Source: Nitrosopumilaceae archaeon (lineage in GTDB: Archaea; Thermoproteota; Nitrososphaeria; Nitrososphaerales; Nitrosopumilaceae). Taken from it: 64,000 nt of DNA. Position 1 is the first letter of the stretch, and every line of letters begins with the position of its first letter. This document shows, piece after piece, positions 1 to 64,000 of the stretch. The notes beneath the pieces were generated by a model. It had not been told where the DNA came from. It made no database searches and was given only the letters and a program-made list of their open reading frames with translations. Location: contig OZ242274.1 of assembly GCA_965207375.1 (NCBI GenBank), positions 2,048,001 through 2,112,000 on the forward strand, given 5' to 3'. Position numbers and translations under genes: made by a program.

Positions 1-188
1 TAAATGTATTGTCTCATGAGTTCTGCTTGGATTATCCACAAAATTTCTCTTCAATATTGGCGACCTTTTCAATGCCGTATAAATTCAATCTAGACTAGTT
101 TGTGAATCAGGCCCAGAATTTAACACGCAACAGAATGGTGAAATTTTAATCTCTTACGATACAACAATTACAAAACATCAAAAGATAG

Positions 189-284
189 GTATCTGTTAAC
201 GTTGTTTTAAAATTATGATGATTTTAGGTACAAATTTGGGATGACAAAACAGGGCGAAAGTCTAGGTATGATGTTAATAATTAC
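189..284 (+). repeat. ~100-bp MITE copy 1
   Basis: Ends GTATCTGTTAAC...GTTAATAATTAC; similar to 584-685 and to the reverse complement of 1853-1950. Confidence 0.7.
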
Positions 285-583
285 GATCCTTGTTACTTAG
301 ATCTAGATTCTAAATAACTCTTCGTCTTTTGGACTTGTCCAAAAGCGACATGTGAATGTTTATTCTTTGATGTGTATTCTGAGTGTATGGATTCTTCGAA
401 CAATATCTGGCTTCTATGCTGTAATGTTGTAAATATCAAACAATATTGGATTACAAAATCCATATTTTTGCAGATGTGTTTACTGATGATGTGATTTTAC
501 GCTATATTCTTGTTGTAAAAGCTTAATATTCAAACATTTATAGAAAATCTATTTCATAAAGTTATGTCTAAATCAAATTTTAG

Positions 584-685
584 ATAACTGTTAATGTTGT
601 TTTAGAATTATGATAATTTTAGGCACGAAGTTGCTTTGTTGTCAAAAGATAAAATAAAAAATTCAGACGTGACGTTAACACTTAC
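584..685 (+). repeat. ~100-bp MITE copy 2
   Basis: Ends ATAACTGTTAAT...GTTAACACTTAC; internal GTCAAAAGATAAAATAAAAAATTCAGACGTGA resembles copy 3. Confidence 0.7.
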
Positions 686-757
686 ACAAATTTAGATGTA
701 GTATTATCAGATTTATTTCAATTCTACCAAACTTCAAATGTTTGATTCTATCGAAAG

Positions 758-994
758 TCATCTTGTAATTTTACGGTCATGATCTGTAATGAATTCATCT
801 CTTCCAATCATTACATCTCCCAATATCCCTAACTGTAATCCGATCTTCAATACCTTATTTCCTGCGGGTACCGATGTGTAAACATGATTCTTTTTCAATG
901 TTACATGACTGCAGGTTCTACTTATTATGATGAATTCTTTTTTGATCAAATATTTGATCATTGCATTGCCAGAGATTCTTGGAATTTTTACCAT
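758..994 (-). CDS. hicA: HicA-family mRNA interferase toxin (GSH motif reads CSH)
   Basis: MVKIPRISG..KYLIKKEF..RTCSHVTL..SVP..LKIGL pattern; TGATG coupling to the upstream hicB. Confidence 0.7.
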   Translation of the reverse strand: MVKIPRISGNAMIKYLIKKEFIIISRTCSHVTLKKNHVYTSVPAGNKVLKIGLQLGILGDVMIGRDEFITDHDRKITR

Positions 995-1206
995 CAACAA
1001 TCTACAAGTAGCATATTAAAATCAGTTACATTGTCAATTGTTCTAGATGTAAGACTCACTACATCCTTCATGTTCTCAACTATCTCACCATATGTCTCAC
1101 CCTGGGAATTTGCATGTAGTTCATCACATCTTCCTACAAATCCGCCTTCCTCCTTATCTTGTGTTATAATTACTGTGTATGTCTTCTTTTCCATGATGGT
1201 ACTCAT
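994..1206 (-). CDS. hicB: HicB-family antitoxin
   Basis: YTVIITQDKEEGGFVGRCDEL..SQGETYGE motif. Confidence 0.85.
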   Translation of the reverse strand: MSTIMEKKTYTVIITQDKEEGGFVGRCDELHANSQGETYGEIVENMKDVVSLTSRTIDNVTDFNMLLVDC

Positions 1207-1336
1207 AACATAACTTAACAAAGGTAAGTATTAAAATCATTAGAGTTTTACAAGTACACCCAAAACAGAACACGATTGCGTCAACTCCTGACAAGATTAA
1301 TGAATATGTAAGATATGTTTTGTTTGCATAAAGATT

Positions 1337-1554
1337 CTAGAAAAGTAGGTCAAGAAATTCTTTCTTTGTCAATCCACATTCAGATGCTATTTGTAGTACC
1401 AATCCTTTTCCTAACTCTTTCTTTTTGAGCACTACTGTCCATGCCCCTTGTCCATTCTCCAATATAATGTGGCTTCCATTCTGATGTGTGGGGTAAAACC
1501 CTACTTTTCTTAATGCTTTTAGAACATCCTATAACTAATCACCGGTAGGCTCAT
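1337..1554 (-). pseudogene. hicA: HicA toxin with a frameshift after codon 8
   Basis: ATGA overlap with hicB stop; MSLPVISY then, in a shifted frame, DVLKALRKVGFYPTHQNGSHIILE...GLTKKEFLDLLF*; absent from the ORF track. Confidence 0.8.
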
Positions 1555-1781
1555 ACTGATACTGTGATCAAATCTAGTTTAGGATCCTTTTTTTTATCTT
1601 CAAGATAAGATTTACACAAAATTATAGCTTTTTTGGTGTCTTCAATCGCATCATCCCTAGTTTTCCCCTGTCCCTTAGCTTGTGGAATTTCTAGACAGTA
1701 ACCCGTATAGAACTTGCCATCTTTATTGACCATGATGTTATAGTTTTCCTTTTCCTGCATACAATTGAATACAATATTCAT
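1551..1781 (-). CDS. hicB: HicB-family antitoxin
   Basis: YTGYCLEIPQAKGQGKTRDDAI motif. Confidence 0.85.
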   Translation of the reverse strand: MNIVFNCMQEKENYNIMVNKDGKFYTGYCLEIPQAKGQGKTRDDAIEDTKKAIILCKSYLEDKKKDPKLDLITVSV

Positions 1782-1852
1782 ACATATAAAATCAATGTCA
1801 AAAATCAGTTAATCCATCAGTAGATAACAAGTAACGATATTCGTCAAAAAAA

Positions 1853-1950
1853 GTATGTGTTAACATCACGCCTGAATTTTTATTCTATCTTTTGACTAAG
1901 TAATTTGGTGTCTAAAATTACCACAAATTCAAAACAGTGTTAACAGATAC
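1853..1950 (-). repeat. ~100-bp MITE copy 3 (inverted)
   Basis: Ends GTATGTGTTAAC...GTTAACAGATAC. Confidence 0.7.
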
Positions 1951-2063
1951 AAAGATAGCAAGCAGCACATCTAAATTACCACTATACAGTGTCAACCCAA
2001 AGCGTTGGTTTTTATAAATTTGTCAAAAAAATGCTTGGCAATTTGAAATATCGTTTTAATATC

Positions 2064-2309
2064 TCAAGGTTTAGGATTTGAACAGTTAGGACAAGAATCT
2101 TGCTCTAGTTTTGTTCCGCAATCAGCACAAAGTCCATTGCCTGTAGCGTTAAGAATGGATTGTTTACGACGTCCAACAAAGACCTTGATTCCAAAATATA
2201 CCAAAAATGCAATGACCGTAGCGTATAATATTCCAATAAACGGAGATAGTCCCAACATAAACATGATAGATGCTCCAATCAAAATAAGGTCGCGTTTTTC
2301 AAAACTCAA
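2064..2309 (-). CDS. Small membrane protein with a C-terminal Zn ribbon
   Basis: Two hydrophobic segments, then CADC..CPNC. Confidence 0.7.
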   Translation of the reverse strand: MSFEKRDLILIGASIMFMLGLSPFIGILYATVIAFLVYFGIKVFVGRRKQSILNATGNGLCADCGTKLEQDSCPNCSNPKP

Positions 2310-2493
2310 TTAAATATACAATACAGGAATTTGATAAAAAGCTATGCTAGAGGTGTTGGCGCGATTTTGGCCTAGTTGCAGCAATCTAGTATGGCAAACT
2401 CAGATCTATCTAGTTTATTTCACAATGTCAATACTCTAACTCATCATCATCGTCTGTACAATACACAGCATACACAGATAATATTGTTTAAAG

Positions 2494-2567
2494 TGGGATT
2501 GGCAGGATTTGAACCTACGACCCCTGGTACCCAAAACCAGGATCATACCAAGCTAGACCACAATCCC
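2494..2567 (-). tRNA. tRNA-Pro(UGG)
   Basis: Cloverleaf GGGATTG...CAATCCCA; anticodon arm CCTGGT-TTTGGGT-ACCAGG; GGTTCAAATCC T-arm. Confidence 0.95.
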
Positions 2568-2644
2568 GCTATCTACACAAAATCAGCTGCCCCAATTTAA
2601 GCTTGACATGTGATGATTTTAAATAACAATCACATCAAAGGTAT

Positions 2645-3538
2645 TTGTTGAACACAGAGCAGTACATCAAGGCAGGCAAAATTGCAGGCGAAATACGAGA
2701 AATGGCACGCAATAAAAATTGGGTTGGAAGTACAGTCTATGAAATTTGTCAAGAGATAGAAGGTCAGATCAAAAGCCGAGGTGCAAAGTGTGCATTTCCG
2801 GTAAATACAAGCATCAATGAGGTAGCAGCACACTATACTGCAGAGCCTGACGATGAGCTGACAATAAAGGAAGATGATCTGGTAAAAATTGATCTTGGAG
2901 CACAGATTGACGGATGGATTGCAGATACTGCAGTTACAGTAAACTATGATCCTCAATATGACCGACTTGTCCAGACTGCCGAAGAGGCATTACACAATGC
3001 AATGGCACAGATCAAAGATGGAGTAAAGGCAAGCGACATTGGTAGGACAATTGAAAAAACCATTAAACAGGCAGGATGCGCCCCAATTATCAATCTAAGT
3101 GGACATTCACTAGAACAGTATACAATTCATGCAGGAAAATCCATTCCAAACATATGGTCAATAGGATCATTTTCACTCTCTGAAAAGTCAGCATACGCAT
3201 GCGAGCCGTTTGTAACTACAAGTGACGGCCTAGGTTTTGTAAAAGAGGGAAAAATCAGAAATATTTTTGCAATGGTGTCACGAAAAAAGACAAAAAATGC
3301 CAGAGCCGATGAGTTGTTGGATTTTATTTGGAATAACTTTAACATGCTGCCGTTTGCATTAAGATGGATTGTGACAGATTATGAGGAATCAGAGGCAAGA
3401 GAGTTGCTAGATATTCTTATAAAGAAAAAGGCAGTCCAGGCATATCCGGTACTAGTTGAGGGAAATGGGAAAAGAGTGGCACAAGCAGAGCACACATTCA
3501 TACCCAATCAGACAGGGGTCACAATCACTACACAGTAA
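2645..3538 (+). CDS. map: Methionine aminopeptidase type II
   Basis: AFPVNTSINEVAAHYT, KIDLG, NLSGH, ACEPF, AQAEHT motifs. Confidence 0.95.
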   Translation: MLNTEQYIKAGKIAGEIREMARNKNWVGSTVYEICQEIEGQIKSRGAKCAFPVNTSINEVAAHYTAEPDDELTIKEDDLVKIDLGAQIDGWIADTAVTVNYDPQYDRLVQTAEEALHNAMAQIKDGVKASDIGRTIEKTIKQAGCAPIINLSGHSLEQYTIHAGKSIPNIWSIGSFSLSEKSAYACEPFVTTSDGLGFVKEGKIRNIFAMVSRKKTKNARADELLDFIWNNFNMLPFALRWIVTDYEESEARELLDILIKKKAVQAYPVLVEGNGKRVAQAEHTFIPNQTGVTITTQ

Positions 3539-3540
3539 CA

Positions 3541-3720
3541 TCATTGTTTGAAGGTTTGACCATATATTAGATCAATGCAGTATAGTCCACCGCATTGGCA
3601 TGAGTCAAGTTCTGCAAATAACGAATCGCCGTCTTTGAATTTGCGTGTGTGCTGCTTTTGACAGGAATTACATTTTGATACAGTATATGCAACTGTAATT
3701 TCCTTTTTTGAGAAAATCAT
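3541..3720 (-). CDS. 59-aa Zn-ribbon-like protein (below the ORF-track cutoff)
   Basis: MIFSKKEITVAYTVSKCNSC...RKFKDGD..CQCGG..IYGQTFKQ*; ATGA overlap with the DUF1512 stop. Confidence 0.7.
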   Translation of the reverse strand: MIFSKKEITVAYTVSKCNSCQKQHTRKFKDGDSLFAELDSCQCGGLYCIDLIYGQTFKQ

Positions 3721-4838
3721 TGCGGCACACCTATGGTGTTGCCCACACCGATAACAAGTATTGTATTTCCTGGTACAGTATTATTTTTGATTAAATCATA
3801 TACGCGGTTACGAGTCTCGACTGCTTTATGTGCAATGTCTTTGGTCATCAAAGTTATTGCTTCTTTGACTGACTGTTTTACAATTACTGCAAAAATTGGT
3901 ATTTTGTTATTTGTCGCAATCTCTTCTATTTCAAAACGCTCTATTCCGACACCTCCTATGGCTGCTCCAAAACCTTGCGCAACGCTAGCAGAATCTTCAC
4001 CTTCAAATTTCAGGGCAGCATCAACCATAATTATGGCATCAAGCTTTGTGTCTTGAATGATTTTTTTTAATCCATCTGCTGGCCGTCCAACAGTAGAGGA
4101 CGGACCTAGAGCCTTCATCAGGATTAATTTCCTGTCCTCAAAATCGGTTTTGCCTATGACGGTTTGAAATGCAATCTCCTCTTTTATAGTATTTAACATG
4201 ATTTTGCCCACAACAAGAGGGCCTATGCTGTCTCCAATGGGCTGATTTTGTTTAAAGGCAGGTATTGCCTCCTTTAAGGCCGCTGCCTCCTCCATTATAA
4301 AGGGAAGCATCATCTGCAAAGGCAGAATCAGAGGATAGTTGTTTTGTTTTTTTGCAGTTAAAAACATGTGATTGATTATCTTGTATAGCAGCTGAAGTGA
4401 GGTTACAATCTCTAAAAGAGTTTGAACCTTGTTTAGTTCAGCATCAGGGATATCAGGCATCATTGACCTTATGTTGTGGCGTGTATAGTTTTCTCTTGAA
4501 CGTATTGTATGCTTGATTTTTGGGACAATTCCATTAGGATCCAAATCGACGGGAGGTATAGTAAAGTAATTTAGAAATTGATCAATTCTTGCAGTGGGTT
4601 GAGTTTTTGGATTGCATTTATTGATATAATCAAGGAGTTCAGTTCTACCTTCATTTTTAAACGAGTCTAGTTTTTTGATGCTTTTTTTAATTTCACTAGA
4701 TGTAATTTGTAATTGAATACGTTGTCCATAAAAAACAAAAAGGATAACGGGCAGAATCCAAATAAGCATCATAAACAGACTGGTATCATCATTTAATCCA
4801 AAAAATTCCTCTACATTAAAATCGGTAAAATTCAACAT
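3717..4838 (-). CDS. DUF1512 family membrane-anchored protein
   Basis: PVDLDPNG, PIGDSIGP, DAALKFEGE, GVGNTIG motifs. Confidence 0.85.
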   Translation of the reverse strand: MLNFTDFNVEEFFGLNDDTSLFMMLIWILPVILFVFYGQRIQLQITSSEIKKSIKKLDSFKNEGRTELLDYINKCNPKTQPTARIDQFLNYFTIPPVDLDPNGIVPKIKHTIRSRENYTRHNIRSMMPDIPDAELNKVQTLLEIVTSLQLLYKIINHMFLTAKKQNNYPLILPLQMMLPFIMEEAAALKEAIPAFKQNQPIGDSIGPLVVGKIMLNTIKEEIAFQTVIGKTDFEDRKLILMKALGPSSTVGRPADGLKKIIQDTKLDAIIMVDAALKFEGEDSASVAQGFGAAIGGVGIERFEIEEIATNNKIPIFAVIVKQSVKEAITLMTKDIAHKAVETRNRVYDLIKNNTVPGNTILVIGVGNTIGVPQ

Positions 4839-5016
4839 TTACTGCGATCAAGGCTTGCAAATTAAATCATTCGTTGTACAATTCTAAAATCATACCGTAT
4901 AAAAAAGTAAAAATCACCATGTAAAATTGTCATATTAGGAATAAAATGTCACTCAAAAATCAGCATGTAAAGTGAATCCCTTTTATTATAGTTAATATAC
5001 GAAAAAATCGGAAATC

Positions 5017-5577
5017 ATGCCAGAAACAAAACCCATAGTTAGCGTTGAAAACGTAGTAGCTTCGGCCTCAGTTGATCAAAAGATGGATCTGAACGAAATT
5101 ACACGTACATTTCCAGATGTAGAGTATCATCCTGATCAATTTCCAGGACTAGTATTTAGATTAAAGAGTCCCAAAACTGCAACGTTGATTTTTACATCAG
5201 GCAAGATGGTATGTACCGGTTCAAAATCAGAGGAGATGGCAAGAAAGGCAGTAAAGACAGTAGTTCAAAAGCTTAGAAAAGGTGGTATCAAAGTTAAAAA
5301 AGATGCAACAGTTGAGATACAAAACATAGTAGCATCAATTAACTTGGGTGGGAAAATACATCTAGAACAGGCAGCAAGAACATTACCAAGAAGCATGTAC
5401 GAGCCAGAGCAATTTCCGGGTCTGATTCACAGGATGCTTGATCCAAAAACTGTAATTCTATTGTTTTCGTCAGGAAAACTTGTTTGTACGGGAGCAAAAA
5501 AGGAGCCTGATGTATACAGATCAGTTAATAATTTGCACGCCCTTTTAGAAGAAAAGGATCTTATGATATATAGCTAG
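5017..5577 (+). CDS. tbp: TATA-box binding protein
   Basis: Two repeats of NVVAS..YxPxQFPGL..LIFxSGK. Confidence 0.98.
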   Translation: MPETKPIVSVENVVASASVDQKMDLNEITRTFPDVEYHPDQFPGLVFRLKSPKTATLIFTSGKMVCTGSKSEEMARKAVKTVVQKLRKGGIKVKKDATVEIQNIVASINLGGKIHLEQAARTLPRSMYEPEQFPGLIHRMLDPKTVILLFSSGKLVCTGAKKEPDVYRSVNNLHALLEEKDLMIYS

Positions 5578-5639
5578 TTTCATAGATCGTTTTTTTTATC
5601 TGTTTAAAAGTTCTTAATACTGTAAAAAATATTCCCTGT

Positions 5640-6332
5640 ATGAAAATAGAGCGTGTGCAAGATTTCAAATTAGACGACTTTACACTGATTGGCTCACTGC
5701 CAGATATGGGAAAGGTGGGAGGACTAGTATCTCAACACATTGCCAAAAAACTAGATGCGCAGCTTGCAGTAAAAATTACAATAACAGACAAGCCATGGAT
5801 TAATCAAAAAAAGGGCTTGGTTTTTGTGCCACGTGAGCAATACAGAATAACAGTTGATGAAAAAAACAAGATTGTAATTTTTGAGGGAGGCAATCAACCG
5901 CAGGAACCAGATACAGTAATGAAACTAGCAGAGACGGTGTTTTGCGAAGTACAAAAAATTGGAAACATAAAAAAAGTAATTTCGGCAGGAGGTTATCTGC
6001 CTGCACAGCCGGGAAACAAAGTCTTTGGAGTAGCCACAACACAGCAGGCGCTAGAGGACCTAGAAAAGCAGCAGATTTTTCCATTAAGTTCTGATGTCAA
6101 CAACATAACCTGGTTTAATGGTCTGATTTTAGCTAGGGCAAAAGATGCAGGCATCACAGGAATAGGTCTGTTTGGAGAAATCACATCTACAGATACGCCG
6201 CAATACAAGGCAGCAAGCAACATAATTGCAAAAATACAAAAGATTCTAAATGTTCCAATAGACACCTGTGAAATTGATCAAAAAGTTGTAGAGCCCAAAC
6301 AGACAAAGACAGACGGTCCAGGAATAGGATAA
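5640..6332 (+). CDS. PAC2-family proteasome assembly chaperone
   Basis: LPDMGKVG, QPQ, SAGGY, GLFGE motifs. Confidence 0.8.
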   Translation: MKIERVQDFKLDDFTLIGSLPDMGKVGGLVSQHIAKKLDAQLAVKITITDKPWINQKKGLVFVPREQYRITVDEKNKIVIFEGGNQPQEPDTVMKLAETVFCEVQKIGNIKKVISAGGYLPAQPGNKVFGVATTQQALEDLEKQQIFPLSSDVNNITWFNGLILARAKDAGITGIGLFGEITSTDTPQYKAASNIIAKIQKILNVPIDTCEIDQKVVEPKQTKTDGPGIG

Positions 6333-6333
6333 G

Positions 6334-6657
6334 TTACTTTATTTGAGTTCCAGATGGGACAGTATCAGAAACTGTCAGCCAAAACGGCTTTTGATCAACG
6401 TCTGCTGCTAGCAGCATTGCATCAGACTCTATGCCTGCCATTTTTTTAGGCTCCAAATTTGCAACAACGATTACTGTTCTGCCTACCATATCTGAGGGCT
6501 CGTAAAACTGCGCACCGCCGATAATTACGGTTTTTTGCTGGTCTCCAAGATCTATGGTTCCCTTTATGATTTTGGTTTTGCCTGCAATGGGCTTGGCTGC
6601 TGTGATTTTAGCAACACGCAGATCAAGTTTTGTAAAATCATCATATGTGATAGTCAT
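6334..6657 (-). CDS. tRNA-binding OB-fold protein (Trbp111/CsaA-like)
   Basis: DFTKLDLRVAKI, VANLEPKKMAGIESDAMLL. Confidence 0.9.
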   Translation of the reverse strand: MTITYDDFTKLDLRVAKITAAKPIAGKTKIIKGTIDLGDQQKTVIIGGAQFYEPSDMVGRTVIVVANLEPKKMAGIESDAMLLAADVDQKPFWLTVSDTVPSGTQIK

Positions 6658-6695
6658 GACGCATCTAGCATGTCCTCATTAAAAGGAATTTCGAA

Positions 6696-6911
6696 TTAAT
6701 ATAGTTGGGATTTTTTAATTCCGCTGGTTTCTATGTCGTATTTTAGCGTAGTGGGCAGCTCTTCGTATTTTTTGTTTACAAGAATTTTAATTTGATCTTC
6801 GGGCACCTTGACACACTTGAGCAGTTTGCCTCGCTGATGCGCATATGCATCTTTCCAAAAGTTTGAGGCATCAAGGGTATGTATTTTTGGCAGGTACCTT
6901 GAGGACTTCAT
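6696..6911 (-). CDS. Hypothetical protein
   Basis: ORF from ATG 6911 (MKSSRY...), divergent from 6962. Confidence 0.6.
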   Translation of the reverse strand: MKSSRYLPKIHTLDASNFWKDAYAHQRGKLLKCVKVPEDQIKILVNKKYEELPTTLKYDIETSGIKKSQLY

Positions 6912-6961
6912 AAAAATACGATACAAATACAATATATTTAGTGTGAGATACAAAACAATAC

Positions 6962-7378
6962 ATGGCAAAAATCAACGCATCAATAGATATCAGGGCACCG
7001 CAAGAAAGAGTCTGGAATATAATATCGGATTTAGATAATGAGCCTAAATTTTGGAAGGGTACAAAGGAGACAAGAACTATTTCAAAGCATGAAAATACGA
7101 TACAGCGAGAGATTACAATTGCGTTTAGGGATCAAAAATGTATGCAGCAAATAGAGCTAGAGCCCAAGACAAAAATTAAGGCACAGTTTACAGAGGGAAT
7201 CATCAGTGGAACTAAAACCATGACGCTCTCATCAGAGAGTGAAACGACGACACTAGAGGTAGAGTGGGACATTAAACTGACAGGAGTAATGGGTATCTTT
7301 ACTGGAATGATAAAAAAGCACATCAAAGGTGGTACGGAACAAGCCATAAACAGCATACGAAAAGAAGCTGAGAGCTAG
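6962..7378 (+). CDS. SRPBCC/START (polyketide cyclase-like) protein
   Basis: ASIDIRAPQERVWNIISD..PKFW signature. Confidence 0.85.
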   Translation: MAKINASIDIRAPQERVWNIISDLDNEPKFWKGTKETRTISKHENTIQREITIAFRDQKCMQQIELEPKTKIKAQFTEGIISGTKTMTLSSESETTTLEVEWDIKLTGVMGIFTGMIKKHIKGGTEQAINSIRKEAES

Positions 7379-7381
7379 TTT

Positions 7382-8581
7382 ATGATTTTAGAAATTATCA
7401 ATTATTTTCTGATTGCAATTTTAATTGGAGTCACAGGTGCGTGGGTGTTTTTAATACGGTCAATGCTTGCATCATTTAGGCATACGCCTTATTTGGATAG
7501 ATTTGAAAAAAGATCAACAGACACCCCAAAGGTATCGATAATTTTGCCTGCACGTAATGAGGAAAATTACATTGTAACGTGTCTGGATTCACTAATCAGA
7601 CAAGATTATCAAAATTATGAGATAATAGCAATTGATGACTCGTCAGAAGATAATACTGGAAAAATAATTAAAAAATATGCAGAAAAAAATTCCAAGATAA
7701 TTTACGTTGCTGCACAAAAAAAACCTGCAGGATGGATGGGTAAGAATTGGGCATGTATGGAAGGCTACAAAAAAGCAGGCGGCGAGCTGTTGCTGTTTAC
7801 TGATTCAGATACAAAACACGCATCAAATGTAATATCACTGTCAGTGGATCATCTAATGTCACTGAATCTTGATGCACTTACGGTAATGCCAAAGATGCTA
7901 TCGCTTGATTTTTGGACAAAAATCACGCTTCCGATGATTTCGACATTTTTGCATACACGATTTTCTGCACTCAGGGTAAATGATCCGTCAAAAAACACGG
8001 GATATTTTTTTGGTAGTTTTTTCATAATCAAAAGGAAAACATATGATGAGGTAGGAACTCACAAGGGGGTAAAGCAGGAGATCATCGAGGACGGGGCACT
8101 TGGAAAAAAGGTCAAAGAGTCAGGATACAAGATGAGAATGGTACGAGGGGATCATTTGATTGATGCTGTCTGGGCAAGGGATGGTAGGACGCTTTGGAAT
8201 GCATTAAAGCGGCTCATGATTCCACTGTATCTGCAAAGCAGGCAAATTGCAGTGGGTATTTTCTTTGCGGTTTTGTTTTTGCTGTTTATGCCGTTTGTTC
8301 TTTTGGGGTATTCTTTGGCAACATTTGATGGAGCCATTTCATCAAGTGTGCTGTTGATTGTATCCTCAATTGCATCTATTCTAGTATACACGGGGGCAAT
8401 AATGGAATCAAGGCAGCTTTACATCAAGGTATTATATGCTGCACTAGGCCCTGTAGGAGGTCTGGTAATAGTTGCAGGTTTTCTTTCAGGATTGATTCAG
8501 GCAGGTGGAGACACTGCAGTATCATGGAGGGGCAGGACGTACTCTATGAAGGATCATGCACAAAATCCAATCAATGTGTGA
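7382..8581 (+). CDS. Membrane glycosyltransferase, family 2
   Basis: SIILPARNEE, DDSSEDNT, GWMGK, FTDSD, ED motifs; N- and C-terminal TM helices. Confidence 0.9.
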   Translation: MILEIINYFLIAILIGVTGAWVFLIRSMLASFRHTPYLDRFEKRSTDTPKVSIILPARNEENYIVTCLDSLIRQDYQNYEIIAIDDSSEDNTGKIIKKYAEKNSKIIYVAAQKKPAGWMGKNWACMEGYKKAGGELLLFTDSDTKHASNVISLSVDHLMSLNLDALTVMPKMLSLDFWTKITLPMISTFLHTRFSALRVNDPSKNTGYFFGSFFIIKRKTYDEVGTHKGVKQEIIEDGALGKKVKESGYKMRMVRGDHLIDAVWARDGRTLWNALKRLMIPLYLQSRQIAVGIFFAVLFLLFMPFVLLGYSLATFDGAISSSVLLIVSSIASILVYTGAIMESRQLYIKVLYAALGPVGGLVIVAGFLSGLIQAGGDTAVSWRGRTYSMKDHAQNPINV

Positions 8582-9107
8582 TTGAGAGATGGTTTTTAGA
8601 ATTTGCAGATAATAGTTTTGTACTATTTCATAGTATGAGATTATCTAAATTTGTGTATTTTTTTACATGTGTAGATTTTGCAAGATTACATGTGAAGAGC
8701 AAATAATGTGCATTTTGGCTTTACTGTAACAAGCAAAAAGGATTACAATTTTTGTAATCATGTTGATAAAAATGGTTACAAGATTTAAAGTGTTTTTGCC
8801 TTAACCAACATACATGTGCAGTGTATGAATTTAAACAGAGATGTTAGTTTGTGTTATAACTAATAACGTTAAAAATCTATTTTTTAATGGAAAAATTCTG
8901 ATGTGTCTAATATATCATAAAGCCATGGCCATGTTTTGGCATTGGATGTTAGAAATTATGCCTAAAAGTTAAACCCCCCCTGATTTTGGCGTTTTTAGAA
9001 AAAATGGTTCTTGATTGAGAAGTGATTTTTGTGCGATTTTCGTAAGAGAAAACACCCAGTTTCAAAAGAATACTTTGATAATTTCAAATCACATCATTCA
9101 CGCAGAC

Positions 9108-9227
9108 TTATTCATTATTCTCTACCCATTTACTCCAAGTTGACTCTTTAGGTATATCGCCAATATCATAGTTGGTCGTACTCCACTCTATGACCTTTGG
9201 TGGTGTATCTGCATCCTTTTGATTCAT
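9108..9227 (-). CDS. Putative 39-aa small protein
   Basis: MNQKDADTPPKVIEWSTTNYDIGDIPKESTWSKWVENNE*; starts 2 nt after the upstream stop. Confidence 0.4.
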   Translation of the reverse strand: MNQKDADTPPKVIEWSTTNYDIGDIPKESTWSKWVENNE

Positions 9228-9229
9228 TT

Positions 9230-10027
9230 TCATGCCTGTATCGTCACATCTTTGGTTGTGCTTTTCTCGGCTTGCTTTTTGGCAGCCTTTATCTTGTCCT
9301 TGATTTTCTTTTTGGCCAGTATCTGTTCTTTGTTCTTTGTATAGTATTCTTTTGAGCGCTTGTCAGCCTTTTCCTTGTTCTTTTGGTAATGTTCTTTTGC
9401 TCGTTCTATAGCCTTTTCCTTGTTTTTTTGATAGTATTGCTTTGCATGCTTGGTAATCTTTTCCTTGTTTTTTTGATAGTATTTTTTTCTATGCTCTTTT
9501 ACTCTCTCCTTGTTTTCTTTATTATAGGCCAGCGATTTCTTTACGAGTTTTTCCTTGTTTTTTTCATAGTATTTTTTGCCTTGTTCTCTAGATTTCTCCC
9601 TGAGTTCCTGGGATCTTGTCTTGTGTTTTGCCCTTGCACGGGCTAGTAACTTTTCTTTATTCTTGTGATAGTATTCTTTGCTTTTCTCTTTAATTTTGTC
9701 CTTGCTTGCCTGGTACCTTGCCTTTTCTGTAGCCAGTATCTTTTCTCTGTTCTTTTGATAGTATTCTGCATGCTTTGCCAGTAACTCTGTTTTGTTTGTT
9801 TGGTATTTTTTCTTCTTTTCTGCTAGTACCTTTTCCTTGTTGAGTTCGTATTTCTCCTTATGATACGCCTTGATTTTTTCTTTGTTCTTTTGGTAGTATT
9901 TGGCAGTATACTGATTTTCTCGTTCTCTAAGTTCGTTGTGGCGCTTTTTGCGGTTCTCCTTGATTTTCTCCTTGTTATTCTCATAATAGTCTCGGTGTGA
10001 TTCTGTGTAGGTCGACATGTATCTCAT
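9230..10027 (-). CDS. Highly basic Lys/Tyr repeat protein (YYQKNKEK repeats)
   Basis: More than 10 degenerate YYxxNKEK units; ATGA overlap with its paralogue. Confidence 0.8.
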   Translation of the reverse strand: MRYMSTYTESHRDYYENNKEKIKENRKKRHNELRERENQYTAKYYQKNKEKIKAYHKEKYELNKEKVLAEKKKKYQTNKTELLAKHAEYYQKNREKILATEKARYQASKDKIKEKSKEYYHKNKEKLLARARAKHKTRSQELREKSREQGKKYYEKNKEKLVKKSLAYNKENKERVKEHRKKYYQKNKEKITKHAKQYYQKNKEKAIERAKEHYQKNKEKADKRSKEYYTKNKEQILAKKKIKDKIKAAKKQAEKSTTKDVTIQA

Positions 10028-10464
10028 CTCGATTTTTTGGCCTGTACCGGCTTGGCTCTCTTGGCAGGCTTTTTCTTGCTTCTGGCTGCGTTTTTCTTGC
10101 TTAATTCGTACTTTTTCTTCTTATCTGCCAGTATCTTTTCTCTGTTTAATCGATAACGTTTTTTGATTTTGGCTAGTAACTTTTCTTTATTTTTTTGATA
10201 ATAGTCCTTTTTTTGCTCTAAGACCTTCTTTCTGTTCTGTACATTGTACTGTTTGTTATATTCCTTGAATCGCTCCTTGTCTGATTCGTATAGTTCTTTG
10301 TGATTTGCCTTGATTTGCTCTTTGTTTTTTTGATAATAATTGGCGCTGACTTGATTTTCCTGCTCTTTATTTGCTGTATAATGCTTTTTGCGATTTTTCT
10401 TTATTTTCTCTTTATTTTTCTGATAATATTCTTGATGTTGTTTTGTGTATGTAGATAGTTGCAA
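10024..10464 (-). CDS. Highly basic Lys/Tyr repeat protein, paralogue of 9230-10027
   Basis: STYTKQHQEYYQKNKEKIKKNRKK aligns with STYTESHRDYYENNKEKIKENRKK. Confidence 0.75.
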   Translation of the reverse strand: MQLSTYTKQHQEYYQKNKEKIKKNRKKHYTANKEQENQVSANYYQKNKEQIKANHKELYESDKERFKEYNKQYNVQNRKKVLEQKKDYYQKNKEKLLAKIKKRYRLNREKILADKKKKYELSKKNAARSKKKPAKRAKPVQAKKSR

Positions 10465-10469
10465 TTTCA

Positions 10470-10492
10470 GAATAAAAAGAAAAGGGGAAATG
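10470..10492 (-). terminator. Pyrimidine/T-rich archaeal terminator after the S-layer gene
   Basis: TTTCCCCTTTTCTTTTTATTCT on the minus strand just after the stop. Confidence 0.5.
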
Positions 10493-10506
10493 TGTTGTTT
10501 TCTAGT

Positions 10507-13500
10507 CTAGTTGACAGTTATTGTGAGTTCGTTTGGTGGTGATAGTGCAGTTGGATTATCTACAGATTCCCAAACAAATGCAGTTGCAGTATATGTTCCT
10601 GCTTCTGATGGGGTCCATGATAATGCTGGACTAAACGACTGTGAAGGCGTCAATGTTCCTGAAACCCATGCAAGGGCTACAGTCACACTGCCCTCATTCT
10701 GAATCTGTACGATGTATGCAAATGGCTGATCTTTATCCTGACCGTTTGACAAGTCGGCTGTAATCTGCACCTGTTGATCCACTGTTAGAGTATCTAGCGT
10801 ATTGCTAAATGTATCAACTACTCTCAAGTTTGTAGCTGGTGCTCGTTCGAGTGGAGGTATGATTGAGCCAATCAGTGTTGTGGCAGTAATATCGATTTCA
10901 TCTGATGTATCGTGTGGATCAGGTAGTGTACGGTCGTTATATTCAGCAGTGACAGTGTCGCCTTCTGAAACTCTCAGTCTGTGACCGGAGGACGTATCAG
11001 ATACGGTAAAGAATGCCGTTCCTTCAAAGATTCCGGTTGCCTGATTTGTCTCAGTTACAGTCAAGTCAATACCGCCGACATCTGAATCAGACCAGACGTT
11101 AACCTCAAAGTTATCGACTGATTCTGGATTCAAATTCATATCTGGGTCTACTACCCTGACTACACCTGTACCGCTAGCTGCATAGCTTGCTTCAAGCCAT
11201 TGAACCTCACCGATATTCCATCTGACTAGTGCTGATCCTACTACCGTTTCATCCTCTGAAAATTCAAAGGATACGGAGAGACCATCATCGTCCTCAGTTG
11301 CTAGGAAACCATCAGTTGGGCCGCTGCCTTCAGTTTTAGGTGTAACATCGTTTATGCTGTCGCCGTCTACGTCATGTGCAAATCCAGTTAAGATTACCTC
11401 ACCAGTAAAGATTCCAGTGTCGGTGCCGGTTTCAACTAATTTGTAGTTGTCAATGTCAGCACCTCTTGTTGCAATCCTTATTGGGTCGTCATTCGTATTA
11501 CCTATTTCATCTACCAATTTATCATCGAAGTTGTGATCAGGTGCTACAATAGTAATGTAGACCTTATCAGTCCAAGTGTAAACCTTTTGGTCTAGCTCCA
11601 CTGTACTGCCAAAGTTTGATGTGAAAACTGTAAGATTAATATCTTCATCTTCATCACCAACGTGGTCAGAACCAGATGGGCCCCAATCGGTATACTCTAG
11701 TTCGATTTCTTCGCCTCGTTCGAGTTTATCGCCATCAAGTTCTTCAGGCATTTCGACTACAACCTGGAAGATTCCAGTGGAGTCGCCTGTTTCTCTAAAG
11801 GCGTTTGGTTCTGGATCAAATGCGTTTGGATCTGTTCCAAATTTACCCATACTCGTTGTTCCTGCATCTGAATCCCATTCCACTAGATCAAGTGGGTATG
11901 TTTCAGCTCCATCATTGTCAAGGTCAAGATCTGGCTCGATTAGAGTCAAGATCATGTCACTTCCAATAATGTAGACTGATTTATCAGATTGCAGTACGGC
12001 GTTTCTTAGGTCAAATGTAGCTGAATCGGTAACTGAGTTTGGTTCACCAGATGCGTCAGTTGGATCTGTGTATTGTACAGTAATAATGTCGCCCTGTAGA
12101 ACACATCCATCTTTGAACATGTTGTTTTGAGGGGTTGGATATTCTGGACAACCATCTTTAGGTCCATCTTTGTAGCTGATTGGAATATCTGCTTCAAAGA
12201 TTCCAGCGTCAGGTGCAATTTCTAGGATTGGTCCATACTCATTTGCAGTAGCATTTGCAGTTGCTGCGCCTGCTGTTGCAACGACTTTATCATTGTTTTG
12301 TCCTCTTGACACGGTCACCTTTATAGGTCCTGTTGTACCACTTGCAATTTTATCTTCACCAGAGGCTGATATGTCATAGTCAGAATCAGAGACTCTGACG
12401 TGGATTATTGTCTTGCCTTCTGATAGATACTTTGCATTAGGATTAGTTAGTTCTGCTTCTTTGAATGCCTCACCATCTTCATTTATTGATGGATGAAGTG
12501 GGAATACATTACCTGCGAATGGAACTGGATAAACTGTTCTGTCAAAGGTTACAGAGCCTGTACTGGCTCGTATGCCTGCAGAATCGCCTACCTCAATTTC
12601 TTCACCTGAAGCATCTCTAAAGTCCTGATAGTTTACCTCAATGTCAAGTCCTGTAGGTGATTTTGGATCTGTGGGTTTACCATCGATCTCGACACATTGC
12701 ATTTCAGGAATCTGGAACGTTGCCATGAATACTCCACTGGCTTTTTCTGTTTCTCTCAGAGTGCCAACGTTGCCTGCAAGTCCTTTATACTTAGGATCAG
12801 CGCATGCGACCCACTTTTTGTCATCAAATGTTACATCAAGTAACAATGAGCCATCAATGAGTGTGCCGTTGCCAATATCTCTTCCAAAAACATCGCCTAC
12901 AGTGGTGTAAATATCGATTACATCACTGTCAGTGTTCAAGTCAGCATCAGTCAATTTGATAGTAACTGTGTCAGCTACTTTGTAGTTATCACCATCAAAT
13001 TCTACGACGGCCGAGTGTGTTGGTGCTGTCTGTTGATCAGATGTTTGAGTTTGGACACCTTGATCGTCATGATCATAGTAAATCATTTCTACTGCATCTT
13101 CATCCGTCAAATCCTCATGAACTATAATGTCTAGTTCATCAGAAATTGTGGCAAGACCAGTAAAGGTGTCTTCATCAAATCGGTTGATCTGGTTTAGCAT
13201 TACATACTCTACTGTACCTTCGTATACGCCTGTATCGGTGTTTGTTTCTTCTGGTTCGAATCTGTATATGGCATCATTGTATCTGCCATTTTCATCTTGG
13301 CCGAATTTGAACAGATCCAATACAATTGGGTATGTATCAGCTTCTATAGCTTTTTGGAAGTTTAGCTGTAGTGATACTTTACCGCTTGCATTTAGGAATT
13401 GTTCAAGTGGAGTTAGATCTGATTGTGTTGTTTGTTGTACCTGAACTGTTTGTCCAAAGATTTCACCAAATGAGTTGATTGCACAGTCAATACATGATAC

Positions 13501-16500
13501 TGTCTGTGGGTTGCTCAATATGGTTGAACTGGAAGGTGATACTCCTGGAATTGGACAGTTAGTAGCGTCAGTAGTTACTTTTTCTGGTGCTTGGAAAGTG
13601 ATTCCATGGGTACTGCCACTAGTGGCATCAACTTCAAAGACATCATATACCATGCATGCTAGGTCACCATCGGCGTTTAGCTTTGTATTGTATATCAAAG
13701 CGTCATCGCTGTATTCCTCTGCAATGAAAGGAATCATGGTTGCTAATTGTGCAGCTGTGTGATCCTTTCCAAGAGCATCTATTGCTCTGGCTAGAATCTG
13801 ACCTGCATCGTATGCAGAGTATGCATGTCTGTCAAAGATATTACCATCACTGTCAACAGTTACTGTTGCGGATGCTTGTAGATCGTTCTTCAATGCAGTG
13901 TGGTTTGCATTAATATCATTTAGTGCAAACTTTATCGTCTTTAGATTTGTCTCGATTAACAATTGTTGTTGTGGGTCACCTTGTAGTATATTCTCGAATG
14001 TGTCTGCTGTTCCATCTGGAATGTCAGGAATAATTAATTGCGTTGTATTGATGCCAGTGTAGACAAAGTGTCCTGTCTGGTTTTGTTCAGATAGTTGTCG
14101 AGTTAGTACGTCAAGACTATGATTGGTAAACTCTAGTAAGATAATTGCTGTTTGTGCATCAAGATGAGCACCACTTGGCAATAAACCAGTACTAGGATGT
14201 TTTAGAGTAGCATTGATAGTGTCTTGTGCTGAACTAAAGTCTGTATCTGCGACTGAACCGTCATAAGAGATAGTTCTATGATTAGCACCATATTCGTCCT
14301 CTAATGCATCAGCGTATGAATTACTCCAAGCATCATCACGTTGTATGGATATGATTTGATCAAACTCGCTTCCTGGAATTACTTCTTCATTCAGTATTTT
14401 ATTTACCTGACGTTGTGTATCAACAGTTAGTCTGAAAATACCGTCATTTGGATTGGCAAATTCTGCTGATGTTGAAGCATAGCTTAACATGACAATGTCT
14501 CCATCGTCTGTACCGATCTTGCCGGTGTCGTCAAGCGTCTTCAACTGTTCTGAAGTGTAAGTACCTACTGCTCCTTTAACATCTGTATTTAGTACAGACT
14601 GTATATCCTGTGTAGGAGTTGCGGTTAGGGGTAGTTTTGTCGGATTAATGGTTTGAGATGTTTCTTTGTAGGCTGGATCGTCATAATCGTCTACAGCTTT
14701 GTCAAATGCTGCTCCAAAGTGTTCCATTTCGTAAGCACTGTCACGATCGTGTAACAATGGAATTGTGACAGTTGTGTCAAAGTCTGAACCTCTAGTAGGT
14801 CGTACATCTGCTGCTGCATTTACTGTTATAGTAACTTGTGCAGTTGATCTTTCACCGCCATCGTCCATTGCAGTAAAGGTAAAGACTTTATCACCTATAT
14901 CGGCTGTAACAGGAGTCCATGTAAAGACGCCTGTTGTAGGATTAACTGTAGGATTATTTGTTACCTGTGCAGTTGCAGTGAGTCTGATTGTGTTTCGAGT
15001 GTCAGCTGGATTAGCGTCAGTTACATCAACAGTGAATGTCACTGCTTGATCTACCGTTGCTTGTGTCACAGCATTGCTTGTATCAATTACTGGAGCAACG
15101 TTTGGTACGTTAGGATCTGGCGTTTGACCATTTGTTGCTGCACTTACTGTTATAGTAACTTGTGCAGTTGATCTTTCACCGCCATCGTCCATTGCAGTAA
15201 AGGTAAAGACTTTATCACCTATATCGGCTGTAACAGGAGTCCATGTAAAGACGCCTGTTGTAGGATTAACTGTAGGATTATTTGTTACCTGTGCAGTTGC
15301 AGTGAGTCTGATTGTGTTTCGAGTGTCAGCTGGATTAGCGTCAGTTACATCAACAGTGAATGTCACTGCTTGATCTACCGTTGCTTGTGTCACAGCGTTG
15401 CTTGTATCAATTACTGGAGCAACGTTTGGTACGTTAGGATCGACTGGTGCTGCATCTACTGTTATAACAATAGATACTGGATCAGATCGTGTATTTTCAT
15501 CGTCAATTGCTACAAAGGTGAAGGTATTACGTCCTATATCAGCTGCAACTGGAGTCCATGTAAAGTTACCTGCTGCGGTTAATGTAGCAGTAGCTGTTTG
15601 TCCTTGTGGTTGAGTCATTTCGAAAGTCAAACTTTCAGGACTGTCGCCTGGGTTATCATCTGTTCCTTCAACCATGAAGGTCAATCGTTCGCCTACTGTT
15701 GCTGTTGTTGTTACGCTAGTTGCTGTAAATGATGGAGCTACGTTAACAATTGGTACTGGACGTACGTCTATGGTGACAACTTCTGTATCGGTGCCTCCGT
15801 TACCGTCATCTACTGTAAACTGTATGTTTGCAGTACCTACGGATGTTGGAGTAAATACAAAGACATTATCATTGTTTGCTGATACTGTTTCTGTATTGTT
15901 TGCGCTGTAAGTAAGACTGTCATTGTTGTCGTCAGTTGCTACAACAGTTAGTGTCAAAGGTTGATTTTCTACTACTTCTCTTGGACCATTTACTGATGAT
16001 ATGACTGGGACTGCGTTAGATGGAACAACTGGAGTTGTTGTTATAGGACAGTTAGTAGCGTCAGTGGTTGCTTGTTTTGGAGCTGAAAGTTCAAATCCTG
16101 TTTTGACGTCATCAATTTCAAATATGTCATATACCATACATTCAAGATCACCAGTGGTGGAATCAAGAACGGTTCTGTATATCAAAGCATCAGAGCTGTA
16201 AGCTTTTGCTGCTGTTGGTATAGCTGCGGCTAAATCAGCAGATGTATAATCCGTTCCAAGACCGTTTATGGCTCGTGTTAGGATTTGACCTGCGTCGTAT
16301 GCGGCATATGCATGTCTGTCAAAGATGTTACCATCACTGTCAAAGTTGACCTCTGTCAATATGGCCTGGTCTAGAACATCATTCAATCTTTCTTGATCTG
16401 CATTGTTACCACTTAGTGCAAACTTTATCGTCTGCATATCTGTGTCTTGTAGCAATGCAAGAGCAGCATCGGTTAGAGAGCCAAAGGCTGCACTTGGAAC

Positions 16501-18798
16501 ATCAGGAATGATGAATTTTGTGGTTTCAATTCCTGCATAAGCATTAGAATTACCGTCCTTTCTAGCAAGTTCTTCTATCAGTGCATCAAGTCTATCATGA
16601 TTATATTCAAGAATCACGATTGCTGTTGTTACATTACCTGACAAACCAGTTAATACGCTGCTAAACTCTACTGTTATGTCTTTTGCGTCAGTATTGTATG
16701 CAATAGTTCTATGATTGTCACCGTATGTTGCCTCTAATGCTGCAACATAGTCCTTACTCCATGCATCGTTTAGATGTATGGAGATGACATTATCAAAGTC
16801 AGCAATTGGAATCAATTCAGTTATTATACTTTCCACCTGACGAGATGTATCTGTAGTCAATCTAAAGATACCATCGCCTGGTTCTGCAAATGATTGTGCT
16901 GCTGAAGAGTAACTTAACAAGACAATTTGTCCATCATCTGTACCGATCTTGCCGGTGTTGTTAAGAATCCTCAACTGTTCAGAGGTATAAGTACCGACTG
17001 CTCCTTTAGCGCCTGCATCTAGTACAGCCTGTATAGGATTAATTCCTAAATCTCGCTTTAGTGAGCTAAATGTTTTGGAATCGACCTCATAGTCTGAAAC
17101 TGCTTTATCAAATGCTGTTCCAAAGTGTTGTGATTCATAAGCACTACCAGAGTTGTATAGTAATGGAATTGCTATTGTCTCTTTGTTATCACAACTTTGT
17201 CTATCGTGTTCTAACAATATTGAATCCTGTCCAGATGCGTCACTTGCGATACAGAATGTATCGCCGTTGACAACAAGGGATATGTCTGCTTTTTCATTTA
17301 ATGAACGCAGATCATAGTTTATCAAGTTAAAGACCTCAGTATTGTCGCCCACAAATGCTCCTAACTCATCAGCTGTAATATCAAGTGGAATTTCCAACGA
17401 TAATTCGTCTCCATCAGTGGTAAGGATTCCCCTATCACTGAAATCTTGACTCGTCAAGTTGTAATTGGGTTGATCACTATTGTCATAATTACCCAATGTG
17501 ATTGGTTCGCCTATCTGTATTGTAGGAATTGCTGCGTCTGGATTCTTGTGTACTTCATAATCGTTGTCTGACTTTGTGTTTTTGTTAAAGTCAGCGTCTT
17601 CGATCATGACAGTTATAGATTCACCTGAGTTCCAAACCCCTTCAATTGATGTTGGAAGGAATGTTACAGAACCGCCGGTATAATCGACAGCATAGTTTGT
17701 TGTGTCATCGTTATAATCGACTATAAAGTCGAGTCCACGAATATCTGCGTTGTCTGTTGTCTTCAAGTTTGAGTTGTCAGCTGTATTGGTATTATCAAAC
17801 ATTCCAGAGTTTGGTTCGCTCTCTTGGAAAGTTATGATGTTTTTGTCTGTAAAGTGTGCAAGATTACTATCTTGCTCATCGTTATCCACAAACACCAATA
17901 ATGATTCATCAGTGTTTGGCATTGGATCGATTATCAAAAATCCGTTATCACCAAAGTTGGCTTTACCAAGATCTTCTTTAATATCCTTTACCAGAAATTT
18001 TGTGTTTAGGTCTCCAGATGTCTCAAAGGCATAATAGTATGTCTCTGTGTTGTCTGCATCATCTGCCGTTACAAATGTCCAAGTATCTTCGTCAGTAGGA
18101 TCTATGTTTAGTTGATTGTCGTTGATTGTAATGTGTACATCTGCACCGTGCGGATATGTCTGTCTATCAAGCTCATAGCTTGGAAAGTCATCCATATCCT
18201 CGGTGTATACTACATTAATTGTCTGAGCGGGTGATGTTCCATAGACAACTTTGAGTGTTGAGTCATCTGCAAAGTCGTTAAATGTCTGGATGAACGGCCA
18301 CGTGTTTTTTGGCAGGTTAATTTGACCAAGAGTAATTGAATCTCTGGCGGCGGTGGGTTCTTTGTGGTTTCGAACCAACTCATCGACACCACAGAAGAGT
18401 GTGTCTGCATCAGAAAAGTCATCAAGATCATCAGTACATGTTGTACCTATTCCCAATGCTTTTGTAAATACATCAAGCTCATCTGTAGATGCGACATACG
18501 CGTACCATTTACCGTCATTAGCCTGTGTCATTCTCAAATCGTTGCCATCAAAGGTAACGTCTGGTTCTGCTTCGACTTCATCAGTTTCACCATAATTGGA
18601 ATCGTTGACTATAATCTCTACTATCATTGGGCCACCAAAGGTTGTGGTTGAAACGTATAGGTTTGCATTGGTAGAACTTTGTGCCATAGCATCTGGTGTT
18701 ACACCAGGTATAGCGAAAGTCATACCACCAGCAACCATGATTGCCATTAAACTAAGACTAGTTAGTTTTTTTTGTATGTTTTTATTATGTCGTAACAT
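10507..18798 (-). CDS. Nitrosopumilus-type S-layer protein (SlaA-like) with inserted PBP-like and Ig-like domains
   Basis: Signal peptide KLTSLSLMAIMVAGGMTFAIPG; NANLYVS; repeated ETxxxTGxF Ig units; C-terminal SWTPSEAGTYTATAFVWESVDNPTALSP; strongly acidic. Confidence 0.85.
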   Translation of the reverse strand: MLRHNKNIQKKLTSLSLMAIMVAGGMTFAIPGVTPDAMAQSSTNANLYVSTTTFGGPMIVEIIVNDSNYGETDEVEAEPDVTFDGNDLRMTQANDGKWYAYVASTDELDVFTKALGIGTTCTDDLDDFSDADTLFCGVDELVRNHKEPTAARDSITLGQINLPKNTWPFIQTFNDFADDSTLKVVYGTSPAQTINVVYTEDMDDFPSYELDRQTYPHGADVHITINDNQLNIDPTDEDTWTFVTADDADNTETYYYAFETSGDLNTKFLVKDIKEDLGKANFGDNGFLIIDPMPNTDESLLVFVDNDEQDSNLAHFTDKNIITFQESEPNSGMFDNTNTADNSNLKTTDNADIRGLDFIVDYNDDTTNYAVDYTGGSVTFLPTSIEGVWNSGESITVMIEDADFNKNTKSDNDYEVHKNPDAAIPTIQIGEPITLGNYDNSDQPNYNLTSQDFSDRGILTTDGDELSLEIPLDITADELGAFVGDNTEVFNLINYDLRSLNEKADISLVVNGDTFCIASDASGQDSILLEHDRQSCDNKETIAIPLLYNSGSAYESQHFGTAFDKAVSDYEVDSKTFSSLKRDLGINPIQAVLDAGAKGAVGTYTSEQLRILNNTGKIGTDDGQIVLLSYSSAAQSFAEPGDGIFRLTTDTSRQVESIITELIPIADFDNVISIHLNDAWSKDYVAALEATYGDNHRTIAYNTDAKDITVEFSSVLTGLSGNVTTAIVILEYNHDRLDALIEELARKDGNSNAYAGIETTKFIIPDVPSAAFGSLTDAALALLQDTDMQTIKFALSGNNADQERLNDVLDQAILTEVNFDSDGNIFDRHAYAAYDAGQILTRAINGLGTDYTSADLAAAIPTAAKAYSSDALIYRTVLDSTTGDLECMVYDIFEIDDVKTGFELSAPKQATTDATNCPITTTPVVPSNAVPVISSVNGPREVVENQPLTLTVVATDDNNDSLTYSANNTETVSANNDNVFVFTPTSVGTANIQFTVDDGNGGTDTEVVTIDVRPVPIVNVAPSFTATSVTTTATVGERLTFMVEGTDDNPGDSPESLTFEMTQPQGQTATATLTAAGNFTWTPVAADIGRNTFTFVAIDDENTRSDPVSIVITVDAAPVDPNVPNVAPVIDTSNAVTQATVDQAVTFTVDVTDANPADTRNTIRLTATAQVTNNPTVNPTTGVFTWTPVTADIGDKVFTFTAMDDGGERSTAQVTITVSAATNGQTPDPNVPNVAPVIDTSNAVTQATVDQAVTFTVDVTDANPADTRNTIRLTATAQVTNNPTVNPTTGVFTWTPVTADIGDKVFTFTAMDDGGERSTAQVTITVNAAADVRPTRGSDFDTTVTIPLLHDRDSAYEMEHFGAAFDKAVDDYDDPAYKETSQTINPTKLPLTATPTQDIQSVLNTDVKGAVGTYTSEQLKTLDDTGKIGTDDGDIVMLSYASTSAEFANPNDGIFRLTVDTQRQVNKILNEEVIPGSEFDQIISIQRDDAWSNSYADALEDEYGANHRTISYDGSVADTDFSSAQDTINATLKHPSTGLLPSGAHLDAQTAIILLEFTNHSLDVLTRQLSEQNQTGHFVYTGINTTQLIIPDIPDGTADTFENILQGDPQQQLLIETNLKTIKFALNDINANHTALKNDLQASATVTVDSDGNIFDRHAYSAYDAGQILARAIDALGKDHTAAQLATMIPFIAEEYSDDALIYNTKLNADGDLACMVYDVFEVDATSGSTHGITFQAPEKVTTDATNCPIPGVSPSSSTILSNPQTVSCIDCAINSFGEIFGQTVQVQQTTQSDLTPLEQFLNASGKVSLQLNFQKAIEADTYPIVLDLFKFGQDENGRYNDAIYRFEPEETNTDTGVYEGTVEYVMLNQINRFDEDTFTGLATISDELDIIVHEDLTDEDAVEMIYYDHDDQGVQTQTSDQQTAPTHSAVVEFDGDNYKVADTVTIKLTDADLNTDSDVIDIYTTVGDVFGRDIGNGTLIDGSLLLDVTFDDKKWVACADPKYKGLAGNVGTLRETEKASGVFMATFQIPEMQCVEIDGKPTDPKSPTGLDIEVNYQDFRDASGEEIEVGDSAGIRASTGSVTFDRTVYPVPFAGNVFPLHPSINEDGEAFKEAELTNPNAKYLSEGKTIIHVRVSDSDYDISASGEDKIASGTTGPIKVTVSRGQNNDKVVATAGAATANATANEYGPILEIAPDAGIFEADIPISYKDGPKDGCPEYPTPQNNMFKDGCVLQGDIITVQYTDPTDASGEPNSVTDSATFDLRNAVLQSDKSVYIIGSDMILTLIEPDLDLDNDGAETYPLDLVEWDSDAGTTSMGKFGTDPNAFDPEPNAFRETGDSTGIFQVVVEMPEELDGDKLERGEEIELEYTDWGPSGSDHVGDEDEDINLTVFTSNFGSTVELDQKVYTWTDKVYITIVAPDHNFDDKLVDEIGNTNDDPIRIATRGADIDNYKLVETGTDTGIFTGEVILTGFAHDVDGDSINDVTPKTEGSGPTDGFLATEDDDGLSVSFEFSEDETVVGSALVRWNIGEVQWLEASYAASGTGVVRVVDPDMNLNPESVDNFEVNVWSDSDVGGIDLTVTETNQATGIFEGTAFFTVSDTSSGHRLRVSEGDTVTAEYNDRTLPDPHDTSDEIDITATTLIGSIIPPLERAPATNLRVVDTFSNTLDTLTVDQQVQITADLSNGQDKDQPFAYIVQIQNEGSVTVALAWVSGTLTPSQSFSPALSWTPSEAGTYTATAFVWESVDNPTALSPPNELTITVN
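14820..15441. repeat. Tandem 298-bp near-identical duplication (14820-15117 and 15144-15441), period 324 bp
   Basis: Identical except one synonymous A/G difference (15073 vs 15397); each copy encodes one Ig-like domain. Confidence 0.95.
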
Positions 18799-19276
18799 GT
18801 TATTGGTTTTTTTCCATAAACTACAGAATTACATCTAGTTTTGACTTGATTCACGCACGATAAAATTTGATAGCGCCTGGCATTCGTAAAGGCCTATGAG
18901 TAGAAATGCCAAAATCAGAATTTTCATGCCTGATTCAGGCACATCAAAAGATGGATCATTCGTCCATTTGTCTTATATAGTTAGTTTATGGAAAGAAACT
19001 AATAATTTTTAACAAGTTTTACAGCTACAAACCAATCATTTTTGATTCAATTACATACCCAGTCAGAACAGTACAAAAAAATCAACACTCCAGAGACCAT
19101 GACGCAGGAATCATACAGTCAATTACAAAAATAGTCATGTTTTGACTGTCCTAAATAAATACAAAAGATCAAAATAAGTGTCATATATGACATGTACTTG
19201 TCCACATTACACCTAATTTTTCAATTATCATATCACACCATTTGAGTACAAATCAACTCGATTACGTTAACAAGTG

Positions 19277-20311
19277 TTATTTTGTAATTATAATTTTCAT
19301 GGCATTTTTGCCGGTTCTTGCATGATCAAATGCCTTTTGTGATTCAGAGATGCTATACGTATGCGTGATTAGTTGTTTGACGTCAATTTGTGCAGATGAA
19401 ATCAAATCCAAGGCCTCTTTTGTATCTGAATCAGATGCAGCATAACTTGTAAACAGTGAAACCTCTTTGGCATAAATTTTACTTGCATCCATTTGCATAA
19501 TTGCACCCTTTGAAGGAACCCCAAACATCATCACAGAGCCTCCGTTACGTACTAGATCAATTGCGTCTTCAAATGCATTCAAACTGCTTGTTGCAACTAT
19601 GGCAACATCGACACCGCGATTATCAGTGTGCTCTAAAATCTTTTTTTTTCTATCAGGATCAGCAGAATGTATAGAATCAGTAACTCCAAATTTTTTGGCA
19701 AAATCAAGTCGAAAGTCATTTACATCCAAACAAAATATCTTTCCAAATTGCTTGTATTGAGCAAGCATCGTATGCATCATTCCGGTAGGACCCACGCCCA
19801 AGATAGCAACAGAATCATTTTGGATATAAGAGAGTTTTTTCCATGCACGTATACAACAAGCTAAAGGTTCAATCATTGCAGCCTCCTCAAAGCTCACATG
19901 TGAGGGCAGCTTCAAAATACCACCATGAGAAACATTCCATGCAGGAACCACATATTTTTGAGACAATCCACAAGGAGAAAGATTTGTTTGAGAATACTTT
20001 GGACATACTGTTTCATTTCCGTGCATGCATAAATGACAAGAGTAACACGGAACGTGATGGTGTGTAAAAACCCTGTCTCCGGAATTAAAATCAGAAACAT
20101 CAGAGCCTACAGATACTATAACACCTGCAGGTTCATGTCCTAAGCGCATAGACGTTTTGCCATACTTTCCAAATACTTTTTCTAGATCAGAGCCACAAAT
20201 ACCACAGGCCTCCATTTGCACCAGAACATCTCCAGAATTTATCTGCGGTTCGTCAATATTATCAACAGTAACAACTGATGGTGATTTGACAGATGTGGTT
20301 TTCATATACAC
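19277..20311 (-). CDS. Zn-dependent alcohol/polyol dehydrogenase (MDR family)
   Basis: CGICGSD, GHEPAG, structural-Zn Cys cluster, GVGPTG. Confidence 0.9.
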   Translation of the reverse strand: MYMKTTSVKSPSVVTVDNIDEPQINSGDVLVQMEACGICGSDLEKVFGKYGKTSMRLGHEPAGVIVSVGSDVSDFNSGDRVFTHHHVPCYSCHLCMHGNETVCPKYSQTNLSPCGLSQKYVVPAWNVSHGGILKLPSHVSFEEAAMIEPLACCIRAWKKLSYIQNDSVAILGVGPTGMMHTMLAQYKQFGKIFCLDVNDFRLDFAKKFGVTDSIHSADPDRKKKILEHTDNRGVDVAIVATSSLNAFEDAIDLVRNGGSVMMFGVPSKGAIMQMDASKIYAKEVSLFTSYAASDSDTKEALDLISSAQIDVKQLITHTYSISESQKAFDHARTGKNAMKIIITK

Positions 20312-20338
20312 ACAGATATCAAAATAGCTATAAGTAGA

Positions 20339-20647
20339 TTAGACACCCAAAATCTTTTTGAGCATGACTCTATAATCTACCTCTGTTTTTTCACTACCTG
20401 CTGCAGGCAGTGCAAATACAAGTGTAGATTTTTCAGCCCTCAAGGCGGTCAGCTCGTCTGTGATCGGCCCTGCAATATCATCACTAACTAAAACTAGTCC
20501 AACATCTGCATCATCGGTTAACTCTCGTATTTTAGCAAGTGCCTGATCTGAGCTAGTCGATATCACGCCTGCTACACCTGCAAGCTGAAAACTAGTGACA
20601 AATGATTTGCTGCCCACGGTGTATATCTTCACAGCTGTACTTTTCAA
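20339..20647 (-). CDS. atpF: A/V-type ATP synthase subunit F
   Basis: KIYTVGS..VTSFQLAGV..DVGLVLVSD..LKKILGV. Confidence 0.85.
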   Translation of the reverse strand: MKSTAVKIYTVGSKSFVTSFQLAGVAGVISTSSDQALAKIRELTDDADVGLVLVSDDIAGPITDELTALRAEKSTLVFALPAAGSEKTEVDYRVMLKKILGV

Positions 20648-20715
20648 AGTTGTAATTTAACCCTTTTCAGAAATGTTCTAGAAACGTTGATTTAGAATCA
20701 AATCAGACAAGAGTC

Positions 20716-21012
20716 ATGTCAGATATAGACACAAGCAAAACGGCATATCTTTTTACTCATGGACGAAGGGATCTTAGAGAAAAAGCAATCTCTGCATTAG
20801 AGGCCAAAGGATTTTCCAAAGACAAAATTGTCGATGCAGTACCAACTAAGGTGGGTCAAATAGGAGACTATATGGCAATGTTGTGGCAGCCTCCAAATCC
20901 TGATCACATAAAAATTCAGGTCATCACAAAGGTTGACAAAGTTGAGCCCGAAGGCATGACAGGTTTGTGGAAGGGAGTTTCCAAAGACGACCTATTTACA
21001 GTTCAGCTTTAA
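20716..21012 (+). CDS. Hypothetical protein
   Basis: Clean 98-aa ORF. Confidence 0.65.
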   Translation: MSDIDTSKTAYLFTHGRRDLREKAISALEAKGFSKDKIVDAVPTKVGQIGDYMAMLWQPPNPDHIKIQVITKVDKVEPEGMTGLWKGVSKDDLFTVQL

Positions 21013-21257
21013 CTGAACCCCATTCCAAATTTTTTACCATCAGATAGCGGATCTAGGTCTGCATCCTGTAACTTTAGATACATCAAAGATTCAAAAATCA
21101 ACTGGGCAGCAGAATCATCATTTAATCCAAATTCTGATTTGGCATGATTGTGATATTTGCAAAGTTTTGCAGAATCGGTCTCATCAGGAGACAGATTATC
21201 AGATTTCATCAAAGATGCAATGATGTCAATTTGCTTGTTGTATTTGGAATTATTCAA
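21009..21257 (-). CDS. Hypothetical protein
   Basis: 82-aa ORF directly following the 21269 gene. Confidence 0.6.
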   Translation of the reverse strand: MNNSKYNKQIDIIASLMKSDNLSPDETDSAKLCKYHNHAKSEFGLNDDSAAQLIFESLMYLKLQDADLDPLSDGKKFGMGFS

Positions 21258-21268
21258 GTAAATTACCT

Positions 21269-21646
21269 TTACATGTTTGCAATTATTTTTTTGATTTTAG
21301 TTACAATCTGAATTTTTTTATTGATGCCAAGTTCTGGCTCTGCAGTAACAAAGATTGTACGCTTTGGAGTGTACACTACTAGCTGGCTTACATTATCGCG
21401 CTCCACATGAACATATCGTACCTTTCCAAGAGTTTTGTCAAATTCCTTTCTCATTTTTCTGCGTTGGGCAATCTGTTGGCAAAAGTGTTCCTGCTCCTTT
21501 TGGGATTCTAGCGAGGTTTTGCCTTCCTTCATGATTCCCTCAACAATGTTGCCTCTGAGATCTATTATACCAACAAAACGCATCTTAGGACTAAGGCTTA
21601 TAATTTGATCAACTACCTCCTGTAAATTTGCCTGTTTTTTTACCAT
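21269..21646 (-). CDS. Roadblock/DUF6659-like thaumarchaeal protein
   Basis: MRFVGIID..G..EFDKTLGKVRY..R pattern. Confidence 0.7.
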   Translation of the reverse strand: MVKKQANLQEVVDQIISLSPKMRFVGIIDLRGNIVEGIMKEGKTSLESQKEQEHFCQQIAQRRKMRKEFDKTLGKVRYVHVERDNVSQLVVYTPKRTIFVTAEPELGINKKIQIVTKIKKIIANM

Positions 21647-21850
21647 TTATTTTACTAAAACAAGGTCGTTTATTTGGATGTCGGTGTGTGTATCAGTCAT
21701 AGGTACGGTTGTAGATTTTGTCCCTTTTTGGATATAAAATCATCTCAATTTGACACGCAGATATTACCAGACACATGCTGCTCCAAAAATACCAAAAATT
21801 TGAATAGATCATCTGTTTCTATACAAGGCCATAACACAGTTGTACAGGTG

Positions 21851-22402
21851 ATGGCAAATCCTGACTCTGGAAAATTCAAGAGTAAATTGTCTGACGTACA
21901 TAAAGACAATATAGAACATGTGTGCATTAAAACCATCTTGAAGGCCAAGAGTCAAGACAGATTAGAATCAATCAAGGCAGCTCACAAATCAGCAAAATCT
22001 GCATCAAGTTCAAGGATGGAAGATTACCTAGAGGTCATAGCAGAGCTAGTAGAAATGAAAGGGTATGCTACCACGCTTGACATATCAAGATACATGGACG
22101 TCAGTGCACCAAGCGTAACAAAAATGCTGCAACGTCTAGATGATAACGGATATCTAGAATATGAAAAGTATCATGGCATAAATTTAACAGATGCAGGTGC
22201 ACAAATTGCAGACACAATAAGACAAAAGCACGGGATTCTTTTGGATTTTTTTGAGATTTTAGGGGTTGGAAGTGAGACGGCAAACCAAGATGCAGAAGGA
22301 ATCGAACACCATCTAAATCCAAAAACAATCAGACAGTTGCGTAAATTTATTACATTTTTAAAAGCAAACCCAAAAATTTTGGACAGTTTTAAAAATCTTT
22401 AA
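21851..22402 (+). CDS. mntR: DtxR/MntR metal-dependent repressor
   Basis: MEDYLEVI, VSAPSVTKML, DAEGIEHH; start reassigned to ATG 21851. Confidence 0.88.
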   Translation: MANPDSGKFKSKLSDVHKDNIEHVCIKTILKAKSQDRLESIKAAHKSAKSASSSRMEDYLEVIAELVEMKGYATTLDISRYMDVSAPSVTKMLQRLDDNGYLEYEKYHGINLTDAGAQIADTIRQKHGILLDFFEILGVGSETANQDAEGIEHHLNPKTIRQLRKFITFLKANPKILDSFKNL

Positions 22403-24206
22403 CACGTATCTGAATTTCATTTTTTGACGATGCCAAATCCAGTAATTTATGAGCATCAGAGGAGCGCTTTGGAATTTTGATTTGGCCCTTGCGTCCAATG
22501 CGTGAGGATATGACAAACTCGTCATTTACATACAAGTCGGCTTTTTGACCCATATGTTTTCTATCAACGGTAAATACAATAGAGGATTTTGATTCAGAAT
22601 AGTCAAAGGGCAGCTCAAAATTGGAGGCAGGTTTTGATTCATCACGCTTTGTTACATCAATGTGTAAGTTGAGTTTCTTTTCAAGATCAGCTATGTTGGA
22701 GCCACCCCGGCCGATTATGCTTGGAATAACATGTGGTGCGACTTTGATTTGCACGCGGGATTCAGATAAAATCTCAATTTGAGCATCAGCATCATATCTG
22801 GAAATAATGTCGCGAATTTTGTCCTCTGCTAGTTTTTTAATTCCTAAACTAGTCTGTTTGTCAGAGACAGGAATTATTACGTTTTCCTCTCCAAAGGTAT
22901 AGATTTCGTATTCTGGTTTGTCATCTTCAAAATTACTAATTACAATTACGGGTCTTGCCAAATCCTGTTCTGTCATGCCAGAGGGAACCTTGACTTTGAG
23001 TTCCAAATCATATACCTTTGAGATCTTGCCCTTAGATACATAGACTACAGTATCTAAGACACTTGGAATCATGCCCAACTCAATCTTTCCAATAAACCTC
23101 TGAATTGCATCAATTGGTGAATTTGCATGTACTATTCCTACCATTCCGACTCCGGCAAGCCTTAGATCAGAGTATACCTCAAAATCATTGCGTCGCCTGA
23201 CCTCATCAAATATGGTATAATCAGGACGTACTAGCAGCAATATGTCAGCAGAATTTTCAAAGCTTCCATCAAGTTTTGTGTACTGGGTAATACCAGAGTC
23301 TACCTGCAAATCCCGAGGCGATTCAAAGGTTTTAACAATTTTGTTTTGAGCATGATAAAAATTTGCCAAACCCGATGCAAGGGTGGATTTTCCAGAACCG
23401 GGAGCACCAGATATCAAAATCCCTTCAGCACCGTCAGCAAATCGCTTCATTAGTTTTTCAGAAACAGAATAATCATAAAGTGATAGCTTTACAATTGGAT
23501 GTACTATTGTAATTTCAAGGCTTTCTGAAAAGGGAGGCTTTGTAATTGCTATACGAAAGTCACCGTGTTGAATAACCATTGCACCAAGTTTTGAAATTTC
23601 AATACCTGTAGAATCTACAGATTTGACATATTCTTCAATCTCATTTGCAATCTCTTGCAGATAATCACGGGTCAGTATGGCATTATCAATTTGTACAAGT
23701 TCAAAGGAACTAGGAGTTCCACGCTTTGCCATCGGAGGCAGATTTTCCTTCAGATGTACACTCATGGTAGTATCATCAAAAAATTTTAAAAATTTCAAAT
23801 TTTCTGCAGATATTTTTGGATAATAATATTGGATGTCTACATTTTCAGCGCGAGCCGCCATGGATTGTGCACGATCAGAGGTAAACAAAGTTGCGTTGTT
23901 TTGTTTTGCCACATCCTTTATGATGGCATCAATTCTGCCATTTCCTGCCAATCTAATATCGTCAAATGAAGGGTGTTCACCTTCAAAATGGATGGCAATT
24001 TTTGCAGCTGTAGATAATTTTTGCAGTTGAGATATTGCATCTAGGCCCGCAAAGCCCTGTTCCTTTTTTTGTGATGCCTGAGACTGTAATTCATCTAAAA
24101 CTGCAACAGGTATTATGATTTTAGAGTCATCAAGCAGTCCATCATTTATCAATCTTATAATTTCACCATTGACTAAAATGCTAGTATCAAGTACTATTGT
24201 ACGCAT
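22389..24206 (-). CDS. PIN-domain ATPase with KH domain (PINA-like)
   Basis: IVLDTS PIN motif, GAPGSGKST Walker A, DEVR, IIGRGG KH motif. Confidence 0.9.
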   Translation of the reverse strand: MRTIVLDTSILVNGEIIRLINDGLLDDSKIIIPVAVLDELQSQASQKKEQGFAGLDAISQLQKLSTAAKIAIHFEGEHPSFDDIRLAGNGRIDAIIKDVAKQNNATLFTSDRAQSMAARAENVDIQYYYPKISAENLKFLKFFDDTTMSVHLKENLPPMAKRGTPSSFELVQIDNAILTRDYLQEIANEIEEYVKSVDSTGIEISKLGAMVIQHGDFRIAITKPPFSESLEITIVHPIVKLSLYDYSVSEKLMKRFADGAEGILISGAPGSGKSTLASGLANFYHAQNKIVKTFESPRDLQVDSGITQYTKLDGSFENSADILLLVRPDYTIFDEVRRRNDFEVYSDLRLAGVGMVGIVHANSPIDAIQRFIGKIELGMIPSVLDTVVYVSKGKISKVYDLELKVKVPSGMTEQDLARPVIVISNFEDDKPEYEIYTFGEENVIIPVSDKQTSLGIKKLAEDKIRDIISRYDADAQIEILSESRVQIKVAPHVIPSIIGRGGSNIADLEKKLNLHIDVTKRDESKPASNFELPFDYSESKSSIVFTVDRKHMGQKADLYVNDEFVISSRIGRKGQIKIPKRSSDAHKLLDLASSKNEIQIRVKDF

Positions 24207-24532
24207 GAGAATTCAATAATTTAGGCATTATTAATCGTCTGTATTCATGTGGAAAAACACCTAGTCAGATTATAAACGATCATACTTTTCACGTAATATA
24301 GTTAATTTGTGCTCAAGATGATATAATAATTGAAATAGATACAAGGTGAACAAGTTTAGAATGACGAATTTGCGTGCTGTGCTTAGAATTTGACAATATA
24401 GGCAGGAGACATATTTACAACATATGACGATACCAGAAATCTGTGTCAAAACAAGCTAGTGTAACATACCAACCTTGAAAATTAACTTTTATTCACTACA
24501 AGCAAAAAATTCAAACTTGTACCAAACACATC

Positions 24533-24658
24533 ATGAACAACAAGTTTTACAAGAACTGTTCACAGTATTTTGATGCGTTGCGAAAGCAGGGACGTAATGA
24601 CGATGAGTTCGAGGACGAATACTATTACACCATGCCTGGCATATCATCAAATGAGTAA
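24533..24658 (+). CDS. Putative 41-aa small protein
   Basis: MNNKFYKNCSQYFDALRKQGRNDDEFEDEYYYTMPGISSNE*, 26 nt before tldD. Confidence 0.55.
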   Translation: MNNKFYKNCSQYFDALRKQGRNDDEFEDEYYYTMPGISSNE

Positions 24659-24684
24659 AATGTGCAAATGTTTAGTGTAAAGTC

Positions 24685-26100
24685 ATGCTAGAATTAGAAG
24701 AGTTGGCAGAAAAAACCATCAAAATTGCAGACAAACTAGGATGCAAGTATTGTGATGTACGCGCCGAAAATCTGTCGATGCAAGGAATTTCAATAAATAA
24801 TGGAGAAATTCAGTACAAGTCATCATCAGATAATGGCATCGGGATACGTATTTTAAAAAATGGCGCGTGGGCATTTGCAGCAATTTCAAACCCAAAAGAG
24901 GACAAAGTTACAAACGCAATATACTCTAGTGTAAAAAATGCAGAACATGCTTCAAAATCAAAACGAATCAAAATCAGCCTAGCAGAAAATTCAACGGTTA
25001 AAAAAACGATACACTACAAAATAGACAAAAAACCAAATCTTGGCAAAATCATCGAGATAGGATACCAGTGTGATTCTGCAATTAAAGGCGTAAATAAAAT
25101 AAAAAAATCACTTGTCAACATTTTATGTAACAAAACAAATAAAATATTTCTAAACAGTCAAGGATCAAAAATCATACAAAATTACACAGATGTTATAGGA
25201 GAGGCAACTGCTATTGCACACGAATCAGGAATTACACAGTCAATAAACACAACAGAGGGAGGTAGGGGAGGATTAGAGCAAATTACAGACAAAAACAATC
25301 TTGTCCTAAAGTCAAAAGAAATTGCGTTAAAGGCCTCAAAACTAGTTGATGCAAAGCCTGCAAAGGAGGATAAAACAAGTGTGATATTTAATCCAGATTT
25401 TGTAAGCTTGTTGACACATGAAATTTTAGGACACCCATCAGAGGCAGACAGGGTTCTAGGCAAGGAGATGGCGTGGGCCGGAGGCGCATGGTGGGCAGGA
25501 AAAATTGATCAAAGTATAGGCTCAGAGCATCTAAATGTCTTTGATGATCCTACCATAAATCAATCGCTTGGATGGTACGAGTACGACGATGAGGGGGTAA
25601 AATCATCAAAGACAAATCTGGTAGAAAATGGAATTCTTAAAAATCATTTTCAAAGCAGAGAAACTGCTGTAGAATTTGGTACAAAACCAACTGCAAATAT
25701 GCGTGCTGCATCATACAGACACATGCCATTAATCCGAATGGCATGCACATGTATCGATAAGGGTGATTTTACGCCCGAGGAGATGATAAAAGATGTCAAA
25801 TCAGGATATCTAATATCAGATATGAAGGTTCCATCAATAGACATGTACAGATACAACTGGAACATATCGTGTCAATATGCAAATAAAATTGAAAACGGTA
25901 TAGTCACAGATTTGGTACGAGATGTAATTGTGACAGGAACGGCGCCAGAATTTTTCAAATCAATAGATGCGTGTGGATGCGACTTTACAGTAAGACCGAT
26001 AACAAACTGCGGCAAGGGAGATCCCATGCAGCCTATGATGATGGGAAACGGAGGACCTAGCATAAGAGGAATTGCAACTGTAAAAAGTGTGGAAATATGA
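24685..26100 (+). CDS. tldD: TldD-family metalloprotease
   Basis: GIGIR, HEILGHPSEAD, YDDEG, CGKG motifs. Confidence 0.92.
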   Translation: MLELEELAEKTIKIADKLGCKYCDVRAENLSMQGISINNGEIQYKSSSDNGIGIRILKNGAWAFAAISNPKEDKVTNAIYSSVKNAEHASKSKRIKISLAENSTVKKTIHYKIDKKPNLGKIIEIGYQCDSAIKGVNKIKKSLVNILCNKTNKIFLNSQGSKIIQNYTDVIGEATAIAHESGITQSINTTEGGRGGLEQITDKNNLVLKSKEIALKASKLVDAKPAKEDKTSVIFNPDFVSLLTHEILGHPSEADRVLGKEMAWAGGAWWAGKIDQSIGSEHLNVFDDPTINQSLGWYEYDDEGVKSSKTNLVENGILKNHFQSRETAVEFGTKPTANMRAASYRHMPLIRMACTCIDKGDFTPEEMIKDVKSGYLISDMKVPSIDMYRYNWNISCQYANKIENGIVTDLVRDVIVTGTAPEFFKSIDACGCDFTVRPITNCGKGDPMQPMMMGNGGPSIRGIATVKSVEI

Positions 26101-26684
26101 ATTTAGATGAAATTAAAAATAAAGTAGTTAGTTGTACGGACTGTCAATTGTGCAAGACGAGAACAAATTCAGTTCCAGGCGATGGCAGTAAAACGGCAGA
26201 TATTATTTTTGTAGGAGAGGCACCCGGACAAAATGAGGACAAGACAGGCAAGCCGTTTGTAGGAGCTGCCGGAAAAAAACTGTCAGCAGCCTTAGAAGAG
26301 GCAGGAATTTCACGAGATGATGTATACATAACAAATGTTGTAAAGTGTAGACCCCCAAATAACAGGGTTCCTACTCAAAAAGAAAGAGAGGCATGCAAAA
26401 ATTATTTAAAACACGAGATAGATGCCATAAAACCGCAGATAATTTGTGTGATGGGAAATACCGCATTTCATTCGCTGTTAGATGGTGCAAACATTATGAA
26501 ATTTCGTGGAAAGGTGTTTCAAAAAAGCGACATATTATATTTTATCAGCCTGCATCCGGCAGCGACAATATACAATCAGGCATTGGCAGGAACGCTAAAA
26601 GAGGATATGAAAAAACTAGTTAAAATAACAAATCAATTAAAAAATGGGGAATTTATCAAAATAGACCATGAATGTGCTACCTAG
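26097..26684 (+). CDS. udg: Uracil-DNA glycosylase family 4
   Basis: CxxC, GEAPG, PFVG, NVVKCRPP, HPAA. Confidence 0.95.
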   Translation: MNLDEIKNKVVSCTDCQLCKTRTNSVPGDGSKTADIIFVGEAPGQNEDKTGKPFVGAAGKKLSAALEEAGISRDDVYITNVVKCRPPNNRVPTQKEREACKNYLKHEIDAIKPQIICVMGNTAFHSLLDGANIMKFRGKVFQKSDILYFISLHPAATIYNQALAGTLKEDMKKLVKITNQLKNGEFIKIDHECAT

Positions 26685-27222
26685 AAAATTTTATGCTCAA
26701 GATACAGTTACAGTAGCTAAAAAGTTGCTTGGAAAACAAATGGTACGAAGGATCAAAAACACAACAATTTCAGGCATAATTACAGAGACTGAAGCATACA
26801 AACATTTAGAGGATCCTGCCAGTCACGCCCACAACGGCATCACCGAACGAAACAGGGCAATGTTTGGAGAGGTTGGAAGAGCATATGTCTATTTTACATA
26901 TGGAATACATTACTGTGTAAATGTTGTAGCAAGAGGCAAAAAAAGTCAGGCAGGAGCAGTTCTTATTCGTGCAGTAAAACCACACATTGGAATAGACTGT
27001 ATGATAAAAAACCGAAATAAACAGCATAATTTAACAGACGGTCCTGCAAAACTAACGCAGGCAATGAGAATTGACAAAAAACAGTACGGTGTAGATTTGA
27101 CAATAAAGTCAGAGTTGTTTATTGCAGAAGGATTAAACAGAAAAAACAAAATTAAATCATCACCAAGGATTGGCATAAGCAAGGCAGTAGACAAAAAATG
27201 GAATTTTAAATTAGAAATTTAA
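26668..27222 (+). CDS. mpg: 3-methyladenine DNA glycosylase (MPG/AAG)
   Basis: ETEAY..DPASH, YVYFTYG, GPAKL, PRIGI. Confidence 0.95.
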   Translation: MNVLPRKFYAQDTVTVAKKLLGKQMVRRIKNTTISGIITETEAYKHLEDPASHAHNGITERNRAMFGEVGRAYVYFTYGIHYCVNVVARGKKSQAGAVLIRAVKPHIGIDCMIKNRNKQHNLTDGPAKLTQAMRIDKKQYGVDLTIKSELFIAEGLNRKNKIKSSPRIGISKAVDKKWNFKLEI

Positions 27223-27863
27223 TTTTTATCATCAGACTCTTCTAGTGTCCAAGGTGCGATTCGGCCTAAAATTCTATGCCAGTCAAGCCGTAAAAGCAGT
27301 ATTACAGTCATAGTCATTATTGCACCAAATGCAACAATTCCAATGTATACTGTACTTGGATCCTCTATATCCTCCAAGAACGGTTCGACCAAAGACAGGC
27401 CCAGAAAATGAGAAACCAAAACGATGACATAGTGTAGTACTATTTTACCTGTAAATGTTGCAATGAAAAATCTTTTTGGATCATACTTTGCAAGACCCAA
27501 TGGAACATAAACTAAATCGTCTGGAATCGGAGTGGCTGCTGCAAAAAATGCAGCACCTGCACCATATCGCTTTACAAGTTTTTGAAATGGCAGCATGCGT
27601 TTTTTAGATTTTTCAGAAATAATTTTGCGTCCACCATAACTCAAAGAGAAAATAATCTGTTTTGCACCAGTTGATAGTGCTGCAGATAAAAATACCAAAA
27701 TATGCAAGTTGAATTGATCACCTACAGACATGGTAGCTAGAAGAATAAAGCTTGGTACCGGCACAAATGGAATCAAAGAGCCCAAAAAACTAACTAGTGC
27801 CAATCCAAAATATCCGACCTCAGGGGCAAATGGAAAAAGATCAGAAAAATCCACATTTTTCAA
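27219..27863 (-). CDS. DedA/VTT-domain membrane protein
   Basis: IPFVPVP, AATPIPDD, multiple TM helices. Confidence 0.8.
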   Translation of the reverse strand: MKNVDFSDLFPFAPEVGYFGLALVSFLGSLIPFVPVPSFILLATMSVGDQFNLHILVFLSAALSTGAKQIIFSLSYGGRKIISEKSKKRMLPFQKLVKRYGAGAAFFAAATPIPDDLVYVPLGLAKYDPKRFFIATFTGKIVLHYVIVLVSHFLGLSLVEPFLEDIEDPSTVYIGIVAFGAIMTMTVILLLRLDWHRILGRIAPWTLEESDDKN

Positions 27864-27929
27864 AATTCATAGTTATTTAATAGCATTCAGGATTAGAAAT
27901 CATTAAAACCCTAGCATAATATACAAAAA

Positions 27930-28307
27930 ATGTTGAATAAAAAGGACTATGAGACAATATGCGACAGGATTGCCAAAATCAGCCCATACATCAGATTTGT
28001 TGGAATTATAAGCCCAAAAGGGGATCTAAAGGCACACAGCAGGAGGCTAGAACTTGATCCGTTGCTCAATGCACATGATGCCAGATACCAGTTTTCACAT
28101 ATTGCAATTAAAACAGGCCTAGAGGGATTTTTTGATCAAAGTCTGGGACCTGTAGAGTTTGTATGGGAGGAGCGTAAAAAGGTTCAAACCATATCATTTG
28201 CAATAGGCAAAATCAGAGTATGGATATCAATTGACAAAAAGGTTATTCGCTCAGAGGTAATTAGAATTATAGATGCATGTCTGCCCATAGTCAAAAAGCA
28301 TTCATAA
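27930..28307 (+). CDS. Roadblock/DUF6659-like protein
   Basis: IRFVGII..FDQSLGPV..RKKV; paralogous pattern to 21269 and 61011. Confidence 0.65.
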   Translation: MLNKKDYETICDRIAKISPYIRFVGIISPKGDLKAHSRRLELDPLLNAHDARYQFSHIAIKTGLEGFFDQSLGPVEFVWEERKKVQTISFAIGKIRVWISIDKKVIRSEVIRIIDACLPIVKKHS

Positions 28308-28542
28308 ACGCACAGATTCGATGCACAGTAAACACAAAAAGAAAACACAGATGTCTGTGCTCTCAAATTTCAAAATCAGGATTGTCGAATATGCCGTCGT
28401 ATTCAAAGTTGTGTGAGCATCCAAGAAGAAATACTGACAATATATGTGAGTTTAATCTCTATTGATCTTTTTGCATTTTGGGTTGAACTTTCTATTTTGC
28501 CCATAGTTTGCTGAAGATGGTATCATCAAACCACAATCAAGA

Positions 28543-29475
28543 TTACTTTTCATACAGCCAGCATCGCACATAGCCTGATTCGGTTTTGAAATTTGGCGGG
28601 TCTGACTTGCACTTGTCCATTGCATATGGACAGCGGTCAATAAATCGGCATTGCGTACCAGGATTAACTAGTCCGGGTGGGGTTCCAGGAATGTATGTAG
28701 GTTTTTTACCCCTCAGTGTAGGAATTGATTCAAGCAGTCCCCGAGTGTACGGATGCTTTGGATTTTTGTAAATTTGGTCGGCACTTGCAAACTCGACTAT
28801 TTGACCCGCATACATTATGCCAATTTTATCGGCAATTTCAGACAAGACTGCTAAATCATGGGTAATTATCATAAACGACATTCCCTTCTTTTTAAGAGAT
28901 TTTAGCAAGTTGACAATTTGTGCCTGAATCAAAACATCAAGTGCCGTAGTGGGCTCATCAGCAATCACAAGTTTTGGATTTAACAGTAATGCCATTGCAA
29001 TTACTACACGCTGTTTCATGCCTCCTGATAGCTCATGCGGGAATTTCTTCATAATGGAGCCATCAAGATTAACAGATTTTAACGAACTCAAAATAGTATC
29101 ATCAAAGTCACCATCAAAATTATGCTGTTTTAAAATTTCAACGAATTGCTGCCGTATAGTAAAAACAGGATCCAAGGAATTCATCGCACCCTGAAATATC
29201 ATAGAGATTTTTTTCCAGCGATATGACTTGTTAAAGTCTGACTCTGAAACATCAAGGATTGGGGTATTATCAAAGTTGATCGTACCTGAGGTGATTTTTC
29301 CACCCTGCAGCATGCGAATTACGGCCAATCCAAGTGTACTTTTGCCGCATGCGCTCTCACCTGCAATACCAATAGATTCCCCGTCATCTATTGAAAAATT
29401 AATTTCAGACAAGGCATGTACATCTCCCTCAGATGACAAGTAATGGGCATCAAGATCGTTTATTTGAAGAGTCAT
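28543..29475 (-). CDS. Peptide/nickel ABC transporter ATPase (OppD/DppD-like)
   Basis: GESACGKST, LSGGMKQR, DEPTT, HPYT and C-terminal Cys motif. Confidence 0.92.
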   Translation of the reverse strand: MTLQINDLDAHYLSSEGDVHALSEINFSIDDGESIGIAGESACGKSTLGLAVIRMLQGGKITSGTINFDNTPILDVSESDFNKSYRWKKISMIFQGAMNSLDPVFTIRQQFVEILKQHNFDGDFDDTILSSLKSVNLDGSIMKKFPHELSGGMKQRVVIAMALLLNPKLVIADEPTTALDVLIQAQIVNLLKSLKKKGMSFMIITHDLAVLSEIADKIGIMYAGQIVEFASADQIYKNPKHPYTRGLLESIPTLRGKKPTYIPGTPPGLVNPGTQCRFIDRCPYAMDKCKSDPPNFKTESGYVRCWLYEK

Positions 29476-29555
29476 ACAATGGTATCACAAGTACAGGTAA
29501 ATTTTTGTTTTGCATTAAGGATATATTCAACAAATTTGGAAGAAAGAATCGACTC

Positions 29556-30071
29556 ATGATACTTCCAATATGCAGTTTTGATGCAAAAAACACGATACTT
29601 TGCCCAAAATGTGAGTCAAAGGTTGAATCAGGAAGACTGAGCAGGGCAGATATTGATGCCTCGTTCATTTTGGCAAAACTAGCCAAAGAATCGCCTCAAA
29701 TTGAGAGCTTTTCTCTAAACAAATGCAAAAAAATAGATGACAACTATATCATACATCTTGATAAAAATGATATTTTGGCAATAAGACAGAGCAAGACACT
29801 GTATGGATTAATTCAGGACCAGTTCAAAGCAAAGATATGGCTAGTAGAATCAAAAGAAAGTGATAAAAGATTTATTGAGGATCTGTTTTTTCCAATAAAA
29901 ATACTCTCCATAAATTCAGTTTGGGTACCTGATGGAGTTCAAAAAACCAAGGTAATAGTTTTAGGCAGATGGACGCAGAGATTTCCAATTGATTTAGATA
30001 AAGTAAAACAGATAGTAAAGAACATGAGGGATTTAGATATTGATATCGAGTTTGAGGATGTACAAAAATGA
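29556..30071 (+). CDS. NusA-like KH protein with an N-terminal Zn finger
   Basis: LPICSFDAK..LCPKC; start reassigned to ATG 29556; overlaps the aspS start. Confidence 0.7.
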   Translation: MILPICSFDAKNTILCPKCESKVESGRLSRADIDASFILAKLAKESPQIESFSLNKCKKIDDNYIIHLDKNDILAIRQSKTLYGLIQDQFKAKIWLVESKESDKRFIEDLFFPIKILSINSVWVPDGVQKTKVIVLGRWTQRFPIDLDKVKQIVKNMRDLDIDIEFEDVQK

Positions 30072-31354
30072 CGTTTAGTAAAACACACGACCTCGAGGAT
30101 CTAAATTCAGAGTTGATAGGAGAGGAGGTGACAGTTTGCGGATGGATAGAAGACCTTCGAAAGCTAGGAAAAATGACGTTTCTTACAATCAGGGACATAA
30201 CAGGAATTACACAGATCATTCTCAAAGGAGACCTGAATCAAAAGATTGAGGGAATTACAAGACAAAGTGTAGTTCAAATTGTAGGAGATGTTTCAGAAAC
30301 CAAAGCGCGCGATTTTGACTATGAAATAAAAGCAAACAAAGTCAAAGTGCTTGCAATGGCAGTACATCCGCTGCCAATAGACCCAATAGGCAGATTGGAA
30401 AGCAACATAGACAACAGACTCAATTCTAGGGCGCTAGATATGAGAAACAGAAAAACTGCATCAATTTTCAAATTGAGACATCATGTGTTGCAGTCATTTA
30501 GAAGGACATTGGTTGAAAAAAAGTTCATAGAGATTAACACGCCAAAAATCATAGGCAGTGCAAGTGAGGGTGGGGCAAACCTGTTTTCGCTAGAGTATTT
30601 TGGAAAAACTGCATACATGGCACAAAGCCCTCAGCTATACAAAGAACAGATGACTGTAGGACTAGAGCGAGTATTTGAGATAGCATCATTTTACAGAGCA
30701 GAAAATTCCCATACCGGAAGACACCTGACCGAATTTACCAGTGTGGACATAGAGGCTGCATTTATGGATTATACAGATGTGATGGATGTGTTAGAATCAC
30801 TCATAGTTGATGTGTACAAGCAGGTATCAGAAAATTGCAAGGCAGAGCAGGAGGCAATAGGACACAAAATCGAGGTTCCAGATACTCCGTTTGAAAAAAT
30901 AACATATTCACAGTTAATTGACGAATTAAATTCGATGGATCAAAAGTTAGAATTTGGGGACGATCTTTTAGATTCACACCTGCGAATGATAGGAGAAAAG
31001 CATCGAGGATTTTTCTTTCTAACAGACTGGCCGTTAAAACTCAAGCCGTTTTACATTAGGGAAAAAGACGACGATCCGACACTGTCAAGATCGTTTGATT
31101 TGCAGTTTGGATACCTAGAACTATCATCAGGTGGAACTAGGCTGCACAATCCAGATATTTTAAAATCCAGATTAAAAGAGCAAGGGCTGGACCCTGCCCA
31201 GTTTGCAGACCATCTCAAGGCATTTGATTGGGGAATGCCTCCACATTCAGGATGGGGATTAGGTTTGGACAGAGTAATGGCAACATTGATTGGAATAGAC
31301 AATGTAAGAGAGGTTGTATTGTATCCCAGAGATCCAGATAGGCTGTCACCCTAG
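30068..31354 (+). CDS. aspS: Aspartyl-tRNA synthetase (archaeal, probably non-discriminating)
   Basis: OB fold, SEGGA, QSPQLYK, YRAE, PPHSGWGLGLDR, YPRD. Confidence 0.97.
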   Translation: MTFSKTHDLEDLNSELIGEEVTVCGWIEDLRKLGKMTFLTIRDITGITQIILKGDLNQKIEGITRQSVVQIVGDVSETKARDFDYEIKANKVKVLAMAVHPLPIDPIGRLESNIDNRLNSRALDMRNRKTASIFKLRHHVLQSFRRTLVEKKFIEINTPKIIGSASEGGANLFSLEYFGKTAYMAQSPQLYKEQMTVGLERVFEIASFYRAENSHTGRHLTEFTSVDIEAAFMDYTDVMDVLESLIVDVYKQVSENCKAEQEAIGHKIEVPDTPFEKITYSQLIDELNSMDQKLEFGDDLLDSHLRMIGEKHRGFFFLTDWPLKLKPFYIREKDDDPTLSRSFDLQFGYLELSSGGTRLHNPDILKSRLKEQGLDPAQFADHLKAFDWGMPPHSGWGLGLDRVMATLIGIDNVREVVLYPRDPDRLSP

Positions 31355-31580
31355 ATCATAACAGATGTACTTGAGTGTCAACATCAAGGCCTTGTGGGAT
31401 TCTATTTTTGCACGTACTCCAAAATGCAGAGAACAATAGTGGACGGGGTAAGAATTTGGACCATATTTGGCTTGGCTGATAGTCAAAGGCAAAGAACATA
31501 CAAAGATGCAGAAAAACTGTAGAGATAGCATTTCAGGTAGAGATGTCAAGAGGCAAAAGCACAGTACAAAATATGAAAAA

Positions 31581-32045
31581 TTATGATCTATCCTGAATGC
31601 GCCTTTGCATTCTAGTTTTTCCGTCTTCAAATTTTTGTCTGTCTTTGTCAGTTTTGAGAATCAATTCAGGCACAGCTGAGGGTTTTCCATCAGGACCTAA
31701 GGCCACCAATGTAACATATGCCGTACCTGTAACGGTTCTTGTTGCTTTTTCCATATCTTCGGCCTCAACTTTGATCTCAACTTCCATAGAAGAGCGATGA
31801 ACATATGTCAATCTAGCATTAAGTATCAACGCATTTCCAACAAAAACAGGTTTGAGAAAATTAACTTGATCCATGCTAGCAGTTACAGTATTTTTTTGAC
31901 AGTGTCGTTGGCCTACTAGTCCTGCTACCAAATCAATTTGTTTCAAGATTTCACCACCAAACACATTTCCTGCAGGATTTGCATCAGATGGTAAAGTTCT
32001 GACAATCATCTCTGCCTTTGATTCATCAGGGCTTTTTTGATTCAT
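31581..32045 (-). CDS. Hotdog-fold acyl-CoA thioesterase
   Basis: PSDANPAGNVFGG..D, VTAS..FLKPV. Confidence 0.9.
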   Translation of the reverse strand: MNQKSPDESKAEMIVRTLPSDANPAGNVFGGEILKQIDLVAGLVGQRHCQKNTVTASMDQVNFLKPVFVGNALILNARLTYVHRSSMEVEIKVEAEDMEKATRTVTGTAYVTLVALGPDGKPSAVPELILKTDKDRQKFEDGKTRMQRRIQDRS

Positions 32046-32088
32046 TTGTATAAGTGATTTTTTTATAATAATAAACTTTGTAAGTGTT

Positions 32089-32188
32089 CAGCTAAGCGAA
32101 ATGTGACCCAAATTCTTGCCCCCATCTCTGTCACTCTGCTTGCATTTCTGGGCAGATTTTGGCCTATTGCCTACATTTCGTTTAGCTG
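32089..32188. mobile_element. 100-bp MITE related to the ISH3-like element
   Basis: TIR CAGCTAAGCGAAATGT / ACATTTCGTTTAGCTG; 5-bp target duplication GTGTT (32084-32088, 32189-32193). Confidence 0.9.
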
Positions 32189-32193
32189 GTGTT

Positions 32194-32361
32194 GATTCTT
32201 CAGCATTAACTGTTGGTCAAAGTCAATATGCAAATTTTTTCCAGATTGCCCCTGCCTAGATTTCTGCCTGTACCAGCAGAGTAATCACACTAGCAGAACA
32301 TAATCTTCTCCGAGTTGTCATTATTTCATCACATGTAACTTTGGAGTTTATTGCACGTATA
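32194..32361. repeat. ~170-bp direct repeat copy 1 (3' end of IS6-like element)
   Basis: Highly similar to 36433-36601. Confidence 0.9.
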
Positions 32362-32963
32362 ATGTAGCGTTTGATATTACTGTTCTCCACATTTGTCCGT
32401 GTATAGTTATACCTGCAGCCTCTGCAGGCGTCTTGCCTCCAAGACTCGAGTGACACCGCATGAAATTATAATAAACCTCACATCCTGCAAATATTGGCGA
32501 GTTTTTACTTTTAATGCCGCGTCTGGGCCGTTGTATAGAACGTAATGTTCCGTTGAACCTTTCCTGGACGTTGTTGTTGTTCTTTTTGGAAATCTCTGCA
32601 TTTGATATGTGTGTACAATGTTGATGTATCACGTTTGGTGCAGCATACACTGATTCAAATGCTTGTGCATATGAGGGCAGGCCATCGCTTACAAATTCTG
32701 TAGGTTTCTTTCCGGCACGAGCTGCTGCAGCTTTGAGTAGGTTTTCTGCATTGTGTCCACTTACAGTCTGCAACCTCCCATGCCAGCAAAAATCGGGCAT
32801 CATAATCAGTCTCTGCAAAAAGATAATTTTGTTTACCTCTTATTGAAATGTATTCTTCATCTGCACAGAATCGATTGCCTGTATTAATTGACAGAGACAT
32901 CAGATATCTATACACCATTGGTACAAATTTGATTATCCATCTGGATATCGTAGATGTACACAC
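32348..32963 (-). pseudogene. IS6-like (DDE, IS240-type) transposase fragment, frameshifted and 5'-truncated
   Basis: ADEEY..YLF..D, SDGLPSY, NNNVQERFN, YYNFMR.HSSLGGKTPAEAAG split over two frames. Confidence 0.85.
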
Positions 32964-32983
32964 ATGTGCGCCCTTTTGTGCTA

Positions 32984-33244
32984 GGGGGTAGAATCAAGAT
33001 ACGGCAAGATGAAACAATGCAGGGCCAAGACACGAATCAAGGATAAGGTATCAAGAATGCTGTGTTTTTATTATTCGCTGATGCTGTACAACGAGTGGAT
33101 AATTATCAGGGCTATTCTTTGTGACGATACACAAAGTCAGAGTATTATGACCATGCTAGTTTTCAAAATACAAATGGATATTGAGTTGATGTATTAGTCC
33201 AAGCCGCCGCAGGGGTAGGATTTGGGCCACATTTCGCTTAGCTG
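32984..33244 (+). mobile_element. 3' remnant of the ISH3-like element with terminal IR
   Basis: Near-identical to the reverse complement of 63126-63390; ends CATTTCGCTTAGCTG; premature stop. Confidence 0.9.
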
Positions 33245-33921
33245 AATAAGTACCAATATTTAAATCAAATAAAAGCTGAAAAAAGCTTGAAAGACTAAAT
33301 GAAAAATTAGCTTGTATTACACCATTTATGATGGAAAACTAGACTGGCAAGACGTATAATTTTAAAAAATAAAAAATTAGGAAATAGGTTGTAAACCTAA
33401 ATCTCGTTGTATGTCAGACCAACGTGTGTAACCACTATAATTTTCACCATCAATAGGAACAGAACCTGATATGATGCCAACTATTTTTACTTCACCATCA
33501 CTATTTGGAGGTGTAAACACTGGACCGCCACTATCGCCATTTTTAGAATTAAAAGTAGATAACGTCAAATACATTCTAAATCCTTCTTGAGTTAAAACTC
33601 TCTGAGATGTATCAAACACTTTACCTGTTAGCAAAGTATTTGATGAAAAACCAATAGCATTAACATCCTCGTTTCTAGAAACGTATTTTGAATCAGTTAC
33701 AGTGTATGTTTTGCCATTTGATTGGTATATCTCAAGAGGTTTTACAGTAGGTCTATATTCATCAAGTCCACCATAGCATAACGAATCTTGGGCAACGCTA
33801 CATTCTTTAGGATATTCTACAAATGCGGCATCAGCACGTAAATAATTACTAGATGTTCCATTATTATTAATAATAACTTCACCTAATATTTTTGTATACT
33901 GTATAGTATCACTAGTATCTA

Positions 33922-35211
33922 TAGTTAATTGAGTTAATATTAGTTATTTAATACATGTATCTTGTACTATCTATAGATCAATTCTAATACAAAGTATATC
34001 ATGTGAAAATAGTGTTACAATAATTATAATTAGTGCATACTTTACGTTTTTTTACTGCATTGATGTAATACCAATACAAGATAAATTGTTGTATGTATGG
34101 TAAACGAAAAAAGTCATGCAATGTAACAGTCGTAAAGTTTGACTATTTTGATGACACCTTGGTTGATGGCAGTTTGTAATCCTTTGGCCAAATGTTCCAC
34201 ATTTTTTAGTGGTGTACTGTGCACCCAACCCTTACAGCCTTTCCATTGCGGTTCAATGGGATTAAGTTCGGGTGTATATTTTGGCAGGGATCTAAACTGC
34301 ATCTTGCCCTTGAATTTGCGAGTCAAAGCTCTGAGTTCATGTTTTTTATGGTAAGAGGCATTATCCATAAAGATCAGTACGGGACCAAATTGTTTATAGA
34401 CCTTGAGAAGAAAATCCTTTGTGTTGTCCCAGTTTCCCGAATTGTAAAAATCAAAACAATGTTTGCCGTCTTTGCCGATAACGCCCATAATGGTGATTCT
34501 TTTGTTTCCCCACATGCCCTTGGTAGATATTGAGGGGTTTTTTTGTCTGGTCCATGTCTTTCTGGGCACGATTTTCATCTGCACGTGAGCTTCATCTTGT
34601 ACTAGTACGGTATATCCCTTATTGGTCCAATATGTAGCTGCCCTATGAGCTTTTTTTTTGAATGCCTTGCGTTTTTTAGGTGTTGCAGATTTTGGATGGC
34701 GTGGTCTAGGAACAATAGGTCTACATTTGAGTCGGCGTAGCAACTGCCATATTGATTCATCATGATAGTCTGCTTTGAATTCTTTTTTGATGTACATGTT
34801 TATCAGCCTCAATGTCCACAGGTTTGACTCGTAACCTGCTGCTTTTGGTCCATTGTCAAGTGTCTTTAGTAATTTTTCAATTTGTTTGTCATCAAGCTTA
34901 CATTCCGCTCCTTTGTTTTTTATGTCATGTCTGTGTTTTAATCCATCTTCTGAAACACGGTGAAGCCATCCTCTGATCGTATTATATGGTGTGTTTAACG
35001 TTTGAGCAATTTCTTTTAATTCCTTTTTTTCTTTTTTTGCTATACATGCAAGTAGAATCTTTTTTGCTTTGGGATCTTTTTCGTTCTTTTCCATCTTGCG
35101 CAAACGATTTTTTGATATGTTTGGAAGGAATTTTTTCTTCACACCTATAATAGTACAGTTCTCCTATTTAGATCTGTCTATAAAATTCACTAATATCAAC
35201 TCAATTTACTA
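33922..35211 (-). mobile_element. IS630-family insertion sequence (1290 bp)
   Basis: TIR TAGTTAATTGAGTTAATATTAGT / ACTAATATCAACTCAATTTACTA; TA duplication at 33920-33921 and 35212-35213. Confidence 0.93.
34114..35142 (-). CDS. IS630 transposase, intact single ORF
   Basis: HTH, WTL, QDEA, MDNASYH, LPKYTPELNPIE. Confidence 0.95.
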   Translation of the reverse strand: MKKKFLPNISKNRLRKMEKNEKDPKAKKILLACIAKKEKKELKEIAQTLNTPYNTIRGWLHRVSEDGLKHRHDIKNKGAECKLDDKQIEKLLKTLDNGPKAAGYESNLWTLRLINMYIKKEFKADYHDESIWQLLRRLKCRPIVPRPRHPKSATPKKRKAFKKKAHRAATYWTNKGYTVLVQDEAHVQMKIVPRKTWTRQKNPSISTKGMWGNKRITIMGVIGKDGKHCFDFYNSGNWDNTKDFLLKVYKQFGPVLIFMDNASYHKKHELRALTRKFKGKMQFRSLPKYTPELNPIEPQWKGCKGWVHSTPLKNVEHLAKGLQTAINQGVIKIVKLYDCYIA

Positions 35212-36432
35212 TACTAACTCATGAGAAATAAGTTTCCCAATTAAACCATGACCGGGAGAATGACCTGCAATGATAAAACCTTCTAATCCATCAGTAGTGT
35301 TAAGACCGCCAAGTCCAATTGAACCATGTCTCTCAACATCATCCCTACCAATGTAAGAGATGTATTGACCACCAACTTTAGGTATACAATCATCACTTAA
35401 TGAATTACATGTTGTATCACCAAAAAGTAAATTGAAAAACTGTTCAATGAAATTTTCATCAGTAGTTTCATTACCATTTGTATTTGTGCCATCAGTAGAT
35501 GTTATGGACGTTGTATCAAAACTTAGTGACCAAGATTTCAAAACACCAGTATCACTACCAGAATATGCATCTCGTACATTTAGAGACCAAGTTCCTTTAA
35601 TGTCTTTACCAATCAGTTTAGCTAGATCAGTATTTGTGGAACTGGTGTAAGTAAATGTCTGCAAGCCATCGGCGTGATTTCGTTCCCTGTTGAAAATTTT
35701 CATGACAGTTCCATCAGGAGATGTCAAAGTCATATACATTTCGTCATGGTCCTCATGATTTACTACTATACTTACACTTATGGAGTTTAACTTTGCATGA
35801 TTTGTAATAGTAATTGTGTCAGTAATAGAATTAGTACCACCGTTAGGGATTGCTCGATTAACAGTTGATGTTTGTGTAGTGGTATCATGATATATCAACC
35901 CAGGAGATATACTTACTTTGATATCTACATTTGGATACATATTGTTTAGTTGTTCTGCAACATCTTGCAATTGTTCTTTTTGTGATGGATGTAAAGATAT
36001 TGTCAAGGCATCACCATGCTTACCAAAAACAGTGATTTCTAAATCTTCTAGAAATTCAACGTGTTCAGGGTTAATATGTTCTTCAATTCCAAAATCTATC
36101 AAATTCAACTCATCATATGCTACACCAAAATCAACAGTTAATTCCTTTTCACCTGGAAATACTTGTAGCATTTCTTTTGTAATTTCAGGATCTATTTTGT
36201 ATGATTCAAGTGTTGTGATATTAAGCAATGTGTTGCCTACTGGACCTGTTGTGTCCCCTAGTGTGTGTGGGTTTTCATTATTTGTTTTATCATCCACTCC
36301 TGTTGACTCTGCATATACTAAACTTGATGGAACTAGCAGAATCAGTGCAAAGAGTGGTATGAAATATTTTGCGTTACTCATGTTCTTAGAATATCGATCT
36401 TACACTTTCATATAAAACCGATGGTTCTGGTA

Positions 36433-36601
36433 GATTCTTCAGCGTTAATTGTTGGTAAAACATCAATATGCAAATTTTCTCCAGATTGCCCCTGCCTAGA
36501 TTTCTGCCTGTACCAGCAGAGTAATCACACATTAGCAGAACACAATCTTCTGAGTTGTCATTGTTTTATCACATGTAACTTTGGAGTTTATTGTACGTAT
36601 A
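36433..36601. repeat. ~170-bp direct repeat copy 2 (solo IS6-like end, includes YVQ* codons)
   Basis: Matches 32194-32361. Confidence 0.88.
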
Positions 36602-36685
36602 GCTAAAGCATTATTTTTATGCACTAATTTACATAGACAGATGCTATATGAAAAATTTTTCTTCTACGGCTACGTACTGATTATG

Positions 36686-36817
36686 TTGGATCTGAGGGCT
36701 GAATTAACAATACCTCGTATGAAGGTGGCCAACAGACTAGCTCACAGTAAGCGGACAACAAAATACCACGTTTTTGATGAACGGTGAATGGGAGTATTCC
36801 GCAAGATCAGGTCCACA
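36686..36817 (+). ncRNA. Candidate IS110 bridge RNA
   Basis: Outer stem GGATCTGA/TCAGGTCC enclosing two stem-internal loop-hairpin arms; second arm's loops match the element ends. Confidence 0.5.
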
Positions 36818-37913
36818 AATTTTGATCAAAAAGGAGGTGATGATATCATCAACATCGGTCTAGACGTTGACAAAAAACAATGTGTTGCAACCATAAAAAA
36901 TGATAAAAACAAAAAGAAATTAGAACAGATTACATTTTCAAACGACACAAAAGGCATTACAGGTTTTATCAAACACATAAAGGAAACATACAATGACACT
37001 GCAAGAGCAGTCTGTGAATCCACTGCAAACTATTGGATAAGATTACATGACAAGCTAGAAGAGGGAATAGATACAATACTTGCGCATCCTGCAAAGACGA
37101 AGATAATAACACAGGCCAAGCTAAAAGACGACAAGCTTGATTCTGAGATACTAACTGATTTATTAAAATCAGATATGATATACGAGTCTTTTGTACCTAA
37201 CAAGTACTATAGAGATCTAAGGAATCTAGTCAGAACCAGAAGCGGATGCAAACGAGACGGTGCACGACATAGAAACAAAATCCATGTAATACTTGCCAAA
37301 TATGACTATCCGTGCCCAACCAAGGGCGTGTTTACAAAAAAAGGAATGAAATGGTTAGAAAGTATACCAATATCAGAAATAGACCGCATGTCAATGGACA
37401 TACATCTAGAATGCATAAACACGGCCATTGCACAAGTACAAAGATTGGAACAAAAGATGGCACAAATAGCACAAGATGAGGATAGAGTAAAACTACTCAT
37501 GACGATACCAGGAATCAGATACATTACAGCATTTACAATAATTTCTGATCTTGTAGATATTACAAGATATTCTACTGCAGAAAAGTTTGCAGCAGGTGGT
37601 GGCGTAATACCATCACACCGTAACAGTGCATCCACATACAAAGGAGGAGGAATAACAAAGGAAGGATCAGTATGGATGAGAAATGCTATAGTTGAGGCAG
37701 CTACAATAACCATACAGTATGATCCCAGAATGCAAAGAATCTACGAGAGAGTAAAAAAGAGACGAGGTGCACAAAAGGCAAAGGTTGCAGTAGCACTACA
37801 CATGCTGGAGATAATTTGGTACATGCTGACTAAACGAAGAATACAGAACACAGAATTGTGAGCTGACACAGAGAAAACATAAAAAACTAGACTACCTAGC
37901 AAAGATGTTCTGA
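36788..37913 (+). pseudogene. IS110 recombinase with a probable C-terminal frameshift near 37830
   Basis: IGLDV, CEST, KDDKLDS, IPGI, IPSHRNSA; shifted frame continues NEEYRTQNCELTQRKHKKLDYLAKMF* to 37913; true start probably near 36845. Confidence 0.85.
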
Positions 37914-38140
37914 TCTGCAAATGCACGCTGTATAGGATCCGGCACGTAGTCAAGGGATTTTTCATATGGGAGATAACGCTGAAGAATCTAGATCTAAAAA
38001 TAACCAACAGGCATAAACTTTGATACAGTTTAGTGGCAATACAAACTAGTATTATTGAAATTTCACATAAATAAAATATGTACAATACAACAATTCAGTG
38101 AACCATAGAGATTTTTATTTCACATAAAAATACAATAATT

Positions 38141-38395
38141 ATGATCGAATCAGAAAATGCAATAAATGTAATCAAGGTGCTAATCAAGAATCTTGAAGGA
38201 GTAACTAAAAGTCCCAAAAATTTTCAAAAACTGCCAGACAGCTTTTGGGGATATTATGCAAGAGGGCATGATACAAATGGAAAATTTGGAATCATTGTAA
38301 CTTATTCAGAAGATCAGACAGATGTTGATGATTTGATGAAAATGTACGAAGCGTGGCTGCAAAAAAACAAATCAGAGTCCAGTAATTTTGAATAA
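38141..38395 (+). CDS. Hypothetical protein
   Basis: Clean 84-aa ORF. Confidence 0.65.
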   Translation: MIESENAINVIKVLIKNLEGVTKSPKNFQKLPDSFWGYYARGHDTNGKFGIIVTYSEDQTDVDDLMKMYEAWLQKNKSESSNFE

Positions 38396-38757
38396 AATTT
38401 AAATTTTAAAAAACAGAAAATCATCAGGCATGCATGAAACGGCAGAACATGTGTTCAGATAAAAAACATAATCATGCAATAGATGCCATTACATGTAAAG
38501 TAGTAAACCAAGAAATTGTAAAATAGACGACATCAGGTATTGATTGTGTCGTTTGCGAGATGTATTTACAAAATGATGCCATGTGGAACTTTGTTTAATC
38601 TGAAATGTGTAATCTGTGTCTGATTTTGCCCCTGTACCTAGCCCTACTGATTTTGTGTAAGAACTTTTGCGCGCCACCATATTGTAAAAATACAGACTGT
38701 TACAATGCACAATCTGTGCCATATTTTTTAATTATTTATCAGCACAATTGAAAAAAA

Positions 38758-39774
38758 TCAGCACAGTTTTGCAATTATCTCATTGGTAAATTCTACAGTG
38801 GTTTTATCACCGCCAATGTCTTTTGTTCTTGTACCACACTTTACTACATCATATACCGTTGTTTCCAACCTTTTTGCAATCTCAAAACATTTAGAGTCAT
38901 TATTTTTTGCTCCAAGCCAATCCAACATAAGTTTAGTTGAAAGAATAAATGAACAAGGATTAGCTATATTCTTTCCGGCAATGTCAAAGGCTGCCCCATG
39001 AACCGGTTCAAAAAGTGCAAAGCTGTCTCCGATGTTGGCAGCAGGAGCCATACCTAATCCTCCAACTACCTGAGAAGACTCGTCAGATAAAATGTCGCCA
39101 AATAAATTAGTTGTAACTATAACATCGAATTTTTCTGGTTGGCGGATTAAATTCATAGCACATGCATCTACATACATTTGCTCAAATTCAACATCAGGAT
39201 AATTTTCTGCAATATCAGCACATGATTTTGCAAACAAGCCATCAGATATTCTCATGACATTGGATTTGTGAACGCATGTGACCTTTTTGTGATTATTTCT
39301 TTGTACGGCAATTTCAAAGGCATACTTGGCAATGCGTTTTGATGCACGTTCAGAGATGATTCGCAATGCAACAGCAGAATCACCAAGAGAAAACTCTTTG
39401 CCGATGTAAAGATCTTCGGTATTTTCACGTACAATTACCATGTCAATATCATCACGTAATGCAGGCATCGATGGGTAAGATTTTGCAGGGCGTATGTTGG
39501 CGTAAAGATCAAGTGTGCGGCGCAATGCAACAATAACATCTGCTGCACTTTCTCCAACAGGGGCCTTTAAACACGCATCAGAGTTCCTGATTGCAGCAAC
39601 GGTCTCATCAGGTAACGCCTTTCCGATATTTTGCAGGGCCATATCACCTGCAGACAGTTTTGCAATATCAAACTTCAAATCAAGCTTGTCATGTATTGTT
39701 TCAAGAACACTAGATACTGCACATGACAATTCAGGTCCTATGCCGTCACCTGTAATAAGAGACACTCGGTACAT
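38758..39774 (-). CDS. leuB: 3-isopropylmalate/isocitrate-family dehydrogenase
   Basis: GDGIGPE, RENTED, HKSN, NLFGDILSD, EPVHG; operon context. Confidence 0.85.
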   Translation of the reverse strand: MYRVSLITGDGIGPELSCAVSSVLETIHDKLDLKFDIAKLSAGDMALQNIGKALPDETVAAIRNSDACLKAPVGESAADVIVALRRTLDLYANIRPAKSYPSMPALRDDIDMVIVRENTEDLYIGKEFSLGDSAVALRIISERASKRIAKYAFEIAVQRNNHKKVTCVHKSNVMRISDGLFAKSCADIAENYPDVEFEQMYVDACAMNLIRQPEKFDVIVTTNLFGDILSDESSQVVGGLGMAPAANIGDSFALFEPVHGAAFDIAGKNIANPCSFILSTKLMLDWLGAKNNDSKCFEIAKRLETTVYDVVKCGTRTKDIGGDKTTVEFTNEIIAKLC

Positions 39775-39833
39775 GTGACACAATAAAGATGGGCAATTTT
39801 AAATCAATTGGAGTAAATATCTAGTGTGGTAAC

Positions 39834-41324
39834 CTAACGTTTTTTGAGCATGATACGGTTAATTCCATCAATTACTGCCTCAACACTGGTAGTAACTATA
39901 TCCTCACCTACTGCCTTGGCAGATACCTTATTTCGGGCAGCATCTTCTACTTTTATGGTAACTTCACATAATGCACTAGAACCTCCTGAAATTGATGCTA
40001 GGCCGTAATCTTTTATTTTAACCTCAGATATCTGGCCTGTGATTTTTTGGATTGCATTGAGTGCAGCATCAACTGGCCCCACACCATGATCAGTTGCGGT
40101 AAAATCCTTGCCATCTATGTTGAGCTTGACAAATGCATACGGCATAGTTCCAATTCCTGTAGATACTGAAAATCCAACTAGCCGCACGAGTTTGATTCCC
40201 TTGTCTCCCAAAATTTCATTGGTAATTGAAAGAAGTTCCACATCAGTAACCTGTTTTCCCTTATCACCCAAGGTTTTTACTTTATCAAGAATCTGATTTG
40301 ACTGCTCCTTGGTAGGAATTATACCATACTCTTGTAACATTGCATTCATACCGTGTAGACCTGCATGCTTGCCTACCTGTAACCATCGTTTTCTGCCTAC
40401 TAGTTCAGGACTGATTGGCTCATATGTCAGCGGATTGCTAAGAACCCCGTGTGTGTGAATGCCTGATTCATGACCAAACGCATTGTCACCTACTATGGCC
40501 TTGTTTGGCTGTACAGATATTCCAACAAGTTTTGAAACAAAGCGTGATGTTTCGTATAATAATTTGGTATTGATACTAGTTTCCCATTTTTGTTCAAATT
40601 GCAGACATTGCAGTCCCATAACAAACTCCTCCAATGACGCATTTCCTGCCCTCTCCCCAATTCCATTAATTGTTACATGCGCACACGTAGCACCTGCTTG
40701 AATTCCAGAAACTGCATTGGCAACTGCCAATCCAAAGTCGTTATGGCAATGTACACTGACTGGAAGTTTGGTGGCCTCGACTGTATCTTTTGTGATTTTA
40801 GCAATATAGTCAGGCGTAGAATAGCCAACCGTATCTGGAATATCAACCCTGTCAGCACCTGCCTTTGCCACCTCGCCAAATACCTTTTTCAAAAACCCCC
40901 TGTCGGTTCTTGTTGCATCCTCTGCAGAAAACTCGACCTGCAAACCATGAGATTTTCCATACTCTACTGCCTGGACTGCCTTTGAGAGGCACTCATCACG
41001 GCTCATGTGCAGTTTGTGCTCTAGATGGATATCAGAGGTTGCAATAAAGGTGTGAATATAATCTAGTCCTGCATCAATTGCAGCATCAATGTCTTTTTTG
41101 TTGGCCCTTGCAAGACCGCAAATTTCTGTATCAAGTCCCTGAGCAGTAATCATTTTGACTGCATGTAATTCGCCCTCAGATATGACTGGAAAGCCTGCCT
41201 CGATGGCATCGACTCCTAACTCATCTAATTTTTTTGCAATGTCTAGTTTTTTCTCAGGAGACAAAGATACGCCCGGAGTTTGTTCTCCATCCCGCAGTGT
41301 TGTATCAAAGATGCGAACGTTCAT
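39834..41324 (-). CDS. leuA: 2-isopropylmalate (or citramalate) synthase
   Basis: DTTLRDGEQ, HCHND, GIGERAGN, HESGIH, GPVDA regulatory domain. Confidence 0.85.
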   Translation of the reverse strand: MNVRIFDTTLRDGEQTPGVSLSPEKKLDIAKKLDELGVDAIEAGFPVISEGELHAVKMITAQGLDTEICGLARANKKDIDAAIDAGLDYIHTFIATSDIHLEHKLHMSRDECLSKAVQAVEYGKSHGLQVEFSAEDATRTDRGFLKKVFGEVAKAGADRVDIPDTVGYSTPDYIAKITKDTVEATKLPVSVHCHNDFGLAVANAVSGIQAGATCAHVTINGIGERAGNASLEEFVMGLQCLQFEQKWETSINTKLLYETSRFVSKLVGISVQPNKAIVGDNAFGHESGIHTHGVLSNPLTYEPISPELVGRKRWLQVGKHAGLHGMNAMLQEYGIIPTKEQSNQILDKVKTLGDKGKQVTDVELLSITNEILGDKGIKLVRLVGFSVSTGIGTMPYAFVKLNIDGKDFTATDHGVGPVDAALNAIQKITGQISEVKIKDYGLASISGGSSALCEVTIKVEDAARNKVSAKAVGEDIVTTSVEAVIDGINRIMLKKR

Positions 41325-41803
41325 GCCCCGCTCCTCTGTAAAGCAGCAACTCCAGTCCTAGAGGTATCTAAAATTCCAAACTGCTTTGCTAGTTCCTCAA
41401 ATGCCTGGATTTGTTCTGGAGTAGAAGTTAATTCAACCATTATAGAGTCTTTTCTTATATCATGAACCTTGGCACCGTAGGCGTTTGCAAGTTTGTTAAT
41501 TTCCATACTGTCTTGTGGGGAATTTACTTTGACTTTAAAGAGTACTAGTTCTCGATACACGGTTTTATGCTCATCTAAATGACGTACCTCTACGGTATCA
41601 ATCATCTTGTCAAGTTGTTTTACAATTTGTTGTATTTGTTTTTGATCACCCAAGGTGGTAATAGTCATTCTGGAAAACTCTGGATTCTGAGTCACACCCA
41701 CAGAGATGCTGTCAATGTTAAAATTTCTAGAACGAAACAGGTGAGTTACCTGAAATAAGATGCCTGGTTTGTTTTCAACTAGTAATGAAAGTATGGCCCA
41801 CAT
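41321..41803 (-). CDS. ilvN: Acetolactate synthase small subunit
   Basis: ACT domain LVENKPG..FNIDSI..SRMTI; RELVL; RTG. Confidence 0.95.
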   Translation of the reverse strand: MWAILSLLVENKPGILFQVTHLFRSRNFNIDSISVGVTQNPEFSRMTITTLGDQKQIQQIVKQLDKMIDTVEVRHLDEHKTVYRELVLFKVKVNSPQDSMEINKLANAYGAKVHDIRKDSIMVELTSTPEQIQAFEELAKQFGILDTSRTGVAALQRSGA

Positions 41804-41812
41804 ATCAAATCA

Positions 41813-43513
41813 CTAAGATGGCAATATCATTTCCTTTAATGAAGTTCCTGGTGCCACAAATGGCAATACGTCCTCTTCGGGGTCAATTGGAATATCAATT
41901 ACGGTTGCAACATCGCTTTTTATCGCTGTCTTAATTGCATTATCAAGCTCTTCCATTGATTGTGCGCGTATTCCTTGAGCACCATATGATTCTGCTAGTT
42001 TTACATAATCTGGACAATGTTTTTGATCCACACCGATCATTCGTCTGTCGTAAAAGGTACGTTGCCATTGTGCAACCATGCCCAATGTGTAATTGTTTAT
42101 GAGAAATACAATAACTGGAATGTCTTCAGTAATACAGGTTGCAAGAGAGTTTTCAGTCATGTTAAAGCTTCCATCGCCTGCAATGTCCACTACTGGAACG
42201 TCTGGTTTTGCCACTTTGGCGCCTATGGCTGCAGGAAATCCCCATCCCATTGTGCCCAAACCCGTGGAGCTAAAAAAAGTGCCAGGCGATATCACGTCAT
42301 AAAATAGCGATGCCCACATTTGATGCTGTCCTACTTCAGTAGTTACAATTGATTCTTTTGGTAGCAGTTGCCTTAGTTTTCTTAAAATTTTAGCTGCTCC
42401 AAGCTCGCCAGGATGTAATTTCAAGTTCTCACGCCAATACTCTTTTACCTCACGTACATGTCTTAACCAAATATTGTCATCACTTCTTTTTACTGCCTGT
42501 TGGGTCAACATCTTTACCATAACTCGCAATGAGGCGCGTACATCACCTATCACTGCTACTTGGGTTGTTTGATTTTTGCCAATTTCGGCAGGATCTACAT
42601 CCATGTGAATGATTTTCAAATTCCTTTCAAACTCTTCAAATGTTCCAACAGATCTATCTGAGAATCTAGTTCCAATTGCAAGTACGCAATCTGCTTCACT
42701 CATCAACTTGTTTGCCTCAGCATGTCCATGCATTCCAATTGGGCCCAGAGATAGAGGATGCGTTTCGGGAAATGCACCCTTGCCCTTAAAAGTTGTCACT
42801 ACAGGAATCATAAGCAGTTCTGCAACTGCTTGTAATTCTGCAAATGCAGAAGAGATAATAGTTCCACCACCGGCTAAAATTATTGGTTTTTCAGAACCAA
42901 GCAACATTTTGATCGCACGTTCGATTTTAACCATATCAGGATCAGTCCACGGATGATATCCGCGAATCTTAAACTCTTCAGGAAAATTCATTAGAGCCTC
43001 GTTTTGTTGAACGTCTTTTGGAATGTCAAGTAATACGGGTCCGGGTCTACCAGTTTCTGCAATGTAAAATCCTTTTTTAACAATTTCAGGAATGTCTGCG
43101 GCATCTCTTGGTTGAAATGCATATTTTACTACAGGATTTGCCATTCCAATTATGTCACTTTCCTGAAAGGCATCTTTGCCTATCATCTTTACAGGTACTT
43201 GACCAGTAACTGCGATCATTGGAGCAGAATCGGCCTGTGCAGTAGCTATTCCAGTAAGAATATTTGTAGCACCGGGACCAGAGGTTGCAAAACACACTCC
43301 TGGTTTTCTACTTACTCTGCCAAATCCGTCTGCCATGTGAGCTGCTGACTGCTCATGTCGAACCAAGATATGTCGAATGTTTGATTTGTATAGTTCATCA
43401 TACATTGGGAGATTAGCTCCACCAGGTAATCCAAATACCTCCTTGACGCCTTCCTTTTCCATAGATTTCATCAAAGCAGCAGCACCTGACATTGTTTCCA
43501 TATTATTGATCAA
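41813..43513 (-). CDS. ilvB: Acetolactate synthase large subunit
   Basis: FGLPGG, RHEQ, TSGPG, GQHQMW, GDGSF..NN ThDP motif. Confidence 0.96.
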   Translation of the reverse strand: MINNMETMSGAAALMKSMEKEGVKEVFGLPGGANLPMYDELYKSNIRHILVRHEQSAAHMADGFGRVSRKPGVCFATSGPGATNILTGIATAQADSAPMIAVTGQVPVKMIGKDAFQESDIIGMANPVVKYAFQPRDAADIPEIVKKGFYIAETGRPGPVLLDIPKDVQQNEALMNFPEEFKIRGYHPWTDPDMVKIERAIKMLLGSEKPIILAGGGTIISSAFAELQAVAELLMIPVVTTFKGKGAFPETHPLSLGPIGMHGHAEANKLMSEADCVLAIGTRFSDRSVGTFEEFERNLKIIHMDVDPAEIGKNQTTQVAVIGDVRASLRVMVKMLTQQAVKRSDDNIWLRHVREVKEYWRENLKLHPGELGAAKILRKLRQLLPKESIVTTEVGQHQMWASLFYDVISPGTFFSSTGLGTMGWGFPAAIGAKVAKPDVPVVDIAGDGSFNMTENSLATCITEDIPVIVFLINNYTLGMVAQWQRTFYDRRMIGVDQKHCPDYVKLAESYGAQGIRAQSMEELDNAIKTAIKSDVATVIDIPIDPEEDVLPFVAPGTSLKEMILPS

Positions 43514-43540
43514 CTTTTATCCCCATAATTTTAATCTAGT

Positions 43541-43560
43541 AAACCCAACAATGTTGGATT
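43541..43560 (-). promoter_or_regulatory. Hairpin directly after the leader-peptide stop
   Basis: AATCCAAC-ATT-GTTGGGTT on the transcript strand (one G-U pair). Confidence 0.55.
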
Positions 43561-43614
43561 TTAGTACAGAACCTCCAGTAGAAGAATTTGAAAAGAAGCT
43601 ACTGGACCGAACAT
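43561..43614 (-). CDS. Candidate ilv/leu leader peptide MFGPVASFQILLLEVLY
   Basis: 17-codon ORF between the TATA box and ilvB; 6 of the last 8 codons are Ile/Leu/Val. Confidence 0.6.
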   Translation of the reverse strand: MFGPVASFQILLLEVLY

Positions 43615-43635
43615 GTTATACCAAACACAGGATTG

Positions 43636-43643
43636 TTTATAAG
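43636..43643 (-). promoter_or_regulatory. TATA box of the ilv-leu operon
   Basis: CTTATAAA 22-29 nt upstream of the leader ATG. Confidence 0.55.
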
Positions 43644-43795
43644 ATTAATGGATTAGATAACAATCTGCTAACCTCAAATCTTGACTATGATTTTTGAGAG
43701 AACACCAAAAATCATACTTTAAAAAAACACAGTTATCACCAGTTTATAGATGCCAATTAAAACTCAAGTTTGAGACTCTGAAATTTCTATTTTGA

Positions 43796-44107
43796 TTAAA
43801 AATCTTTTGGAATGTGATTGTTTGCTTTTAACCATTCAACCTGTGGCAAGGTAAATCTCCACACGATATCCCCACGATCATCACTGTTAAAGTCCCAAGG
43901 AGCAATTACAACAATGTCATTGTCACGAATCCAAACACGCCTTTTTAATTTGCCTCGGATTCTACCACGCCTAGTAATTCCATCCATACACTTTATCATA
44001 ACATTTTCGCCGCCAAGCATTTTTAAAACTCGTCCAAACATTTCACCTTCTTCAGGCAGACGAATTTCTTTTAGTGCACTTTCATTTTTTACCTGACGCT
44101 TTCCCAT
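43796..44107 (-). CDS. eif1a: Translation initiation factor aIF-1A
   Basis: MLGG..C.DG..R..RIRGKLKRRVWI..PWD. Confidence 0.96.
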   Translation of the reverse strand: MGKRQVKNESALKEIRLPEEGEMFGRVLKMLGGENVMIKCMDGITRRGRIRGKLKRRVWIRDNDIVVIAPWDFNSDDRGDIVWRFTLPQVEWLKANNHIPKDF

Positions 44108-44202
44108 AAGGATGCGTCCATTTACATTACATATAACTGTGAAGATTAATCAAGACTTTTTGCAAACAAAGGAATTTTATGCAAAGCAATTGTAGATAAA
44201 AA

Positions 44203-44796
44203 ATGAAATTTCAGTGTGTGCCAGATTGCTCCCAGTGCTGTATCGAAAGAGAATATTTCCCATCAAAAGAATATGGAAAGATTGGAGTCCTGATTTTGCC
44301 TGAGGAAAAAGACAAAATAGAACAAATGGCCAAACACAAAGGCATCACAGTATCAATTATTCCCAGAATAGGAATTTCAAATTATAAAGATGACAAACCA
44401 AATGAAACTATAGCATATCAAATGATGGGAAGAGAAAAAAATGGAAACACATGTCCGTTTTTAGATACAGAATCAGATGAGAGAACAGAGCACGGAGGAC
44501 ACTTGTGCAAAATTTATCAGAACAGACCATTGGCATGTGTAGCATATCCATTGGAGGAAATCGAACCTACAACATTAGATCAAAAATGCAAGTTTTGCAA
44601 AGAGCGAGGAAATGCAGATACAAATCTTGATGCAGAGACTGAATCATTGTTATACATCAAGGCCAAAATGAAAACAGATGCAGATACCATATGGAGGTAT
44701 GCCACCGGAGTAGGAGAAGAATTTGATAAAGCATATATCAAAAAAGGATGGATAAAAGAGATACAATATCAAAAAAAGAAGGCAGCAAAAAATTAA
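44203..44796 (+). CDS. YkgJ-family Cys-cluster (Fe-S/Zn) protein
   Basis: CxxCC, CPFL, CKIYQNRPLACxxYP. Confidence 0.85.
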   Translation: MKFQCVPDCSQCCIEREYFPSKEYGKIGVLILPEEKDKIEQMAKHKGITVSIIPRIGISNYKDDKPNETIAYQMMGREKNGNTCPFLDTESDERTEHGGHLCKIYQNRPLACVAYPLEEIEPTTLDQKCKFCKERGNADTNLDAETESLLYIKAKMKTDADTIWRYATGVGEEFDKAYIKKGWIKEIQYQKKKAAKN

Positions 44797-44881
44797 GACA
44801 GATAAAAACTAGATTTGACAATACCTGATTTTACAAATGTAACAAAACAATACAGCATTTACAAAAATTAAGGCATACAGT

Positions 44882-45934
44882 TTAAGGATTGATGACTGCC
44901 CTGCCTATGATTTTGCGGTCTTTAAGATCGTTGAGTGCATTGCCTGCATCATCAAGGGAATAGTGTGTTGAGACAATCGAATTGATGTCCCCTTTTTTTG
45001 CTAGCTCCAAAAGATCCACCATGTCACTAAAACTACCAGTGTATGCTCCCTGAATAGTAATTGCTTTTAGAGGTACAGTAACTAGAGACAGCTCAATGGA
45101 GCCACCAAACAGACCAACTAGAACCAAATTACCGCGTTTTCGTAAAACAGAGAGCCCCAATTTAACAGTAGGTGGAGCATTTACAAAGTCGACTACACTG
45201 TCTGCACCTTTGTCATTACAGATTGAGAGTATTTTTTGGCTAGTTTGTGGATTTTTAGAGTTTACGATAAAATCTGCACCCATATCTTTGGCAGTTTGCA
45301 ATTTTTCATCATCTAGATCAACACAAATAATTTTTGCACTAGTGATAGCATTTGCTATTTGAACACCCATCAGACCGAGTCCGCCTGCGCCAACTATTAC
45401 AATAAACTCGGGAGAATTAATATTTGCCTTTTTAATTGCAGTATATGCGGTCAATCCGGAGCATGCCAACGAGGCTGCACCATCCAAATCAATACCTGAT
45501 ACTTTGGCTAGATATTTGTAATTTGGAACAAGTACGTATTGGGCGTATCCACCATTTTCAAAGACACCTAACGACTTTGGCGTATCGCACAGGTTTTCAT
45601 TTCCTGCCTTGCATGTGGTGCATTGATTGCATCCTATCCACGGATAAACTAAAACATCATCTCCTATCGAAATGTCTTGTACGTCAGGGCCAACCCCGTA
45701 AACGGAGCCAACAATTTCATGTCCAGGTGTTACAGGATATTTTACGCCCCTGTCTGTAACCTTCATGAATGTGCCATCACCTAAATCATATCCTCCCTCC
45801 CACAAGTGGAGGTCGCTGTGACATACGCCTGTTGCTTTTACACGTACAAGCACCTGAGAACCGGTAGCTTTTGGAGTTTCTAGCTCTGTTATCTTTAATG
45901 GGGCATCAGGTTCTATGATTTGAGCAGCCTTCAC
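44882..45934 (-). CDS. adh: Zn-dependent alcohol dehydrogenase
   Basis: GVCHSD, GHE, CxxCxxC..C, GAGGLG. Confidence 0.92.
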   Translation of the reverse strand: MKAAQIIEPDAPLKITELETPKATGSQVLVRVKATGVCHSDLHLWEGGYDLGDGTFMKVTDRGVKYPVTPGHEIVGSVYGVGPDVQDISIGDDVLVYPWIGCNQCTTCKAGNENLCDTPKSLGVFENGGYAQYVLVPNYKYLAKVSGIDLDGAASLACSGLTAYTAIKKANINSPEFIVIVGAGGLGLMGVQIANAITSAKIICVDLDDEKLQTAKDMGADFIVNSKNPQTSQKILSICNDKGADSVVDFVNAPPTVKLGLSVLRKRGNLVLVGLFGGSIELSLVTVPLKAITIQGAYTGSFSDMVDLLELAKKGDINSIVSTHYSLDDAGNALNDLKDRKIIGRAVINP

Positions 45935-46029
45935 AGTGTCAAATCACAGTCATTACAATATAAGAGTTGACTGGAAAGGATAAAAAAATAAAGCTCTTAG
46001 ATATTATGTAGTGTTACGAAAAATTTCGT

Positions 46030-46704
46030 ATGAGTGAAGATAGTGCGCCTACTAGTATCTCCCAAGCGCCAATTAACATCCTGTTTAACACATCAGGAAT
46101 AGTCAAAAAAGACGTATGGGAGATTGATCTAATCAGCATACTCAAACTGTTGATTAGGGTTTTAGAAAAAAGCGGCAAAAAAGACCTCAGGGTGGCAGGC
46201 ATGGCAGCTCTGTCATCATCGCTGATCTACAGAATGAAGGTCGAAAGTATTTTTGCACTGCAAAGAGCAGCAATGGAGAAAAAACCAATACTTCAAAGAA
46301 AAGATGTCAACATTGAACTAATCAATATACCATACAGACATGAATCGACATACCCTGTAACACTAGACGATTTGCTAGGATTGTTAGAAAATCTGATTGG
46401 CTCTATTGCAAATCCACAGTCTAGGGCAAAGACCAAAATAAATGAGTTAATAGAGCCTCCAGACTTTGAGAAATATTTCATATCACTAGAAAACATAATT
46501 GAAGAGTACGAAGATCTTGTAATCAAAAAAATATCTCTCACAGGTACAGCAATGCTGCAAGATATAATAGTGGATTTAGATGAAACCGATTCGATTAGAT
46601 GCTTTTTTGCAGTTTTGTTTTTAGCAAGAGATGAAAAAGTAGACCTAGAGCAGGCAGATGAGGATATCAAAATAACGCTAATCAAAAAGGAATTGTCTAC
46701 ATGA
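46030..46704 (+). CDS. scpA: Segregation/condensation protein A (kleisin)
   Basis: DVWEIDL, FAVLFLA..VDLEQ; adjacent to scpB. Confidence 0.85.
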   Translation: MSEDSAPTSISQAPINILFNTSGIVKKDVWEIDLISILKLLIRVLEKSGKKDLRVAGMAALSSSLIYRMKVESIFALQRAAMEKKPILQRKDVNIELINIPYRHESTYPVTLDDLLGLLENLIGSIANPQSRAKTKINELIEPPDFEKYFISLENIIEEYEDLVIKKISLTGTAMLQDIIVDLDETDSIRCFFAVLFLARDEKVDLEQADEDIKITLIKKELST

Positions 46705-46725
46705 TCAAAAAAAGAGAGGAGTTAA

Positions 46726-47283
46726 TTGGAAAAAATTAGTCAGAATGAGGCCACAGCAAGAATCGAGGCTGCTCTTTATTCGGCAGGAAGACCTCTTAGA
46801 ATAGAGGAAATCACCAGAGCCTCGGGTACAGAATCAAGAATAAAAACTCTAGAAATTCTAGAGAGTGTAAGGAAAAAAACAAAAAATAACTTTAAAGCAT
46901 TAGAGGTGGTAATTTTGCCAGATGGGACATATGTTTTTCAACTAAAACCAGAATATACAGATGTAGTTAGAAGATATGCATCAAAACCAATTCTGCCAAA
47001 GGCAACACTCAAAACATTATCATACATTGCATACATGCAGCCTATTTCATCAAAACAACTAGTAGAGACTAGAGGTACCGGAGTATACTCACATCTAAAG
47101 GAGTTAAAGCAGCTTGACTTTATAAAAAGTCAAAGTGTCGGCAGACTCAAAATTTACACCACAACTGAAAAATTCCAAAAGTATTTTGGAATACAGGGTG
47201 ATTCAGATTCTTTAAAACAAAAACTGTTCAAAAAGGTAAGAAAGGTATCAGAGCCCACACTGCAAAACACGGTATCTCAATGA
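46726..47283 (+). CDS. scpB: SMC-Scp complex subunit B
   Basis: IEAALYSAGRP, TLSYIAYMQP, RG, YTTTEKFQKYFG. Confidence 0.93.
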   Translation: MEKISQNEATARIEAALYSAGRPLRIEEITRASGTESRIKTLEILESVRKKTKNNFKALEVVILPDGTYVFQLKPEYTDVVRRYASKPILPKATLKTLSYIAYMQPISSKQLVETRGTGVYSHLKELKQLDFIKSQSVGRLKIYTTTEKFQKYFGIQGDSDSLKQKLFKKVRKVSEPTLQNTVSQ

Positions 47284-47350
47284 TACAGATACATCTTGCA
47301 TCGCCAAGTTTTTGCGTTGTGTATAAATTAGAGGGGTTTTGAGTTAAGGC

Positions 47351-47728
47351 GTGAGAAAATCAGTAGAAAACTTGGCAACAAGCAAGATTACAGGAGGCGT
47401 CCGCCACCCGCTAAGAATTAGACGAAAATATGAAACAGATAGATATCCAAATGAGGCAGTTACAGGTGCACAGGTTACGATAACTAGAAGAACAAGAGGG
47501 TCTAACAGAAAAACTGCATTAAAAACAATTGATTTTGCAAACTTGGTTACCGAAGATAAAGTAAAAAAGGTAAAAATTACCAAGGTTTTAGATAATACAA
47601 CTAACAACGACTATAAGCGTCGCGGCATAATTACAAAGGGTGCAATTTTAGAAACAGAGGGCGGCAAGTGCAGGGTTGTTTCAAAACCTGGCCAACACGG
47701 TGTAGTAAATGCAATTTTGGTAAAGTGA
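47351..47728 (+). CDS. rps8e: 30S ribosomal protein S8e
   Basis: KITGG, RGSNRK, IITKGAI, PGQHGVVNA. Confidence 0.96.
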   Translation: MRKSVENLATSKITGGVRHPLRIRRKYETDRYPNEAVTGAQVTITRRTRGSNRKTALKTIDFANLVTEDKVKKVKITKVLDNTTNNDYKRRGIITKGAILETEGGKCRVVSKPGQHGVVNAILVK

Positions 47729-47732
47729 TCAA

Positions 47733-48032
47733 ATGAAAGATTACGAACACGTCGTAGTCTGGCTGGATTATTTTAACAAGACACTTCCACGAGCCAAAGG
47801 TCGCCGAGTTCAAAAAGAAAAATGTGTTTTTGACCCATCACTTGGCGAATTAGCAGATGCAGCAAAGGCTGCAGGATATAAAATTACAGAATCCGAAGAC
47901 ACAGTCAGATTTCCTAGGAGACCATATGTTAGGTCAGGATACGTTGTTTTGCCAAAAGAATCCCCAAAGACAGAAATTCTTTACAAGATTTCAGAAAAAC
48001 TTGTGGCAAAAAGGCACAAGCAGGCAAAGTAA
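47733..48032 (+). CDS. srp19: Signal recognition particle protein SRP19
   Basis: VWLDYF..GRRV..P..FPR. Confidence 0.92.
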   Translation: MKDYEHVVVWLDYFNKTLPRAKGRRVQKEKCVFDPSLGELADAAKAAGYKITESEDTVRFPRRPYVRSGYVVLPKESPKTEILYKISEKLVAKRHKQAK

Positions 48033-48106
48033 AATCAATTCTAGCTCGTTACTAAAGTAAATTTGACAAAAGTATATGATAAGAACCAAGTACAAATGAA
48101 TTTTAA

Positions 48107-48376
48107 TTGCAGGAGGTAGGCGAAATATCGCACTTGGCCAGTAGTGGCAGGGTAATCGTTAGACTTTTAAAAAAAGTCGAGGAAGGGCAAATACTCTGCG
48201 ACGAAAAGAGTGTGAAAGTTGCAAAGGTTATGGAGTTAATAGGTCCAGTAGACCGACCATATGCATCTGCAGCATCACTTACTAACAATATCAAAAAATT
48301 TACTGGGAGGAAAATATTCGCATTAGAATTTTCCCCTGCAATCAAACCAAAAAAATTCAGGAGAAAACGAAAATGA
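48107..48376 (+). CDS. gar1: H/ACA RNP subunit Gar1
   Basis: IGPVDRPY motif; conserved srp19-gar1-tfb order. Confidence 0.85.
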   Translation: MQEVGEISHLASSGRVIVRLLKKVEEGQILCDEKSVKVAKVMELIGPVDRPYASAASLTNNIKKFTGRKIFALEFSPAIKPKKFRRKRK

Positions 48377-49329
48377 ATACATTAGAAACCACACATTGCT
48401 GTCCTGAATGTCAAGCTACACTAGTAGATGACTTTCAGAATGGCGAAAGAATTTGTTCCGGTTGCGGCATTGTCGTAGTTGAACAAATGGCAGACTATGG
48501 TCCAGAATCAATATCAAACAATCTTGAAGAGAAAATGAAACTAGCAAGAGCCACAGGACAGACAACACTTGCACAACATGATCTAGGGATCACAACAGAA
48601 ATTTCCATCAGTACAAAAGACTTTAGTGGAAAGACTATCGACTCGCAGGTTGCAAGTCAGATGCACAATCTGAGAAAATGGCAGCAAAGAGTAAGAGTAT
48701 CAACACCTAGAGAAAGACGACTTGCAAATGTTCTGACAAAAATTTCAGAAACATGTCAAAATCTGTCGCTTCCAAGAAACGTGTTGGAAACGGCATCACT
48801 GATCTACAGAAACCTAGACGACTATATGGATGTGAAAGGAAAATCCATCACAGGTATTTCTGCTGCAACAGTATACATGGCATGCAAGCAATGCGATGTG
48901 GTAAGATCTTTGGAAGAGATCTGTAAGGCAATATGTGCGCCAAAAGATGTCAAAACAAAAACAAAGAGGGCAGCACGCTACTACAGAATCATGGTCATGG
49001 AAATGGGTTCAGTAGCACCAGTTGTCACCATGGGCAAGTACATTTCAAAAATGGCAAATCTTGCACAGACAGACGTCAGAGTGGAAAGACTCGCGCTAGA
49101 AATAGCAGAAAAAACCAAAGATAACAACCTAGCAGATGGAAAGGCACCAAATGGCATAGCTGCTGCGTATTTGTACGTAGCATCAACACTGTTGGGCCAA
49201 AACATCCTACAAAGAGATGTATCTAGTATTGCAGGCGTTACAGAGGTAACAATACGCAACAGATGCAAGGAAATCTTGACAAAGTACAAACTAAAGATTG
49301 CATTAAGACCTTCTCTAGCCAAAAAATAA
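48373..49329 (+). CDS. tfb: Transcription initiation factor IIB
   Basis: CPEC..CSGCG Zn ribbon, LRKWQ, two cyclin folds, GVTEVTIRNR. Confidence 0.96.
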   Translation: MNTLETTHCCPECQATLVDDFQNGERICSGCGIVVVEQMADYGPESISNNLEEKMKLARATGQTTLAQHDLGITTEISISTKDFSGKTIDSQVASQMHNLRKWQQRVRVSTPRERRLANVLTKISETCQNLSLPRNVLETASLIYRNLDDYMDVKGKSITGISAATVYMACKQCDVVRSLEEICKAICAPKDVKTKTKRAARYYRIMVMEMGSVAPVVTMGKYISKMANLAQTDVRVERLALEIAEKTKDNNLADGKAPNGIAAAYLYVASTLLGQNILQRDVSSIAGVTEVTIRNRCKEILTKYKLKIALRPSLAKK

Positions 49330-49369
49330 TCACCCCTTTTTTCTATTTTATTTGGGCCTCATTGACAAT

Positions 49370-49451
49370 TAAGAGATTAGATTCACTGTTCCTGTATGTC
49401 TGATCAAACACGGCTCACGCAAACCTATCACACCGAACCTAGCATTTTATG
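49370..49451. repeat. Degenerate ~80-bp direct repeat copy 1
   Basis: TAAGAGATTAGATTCACTGTTCC...CTAGCATTTTATG, similar to 51448-51532. Confidence 0.6.
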
Positions 49452-49729
49452 CAATTAACCTACAGGATTTCCAGTACAGTTTTACTGCCTTATCCTAGAG
49501 ACCTATCGTATTTTTTAGAGGAAAAGACAGATGCGGCACACCAGACAGCAGGGGGCACCTGTAGATAACTGTCAAGTGTTGTTTTAAAATCATGGTATAA
49601 TTTAGGCATAAATTTACGATGTTATCAAAAAATAGTAAAATCTAGACAGGCATCAAAGGTTACAAAATGATTTGATTTTGTATCAAAATGCATCGGACTG
49701 TGATTTTATCCACGATATACAAGGCAAAT

Positions 49730-49774
49730 TTATAGTATAATTACTATAACATTATATAAAAAACACTATAACAT
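49730..49774 (+). promoter_or_regulatory. Operator-like repeats around a TATA box
   Basis: Inverted repeat TTATAGTA-TAAT-TACTATAA plus two ACTATAACAT copies flanking TTATATAA. Confidence 0.55.
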
Positions 49775-49790
49775 ATGGAAATGGGTAAAA

Positions 49791-50885
49791 ATGAATGAAA
49801 CAGAATTTAGAATATTGGATGTGCTCGCACGAGAAATAGGCAATAGTATATCAATTAATAAACTAACTGAAAAAATCAAACAGATTCACGGTACTGCACA
49901 CTATACAAACATACATGCAGAATTACAAAACATTACAAAAAAGAAAATAACAAAGTTGACAAAATTAGGAAAGGCAACAATTACAAAACTTAACTTTGAT
50001 AACTATCTGGTAATTGATCATTTATCAGAAATGGAATTAATTAAAAAAATTAAGGTCTTGGAGAATAATTCTAATTACCAACTAATCATTTCAGATTTGA
50101 ACATTCTAGTCAAAGATCTTTTTTTTGTAAAATTCGTTTTGCTAGCAGAACCTGACCGTAATATAAAATTAAATCGAATGGATATAGTTTGGATATTAAG
50201 ATCCTTGCCGTTAGTTGAGGTAGATAAAGAAATAGATAAAATACATAATGTCGTACAAAAACTACAACGAATTCATAACATAAAAATTGATTGTCTTTTC
50301 TTGTATGATGAGAAATTTGTTAATTTATTAAAAATGGATGATGCAAATATGATAAAAGAAATGTTATTTAATAAAATTGTTTTATTTCATCCTCAAATAT
50401 TTTGGATGGAAATAAAAGAAATCTCAAGTAACGGAACATACATTAAAATTGAAGAATATCAAACGCATCCAGGAAAAATACGCGATATTGATTTGAGTTT
50501 TAATCTTGCACGATTTGGTTACACAGAAATGGGAACTAAAATATCTTCAGATGCAAAATCAATCGGAATAGAATACATCATTACATCAATTTTGGTAAAA
50601 AAAGACAATGTTAGAAAATTAGAAGCAATACCAATAATTCTTGCAAAAAATAATGAAAAAATAAATTATCCACTTTTGATGTTTCTTGCATCTAAATTCC
50701 AAGTTACAAGACAAATCTATAATATTCTCAAAATTTTAGATGTTCTCAAGCCTACAAAAGAAGTTCAAAGTGCGATAAAAGAAATGTTTAAGCGCAATAT
50801 GCAAAAGACAAAAGAACAAAAAATGATTAATTTTAACCTAAAGGATGTAAAAAAGAAGATGAGACTGTACAATGTACTTGAATAA
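49791..50885 (+). CDS. wHTH + nucleotidyltransferase-fold-like protein, probable antitoxin partner
   Basis: N-terminal wHTH-like segment; low GC; overlaps the downstream NTase gene. Confidence 0.55.
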   Translation: MNETEFRILDVLAREIGNSISINKLTEKIKQIHGTAHYTNIHAELQNITKKKITKLTKLGKATITKLNFDNYLVIDHLSEMELIKKIKVLENNSNYQLIISDLNILVKDLFFVKFVLLAEPDRNIKLNRMDIVWILRSLPLVEVDKEIDKIHNVVQKLQRIHNIKIDCLFLYDEKFVNLLKMDDANMIKEMLFNKIVLFHPQIFWMEIKEISSNGTYIKIEEYQTHPGKIRDIDLSFNLARFGYTEMGTKISSDAKSIGIEYIITSILVKKDNVRKLEAIPIILAKNNEKINYPLLMFLASKFQVTRQIYNILKILDVLKPTKEVQSAIKEMFKRNMQKTKEQKMINFNLKDVKKKMRLYNVLE

Positions 50886-51381
50886 GAAACAATTATTGGA
50901 TTTTTTAGAGGCGTTAGACACGGAGCTTGAACGTAAAATAACAGTTGTAGCAGTAGGTGGCACTGCTATGACTCTTCATGATTCAAAGACATCTACAATC
51001 GATGTGGATTTTACAATTCCTGCTGAATATTTTTATGAATTTAACAGGGTTCTAGACATAATCCCTCACGGATTCAAAGTAGATGTTTGGGATAATGGAA
51101 TGGTGTTTAGTCAAGATTTGCCTGAAGATTATTTGAAAAAAAGCAAGCCAATACGAACAAACATGAAAAACATGAAACTAAGGGCACTTGATCCTCTTGA
51201 TATAATCGTGACAAAAATTGGTAGACTAAATGAAAAAGACAAGGAAGATATTGCAACATGCATTAAAAAATTCAAAATAACAAAAGATCAGATTAAAAAA
51301 AGATCAAAACAAGTAATCTATACAGGACGAGAAGAAAATTATGAAATTAATCTGAATCATGTAATGAAAAAAATTTTCTAA
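50872..51381 (+). CDS. DUF6036/AbiEii-like nucleotidyltransferase
   Basis: VGGTAM..TIDVD..K..R..KDKED motifs. Confidence 0.8.
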   Translation: MYLNKKQLLDFLEALDTELERKITVVAVGGTAMTLHDSKTSTIDVDFTIPAEYFYEFNRVLDIIPHGFKVDVWDNGMVFSQDLPEDYLKKSKPIRTNMKNMKLRALDPLDIIVTKIGRLNEKDKEDIATCIKKFKITKDQIKKRSKQVIYTGREENYEINLNHVMKKIF

Positions 51382-51447
51382 ACAGATATCAATTAAACAA
51401 TATGTAACCCATATCCAGACATTACAGTGATAGTACTAGACCAAATA

Positions 51448-51532
51448 TAAGAGGCTAGGTTCACTGTTCCCGCAATATCCAATTCTAGACACGAATCACA
51501 TAAAGTTGCCACATCAGAGCTAGTATCTTATG
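51448..51532. repeat. Degenerate ~80-bp direct repeat copy 2
   Basis: TAAGAGGCTAGGTTCACTGTTCC...CTAGTATCTTATG. Confidence 0.6.
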
Positions 51533-51866
51533 ACGTACATAATATTAAATCAGCATAACGTCAAAATTTTTGATAAATCTATGCTGTAAAAGAATCTATG
51601 TAGGCAATAAAATTCTAGCATTTTCGGATACGAACTCTGGTCGTAAATTTTTCAGGTATGAAATTTTTAGATATGTTCAAAAACTAGGCATAGAATCAGA
51701 GGTGACCGAAATATGTATTCTCAGTATAAACCATAAATCTCGTATCGGAGTTTGTGAGATCATTGTCTTTTATATCATCTTGTGTAGATATGTTTGCCTC
51801 AGTTTAAGGTTCTATCTAATTCTGCGTACTGTTTTGTAGTGGTAGGTTTATCTCATGACATGGATA

Positions 51867-52775
51867 CTAGTGCATTTGGTCTAGAACTAATTCTTTTTTC
51901 CACTCTAGGTATTTTGTACTTGGTTTGTATGTAGTATCCTCACCTACACTCATCTCAGGCTCGATATTGTCCAACCAGGATTTGAGTACAGGTTTGCGTT
52001 GCTCTTGCAAGTAATCCGTTATGATAATTCCATAATCCTTCTCCACCATTATGTAACCGTGCTCAAATGCCACATCGCACATCTTACATAATAACAAGCC
52101 GTTGACTGGATTCATAGAGTTTATTGCATCTTTGGTTCTCATTATGGAATAAGGTACTATGTGGGCTCCTACCATCCATTGCTTCAAATCAAACCCACAA
52201 AAGAGGCAATAGCCATACTGTTTTTGCAAGATCTTCTTAAAGATTCCCTGCTTGCGTCTTGCAAATATGGTAGTGAGTTCCCCGCTACAGTGAAAGTTAT
52301 TCATATCCATCTCCTTTTTTGCAATTTCCTCCTCAAGTGGCATGGTGCTTATATCATTCAGGCGCCAGATACCTTTCGCTGTGTTTGGCACGTCACTTTT
52401 CAGATCCACTATTGCTCCACTCATTCGAAGATCCTTGATCACGCTTACGGTTGCATTGTATAGTGAGTTTCCATGCTTGTCGTTGCTTTGTTTGTAATAG
52501 TAATTGTCAAACTGTAGGTTGAGCTTTTTTACCACAAACTTGTCAAGATCGGTTTTGTTGTGCCAGACCGGCTTGCTCAGAAAGTCACGGTTTTTAGAGT
52601 CAGCTTTAGTACTGTCAGAAATTGTCCCGCCCCTTTGGTTCAGATATTCAATGACGGCTTCGCCGATACCTTGAAACTCTGGATGCTTTTTGTATCTACG
52701 CCGCAGGAATTTTAGATCCACATTAGAGTGCATGTCATTGGCATATATTGATATTTTTGACCTCTGCGTGGTCAA
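51867..52775 (-). CDS. HNH endonuclease with a winged-helix (Mrr_N-like) N-terminus
   Basis: KGIWRL; CLFCG..AHIVP..NGLLLCKMCDVAFE. Confidence 0.8.
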   Translation of the reverse strand: MTTQRSKISIYANDMHSNVDLKFLRRRYKKHPEFQGIGEAVIEYLNQRGGTISDSTKADSKNRDFLSKPVWHNKTDLDKFVVKKLNLQFDNYYYKQSNDKHGNSLYNATVSVIKDLRMSGAIVDLKSDVPNTAKGIWRLNDISTMPLEEEIAKKEMDMNNFHCSGELTTIFARRKQGIFKKILQKQYGYCLFCGFDLKQWMVGAHIVPYSIMRTKDAINSMNPVNGLLLCKMCDVAFEHGYIMVEKDYGIIITDYLQEQRKPVLKSWLDNIEPEMSVGEDTTYKPSTKYLEWKKELVLDQMH

Positions 52776-52994
52776 GGCTATTCCTAATACTTGTTCACCG
52801 TATACCTGATTTTGTAATCATTACATCATCTGGACACAAATTAGTTCTATTACGTGAACAAGTACGACGTATCATTTGAAATTATAGAAATAAAATAAAC
52901 CAAACGGACAAGGCAAGTAAGTTGACAATTTGAAGTTTATTAGGACTAGCTAAATTTCGTGGGCATTATATATAGAAAAAATCTAGGCATGCTC

Positions 52995-53765
52995 ATGGCA
53001 GTTTTAGAAATCAAGGATCTACACGTCTCAAGAGATGGTAAAGAGATCCTCAAAGGCGTGAATCTAAAAACCAAACCAGGCGAGGTTCATGCCATTATGG
53101 GTCCAAACGGCTCTGGAAAGAGTACGCTATCTTACACATTACTTGCACATCCAAAATATGAGGTAACTTCAGGGGACATTTTGTTGGATGGGGAAAGCAT
53201 TTTAGAATTATCAGCTGATCAAAGAGCAAAAAAAGGATTGTTCCTAGGATTTCAATATCCGACAGAGGTATCGGGGGTCGGATTTTCACATTTTTTGAGA
53301 ACATCGTATAATTCGCTAAGCAAGGCACTACAAGGAGAAGATAGAGAAGTATTCATTACAGTTAGGGAATTTCAGAAATATCTCAAAGATAATTTGAATA
53401 AAGTTGGCCTAAGAGATGAGTTTCTTTCAAGATATCTAAATGAGGGATTTTCTGGTGGAGAAAAGAAAAGATCAGAGGTGCTACAGATGGCAGTATTAAA
53501 GCCAAAAATTTCAATTCTTGATGAACCAGATTCAGGTTTAGATGTTGATGCAGTTCAGTCAGTTGCCAAAGCAATCAGTGAGGTATCTGCAAAAGACTCT
53601 ACGGTAATCGTCATTACACATTATGCAAGAATTTTAAAATTCTTAAACAAATTAGATCATGTCCACGTATTTGCAAAAGGCCAGATACTCAAAAGTGGAG
53701 ATGCAGCACTAGCAGATGAGCTAGATGAAAAAGGATACGACTGGGTTCTCAACGAAACACAATAA
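52995..53765 (+). CDS. sufC: Fe-S assembly ATPase SufC
   Basis: GPNGSGKST, FQYP, NEGFSGGEKKR, DEPDSGLD, ITHY. Confidence 0.96.
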   Translation: MAVLEIKDLHVSRDGKEILKGVNLKTKPGEVHAIMGPNGSGKSTLSYTLLAHPKYEVTSGDILLDGESILELSADQRAKKGLFLGFQYPTEVSGVGFSHFLRTSYNSLSKALQGEDREVFITVREFQKYLKDNLNKVGLRDEFLSRYLNEGFSGGEKKRSEVLQMAVLKPKISILDEPDSGLDVDAVQSVAKAISEVSAKDSTVIVITHYARILKFLNKLDHVHVFAKGQILKSGDAALADELDEKGYDWVLNETQ

Positions 53766-54303
53766 AAAAAATTCTGTTGCTAAATGGTAAATATTTGCAG
53801 TATCTTGCAAATTGTACAGTATCAAAAAAATCAGTTACAATATAAAAAATGAAAATTTCCAGGAAATTTTGCACCTAAACAAGACACGATGAATTTTTGA
53901 CAAGAATATACAGTAATTTCAAAAAAGAGCGGCAATCTAGACCCCGAGCAATGTCATAATAATTTGAGTTATGGTTTTATTTTTTTGTAATTACTATACA
54001 TGTTTTAGATTTACGGATTTGAAAATGTCAATTGAGTTTTTACAACATATTCATGGAGATATCTGAAACTCTCCTCAAAGAAAAACAGGTTCTTGATAGT
54101 TTTTTATCAAACAGCGTGTCACTGTCACAGTAGAACACATTTGTCCCATGAAAGGCGTAAAGATTCGTATCTCATAAATTACAGAAATCTATCTAATCTC
54201 AGAGAATTCACATGGTACTGTTAAACCAATACAAAAAATTTTTGAAATAACACAAGAATCAAATCATTTCTTTATTTAAATAAGGTATAAAATCAAAAAA
54301 AAC

Positions 54304-54978
54304 ATGTCAAAAGAAGACGAGCAATATTTTTTCAATTTTTCATTCTTTAAAATCGATCCCAAATGGAGATGGATGGCAGATTTGGCAAAGAGCGAATCTG
54401 CAAAGGAGGTAGAAAACGTCATCAAGAACTCTGGAATTAAAACAAGAACATATTCCACATTGGGATTAAGAGAGGATGCAGAATTTCTGTTTTGGTTTGC
54501 TGCAAAAACGGTTGAAGAAATACAGCAAGTAATATCAAAAGTATACCTTACAGTATTTGGAAAGTACATTGTACCATCTCAGACGTATCTTTCGTGTACA
54601 AGACCATCAATTTATGCAAAAACTGCAAAGCCCATGTCTTTTGTTGCAGGAGACGACCCAAAAAAATACGTCATAGTGTATCCGTTTATCAAAAGTAGGG
54701 AATGGTATCTGCTAACAAAGGAAAAAAGACAGGAACTAATGGATGAGCACATAAACGTGAGCCAAAAATATCCCCAAGTTGCGCTAAACACGACATACTC
54801 GTTTGGCATCGATGACCAGGACTTTATGCTTGCATTTGAGGTAGATGATTTACGTGATTTTCAGAACCTCATCATGGAGTTGCGCGAAACACAGGTCTCA
54901 AGATTCGTAACATCAGATATTCCGATGATTCCATGTGTAAGAAAGGACATAATTTCACTCATAAACAGTTTGGGATAA
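54304..54978 (+). CDS. Chlorite dismutase/coproheme decarboxylase family protein
   Basis: VYPFIKSREWY, EH, YSFGIDDQDF. Confidence 0.9.
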   Translation: MSKEDEQYFFNFSFFKIDPKWRWMADLAKSESAKEVENVIKNSGIKTRTYSTLGLREDAEFLFWFAAKTVEEIQQVISKVYLTVFGKYIVPSQTYLSCTRPSIYAKTAKPMSFVAGDDPKKYVIVYPFIKSREWYLLTKEKRQELMDEHINVSQKYPQVALNTTYSFGIDDQDFMLAFEVDDLRDFQNLIMELRETQVSRFVTSDIPMIPCVRKDIISLINSLG

Positions 54979-55115
54979 ATCAAAAATGCACGGTAACCTG
55001 TCAAAAAGATTTCAAGGCTGCAAATCTCGGATAAACATAAATGCCAAAATAAAAGATTGTCATCTAGTTTTGAGTAAAGAAAAATCTGCACAAAATTTGT
55101 CAGGAGAGTCATAAA

Positions 55116-56108
55116 TTGAAATACAACACGTTGGGGAAAAGCAAAATCAAGGTCTCAGAAATAGGTTTTGGAGCATGGACTATAGCACTGAACTGGTGGG
55201 GAAAGGAAATCCAAGAAGACGAGGCAAAAAGAATGCTAAAAAAGGCATATGATTTGGGAATCAACTTTTTTGAAACAGCAGACATGTACGGGAAGGGAAA
55301 AAGTGAAAAATTAATCGGCGAGGTTTTCAAAGACATGAGAGATGAGGTGGTAATTTCAACAAAATACGGATATGACTTTGAATCAGTAGAACAAATTGGA
55401 CACAGTGAATTGCCACAATATTTTGATGAAAATTTTACAAAAAAGGCACTAGAAAATAGCTTAGAGAGATTGCAGACAGACTATGTCGACATGTACGGAC
55501 TACACAATCCCAAGATACATCACATTCGAGACGATTCAATTTTCAGTACGTTGGATTTATTAAAAAATCAAGGCAAGATCAAGACATGCCAAGCTGCCTT
55601 GGGACCTGCAATAGGATGGACTCAAGAGGGAATAGAGGCAATGAACCGGCCAAATATCAGCGCAGTACAAACAGTATACAACATTTTAGAGCAGACTCCA
55701 GGAAATGAATTGCTTGAAAATGCAGTTAAAAACGAGGTGGGGATTCTAGTCAGAGTTCCTGACGCATCGGGAATACTGACAGGTAAAGTAAATGCAGATA
55801 CAAAAATAGATGAAAAGGATCACCGTTCGGTAAGAAAGGGTCAATGGATAAAGGCATCACTAAAAAAAGTAGAGCAGCTGCGTCCCATTGCAAAAAGAAA
55901 CGGACTAAACATTACAGAGTTGGCAATCAAATTCATTTTGTCAAAAAAAGGAATTTCATCTGTCTTTCCCACAGTAGTCAGTACGGAGGAAATCGAGCAG
56001 TTCTCTGCAATCTCTGATGGAAGATACATCAATGCATCAGATTTGAAAGAAATTGATGACTTGTTTAACTCATGGCCTCAATACGAGTTAAAATCAACGG
56101 TACAGTAA
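55116..56108 (+). CDS. Aldo/keto reductase
   Basis: VSEIGFG, ETADMYG, STK, SLERLQTDYVD..H. Confidence 0.92.
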   Translation: MKYNTLGKSKIKVSEIGFGAWTIALNWWGKEIQEDEAKRMLKKAYDLGINFFETADMYGKGKSEKLIGEVFKDMRDEVVISTKYGYDFESVEQIGHSELPQYFDENFTKKALENSLERLQTDYVDMYGLHNPKIHHIRDDSIFSTLDLLKNQGKIKTCQAALGPAIGWTQEGIEAMNRPNISAVQTVYNILEQTPGNELLENAVKNEVGILVRVPDASGILTGKVNADTKIDEKDHRSVRKGQWIKASLKKVEQLRPIAKRNGLNITELAIKFILSKKGISSVFPTVVSTEEIEQFSAISDGRYINASDLKEIDDLFNSWPQYELKSTVQ

Positions 56109-56441
56109 ATGTACGACGTAAACCCAGAATACACCATCGACATCATAGAGCAGTTAAAGGCTGCTAAAATAGGAAACTATACAAAATGGAAAAAATTAAT
56201 TAAAAAAATCCAAAATTATGAGAAATTAAATGAGGCAGAAATCAGTTATCTGACAACGTTTACAAGAGTATACAAAAATTCCAAAATTACAGCACGCAGC
56301 AAGATACTTCACGTAAAATTGTCCAAAGAAGATCAAAGGCCAAAATGCCAGTCGTGTGAAGAAAAATCAGATTTTTATTGCAATCAAAATGACGCATACT
56401 TTTGTAAAACACACATAATCGGGCACGACAATAATGAGTGA
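56109..56441 (+). CDS. Hypothetical protein with a C-terminal B-box-like Zn finger
   Basis: CQSC..C..D..FC..H..H. Confidence 0.65.
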   Translation: MYDVNPEYTIDIIEQLKAAKIGNYTKWKKLIKKIQNYEKLNEAEISYLTTFTRVYKNSKITARSKILHVKLSKEDQRPKCQSCEEKSDFYCNQNDAYFCKTHIIGHDNNE

Positions 56442-56445
56442 TGAT

Positions 56446-57468
56446 TCAAGCAGGTATAGTTTTCTCTAATGAAAAATCACGTTCTACAAAATATTCTACT
56501 CGTGTTTTTTTAAATTCGCGCGAGCTAAATAGAATTTTGTATTCATGAACTCCAATTTGCTCCTCAATTTGGGCAGAAACTGTACCTGCCTCCTTGACAC
56601 TCTTACAATGAATCATCGAAAAGACGTTGTAGGGCCAGTCAGGATAGGTTGGTCTTTGATAGCAATGACTTACTTGGGGGAATGCTCCTAGTTTTTCACC
56701 CACACTTTCAATTTTGTCCTCTGGCACCTTCCAGACAATCATGCCATTTGCAGTAAAGCCTGCATCCCGGTGTCGCAATATTGCTGCAAAACGCCTAAGA
56801 ACGCCAATTTCTTCATATTCTTTTAGTTTTGAAAAAATGTCATCAACACTCATTGATAGGCTTTTAGAATATTTCAAAAACGGTTCCTCAACAATCTCAA
56901 GATCCTTTTGTAGGTGACGGATGAATTCCTTGTCTTGTTCGGTTGGAGAAAAGACCACATTTTTGATCTGTTTTTTCTCCTCAGATGGTTTTACATCGTG
57001 CTTTTTTTCATCAACCATGTCCAATTTAACACCTATTTTGAACAATTTTATCGTTGGAAGCATTCTAGTTTTTTTGATTCCAGTCAACTTTGAGAATTTG
57101 GCCAGTTCGGTTTTGAGTTCAGAGCCTGGGGGAACTGCCAAAGTAAACCAAAGATTGAATTGATGATCCCGCTCATAGTTGTGACTTACGCCTGGATGTC
57201 TGTTTATTTGGCTTGCAACATGTTCTAATTTGTCTGATTCGATTTCCATAGCCACCAAGGAACTTTTGTATCCTAGTTTTCTCGTATCAAAAATGGCACT
57301 TAGCTGTCTTAAAACACCGGTTTGTTTCAGGCGCTCTAGTTTTTTCATCAAAAATTCCGGAGTTACATCAAATTTTTTGGCAATGGCATGAAATGGTTTT
57401 GGCACCAGTGGAAATGTCCACTGTATTTCGTTTAGGATTTCTTTGTCAAGCTCGTCCATAATAGTCAA
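56446..57468 (-). CDS. ahbAB: Fused siroheme decarboxylase AhbA/AhbB (NirDL-like)
   Basis: Two Lrp-like halves with VSHNYER and VSHCYQR; divergent from the heme operon. Confidence 0.85.
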   Translation of the reverse strand: MTIMDELDKEILNEIQWTFPLVPKPFHAIAKKFDVTPEFLMKKLERLKQTGVLRQLSAIFDTRKLGYKSSLVAMEIESDKLEHVASQINRHPGVSHNYERDHQFNLWFTLAVPPGSELKTELAKFSKLTGIKKTRMLPTIKLFKIGVKLDMVDEKKHDVKPSEEKKQIKNVVFSPTEQDKEFIRHLQKDLEIVEEPFLKYSKSLSMSVDDIFSKLKEYEEIGVLRRFAAILRHRDAGFTANGMIVWKVPEDKIESVGEKLGAFPQVSHCYQRPTYPDWPYNVFSMIHCKSVKEAGTVSAQIEEQIGVHEYKILFSSREFKKTRVEYFVERDFSLEKTIPA

Positions 57469-57686
57469 TGTACAGATTTTTTATGGTTCAATTAAAAATG
57501 TAACGTAAAATACTGCCTTTTGCAAACCTAGTCAGAAAGACTCATGGCTTTTGGTAAAACAGATGTTACTGGTGTTATAGGGATTTTTGATTTAGGCAAA
57601 ATGAGCCGGAACCATCATATCAGACTGTCCAATGCCAAATTATACATATCGAATCTATAAATACAAACTCGGGCTCCCAAGGATCG

Positions 57687-58346
57687 TTGATTGTGGATCT
57701 TCACCTAAAAGGAGAGTTGGTAATTATAATAGGTGGAGGTTCTGAAGGATTAAAAAAAATCAATTCGTTGCTAACACAAAACTGTGAAATTATGTTGTTT
57801 AGTGATACTACAAATGGGCAGATTGACAAATATGTAAGGGCAAAAAAAATCCGATTCAAAAAAATGACCCTAAAGGATGCAGATTTTCTTGTAAAATACA
57901 AGCCGTATATCGTAATGGCTACAACAAATGATAGAAAATTGAATCGCAAAATTGTCCAAAAGGCAAAAAAGATGAGATGTGTGGCATATGCATCTGATGA
58001 TCCTGAGGTGAGTGATTTTGCATATCCTGCAATAATCAACATTGAAGATACCATACAGGTGGCAATATCAACCGGCGGAAAAAGTCCCGCTATGGCCAGA
58101 AAAATAAAGATAGAGGCTGAAAAAATTTTCAAAAAGGTCGTAAAAAAAGAGGATATTTTACAGATCAGACTACAGCAGATCGCACGGGAGCAGGCCAAAA
58201 AAAAGATAGACACACAGCAACAAAGAAGGCGGTTCCTTTATTCTGTGATAAACGACGAAACGGTTAAACAGTTAATAAAAAATGATGATTTCAAAAGAGC
58301 TCAAACTAGAATTAATGCAATGTTGAGGAAATGGAATGAAAAATAA
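57687..58346 (+). CDS. sirC: Precorrin-2 dehydrogenase/sirohydrochlorin ferrochelatase
   Basis: IIGGG, DDPEVSDF, ISTGGKSP. Confidence 0.88.
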   Translation: MIVDLHLKGELVIIIGGGSEGLKKINSLLTQNCEIMLFSDTTNGQIDKYVRAKKIRFKKMTLKDADFLVKYKPYIVMATTNDRKLNRKIVQKAKKMRCVAYASDDPEVSDFAYPAIINIEDTIQVAISTGGKSPAMARKIKIEAEKIFKKVVKKEDILQIRLQQIAREQAKKKIDTQQQRRRFLYSVINDETVKQLIKNDDFKRAQTRINAMLRKWNEK

Positions 58347-59589
58347 CATAATCAATGCAAGGGTGACTTTTCGTAATTCTCCAATTCATATATTAGAAAG
58401 ATTTACCTTTAAAAATATCGGCGAGGCATACGAACAATTCAAAAAGCATTCGGATGCAGATGAATGCGTGATTTTGCAAACATGCAACAGAGTAGAATTA
58501 TTTGTTATAGGAAACAATGATGTGTCCAAATTAAAAAAGACTTGGGCATCGTTGACGGGTCTAGAAGAAAATGCGTTTGATGAGAACTTTGAATGTGTAA
58601 CAAATAGCGATGCCTACAAGCACCTGTTAAAGCTCACGTCTGGTTTGGATTCTATGGTAATTGGCGAGGAGCAGATCCTAGGACAGGTAAAAAATTCAAT
58701 CACAAATGCAAGGGACATGAGATCCTCTGGAGAGTGCCTCAATACACTGTTTGACAAAGCCATCAAAATAGGAACAAGAATCAGAAACTCGACTGAGATC
58801 AACAGAGGTGGAATTTCGGTTGGCTCAATGGCAGTCAAATTGGCAGAAGAAAATGTAGATGATCTAAAGTCAAAGATGATCTTGTTGATTGGAACAGGGG
58901 AAATATCGACTCTAGTTGCAAAATCACTAACACGTAGGGGATATAATTTTCACGTAACTAGCAGAACCATACAGCGGGCAAATGCGTTTTGTGAGACATT
59001 GGGCGGAGCGCCGATAAAATTTGAGGAGGTATTGACATGTTTTGAAAATTATGATGTGATTCTAGTTGCAACTACGGCACCGTATTTCCTTGTGACATAT
59101 GAAAAAATTACAAATGCAATGAAGCAAAAACAAAAAGGAATGATGATTTTAGATCTGTCAAATCCTAGAACCGTCGATGAAAAGGTGGCAACACTGTCAG
59201 GAGTAAAACTGATGAATTTGGATCAGATTGCAGAGATGGTTGATAAAAACATGAAAAAGAGAATCAACAAGGTAAAAACGGTTGAAACTATAATTAATGA
59301 CGAGTTAGAGGTATTACAGGCGTCTATGAATCGATTAAATGCAGAACCATTGGTAAAGGAGGTTTTCAAAAACATTGATGCATTAAGAGAAAAAGAGCTG
59401 CAAAAGGCGCTAAAAATGCTAGGCGAAAACGATCAAGACAGGATAAAAATTATTGAAGAGCTCACAAAGGCGCTAGTTGAAAGTATTGTATCTACCCCCA
59501 TGAATAATTTAAGAAAGGCATCAGAGAAAGGAGAGTCAAACATTGTAGATATTGCAAGCAAATTGTTTGATTATGCCAAAAGGCAATAG
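58336..59589 (+). CDS. hemA: Glutamyl-tRNA reductase
   Basis: TCNRVE, GLDSMVIGEEQILGQ. Confidence 0.97.
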   Translation: MKNNIINARVTFRNSPIHILERFTFKNIGEAYEQFKKHSDADECVILQTCNRVELFVIGNNDVSKLKKTWASLTGLEENAFDENFECVTNSDAYKHLLKLTSGLDSMVIGEEQILGQVKNSITNARDMRSSGECLNTLFDKAIKIGTRIRNSTEINRGGISVGSMAVKLAEENVDDLKSKMILLIGTGEISTLVAKSLTRRGYNFHVTSRTIQRANAFCETLGGAPIKFEEVLTCFENYDVILVATTAPYFLVTYEKITNAMKQKQKGMMILDLSNPRTVDEKVATLSGVKLMNLDQIAEMVDKNMKKRINKVKTVETIINDELEVLQASMNRLNAEPLVKEVFKNIDALREKELQKALKMLGENDQDRIKIIEELTKALVESIVSTPMNNLRKASEKGESNIVDIASKLFDYAKRQ

Positions 59590-59626
59590 ACTAGGATTAT
59601 ATTTGTAGTGAGATATTTTTCAAGTA

Positions 59627-60610
59627 TTGTCATTTCCTGCCTCCCGGCTACGCAGAATGCGAATATCTGAGAAAATGAGAGAGCTGGTTCAAGAAACGGA
59701 CCTGCAGCCTAGAGATTTTATTGCACCGATATTTGTTCAAGAGGATCTTAAAACTAGAGTGGAGATTGATTCCATGTCGGATTTGCAAAGAATTCCGCTA
59801 GATGATGTCAATGACGAGGTAGGTACAATTTCAGATTTGGGAATTTCTGCAGTCATGCTGTTTGGAATACCTGCAAACAAGGATGATGCAGGCAACTCAG
59901 CCTTTGATGAGTCAGGCATTGTACAAAAGGCAATTGAGCAGGTTAGAAAAAACTTTGGAGATAAAATGGTAATAATGGCAGATGTGTGTCTGTGCCAATA
60001 CACATCAACTGGGCATTGTGGCCTGATCAAGGACGGCAAAATAGACAACGATTCCAGCAATGACGTTTTGTCAAAAATTGCCACCAGTCAGGCAATGGCT
60101 GGAGCAGACGTGGTTTCACCATCTGCAATGATGGACGGCCAAGTAGCACGCATAAGACGCGGACTAGATGAGGTAGGATTTACAGACGTGTCAATAATGT
60201 CACATTCGGCAAAACATAGATCATCATTTTATTCACCATTTAGGGACGCTGCACAGTGTGCACCAAAGTTTGGAGACAGAAAAACATATCAGGTTCCATT
60301 TACAAATGCACGAGAAGCAATGAGGGAGGTGGAATTAGACGTCAACGAAGGTGTAGATATCGTAATGATAAAACCTGCATTATCTTATTTAGATTTGATT
60401 GCAGAGACTAGGAGGAGGTTTGATGTGCCAGTGTCAGCATATAGTGTATCTGGAGAGTATGCACTAGTAAAAGGGGCTGCAAGACAAGGATGGATAAATG
60501 AGGATGAAATTACACAAGAAATTTTGCATTCTATAAAAAGAGCAGGCGCAGACATGATAGTTACCTATTTTGCAAAATCGGCTGCAAGATTACTCAATGA
60601 TTCCAAATGA
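59627..60610 (+). CDS. hemB: Porphobilinogen synthase
   Basis: DVCLCQY..GHCG, MMDG, FYSPFRDA, MIKPA, VSGEY. Confidence 0.97.
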   Translation: MSFPASRLRRMRISEKMRELVQETDLQPRDFIAPIFVQEDLKTRVEIDSMSDLQRIPLDDVNDEVGTISDLGISAVMLFGIPANKDDAGNSAFDESGIVQKAIEQVRKNFGDKMVIMADVCLCQYTSTGHCGLIKDGKIDNDSSNDVLSKIATSQAMAGADVVSPSAMMDGQVARIRRGLDEVGFTDVSIMSHSAKHRSSFYSPFRDAAQCAPKFGDRKTYQVPFTNAREAMREVELDVNEGVDIVMIKPALSYLDLIAETRRRFDVPVSAYSVSGEYALVKGAARQGWINEDEITQEILHSIKRAGADMIVTYFAKSAARLLNDSK

Positions 60611-60918
60611 GAGACGACGAGCGTTTTGAGATAGAGAGGGCATTTGACCTGCTTCCGCATGTGGCAGGTGCTAGTTGGGCCACATTATGGTTTAGACTAA
60701 ATGCGATAAAAAATCCAACAGCAAAAGAGTTTAGGGAAAAGACTGCACAGTATTTCAAAAAGCTAGATGTACTGTACGAGTCGTTTCCAGACAATAAAGA
60801 ATTTGCAGGAATCTTAAAGTTCATCAGATGGAGAAGGGACGAGGAGATCAAAAGGATCCTAAATGGACTCAATCCTGAAATAGAAAAGCGCTACAAAAGA
60901 TATGTCGATTACGGATAG
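60607..60918 (+). CDS. Hypothetical protein coupled to hemB
   Basis: ATGA overlap; clean ORF. Confidence 0.7.
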   Translation: MRDDERFEIERAFDLLPHVAGASWATLWFRLNAIKNPTAKEFREKTAQYFKKLDVLYESFPDNKEFAGILKFIRWRRDEEIKRILNGLNPEIEKRYKRYVDYG

Positions 60919-61010
60919 GTTAAAATTTGTTTGATTTTTATATGATAATTTTACAGATTTTTAGAAAATATGGATCGATGTTTATCTTGGTATGAAATCC
61001 AACTCGGAGC

Positions 61011-61394
61011 ATGTCAGAAAAGATAGAATATGGACAAAAGTTAGACAGAATACTAGGCATTGACAAAAACATTAGATTTGCAATTGTAAGTGACATGAAT
61101 GGAAGACCCATTGTATCAAAAAGCAAGCCAGGCATCAGCCTATATTTGAGTCCAGAGGACACTCAGGAAACATTACAGCATGCAGTTTCGGCATGGAAGT
61201 CAAGAATGAAGCATTATGACAAGATAGGAAACGGGATATACACCCTAGCAGTGTATGAAAAAATACGAAGGGTAACGGTTCCGTTAAAGAGTGGAAATCT
61301 TTTGCTAGTTACCATAGACAACGAAGGCGGTCAACAGCAAATAGTTGATAAAATCCTAAACGAAGTCTTGTATCACGATTATACAAAGGCATAA
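61011..61394 (+). CDS. Roadblock/DUF6659-like protein
   Basis: IRFAIVSDMNG..KIG..YEKI pattern. Confidence 0.7.
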   Translation: MSEKIEYGQKLDRILGIDKNIRFAIVSDMNGRPIVSKSKPGISLYLSPEDTQETLQHAVSAWKSRMKHYDKIGNGIYTLAVYEKIRRVTVPLKSGNLLLVTIDNEGGQQQIVDKILNEVLYHDYTKA

Positions 61395-61425
61395 TCATAC
61401 AAGAATTTCAAATTTTTATCCTAAA

Positions 61426-62049
61426 TTAAGAGATTTCCTTGGATAGTTGATTTAGGAAATTTTTCAGAGTGTGTGTTCTTTGTTTTGCAAGTAATTTTCC
61501 AGTTTTTGTATTCATTAATTTTTCAAGCTTTAGTAGTTTTGTATAGAAATGATCAACTGTCCATTTTTGATCATTGGGTGTATGTATTTTGCAGAATGGA
61601 TCATCTGTGTTATACAGCTGTCTCATTTCAGAGCCTGCCACTGCAAAAACTCTGGCAATTCCAATTGCACCTATTGCATCCAACCTGTCTGCATCTTGGA
61701 GTATTTTGCCTTCAATGGTTTTGGGAATTTTGTTTTTGGAAAAGCTGTGATCACGTATGGCATCAGAAATCAGGGTGATTTCGTGTACGGTATAGTCATG
61801 TTTTTTTAGGATTTTTTCTGCCTCGAGTGCACTGATATCAGAGGCGGTCTTGTTTCTTGGATCGGATTTTTTAAAAGATACCACATCATGTAACAGCACT
61901 GCTGCAAGTACCAGCTCGGGGTTTATTTTTTCCTTTTTGCACAGCAGTTGTGCATTTTTGTAAACGCGCATTATATGTGATAAATCATGTGCAGTGTCAT
62001 TTTTGGTTAGTTTTTGAACTTTGATTTTTACGTGATTTAATCTAGACAT
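61426..62049 (-). CDS. HD-domain phosphohydrolase
   Basis: AHDLSH, LLHD, HSFS, QDADRLDAIGA. Confidence 0.92.
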   Translation of the reverse strand: MSRLNHVKIKVQKLTKNDTAHDLSHIMRVYKNAQLLCKKEKINPELVLAAVLLHDVVSFKKSDPRNKTASDISALEAEKILKKHDYTVHEITLISDAIRDHSFSKNKIPKTIEGKILQDADRLDAIGAIGIARVFAVAGSEMRQLYNTDDPFCKIHTPNDQKWTVDHFYTKLLKLEKLMNTKTGKLLAKQRTHTLKNFLNQLSKEIS

Positions 62050-62669
62050 TACAATCTCCACAGTTTTGGTCTTACAAACCTTAATTTTCTTTGGGTGATT
62101 AATATGTGCCAGTTGACTGAGGCAAATAGAATTACCACGCCAATTCCTACAGCATCTGCAACCAAAATGCCAACATAACGGTCCTCAAACAACTCTATAA
62201 AGGGAGTCAGAACGATATCACTAATTGAAATCATGACATAATAGGACAAAACTCTGCCAAACCAGAATCCGACATACAACCCGATGCTTTTTGCACGCAT
62301 CAGACCATACGCTACAAAAAGCATGTTGCTTGGAAGCGGGGTTGCTGCAAAAAGAAACGATGCCAAAACATATCCGTATCGTTTACGGTTAAGATATTGG
62401 CCTATTGTATTGAGATTTGATTTTTGTTCAGAGCCTACAAATTTTCTAAAAAATCCACTTAGGTGTTTTAAAATAAATCGCCCCACAGTTGCTCCCGTAG
62501 CACCCACAACAGCTAAGAGTACAGGATCCAATGTGGGATCAATTGCATAAAATGATGATAAAATTATCCACGTTGGTGGCATCAGCAATGGCGCTGCATT
62601 GACCCCGATCAATGCAAGAAATATTCCAAAATACGAATACTCTGATAATATCTCAAAAAAATCAGCCAT
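62049..62669 (-). CDS. DedA/VTT-like membrane protein
   Basis: PLLMPP, AATPLPS; paralogous pattern to 27219-27863. Confidence 0.75.
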   Translation of the reverse strand: MADFFEILSEYSYFGIFLALIGVNAAPLLMPPTWIILSSFYAIDPTLDPVLLAVVGATGATVGRFILKHLSGFFRKFVGSEQKSNLNTIGQYLNRKRYGYVLASFLFAATPLPSNMLFVAYGLMRAKSIGLYVGFWFGRVLSYYVMISISDIVLTPFIELFEDRYVGILVADAVGIGVVILFASVNWHILITQRKLRFVRPKLWRL

Positions 62670-62984
62670 GATATTAGTGAATGTATCGTACTCTAAATGG
62701 TTACTAGTCAGATGGCCATAAAGAATTATACAAAAGGCTGTTTATTTTTGTAATTTTTTTAATTTTATTTCAAAGATGAGGAACTCTATTAGAAAAAAAG
62801 ATCAATCATCCAATATATTTATATTCAAAAATAATAGTAATTAGTCGTGACAGATACAGCTTGGAAATGTTTTAGGTGCAATCTTTTGTTCAAAGAAGAA
62901 GAACATGCAAAAATGCACGAAGAGATATCCAATCATGCAGTAACTAAAAAAATCTAGTAACACGAGTAATTTTTGAATAATTAA

Positions 62985-63085
62985 TGCAGGAGGTGGGATT
63001 CGAACCCACGAACTCCTAAGAGAAGGGATTTCCCATATTGGGGATCTTGAGTCCCTCTCGGTTGACCGGGCTTCGATACCCCTGC
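62985..63085 (-). tRNA. tRNA-Leu(CAA) with a 16-nt intron at 37/38 (63030-63045)
   Basis: GCAGGGG...CTCCTGCA acceptor stem; AGGGA-CTCAAG^A-TCCCT anticodon arm; long variable arm. Confidence 0.93.
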
Positions 63086-63125
63086 AACGATAATTTCTCA
63101 AACCCCGTATTTGTGAATTGCTAAT

Positions 63126-64000
63126 CAGCTAAGCGAAATGTGGCCCCAATCCTACCATGGCGGCGGCTTGGACTGACGTATCGCCTCAAAATCCATTTGT
63201 ACTTTGAAAACTAGCATGGTCATAATACTCTGACTTGCTGTATCATCACAAAGAATAGCCCTGAGAATTATCCACTCGTTGTACAGTATCAGCGAATAAT
63301 AAAAACACAGCATTCTTGATACATTATCTTTGATTCGTGTCTTGGCCCTGCATTGTTTCATCTTGCCGTATCCTGATTCTATTCCCCACCTACTTGCATA
63401 TTCTGTAACATCGACAGTATCACAGTTGGTTGCAAAGCCAATGTATTTTTCCTCGGCAACATCAGTATCCTTTGATCCCTTTCTTCTTTCTACTATCATT
63501 GTATACGGTACAGAATGATAGTCGTTTTGTAGGGTGCACTCTGATGTTACATCACGTTTTTTACGACTAAACTCGTCTAGTGCAGATTTTACATTTGGTG
63601 TATTTCTGCAAGGTATCAAAAAGGATACGTCGTTTTGAATCAGCATTTGTATTGTATCCACTGATAAAAACTCACGATCACACAATGCCAAACGAACTTT
63701 TACCCCCAAATCCGACAGTGTTTTGAGCAGAAAATTCACCGATTTAGGCACGGAATCTAGGCATTTTGAGATGCATTGCAGCTAGAACGACTCTCATTGT
63801 ATCATCCACACAGTGAACCGTTATGTAACGCTCAAAGTATGTCGTGCCGTTTTTGTATTTGGAACGAGTCAGCTCCTCCCCATGTGTTCTATCATAACGG
63901 CATATGAGGTGTAGGTCCATTGCAACTGTAAGCCCCTTCTTTGGAATCTTTCCCATTTTTTTGAGAATCTTAACCTGTCTTGCTATCTGTAATTGGAAAA
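63126..64000 (-). mobile_element. ISH3/IS4-like insertion sequence (runs off the window)
   Basis: Terminal IR CAGCTAAGCGAAATGTG shared with 32089 and 33244. Confidence 0.85.
63152..64000 (-). pseudogene. ISH3-like DDE transposase, frameshift near 63765
   Basis: AMDLH, LCDREF, YASRWGIESGY; an extra A in CTCAAAATGC separates the two ORFs. Confidence 0.8.

Follow-up and report, generated by a model that had tools for sequence, protein, structure and literature searches.

Leader-peptide attenuation is a textbook bacterial mechanism that needs coupled transcription and translation. Whether an archaeon might use it too is the question raised by the ilvB-ilvN-leuA-leuB operon of a Nitrosopumilaceae archaeon: a 17-codon ORF with a cluster of Ile, Leu and Val codons near its end lies in front of ilvB, and a sequence-only reading of the locus had proposed an amino-acid-sensing leader peptide. 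Comparison with relatives upholds the ORF, its I/L/V block and the recurrence of its stems, so that this reading is, overall, partly supported. We estimate a probability of roughly 0.5 that the ORF (uORF1) is a translated leader peptide that would report the supply of charged Leu, Val and Ile tRNA to ilvB-ilvN-leuA-leuB. The output of such a leader may be premature termination or control of initiation.

The operon and its leader

The window (the whole stretch of DNA analysed, 64,000 nucleotides) carries the operon on its minus strand:

41813..43501, minus strand: ilvB, acetolactate synthase large subunit (TIGR00118, 727.6 bits; start taken as ATG 43501)
41803-41321, minus strand: ilvN, downstream of ilvB
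41324-39834, minus strand: leuA, downstream of ilvN
39783-38758, minus strand: leuB-like dehydrogenase, at the 3' end of the ilvN-leuA-leuB stretch (38758..41803)

Profile matches thus bear out the gene order proposed from the sequence, with the leuB-like dehydrogenase narrowly missing the TIGR02088 cut-off (404.7 against 409.8 bits). The gene upstream of the leader and the operon is aIF-1A. Archaeal amoA was found in the genome, which makes the organism an ammonia-oxidizing archaeon. Between aIF-1A and ilvB, the leader contains the following elements:

43636..43643, minus strand: TATA-like box CTTATAAA, putative leader promoter, with its start 29 nt ahead of the uORF1 ATG
43561..43614, minus strand: uORF1, candidate leader peptide MFGPVASFQILLLEVLY, 17 codons plus stop TAA 43563-43561, with ORFs at the homologous position in relatives
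43567..43587, minus strand: candidate regulatory-codon block ATT CTT CTA CTG GAG GTT CTG (I L L L E V L), with L/V/I conservation and synonymous variation
43574..43606, minus strand: P1 hairpin, an 8-bp perfect stem with 5' arm TCCAGTAG at 43606-43599 (codons 3-6) and 3' arm CTACTGGA at 43581-43574
43541..43561, minus strand: P2 hairpin AAATCCAAC-ATT-GTTGGGTTT, 9 pairs, one of them G-U, dG -7.3, with the final base of the uORF1 stop as its first base

The TATA box, the ORF, both hairpins and a GGGGAT before ilvB were all found on the minus strand where the sequence-only reading had placed them.

In this genome, TATA-like 6-mers before long ORFs are most frequent at -29..-27 relative to the ATG, and the box in the window sits at the modal position. 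Among relatives, 31 of 40 leaders have a TATA-like hexamer starting at -42..-24, and alignment A1 shows a conserved AATCTTTATTA block. The distance of about 28-38 nt between TATA box and uORF1 ATG points to a message that is leaderless or nearly so, and judging by this spacing uORF1 is probably leaderless. In compact relatives the uORF1 stop lies merely 28-32 nt from the ilvB ATG, a gap taken up by P2, a T-rich spacer and GGTGA, which leaves no room for a separate promoter.

Recurrence of the leader ORF among relatives

We searched upstream of ilvB for any ATG-initiated ORF of 8-60 codons whose stop lies 20-150 nt before ilvB and whose last 10 codons include at least 7 I/L/V. Within the same order, such an ORF is present at 31 of 55 loci (11 of 18 families); elsewhere in the class it is present at 9 of 20 loci from other orders (3 of 7 families). 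As the relatives are not independent, these locus counts are higher than the number of separate events. Among 20 loci from 16 families in the phylum's other classes, it was found in none. When 54 loci were used for controls, the sense strand yielded 30 matches, as compared with one on the antisense strand and a mean of 0.37 (at most 3) in dinucleotide shuffles. The occurrence of an ORF with an I/L/V block upstream of ilvB across relatives far exceeds chance. The comparison that the sequence-only reading had proposed as its own check, for a short ORF with a retained I/L/V block before ilvB, thus came out in its favor at the level of the family and of the order, and in additional orders of the same class.

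Several observations count against an attenuator. Under a looser rule, which asks for 5 or more I/L/V among the last 10 codons of an ORF starting with ATG, no ORF was found at 15 of 55 order-level loci, nor at any locus examined in families f9, f15 and f26. Within the window's own genus, the tails contain 6 (the window copy), 5, 4 and 2 I/L/V, the weakest of the family.

In 56 of 121 family genomes, a covariance model built on a single leader class returned essentially one hit each. The position of the hit relative to ilvB was read in 15 of these 56 genomes, those with ilvB coordinates, and it lay directly upstream of ilvB in 15/15, 4 of which were outside the training set. A leader of the same type as the window's, MNPVTGFEVFLLLDVLY, occurs in another genus (L012), with P1 and P2 in the same places and different stem sequences. 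Over all relatives, uORF1-type ORFs encode 13 to 46 residues.

Conservation of the tail codons

Eleven leaders were aligned without gaps. Of the codon pairs that differ at codons 12-20, 47% are synonymous in frame, as opposed to 14% and 6% in the other frames. The N-terminal half of the same alignment shows about 13% in all frames, indicating an unconstrained N-terminus. GC-rich genomes recode the tail, writing IVLLIVV with GTG CTC CTC ATC GTC codons. The conserved feature of the tail is its codons at the amino-acid level.

The composition of the last 10 codons was compiled for 40 loci that had been selected on I/L/V count. Among their 400 residues are 168 L, 79 V and 36 I, next to 7 F, 4 M, 7 A and no W. 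The tail therefore differs from a generic hydrophobic segment, with the selection of loci on I/L/V count to be borne in mind. In the same selected loci, I/L/V make up 71% of the last 10 codons and 27% of the rest of the peptides, and L/V/I conservation is position-specific over positions -9..-1. An acidic residue stands at -4 in 13 of the 40 loci, within C-terminal motifs such as LLLVDL(V/M)L, and its codon sits inside the P1 stem (GTCGAC). The leader peptides of 10 relatives matched no NCBIfam family (one chance hit, E 0.14); the window's 17-residue peptide is too short for this search.

Hairpins and termination signals

P1 couples the middle of the ORF with Leu-Leu-Val codons; in the window, its 3' arm covers Leu codons 12-13 and parts of codons 11 and 14. 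RNAalifold gave no consensus on the 19-sequence MAFFT alignment A1 because the stems are out of register, and per-locus folding and an ungapped alignment (A2) were used in its place. P1 cells are paired in 89% of cases in relatives, as against 9-59% in slid controls. The P1 duplex has a z of -1.92 in the window and a mean of -1.66 over 46 loci (17/46 below -2); the P2 region has -0.66 in the window and a mean of -1.51 (19/46 below -2). A hairpin with dG of -5 or lower occupies the P2 place at 38 of 40 loci, beginning -15 to +9 from the stop, a position that is partly given by construction, as the search window ran from -15 to +13. On the covarying stems that the sequence-only reading had asked for, P1 and P2 recur, with stem sequences that are unrelated in other families, and the ungapped alignment contains one compensatory pair. 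P1 pair 18-48 is G-C in 6 sequences and A-U in 5, both positions being third codon positions.

The architecture also poses a difficulty for attenuation. In classical attenuators such codons occupy the 5' arm, but here the chief Leu-Leu-Val codons fall within the 3' arm of P1. A ribosome stalled there would not reach P2. In addition, inspection revealed no mutually exclusive antiterminator pairing, and neither did folding in which a ribosome footprint was masked.

As the sequence-only reading had remarked, no long U-tract follows the hairpin: the window has no T4 run between the uORF1 stop and ilvB, and P2 is followed by TTT ACTAGA, short of an intrinsic terminator. Many family relatives have T4-5 in this interval. 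Runs of T4 or longer between stop and ilvB occur at 22 of 48 loci, as compared with 12.7 +/- 3.0 in shuffles, which counts for an attenuator. Against it, T5 or longer is unenriched (6/48, 4.2 expected), and a U-rich tail follows P2 at only 11 of 40 loci. L096, with a GC hairpin and T6, is the single clear case. Genome-wide, T5 or longer runs follow 36% of genes versus 31% for A-runs, and the T-runs after this genome's ordinary genes show no clear enrichment from which a local terminator signature could be drawn.

The start of ilvB

Three further elements lie between P2 and ilvB:

43523..43534, minus strand: TTAAAATTATGG block, near-invariant in 17 of 19 aligned family relatives (A1)
43503..43526, minus strand: mini-ORF uORF2, MGIKVDQ, stop TAA 43505-43503, ending 1 nt before the ilvB ATG 43501
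43508..43512, minus strand: Shine-Dalgarno-like TGATC, 6 nt before ATG 43501, matching the 16S 3' end GGATCACCTCCT

The sequence-only reading had started ilvB at TTG 43513, preceded by GGGGAT. An ATG start at 43501 (or 43492) is more likely, since L007 and L012 carry an in-frame TAA directly before the equivalent ATG. The GGGGAT is present at 43524-43519 but becomes unconvincing as a Shine-Dalgarno element before TTG once the start is an ATG, and the GGGGAT/TTG assignment is, on this comparison, probably wrong. At the place of TGATC, relatives have GGTGA or GAGGT. SD-like 5-mers precede 19% of operon-internal genes versus 7% of first genes.

Among 19 relatives with the uORF2 ATG, the mini-ORF stops 0-5 nt before the ilvB ATG in 12, is in frame with ilvB in 6 and is out of frame in 1. 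In several relatives the TTAAAATTATGG block forms the 3' arm of a third hairpin (P3), and a resembling sequence, CTAAAATTATGGCA, covers the ilvC start in this genome.

Proposed mechanism and alternatives

If uORF1 is a sensor, transcription would start about 28 nt past the TATA box, at or beside the uORF1 ATG, giving a leaderless or near-leaderless message. A ribosome would read uORF1, whose final 8-9 codons, nearly all Leu, Val or Ile, extend to the stop, where P2 is located. With amino acids plentiful, the ribosome would complete uORF1 and depart, allowing P1 and P2 to fold, and folded P2, together with the U-rich sequence found behind it in many relatives, would reduce read-through into ilvB. 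With amino acids scarce, the ribosome would stall on the last codons and mask the 5' arm of P2, so that the hairpin would be prevented and the operon would be on.

The same sensor could instead have a translational output. A ribosome stalled at the end of uORF1 would open P2 (P3 in family relatives) and free the ilvB initiation site, which would be either the SD or, in TTAAAATTATGG, the conserved ATG whose frame runs on into ilvB or closes beside the ilvB ATG, by the logic of ermC or of mycobacterial leaderless poly-Cys ORFs, for which 10.1101/834739 provides a precedent. The lack of a U-tract in the window fits this arrangement. So do the SD-like elements, which follow P2 at a distance of a few nt in most lineages; in L083, L085 and L047 they overlap with the 3' arm of P2. 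The conserved ATG is paired in P3 of several relatives, for example GTCCAT/ATGGAC in L014 and L024 and CTCC/GGAG in L009, the mini-ORF ends next to the ilvB ATG or runs into ilvB in the relatives counted above, and the minimum-energy fold pairs tail codons with the SD in L042, L051 and L041. However, when a 29-nt footprint was masked at each tail codon in 40 loci, the modelled accessibility of the ilvB ribosome-binding site did not rise consistently; it went up at some loci and was unchanged or lower at many. With a stall at the last codon, the conserved ATG gained 0.1 or more in accessibility at 5 of 15 loci and became less accessible at 3; in the window the value changed from 0.50 to 0.55. 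Moreover, compact relatives have neither P3 nor the TTAAAATTATGG motif. We consider a translational output unlikely.

In another alternative, the functional unit is a structured nucleic acid and the ORF is secondary: P1 and P2 would be an RNA that binds a protein or ligand, or an inverted-repeat DNA operator. P1 and P2 do recur most widely of all features, the near-invariant TTAAAATTATGG block is conserved beyond what codon sensing would need, and the similar CTAAAATTATGGCA lies over the ilvC start of the same genome. Nevertheless, even relatives with unrelated nucleotide sequences retain the frame-specific synonymy, an open frame whose ATG lies at promoter distance and a stop immediately ahead of P2, and the I/L/V run goes past the P1 arm up to the stop. 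G-U pairs in the sense strand of P1 favor RNA over a DNA palindrome, in which they would be mismatches. An Rfam 15 scan of 43000-44300 placed no family at threshold (five matches, E of at least 2, all far under gathering scores). We give this explanation little credence.

The element may also be a decaying or chance remnant in this genome, without regulatory effect even if it functions in relatives. The window copy is statistically weak, which counts against an attenuator here: it has the weakest statistics of the set, with 6 I/L/V among its last 10 codons, a P2 z of -0.66, a whole-leader fold z of -1.00 and no T4 run after P2, the T-run having been lost, and the other tails of its genus are weaker still. 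Short ORFs with at least 6 I/L/V are common in the genome, and at least 7 are found in 18 of 3,518 short ORFs upstream of long ORFs; none of 10 such ORFs checked in this genome precedes a branched-chain amino acid gene. Taken by itself, without relatives, the element in the window could have arisen by chance. Yet the window retains intact the promoter, the ATG spacing, P1 with its 8 perfect pairs on the Leu codons, P2 at the stop, the SD-like site and the conserved block, and the same type of leader is found in L012 of another genus, leaving a remnant a slim prospect.

It is very improbable, finally, that uORF1 encodes a small hydrophobic peptide whose own function has nothing to do with sensing: the conserved C-terminal motif with its acidic residue at -4 would suit it, but peptide length varies as given above with a free N-terminus, the hydrophobic run of 8-10 residues is below membrane-spanning length, enrichment is limited to L, V and I, the covariance-model hits lie directly upstream of ilvB in every genome checked, the acidic codon belongs to the P1 stem, and 8 of 8 peptides are missing from a 15-billion-protein collection.

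Relation to known systems

The enterobacterial leaders ivbL, ilvL and leuL encode peptides rich in the end products of their operons, read by a ribosome coupled to transcription. The classical attenuator has four segments, an antiterminator and a G+C-rich terminator with a U-run, and its regulatory codons lie in segment 1. Like these systems, the archaeal leader would place an end-product-rich peptide before a biosynthetic operon. It has the end-product codon cluster (ILLLEVL in the window, with frame-specific conservation) and a short ORF, whose translation we infer, in the leader of an amino-acid operon. It differs in the placement of the codons, which occupy the 3' arm of P1 and continue past it, and in that an antiterminator was not found.

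A likeness may also be sought in actinobacterial ilvB leaders, where, according to PMC1262725, I/V/L codons overlap the terminator hairpin, with candidates in Mycobacterium and Streptomyces. In such leaders, as in the archaeal one, a short ORF stands immediately ahead of ilvB, it contains Ile, Val and Leu codons in runs, and these codons overlap or abut a hairpin (here P2, at the stop). For C. glutamicum IlvL (MTIIRLVVVTARRLP), PMC11857589 places the transcription start 1 nt from the leader start codon; the actinobacterial transcript starts at or beside the start codon, as is predicted for the archaeal leader from TATA spacing. The archaeal leader, in contrast, belongs to another domain with a TATA/TFB promoter and an archaeal RNA polymerase, and has no sequence relation to the actinobacterial ones; Leu dominates, the I/L/V run reaches the stop, and the poly-U tail is short or missing (absent in the window). 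Its leader region is 55-130 nt long, as compared with 292 nt in C. glutamicum. Counting against the proposed mechanism, changing the candidate regulatory codons of the S. coelicolor ilvB leader had no effect, as stated in PMC1262725.

In mycobacterial leaderless poly-Cys short ORFs, as outlined in 10.1101/834739, the first cistron senses through cognate codons and a stalled ribosome blocks a structure. The likeness lies in a leaderless (here predicted) first-cistron short ORF with cognate codons. In the mycobacterial case, the structure hides the ribosome-binding site and the output is translational, whereas the modelled output of the archaeal leader is inconsistent.

No described example of an archaeal amino-acid leader-peptide attenuator was found in the full-text literature searched, in agreement with the sequence-only reading, which was not aware of one described for Thaumarchaeota. 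One tool paper makes the general statement that uORFs regulate archaeal genes and gives no such case with it. We would lay even odds that this is the first amino-acid-sensing leader-peptide attenuator in Archaea, a putative leaderless mini-gene whose Leu/Val/Ile codons lead into the hairpin at its stop and which is sufficiently ancient to be common to several orders of the ammonia-oxidizer class. Given that the bacterial-type U-run terminator is often missing, the leader, if it functions as proposed, would imply an undescribed hairpin- or factor-dependent conditional stop or a translational gate in archaea. The class-wide candidate offers a small, testable system for communication between the archaeal ribosome and RNA polymerase, and bears on whether RNA hairpins affect archaeal termination as well as on the control of amino-acid synthesis in globally abundant autotrophic ammonia oxidizers. 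It also illustrates that unannotated leaderless mini-ORFs in archaea are detectable by comparison.

Additional observations

A single-genome scan for amino-acid-rich short ORFs proved noisy and was set aside: ten candidates rich in I/L/V, Phe or Trp lie ahead of unrelated genes (SMC, helicase, transposase, TFB and others). Upstream of trpE, hisG, two aconitase-family (leuC-like) pairs, ilvC, ilvD and ilvE of the same genome we saw no cognate leader ORFs, a result that counts against an attenuator.

A second promoter, with TTAAAATTAT as the TATA box of a leaderless ilvB, was likewise rejected, as its 6-mers are just about 2-fold enriched at the promoter position, its distance to the ATG is 32 to 36 nt, an SD-like site lies between, and compact relatives are without it; as an additional promoter, TTAAAATTAT could still serve. 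A sigma-70/terminator scan, uninformative for an archaeon, returned one terminator-like site, namely P2 on the opposite strand. CTG accounts for 49% of Leu codons in family tails as opposed to 14% in the genes of this genome; a rare-codon effect is ambiguous, because CTG TAA also belongs to P2.

Leader layout in the window

The window carries the following features between aIF-1A and ilvB:

43796, minus strand: 3' end of aIF-1A
43643-43636, minus strand: TATA-like element CTTATAAA
43614-43561, minus strand: uORF1, the candidate Ile/Leu/Val leader ORF of 17 codons, MFGPVASFQILLLEVLY, stop TAA
43606-43599 and 43581-43574, minus strand: hairpin P1, TCCAGTAG perfectly paired with CTACTGGA
43561-43541, minus strand: hairpin P2, AAATCCAAC/GTTGGGTTT, its first base being the last base of the uORF1 stop
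43534-43523, minus strand: TTAAAATTATGG block
43503-43526, minus strand: uORF2, a mini-ORF of 7 codons (MGIKVDQ) opened by the ATG of TTAAAATTATGG

This confirms the observation behind a sequence-only reading that had proposed a candidate Ile/Leu/Val leader-peptide attenuator here: the TATA box, the 17-codon ORF, the 8-bp stem and the second hairpin are all present where that reading had placed them on the minus strand. Counted from its first base, the TATA box lies 29 nt before the uORF1 ATG, and the P1 arm CTACTGGA falls on the Leu codons of uORF1. Downstream follow ilvB, ilvN, leuA and a leuB-like dehydrogenase (404.7 bits, slightly below the family cut-off of 409.8). The ilvB start is probably ATG 43501 or 43492 and not the TTG at 43513 previously taken as such, since two relatives have an in-frame TAA right before the equivalent ATG. 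The uORF2 TAA ends 1 nt upstream of ATG 43501, and the 16S 3' end of this genome is matched by TGATC at 43512-43508. Rfam returned no family in the leader region. The genome encodes archaeal AmoA, indicating that the organism is an ammonia-oxidizing archaeon. On the minus strand at 43720-43795, 3' of the aIF-1A stop, a small hairpin (CTCA AACT TGAG) is followed by TTTT, with a T7 run further on; this probably serves as the terminator of aIF-1A and lies 5' of the leader promoter.

From this genome alone, the leader is not beyond chance. uORF1 has 6 I/L/V among its last 10 codons; of 3,518 short ORFs located before long ones, 18 reach 7 or more, and the 10 I/L/V-rich candidates that we checked all sit before unrelated genes. 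Against shuffles, z was -1.92 for P1, -0.66 for the P2 region and -1.00 for the whole leader. The class itself is conserved; the window copy is a weak representative of it.

Recurrence and conservation among relatives

We compared the ilvB upstream region across three samples. The first comprised 55 genomes of the window's order, 35 of them in its own family and the other 20 spread over 17 further families; the second, 20 genomes from different orders within the class; the third, 20 genomes representing 16 families that belong to other classes of the phylum. All were searched for an ORF with any ATG, 8-60 codons, a stop 20-150 nt before ilvB and 7 or more I/L/V among its last 10 codons. As expected under the sequence-only reading, such an ORF recurs, at 31 of 55 same-order loci and 9 of 20 loci from other orders; none was found at the 20 loci from other classes. 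Among 54 order-level loci, the sense strand gave 30, the antisense strand 1 and dinucleotide shuffles a mean of 0.37 (maximum 3). Because related genomes are not independent, the weight lies with families too divergent at the nucleotide level to be aligned, in which the ORF recurs nonetheless. Tails include ...SILLLVDLML (L026), ...GLLLLVVLLD (L036), ...SLILVIILLL (L048) and, in a GC-rich genome, ...VALIVLLIVV (L077). The ORF was missed in loci with GC-rich upstream regions (L010, L013, L030), in small, very AT-rich genomes (L025, L033), in L004, L020, L035, L038-L040 and family f26, in L003 and L019, whose tails are degenerate, and in L049 and L096, where the frame is present and the ATG absent.

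Tail scores in the window's own genus are 6, 5, 4 and 2. A leader of a different type, ...APLFLLVGFTL, occurs in that genus, and the closest counterpart of the window's leader, MNPVTGFEVFLLLDVLY, of equal length and with the same ...LLL-acid-V-L-Y end, belongs to another genus (L012, genome G033). In another class of the phylum, L098 (genome G195) has an ORF ending ...VNSVNVVILK, with a strong hairpin between it and ilvB. Its 6 I/L/V are under the threshold of 7, yet this ORF may represent a leader beyond the class.

An ungapped alignment of eleven 20-codon leaders shows which part is constrained. In codons 12-20, 47% of differing codon pairs are synonymous in frame vs 14% and 6% in the other frames; in codons 2-11 the fraction is 11-13% in all three. 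Selection on the encoded amino acids is thus confined to the tail. The last ten residues of 40 loci comprise 168 L, 79 V and 36 I out of 400, with T at codon position 2 in 294 codons; F (7), M (4), A (7) and W (0) are scarce. These loci were picked on I/L/V count, which inflates the I/L/V share and leaves the contrast among other residues unaffected. The Leu codon CTG is over-used in tails (49% vs 14% in genes), where it also belongs to P2.

A covariance model of the 20-codon class gave 58 matches in 56 of 121 family genomes (3 of the 56 unpublished), the two surplus matches being a contig-end duplicate and one at E 0.005. In all 15 of the 56 with ilvB coordinates, the best match lies just upstream of ilvB. 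In G029, matches of identical score at C11:58357-58419 and C31:1-63, the latter at a contig start, are probably an assembly duplication.

Promoter, ilvB start region and hairpins

Upstream of the first ATG of long ORFs in the window's genome, TATA-like 6-mers (TTATAT, TTAAAT, TAAATA and others) are most frequent at -29..-27, indicating that leaderless messages are common. The uORF1 TATA box stands at exactly this distance, and 31 of 40 relatives have a TATA-like hexamer starting at -42..-24. An SD-like site precedes ilvB in most lineages; in the window's genome such sites precede 19% of operon-internal genes vs 7% of first genes. In compact relatives, P2, a T-rich spacer and GGTGA occupy the 28-32 nt between stop and ilvB.

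Of 19 aligned family relatives (L002-L024), 17 carry TTAAAATTATGG almost unchanged, a degree of conservation far beyond what a codon-sensing model needs. From its ATG, 12 of 19 relatives have a mini-ORF of 5-7 codons that stops 0-5 nt short of the ilvB ATG; in 6 others this ATG shares the ilvB frame, and in 1 it does not. Outside the window (C1:1154646), the ilvC start codon lies within CTAAAATTATGGCA, close to the conserved ilvB block, a likeness that may reflect a shared operator or coincidence; the 11-mer TAAAATTATGG occurs 14 times in the genome.

P1, which pairs the middle of the ORF with Leu-Leu-Val codons, appears in most minimum-energy folds, and its sequences are unrelated between families. 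Over 46 loci its duplex energy has a mean z of -1.66 against shuffles (17 below -2, 6 above 0). In the eleven-leader alignment 89% of cells are paired, vs 9-59% with the partner slid; pair 18-48 is G-C in 6 sequences and A-U in 5, several pairs go via G-U, and the covariation score of 0.278 (0.204 in shuffles) was reached by 0 of 500 shuffles. For P2, 38 of 40 loci have a hairpin with dG of -5 or lower at the stop or just 3' of it, and the region's mean z over 46 loci is -1.51 (19 below -2). A U-rich tail (at least 4 T within 8 nt) follows P2 at 11 of 40 loci and is not general. Runs of T4 or longer between stop and ilvB occur at 22 of 48 loci (12.7 expected), most of which belong to the family (15 of 25); for T5 or longer the count is 6 vs 4.2 expected. 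The window has no run of T4 or longer between the uORF1 stop and ilvB, in agreement with the earlier statement that no long U-tract follows the hairpin. In L096, from another order, a GC hairpin is followed by T6 and then GAGGTGAT ATG.

Candidate mechanism and novelty

The leader-peptide interpretation is well supported by comparison as a candidate function. Its most economical form would be the design proposed for actinobacterial ilvB leaders, in which, according to two reports, the terminator overlaps the regulatory codons and the transcript 5' end coincides with the start of the leader ORF (PMC1262725, PMC11857589). Stalled at the final I/L/V codons, a ribosome would cover the 5' arm of the following hairpin, and one finishing uORF1 would leave that hairpin free to form; P2 might then stop transcription, alone or with a factor, or gate initiation. 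For the termination version, the U-run is missing in the window; for translational output, two modelling tests gave inconsistent results. No antiterminator pairing emerged from inspection or from folding with a ribosome footprint masked. P1, whose 3' arm carries the best-conserved Leu-Leu-Val codons, may be a pause or anti-antiterminator element by analogy with hairpin H1 of C. glutamicum, for which such a role has been discussed (PMC11857589).

Our literature search on archaeal and thaumarchaeal leader peptides, attenuation and uORFs returned bacterial cases only; none of the leader peptides from 8 relatives occurs among 15 billion predicted proteins, and those of 10 relatives had no NCBIfam match. 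This kind of mechanism is already known; its occurrence in Archaea would be new, as would its leaderless construction and the atypical hairpin lacking a U-run.

The window's genome, at 4.3 Mb, is far above its family relatives (about 1-2 Mb). Its contigs C2, C3 and C4 (0.43, 0.78 and 0.93 Mb) hold very few long ORFs (104 of at least 120 aa on C2 vs 2,037 on the 2.16-Mb C1), and simple repeats such as poly-Cys-Val and His-Thr abound in their short ORFs.
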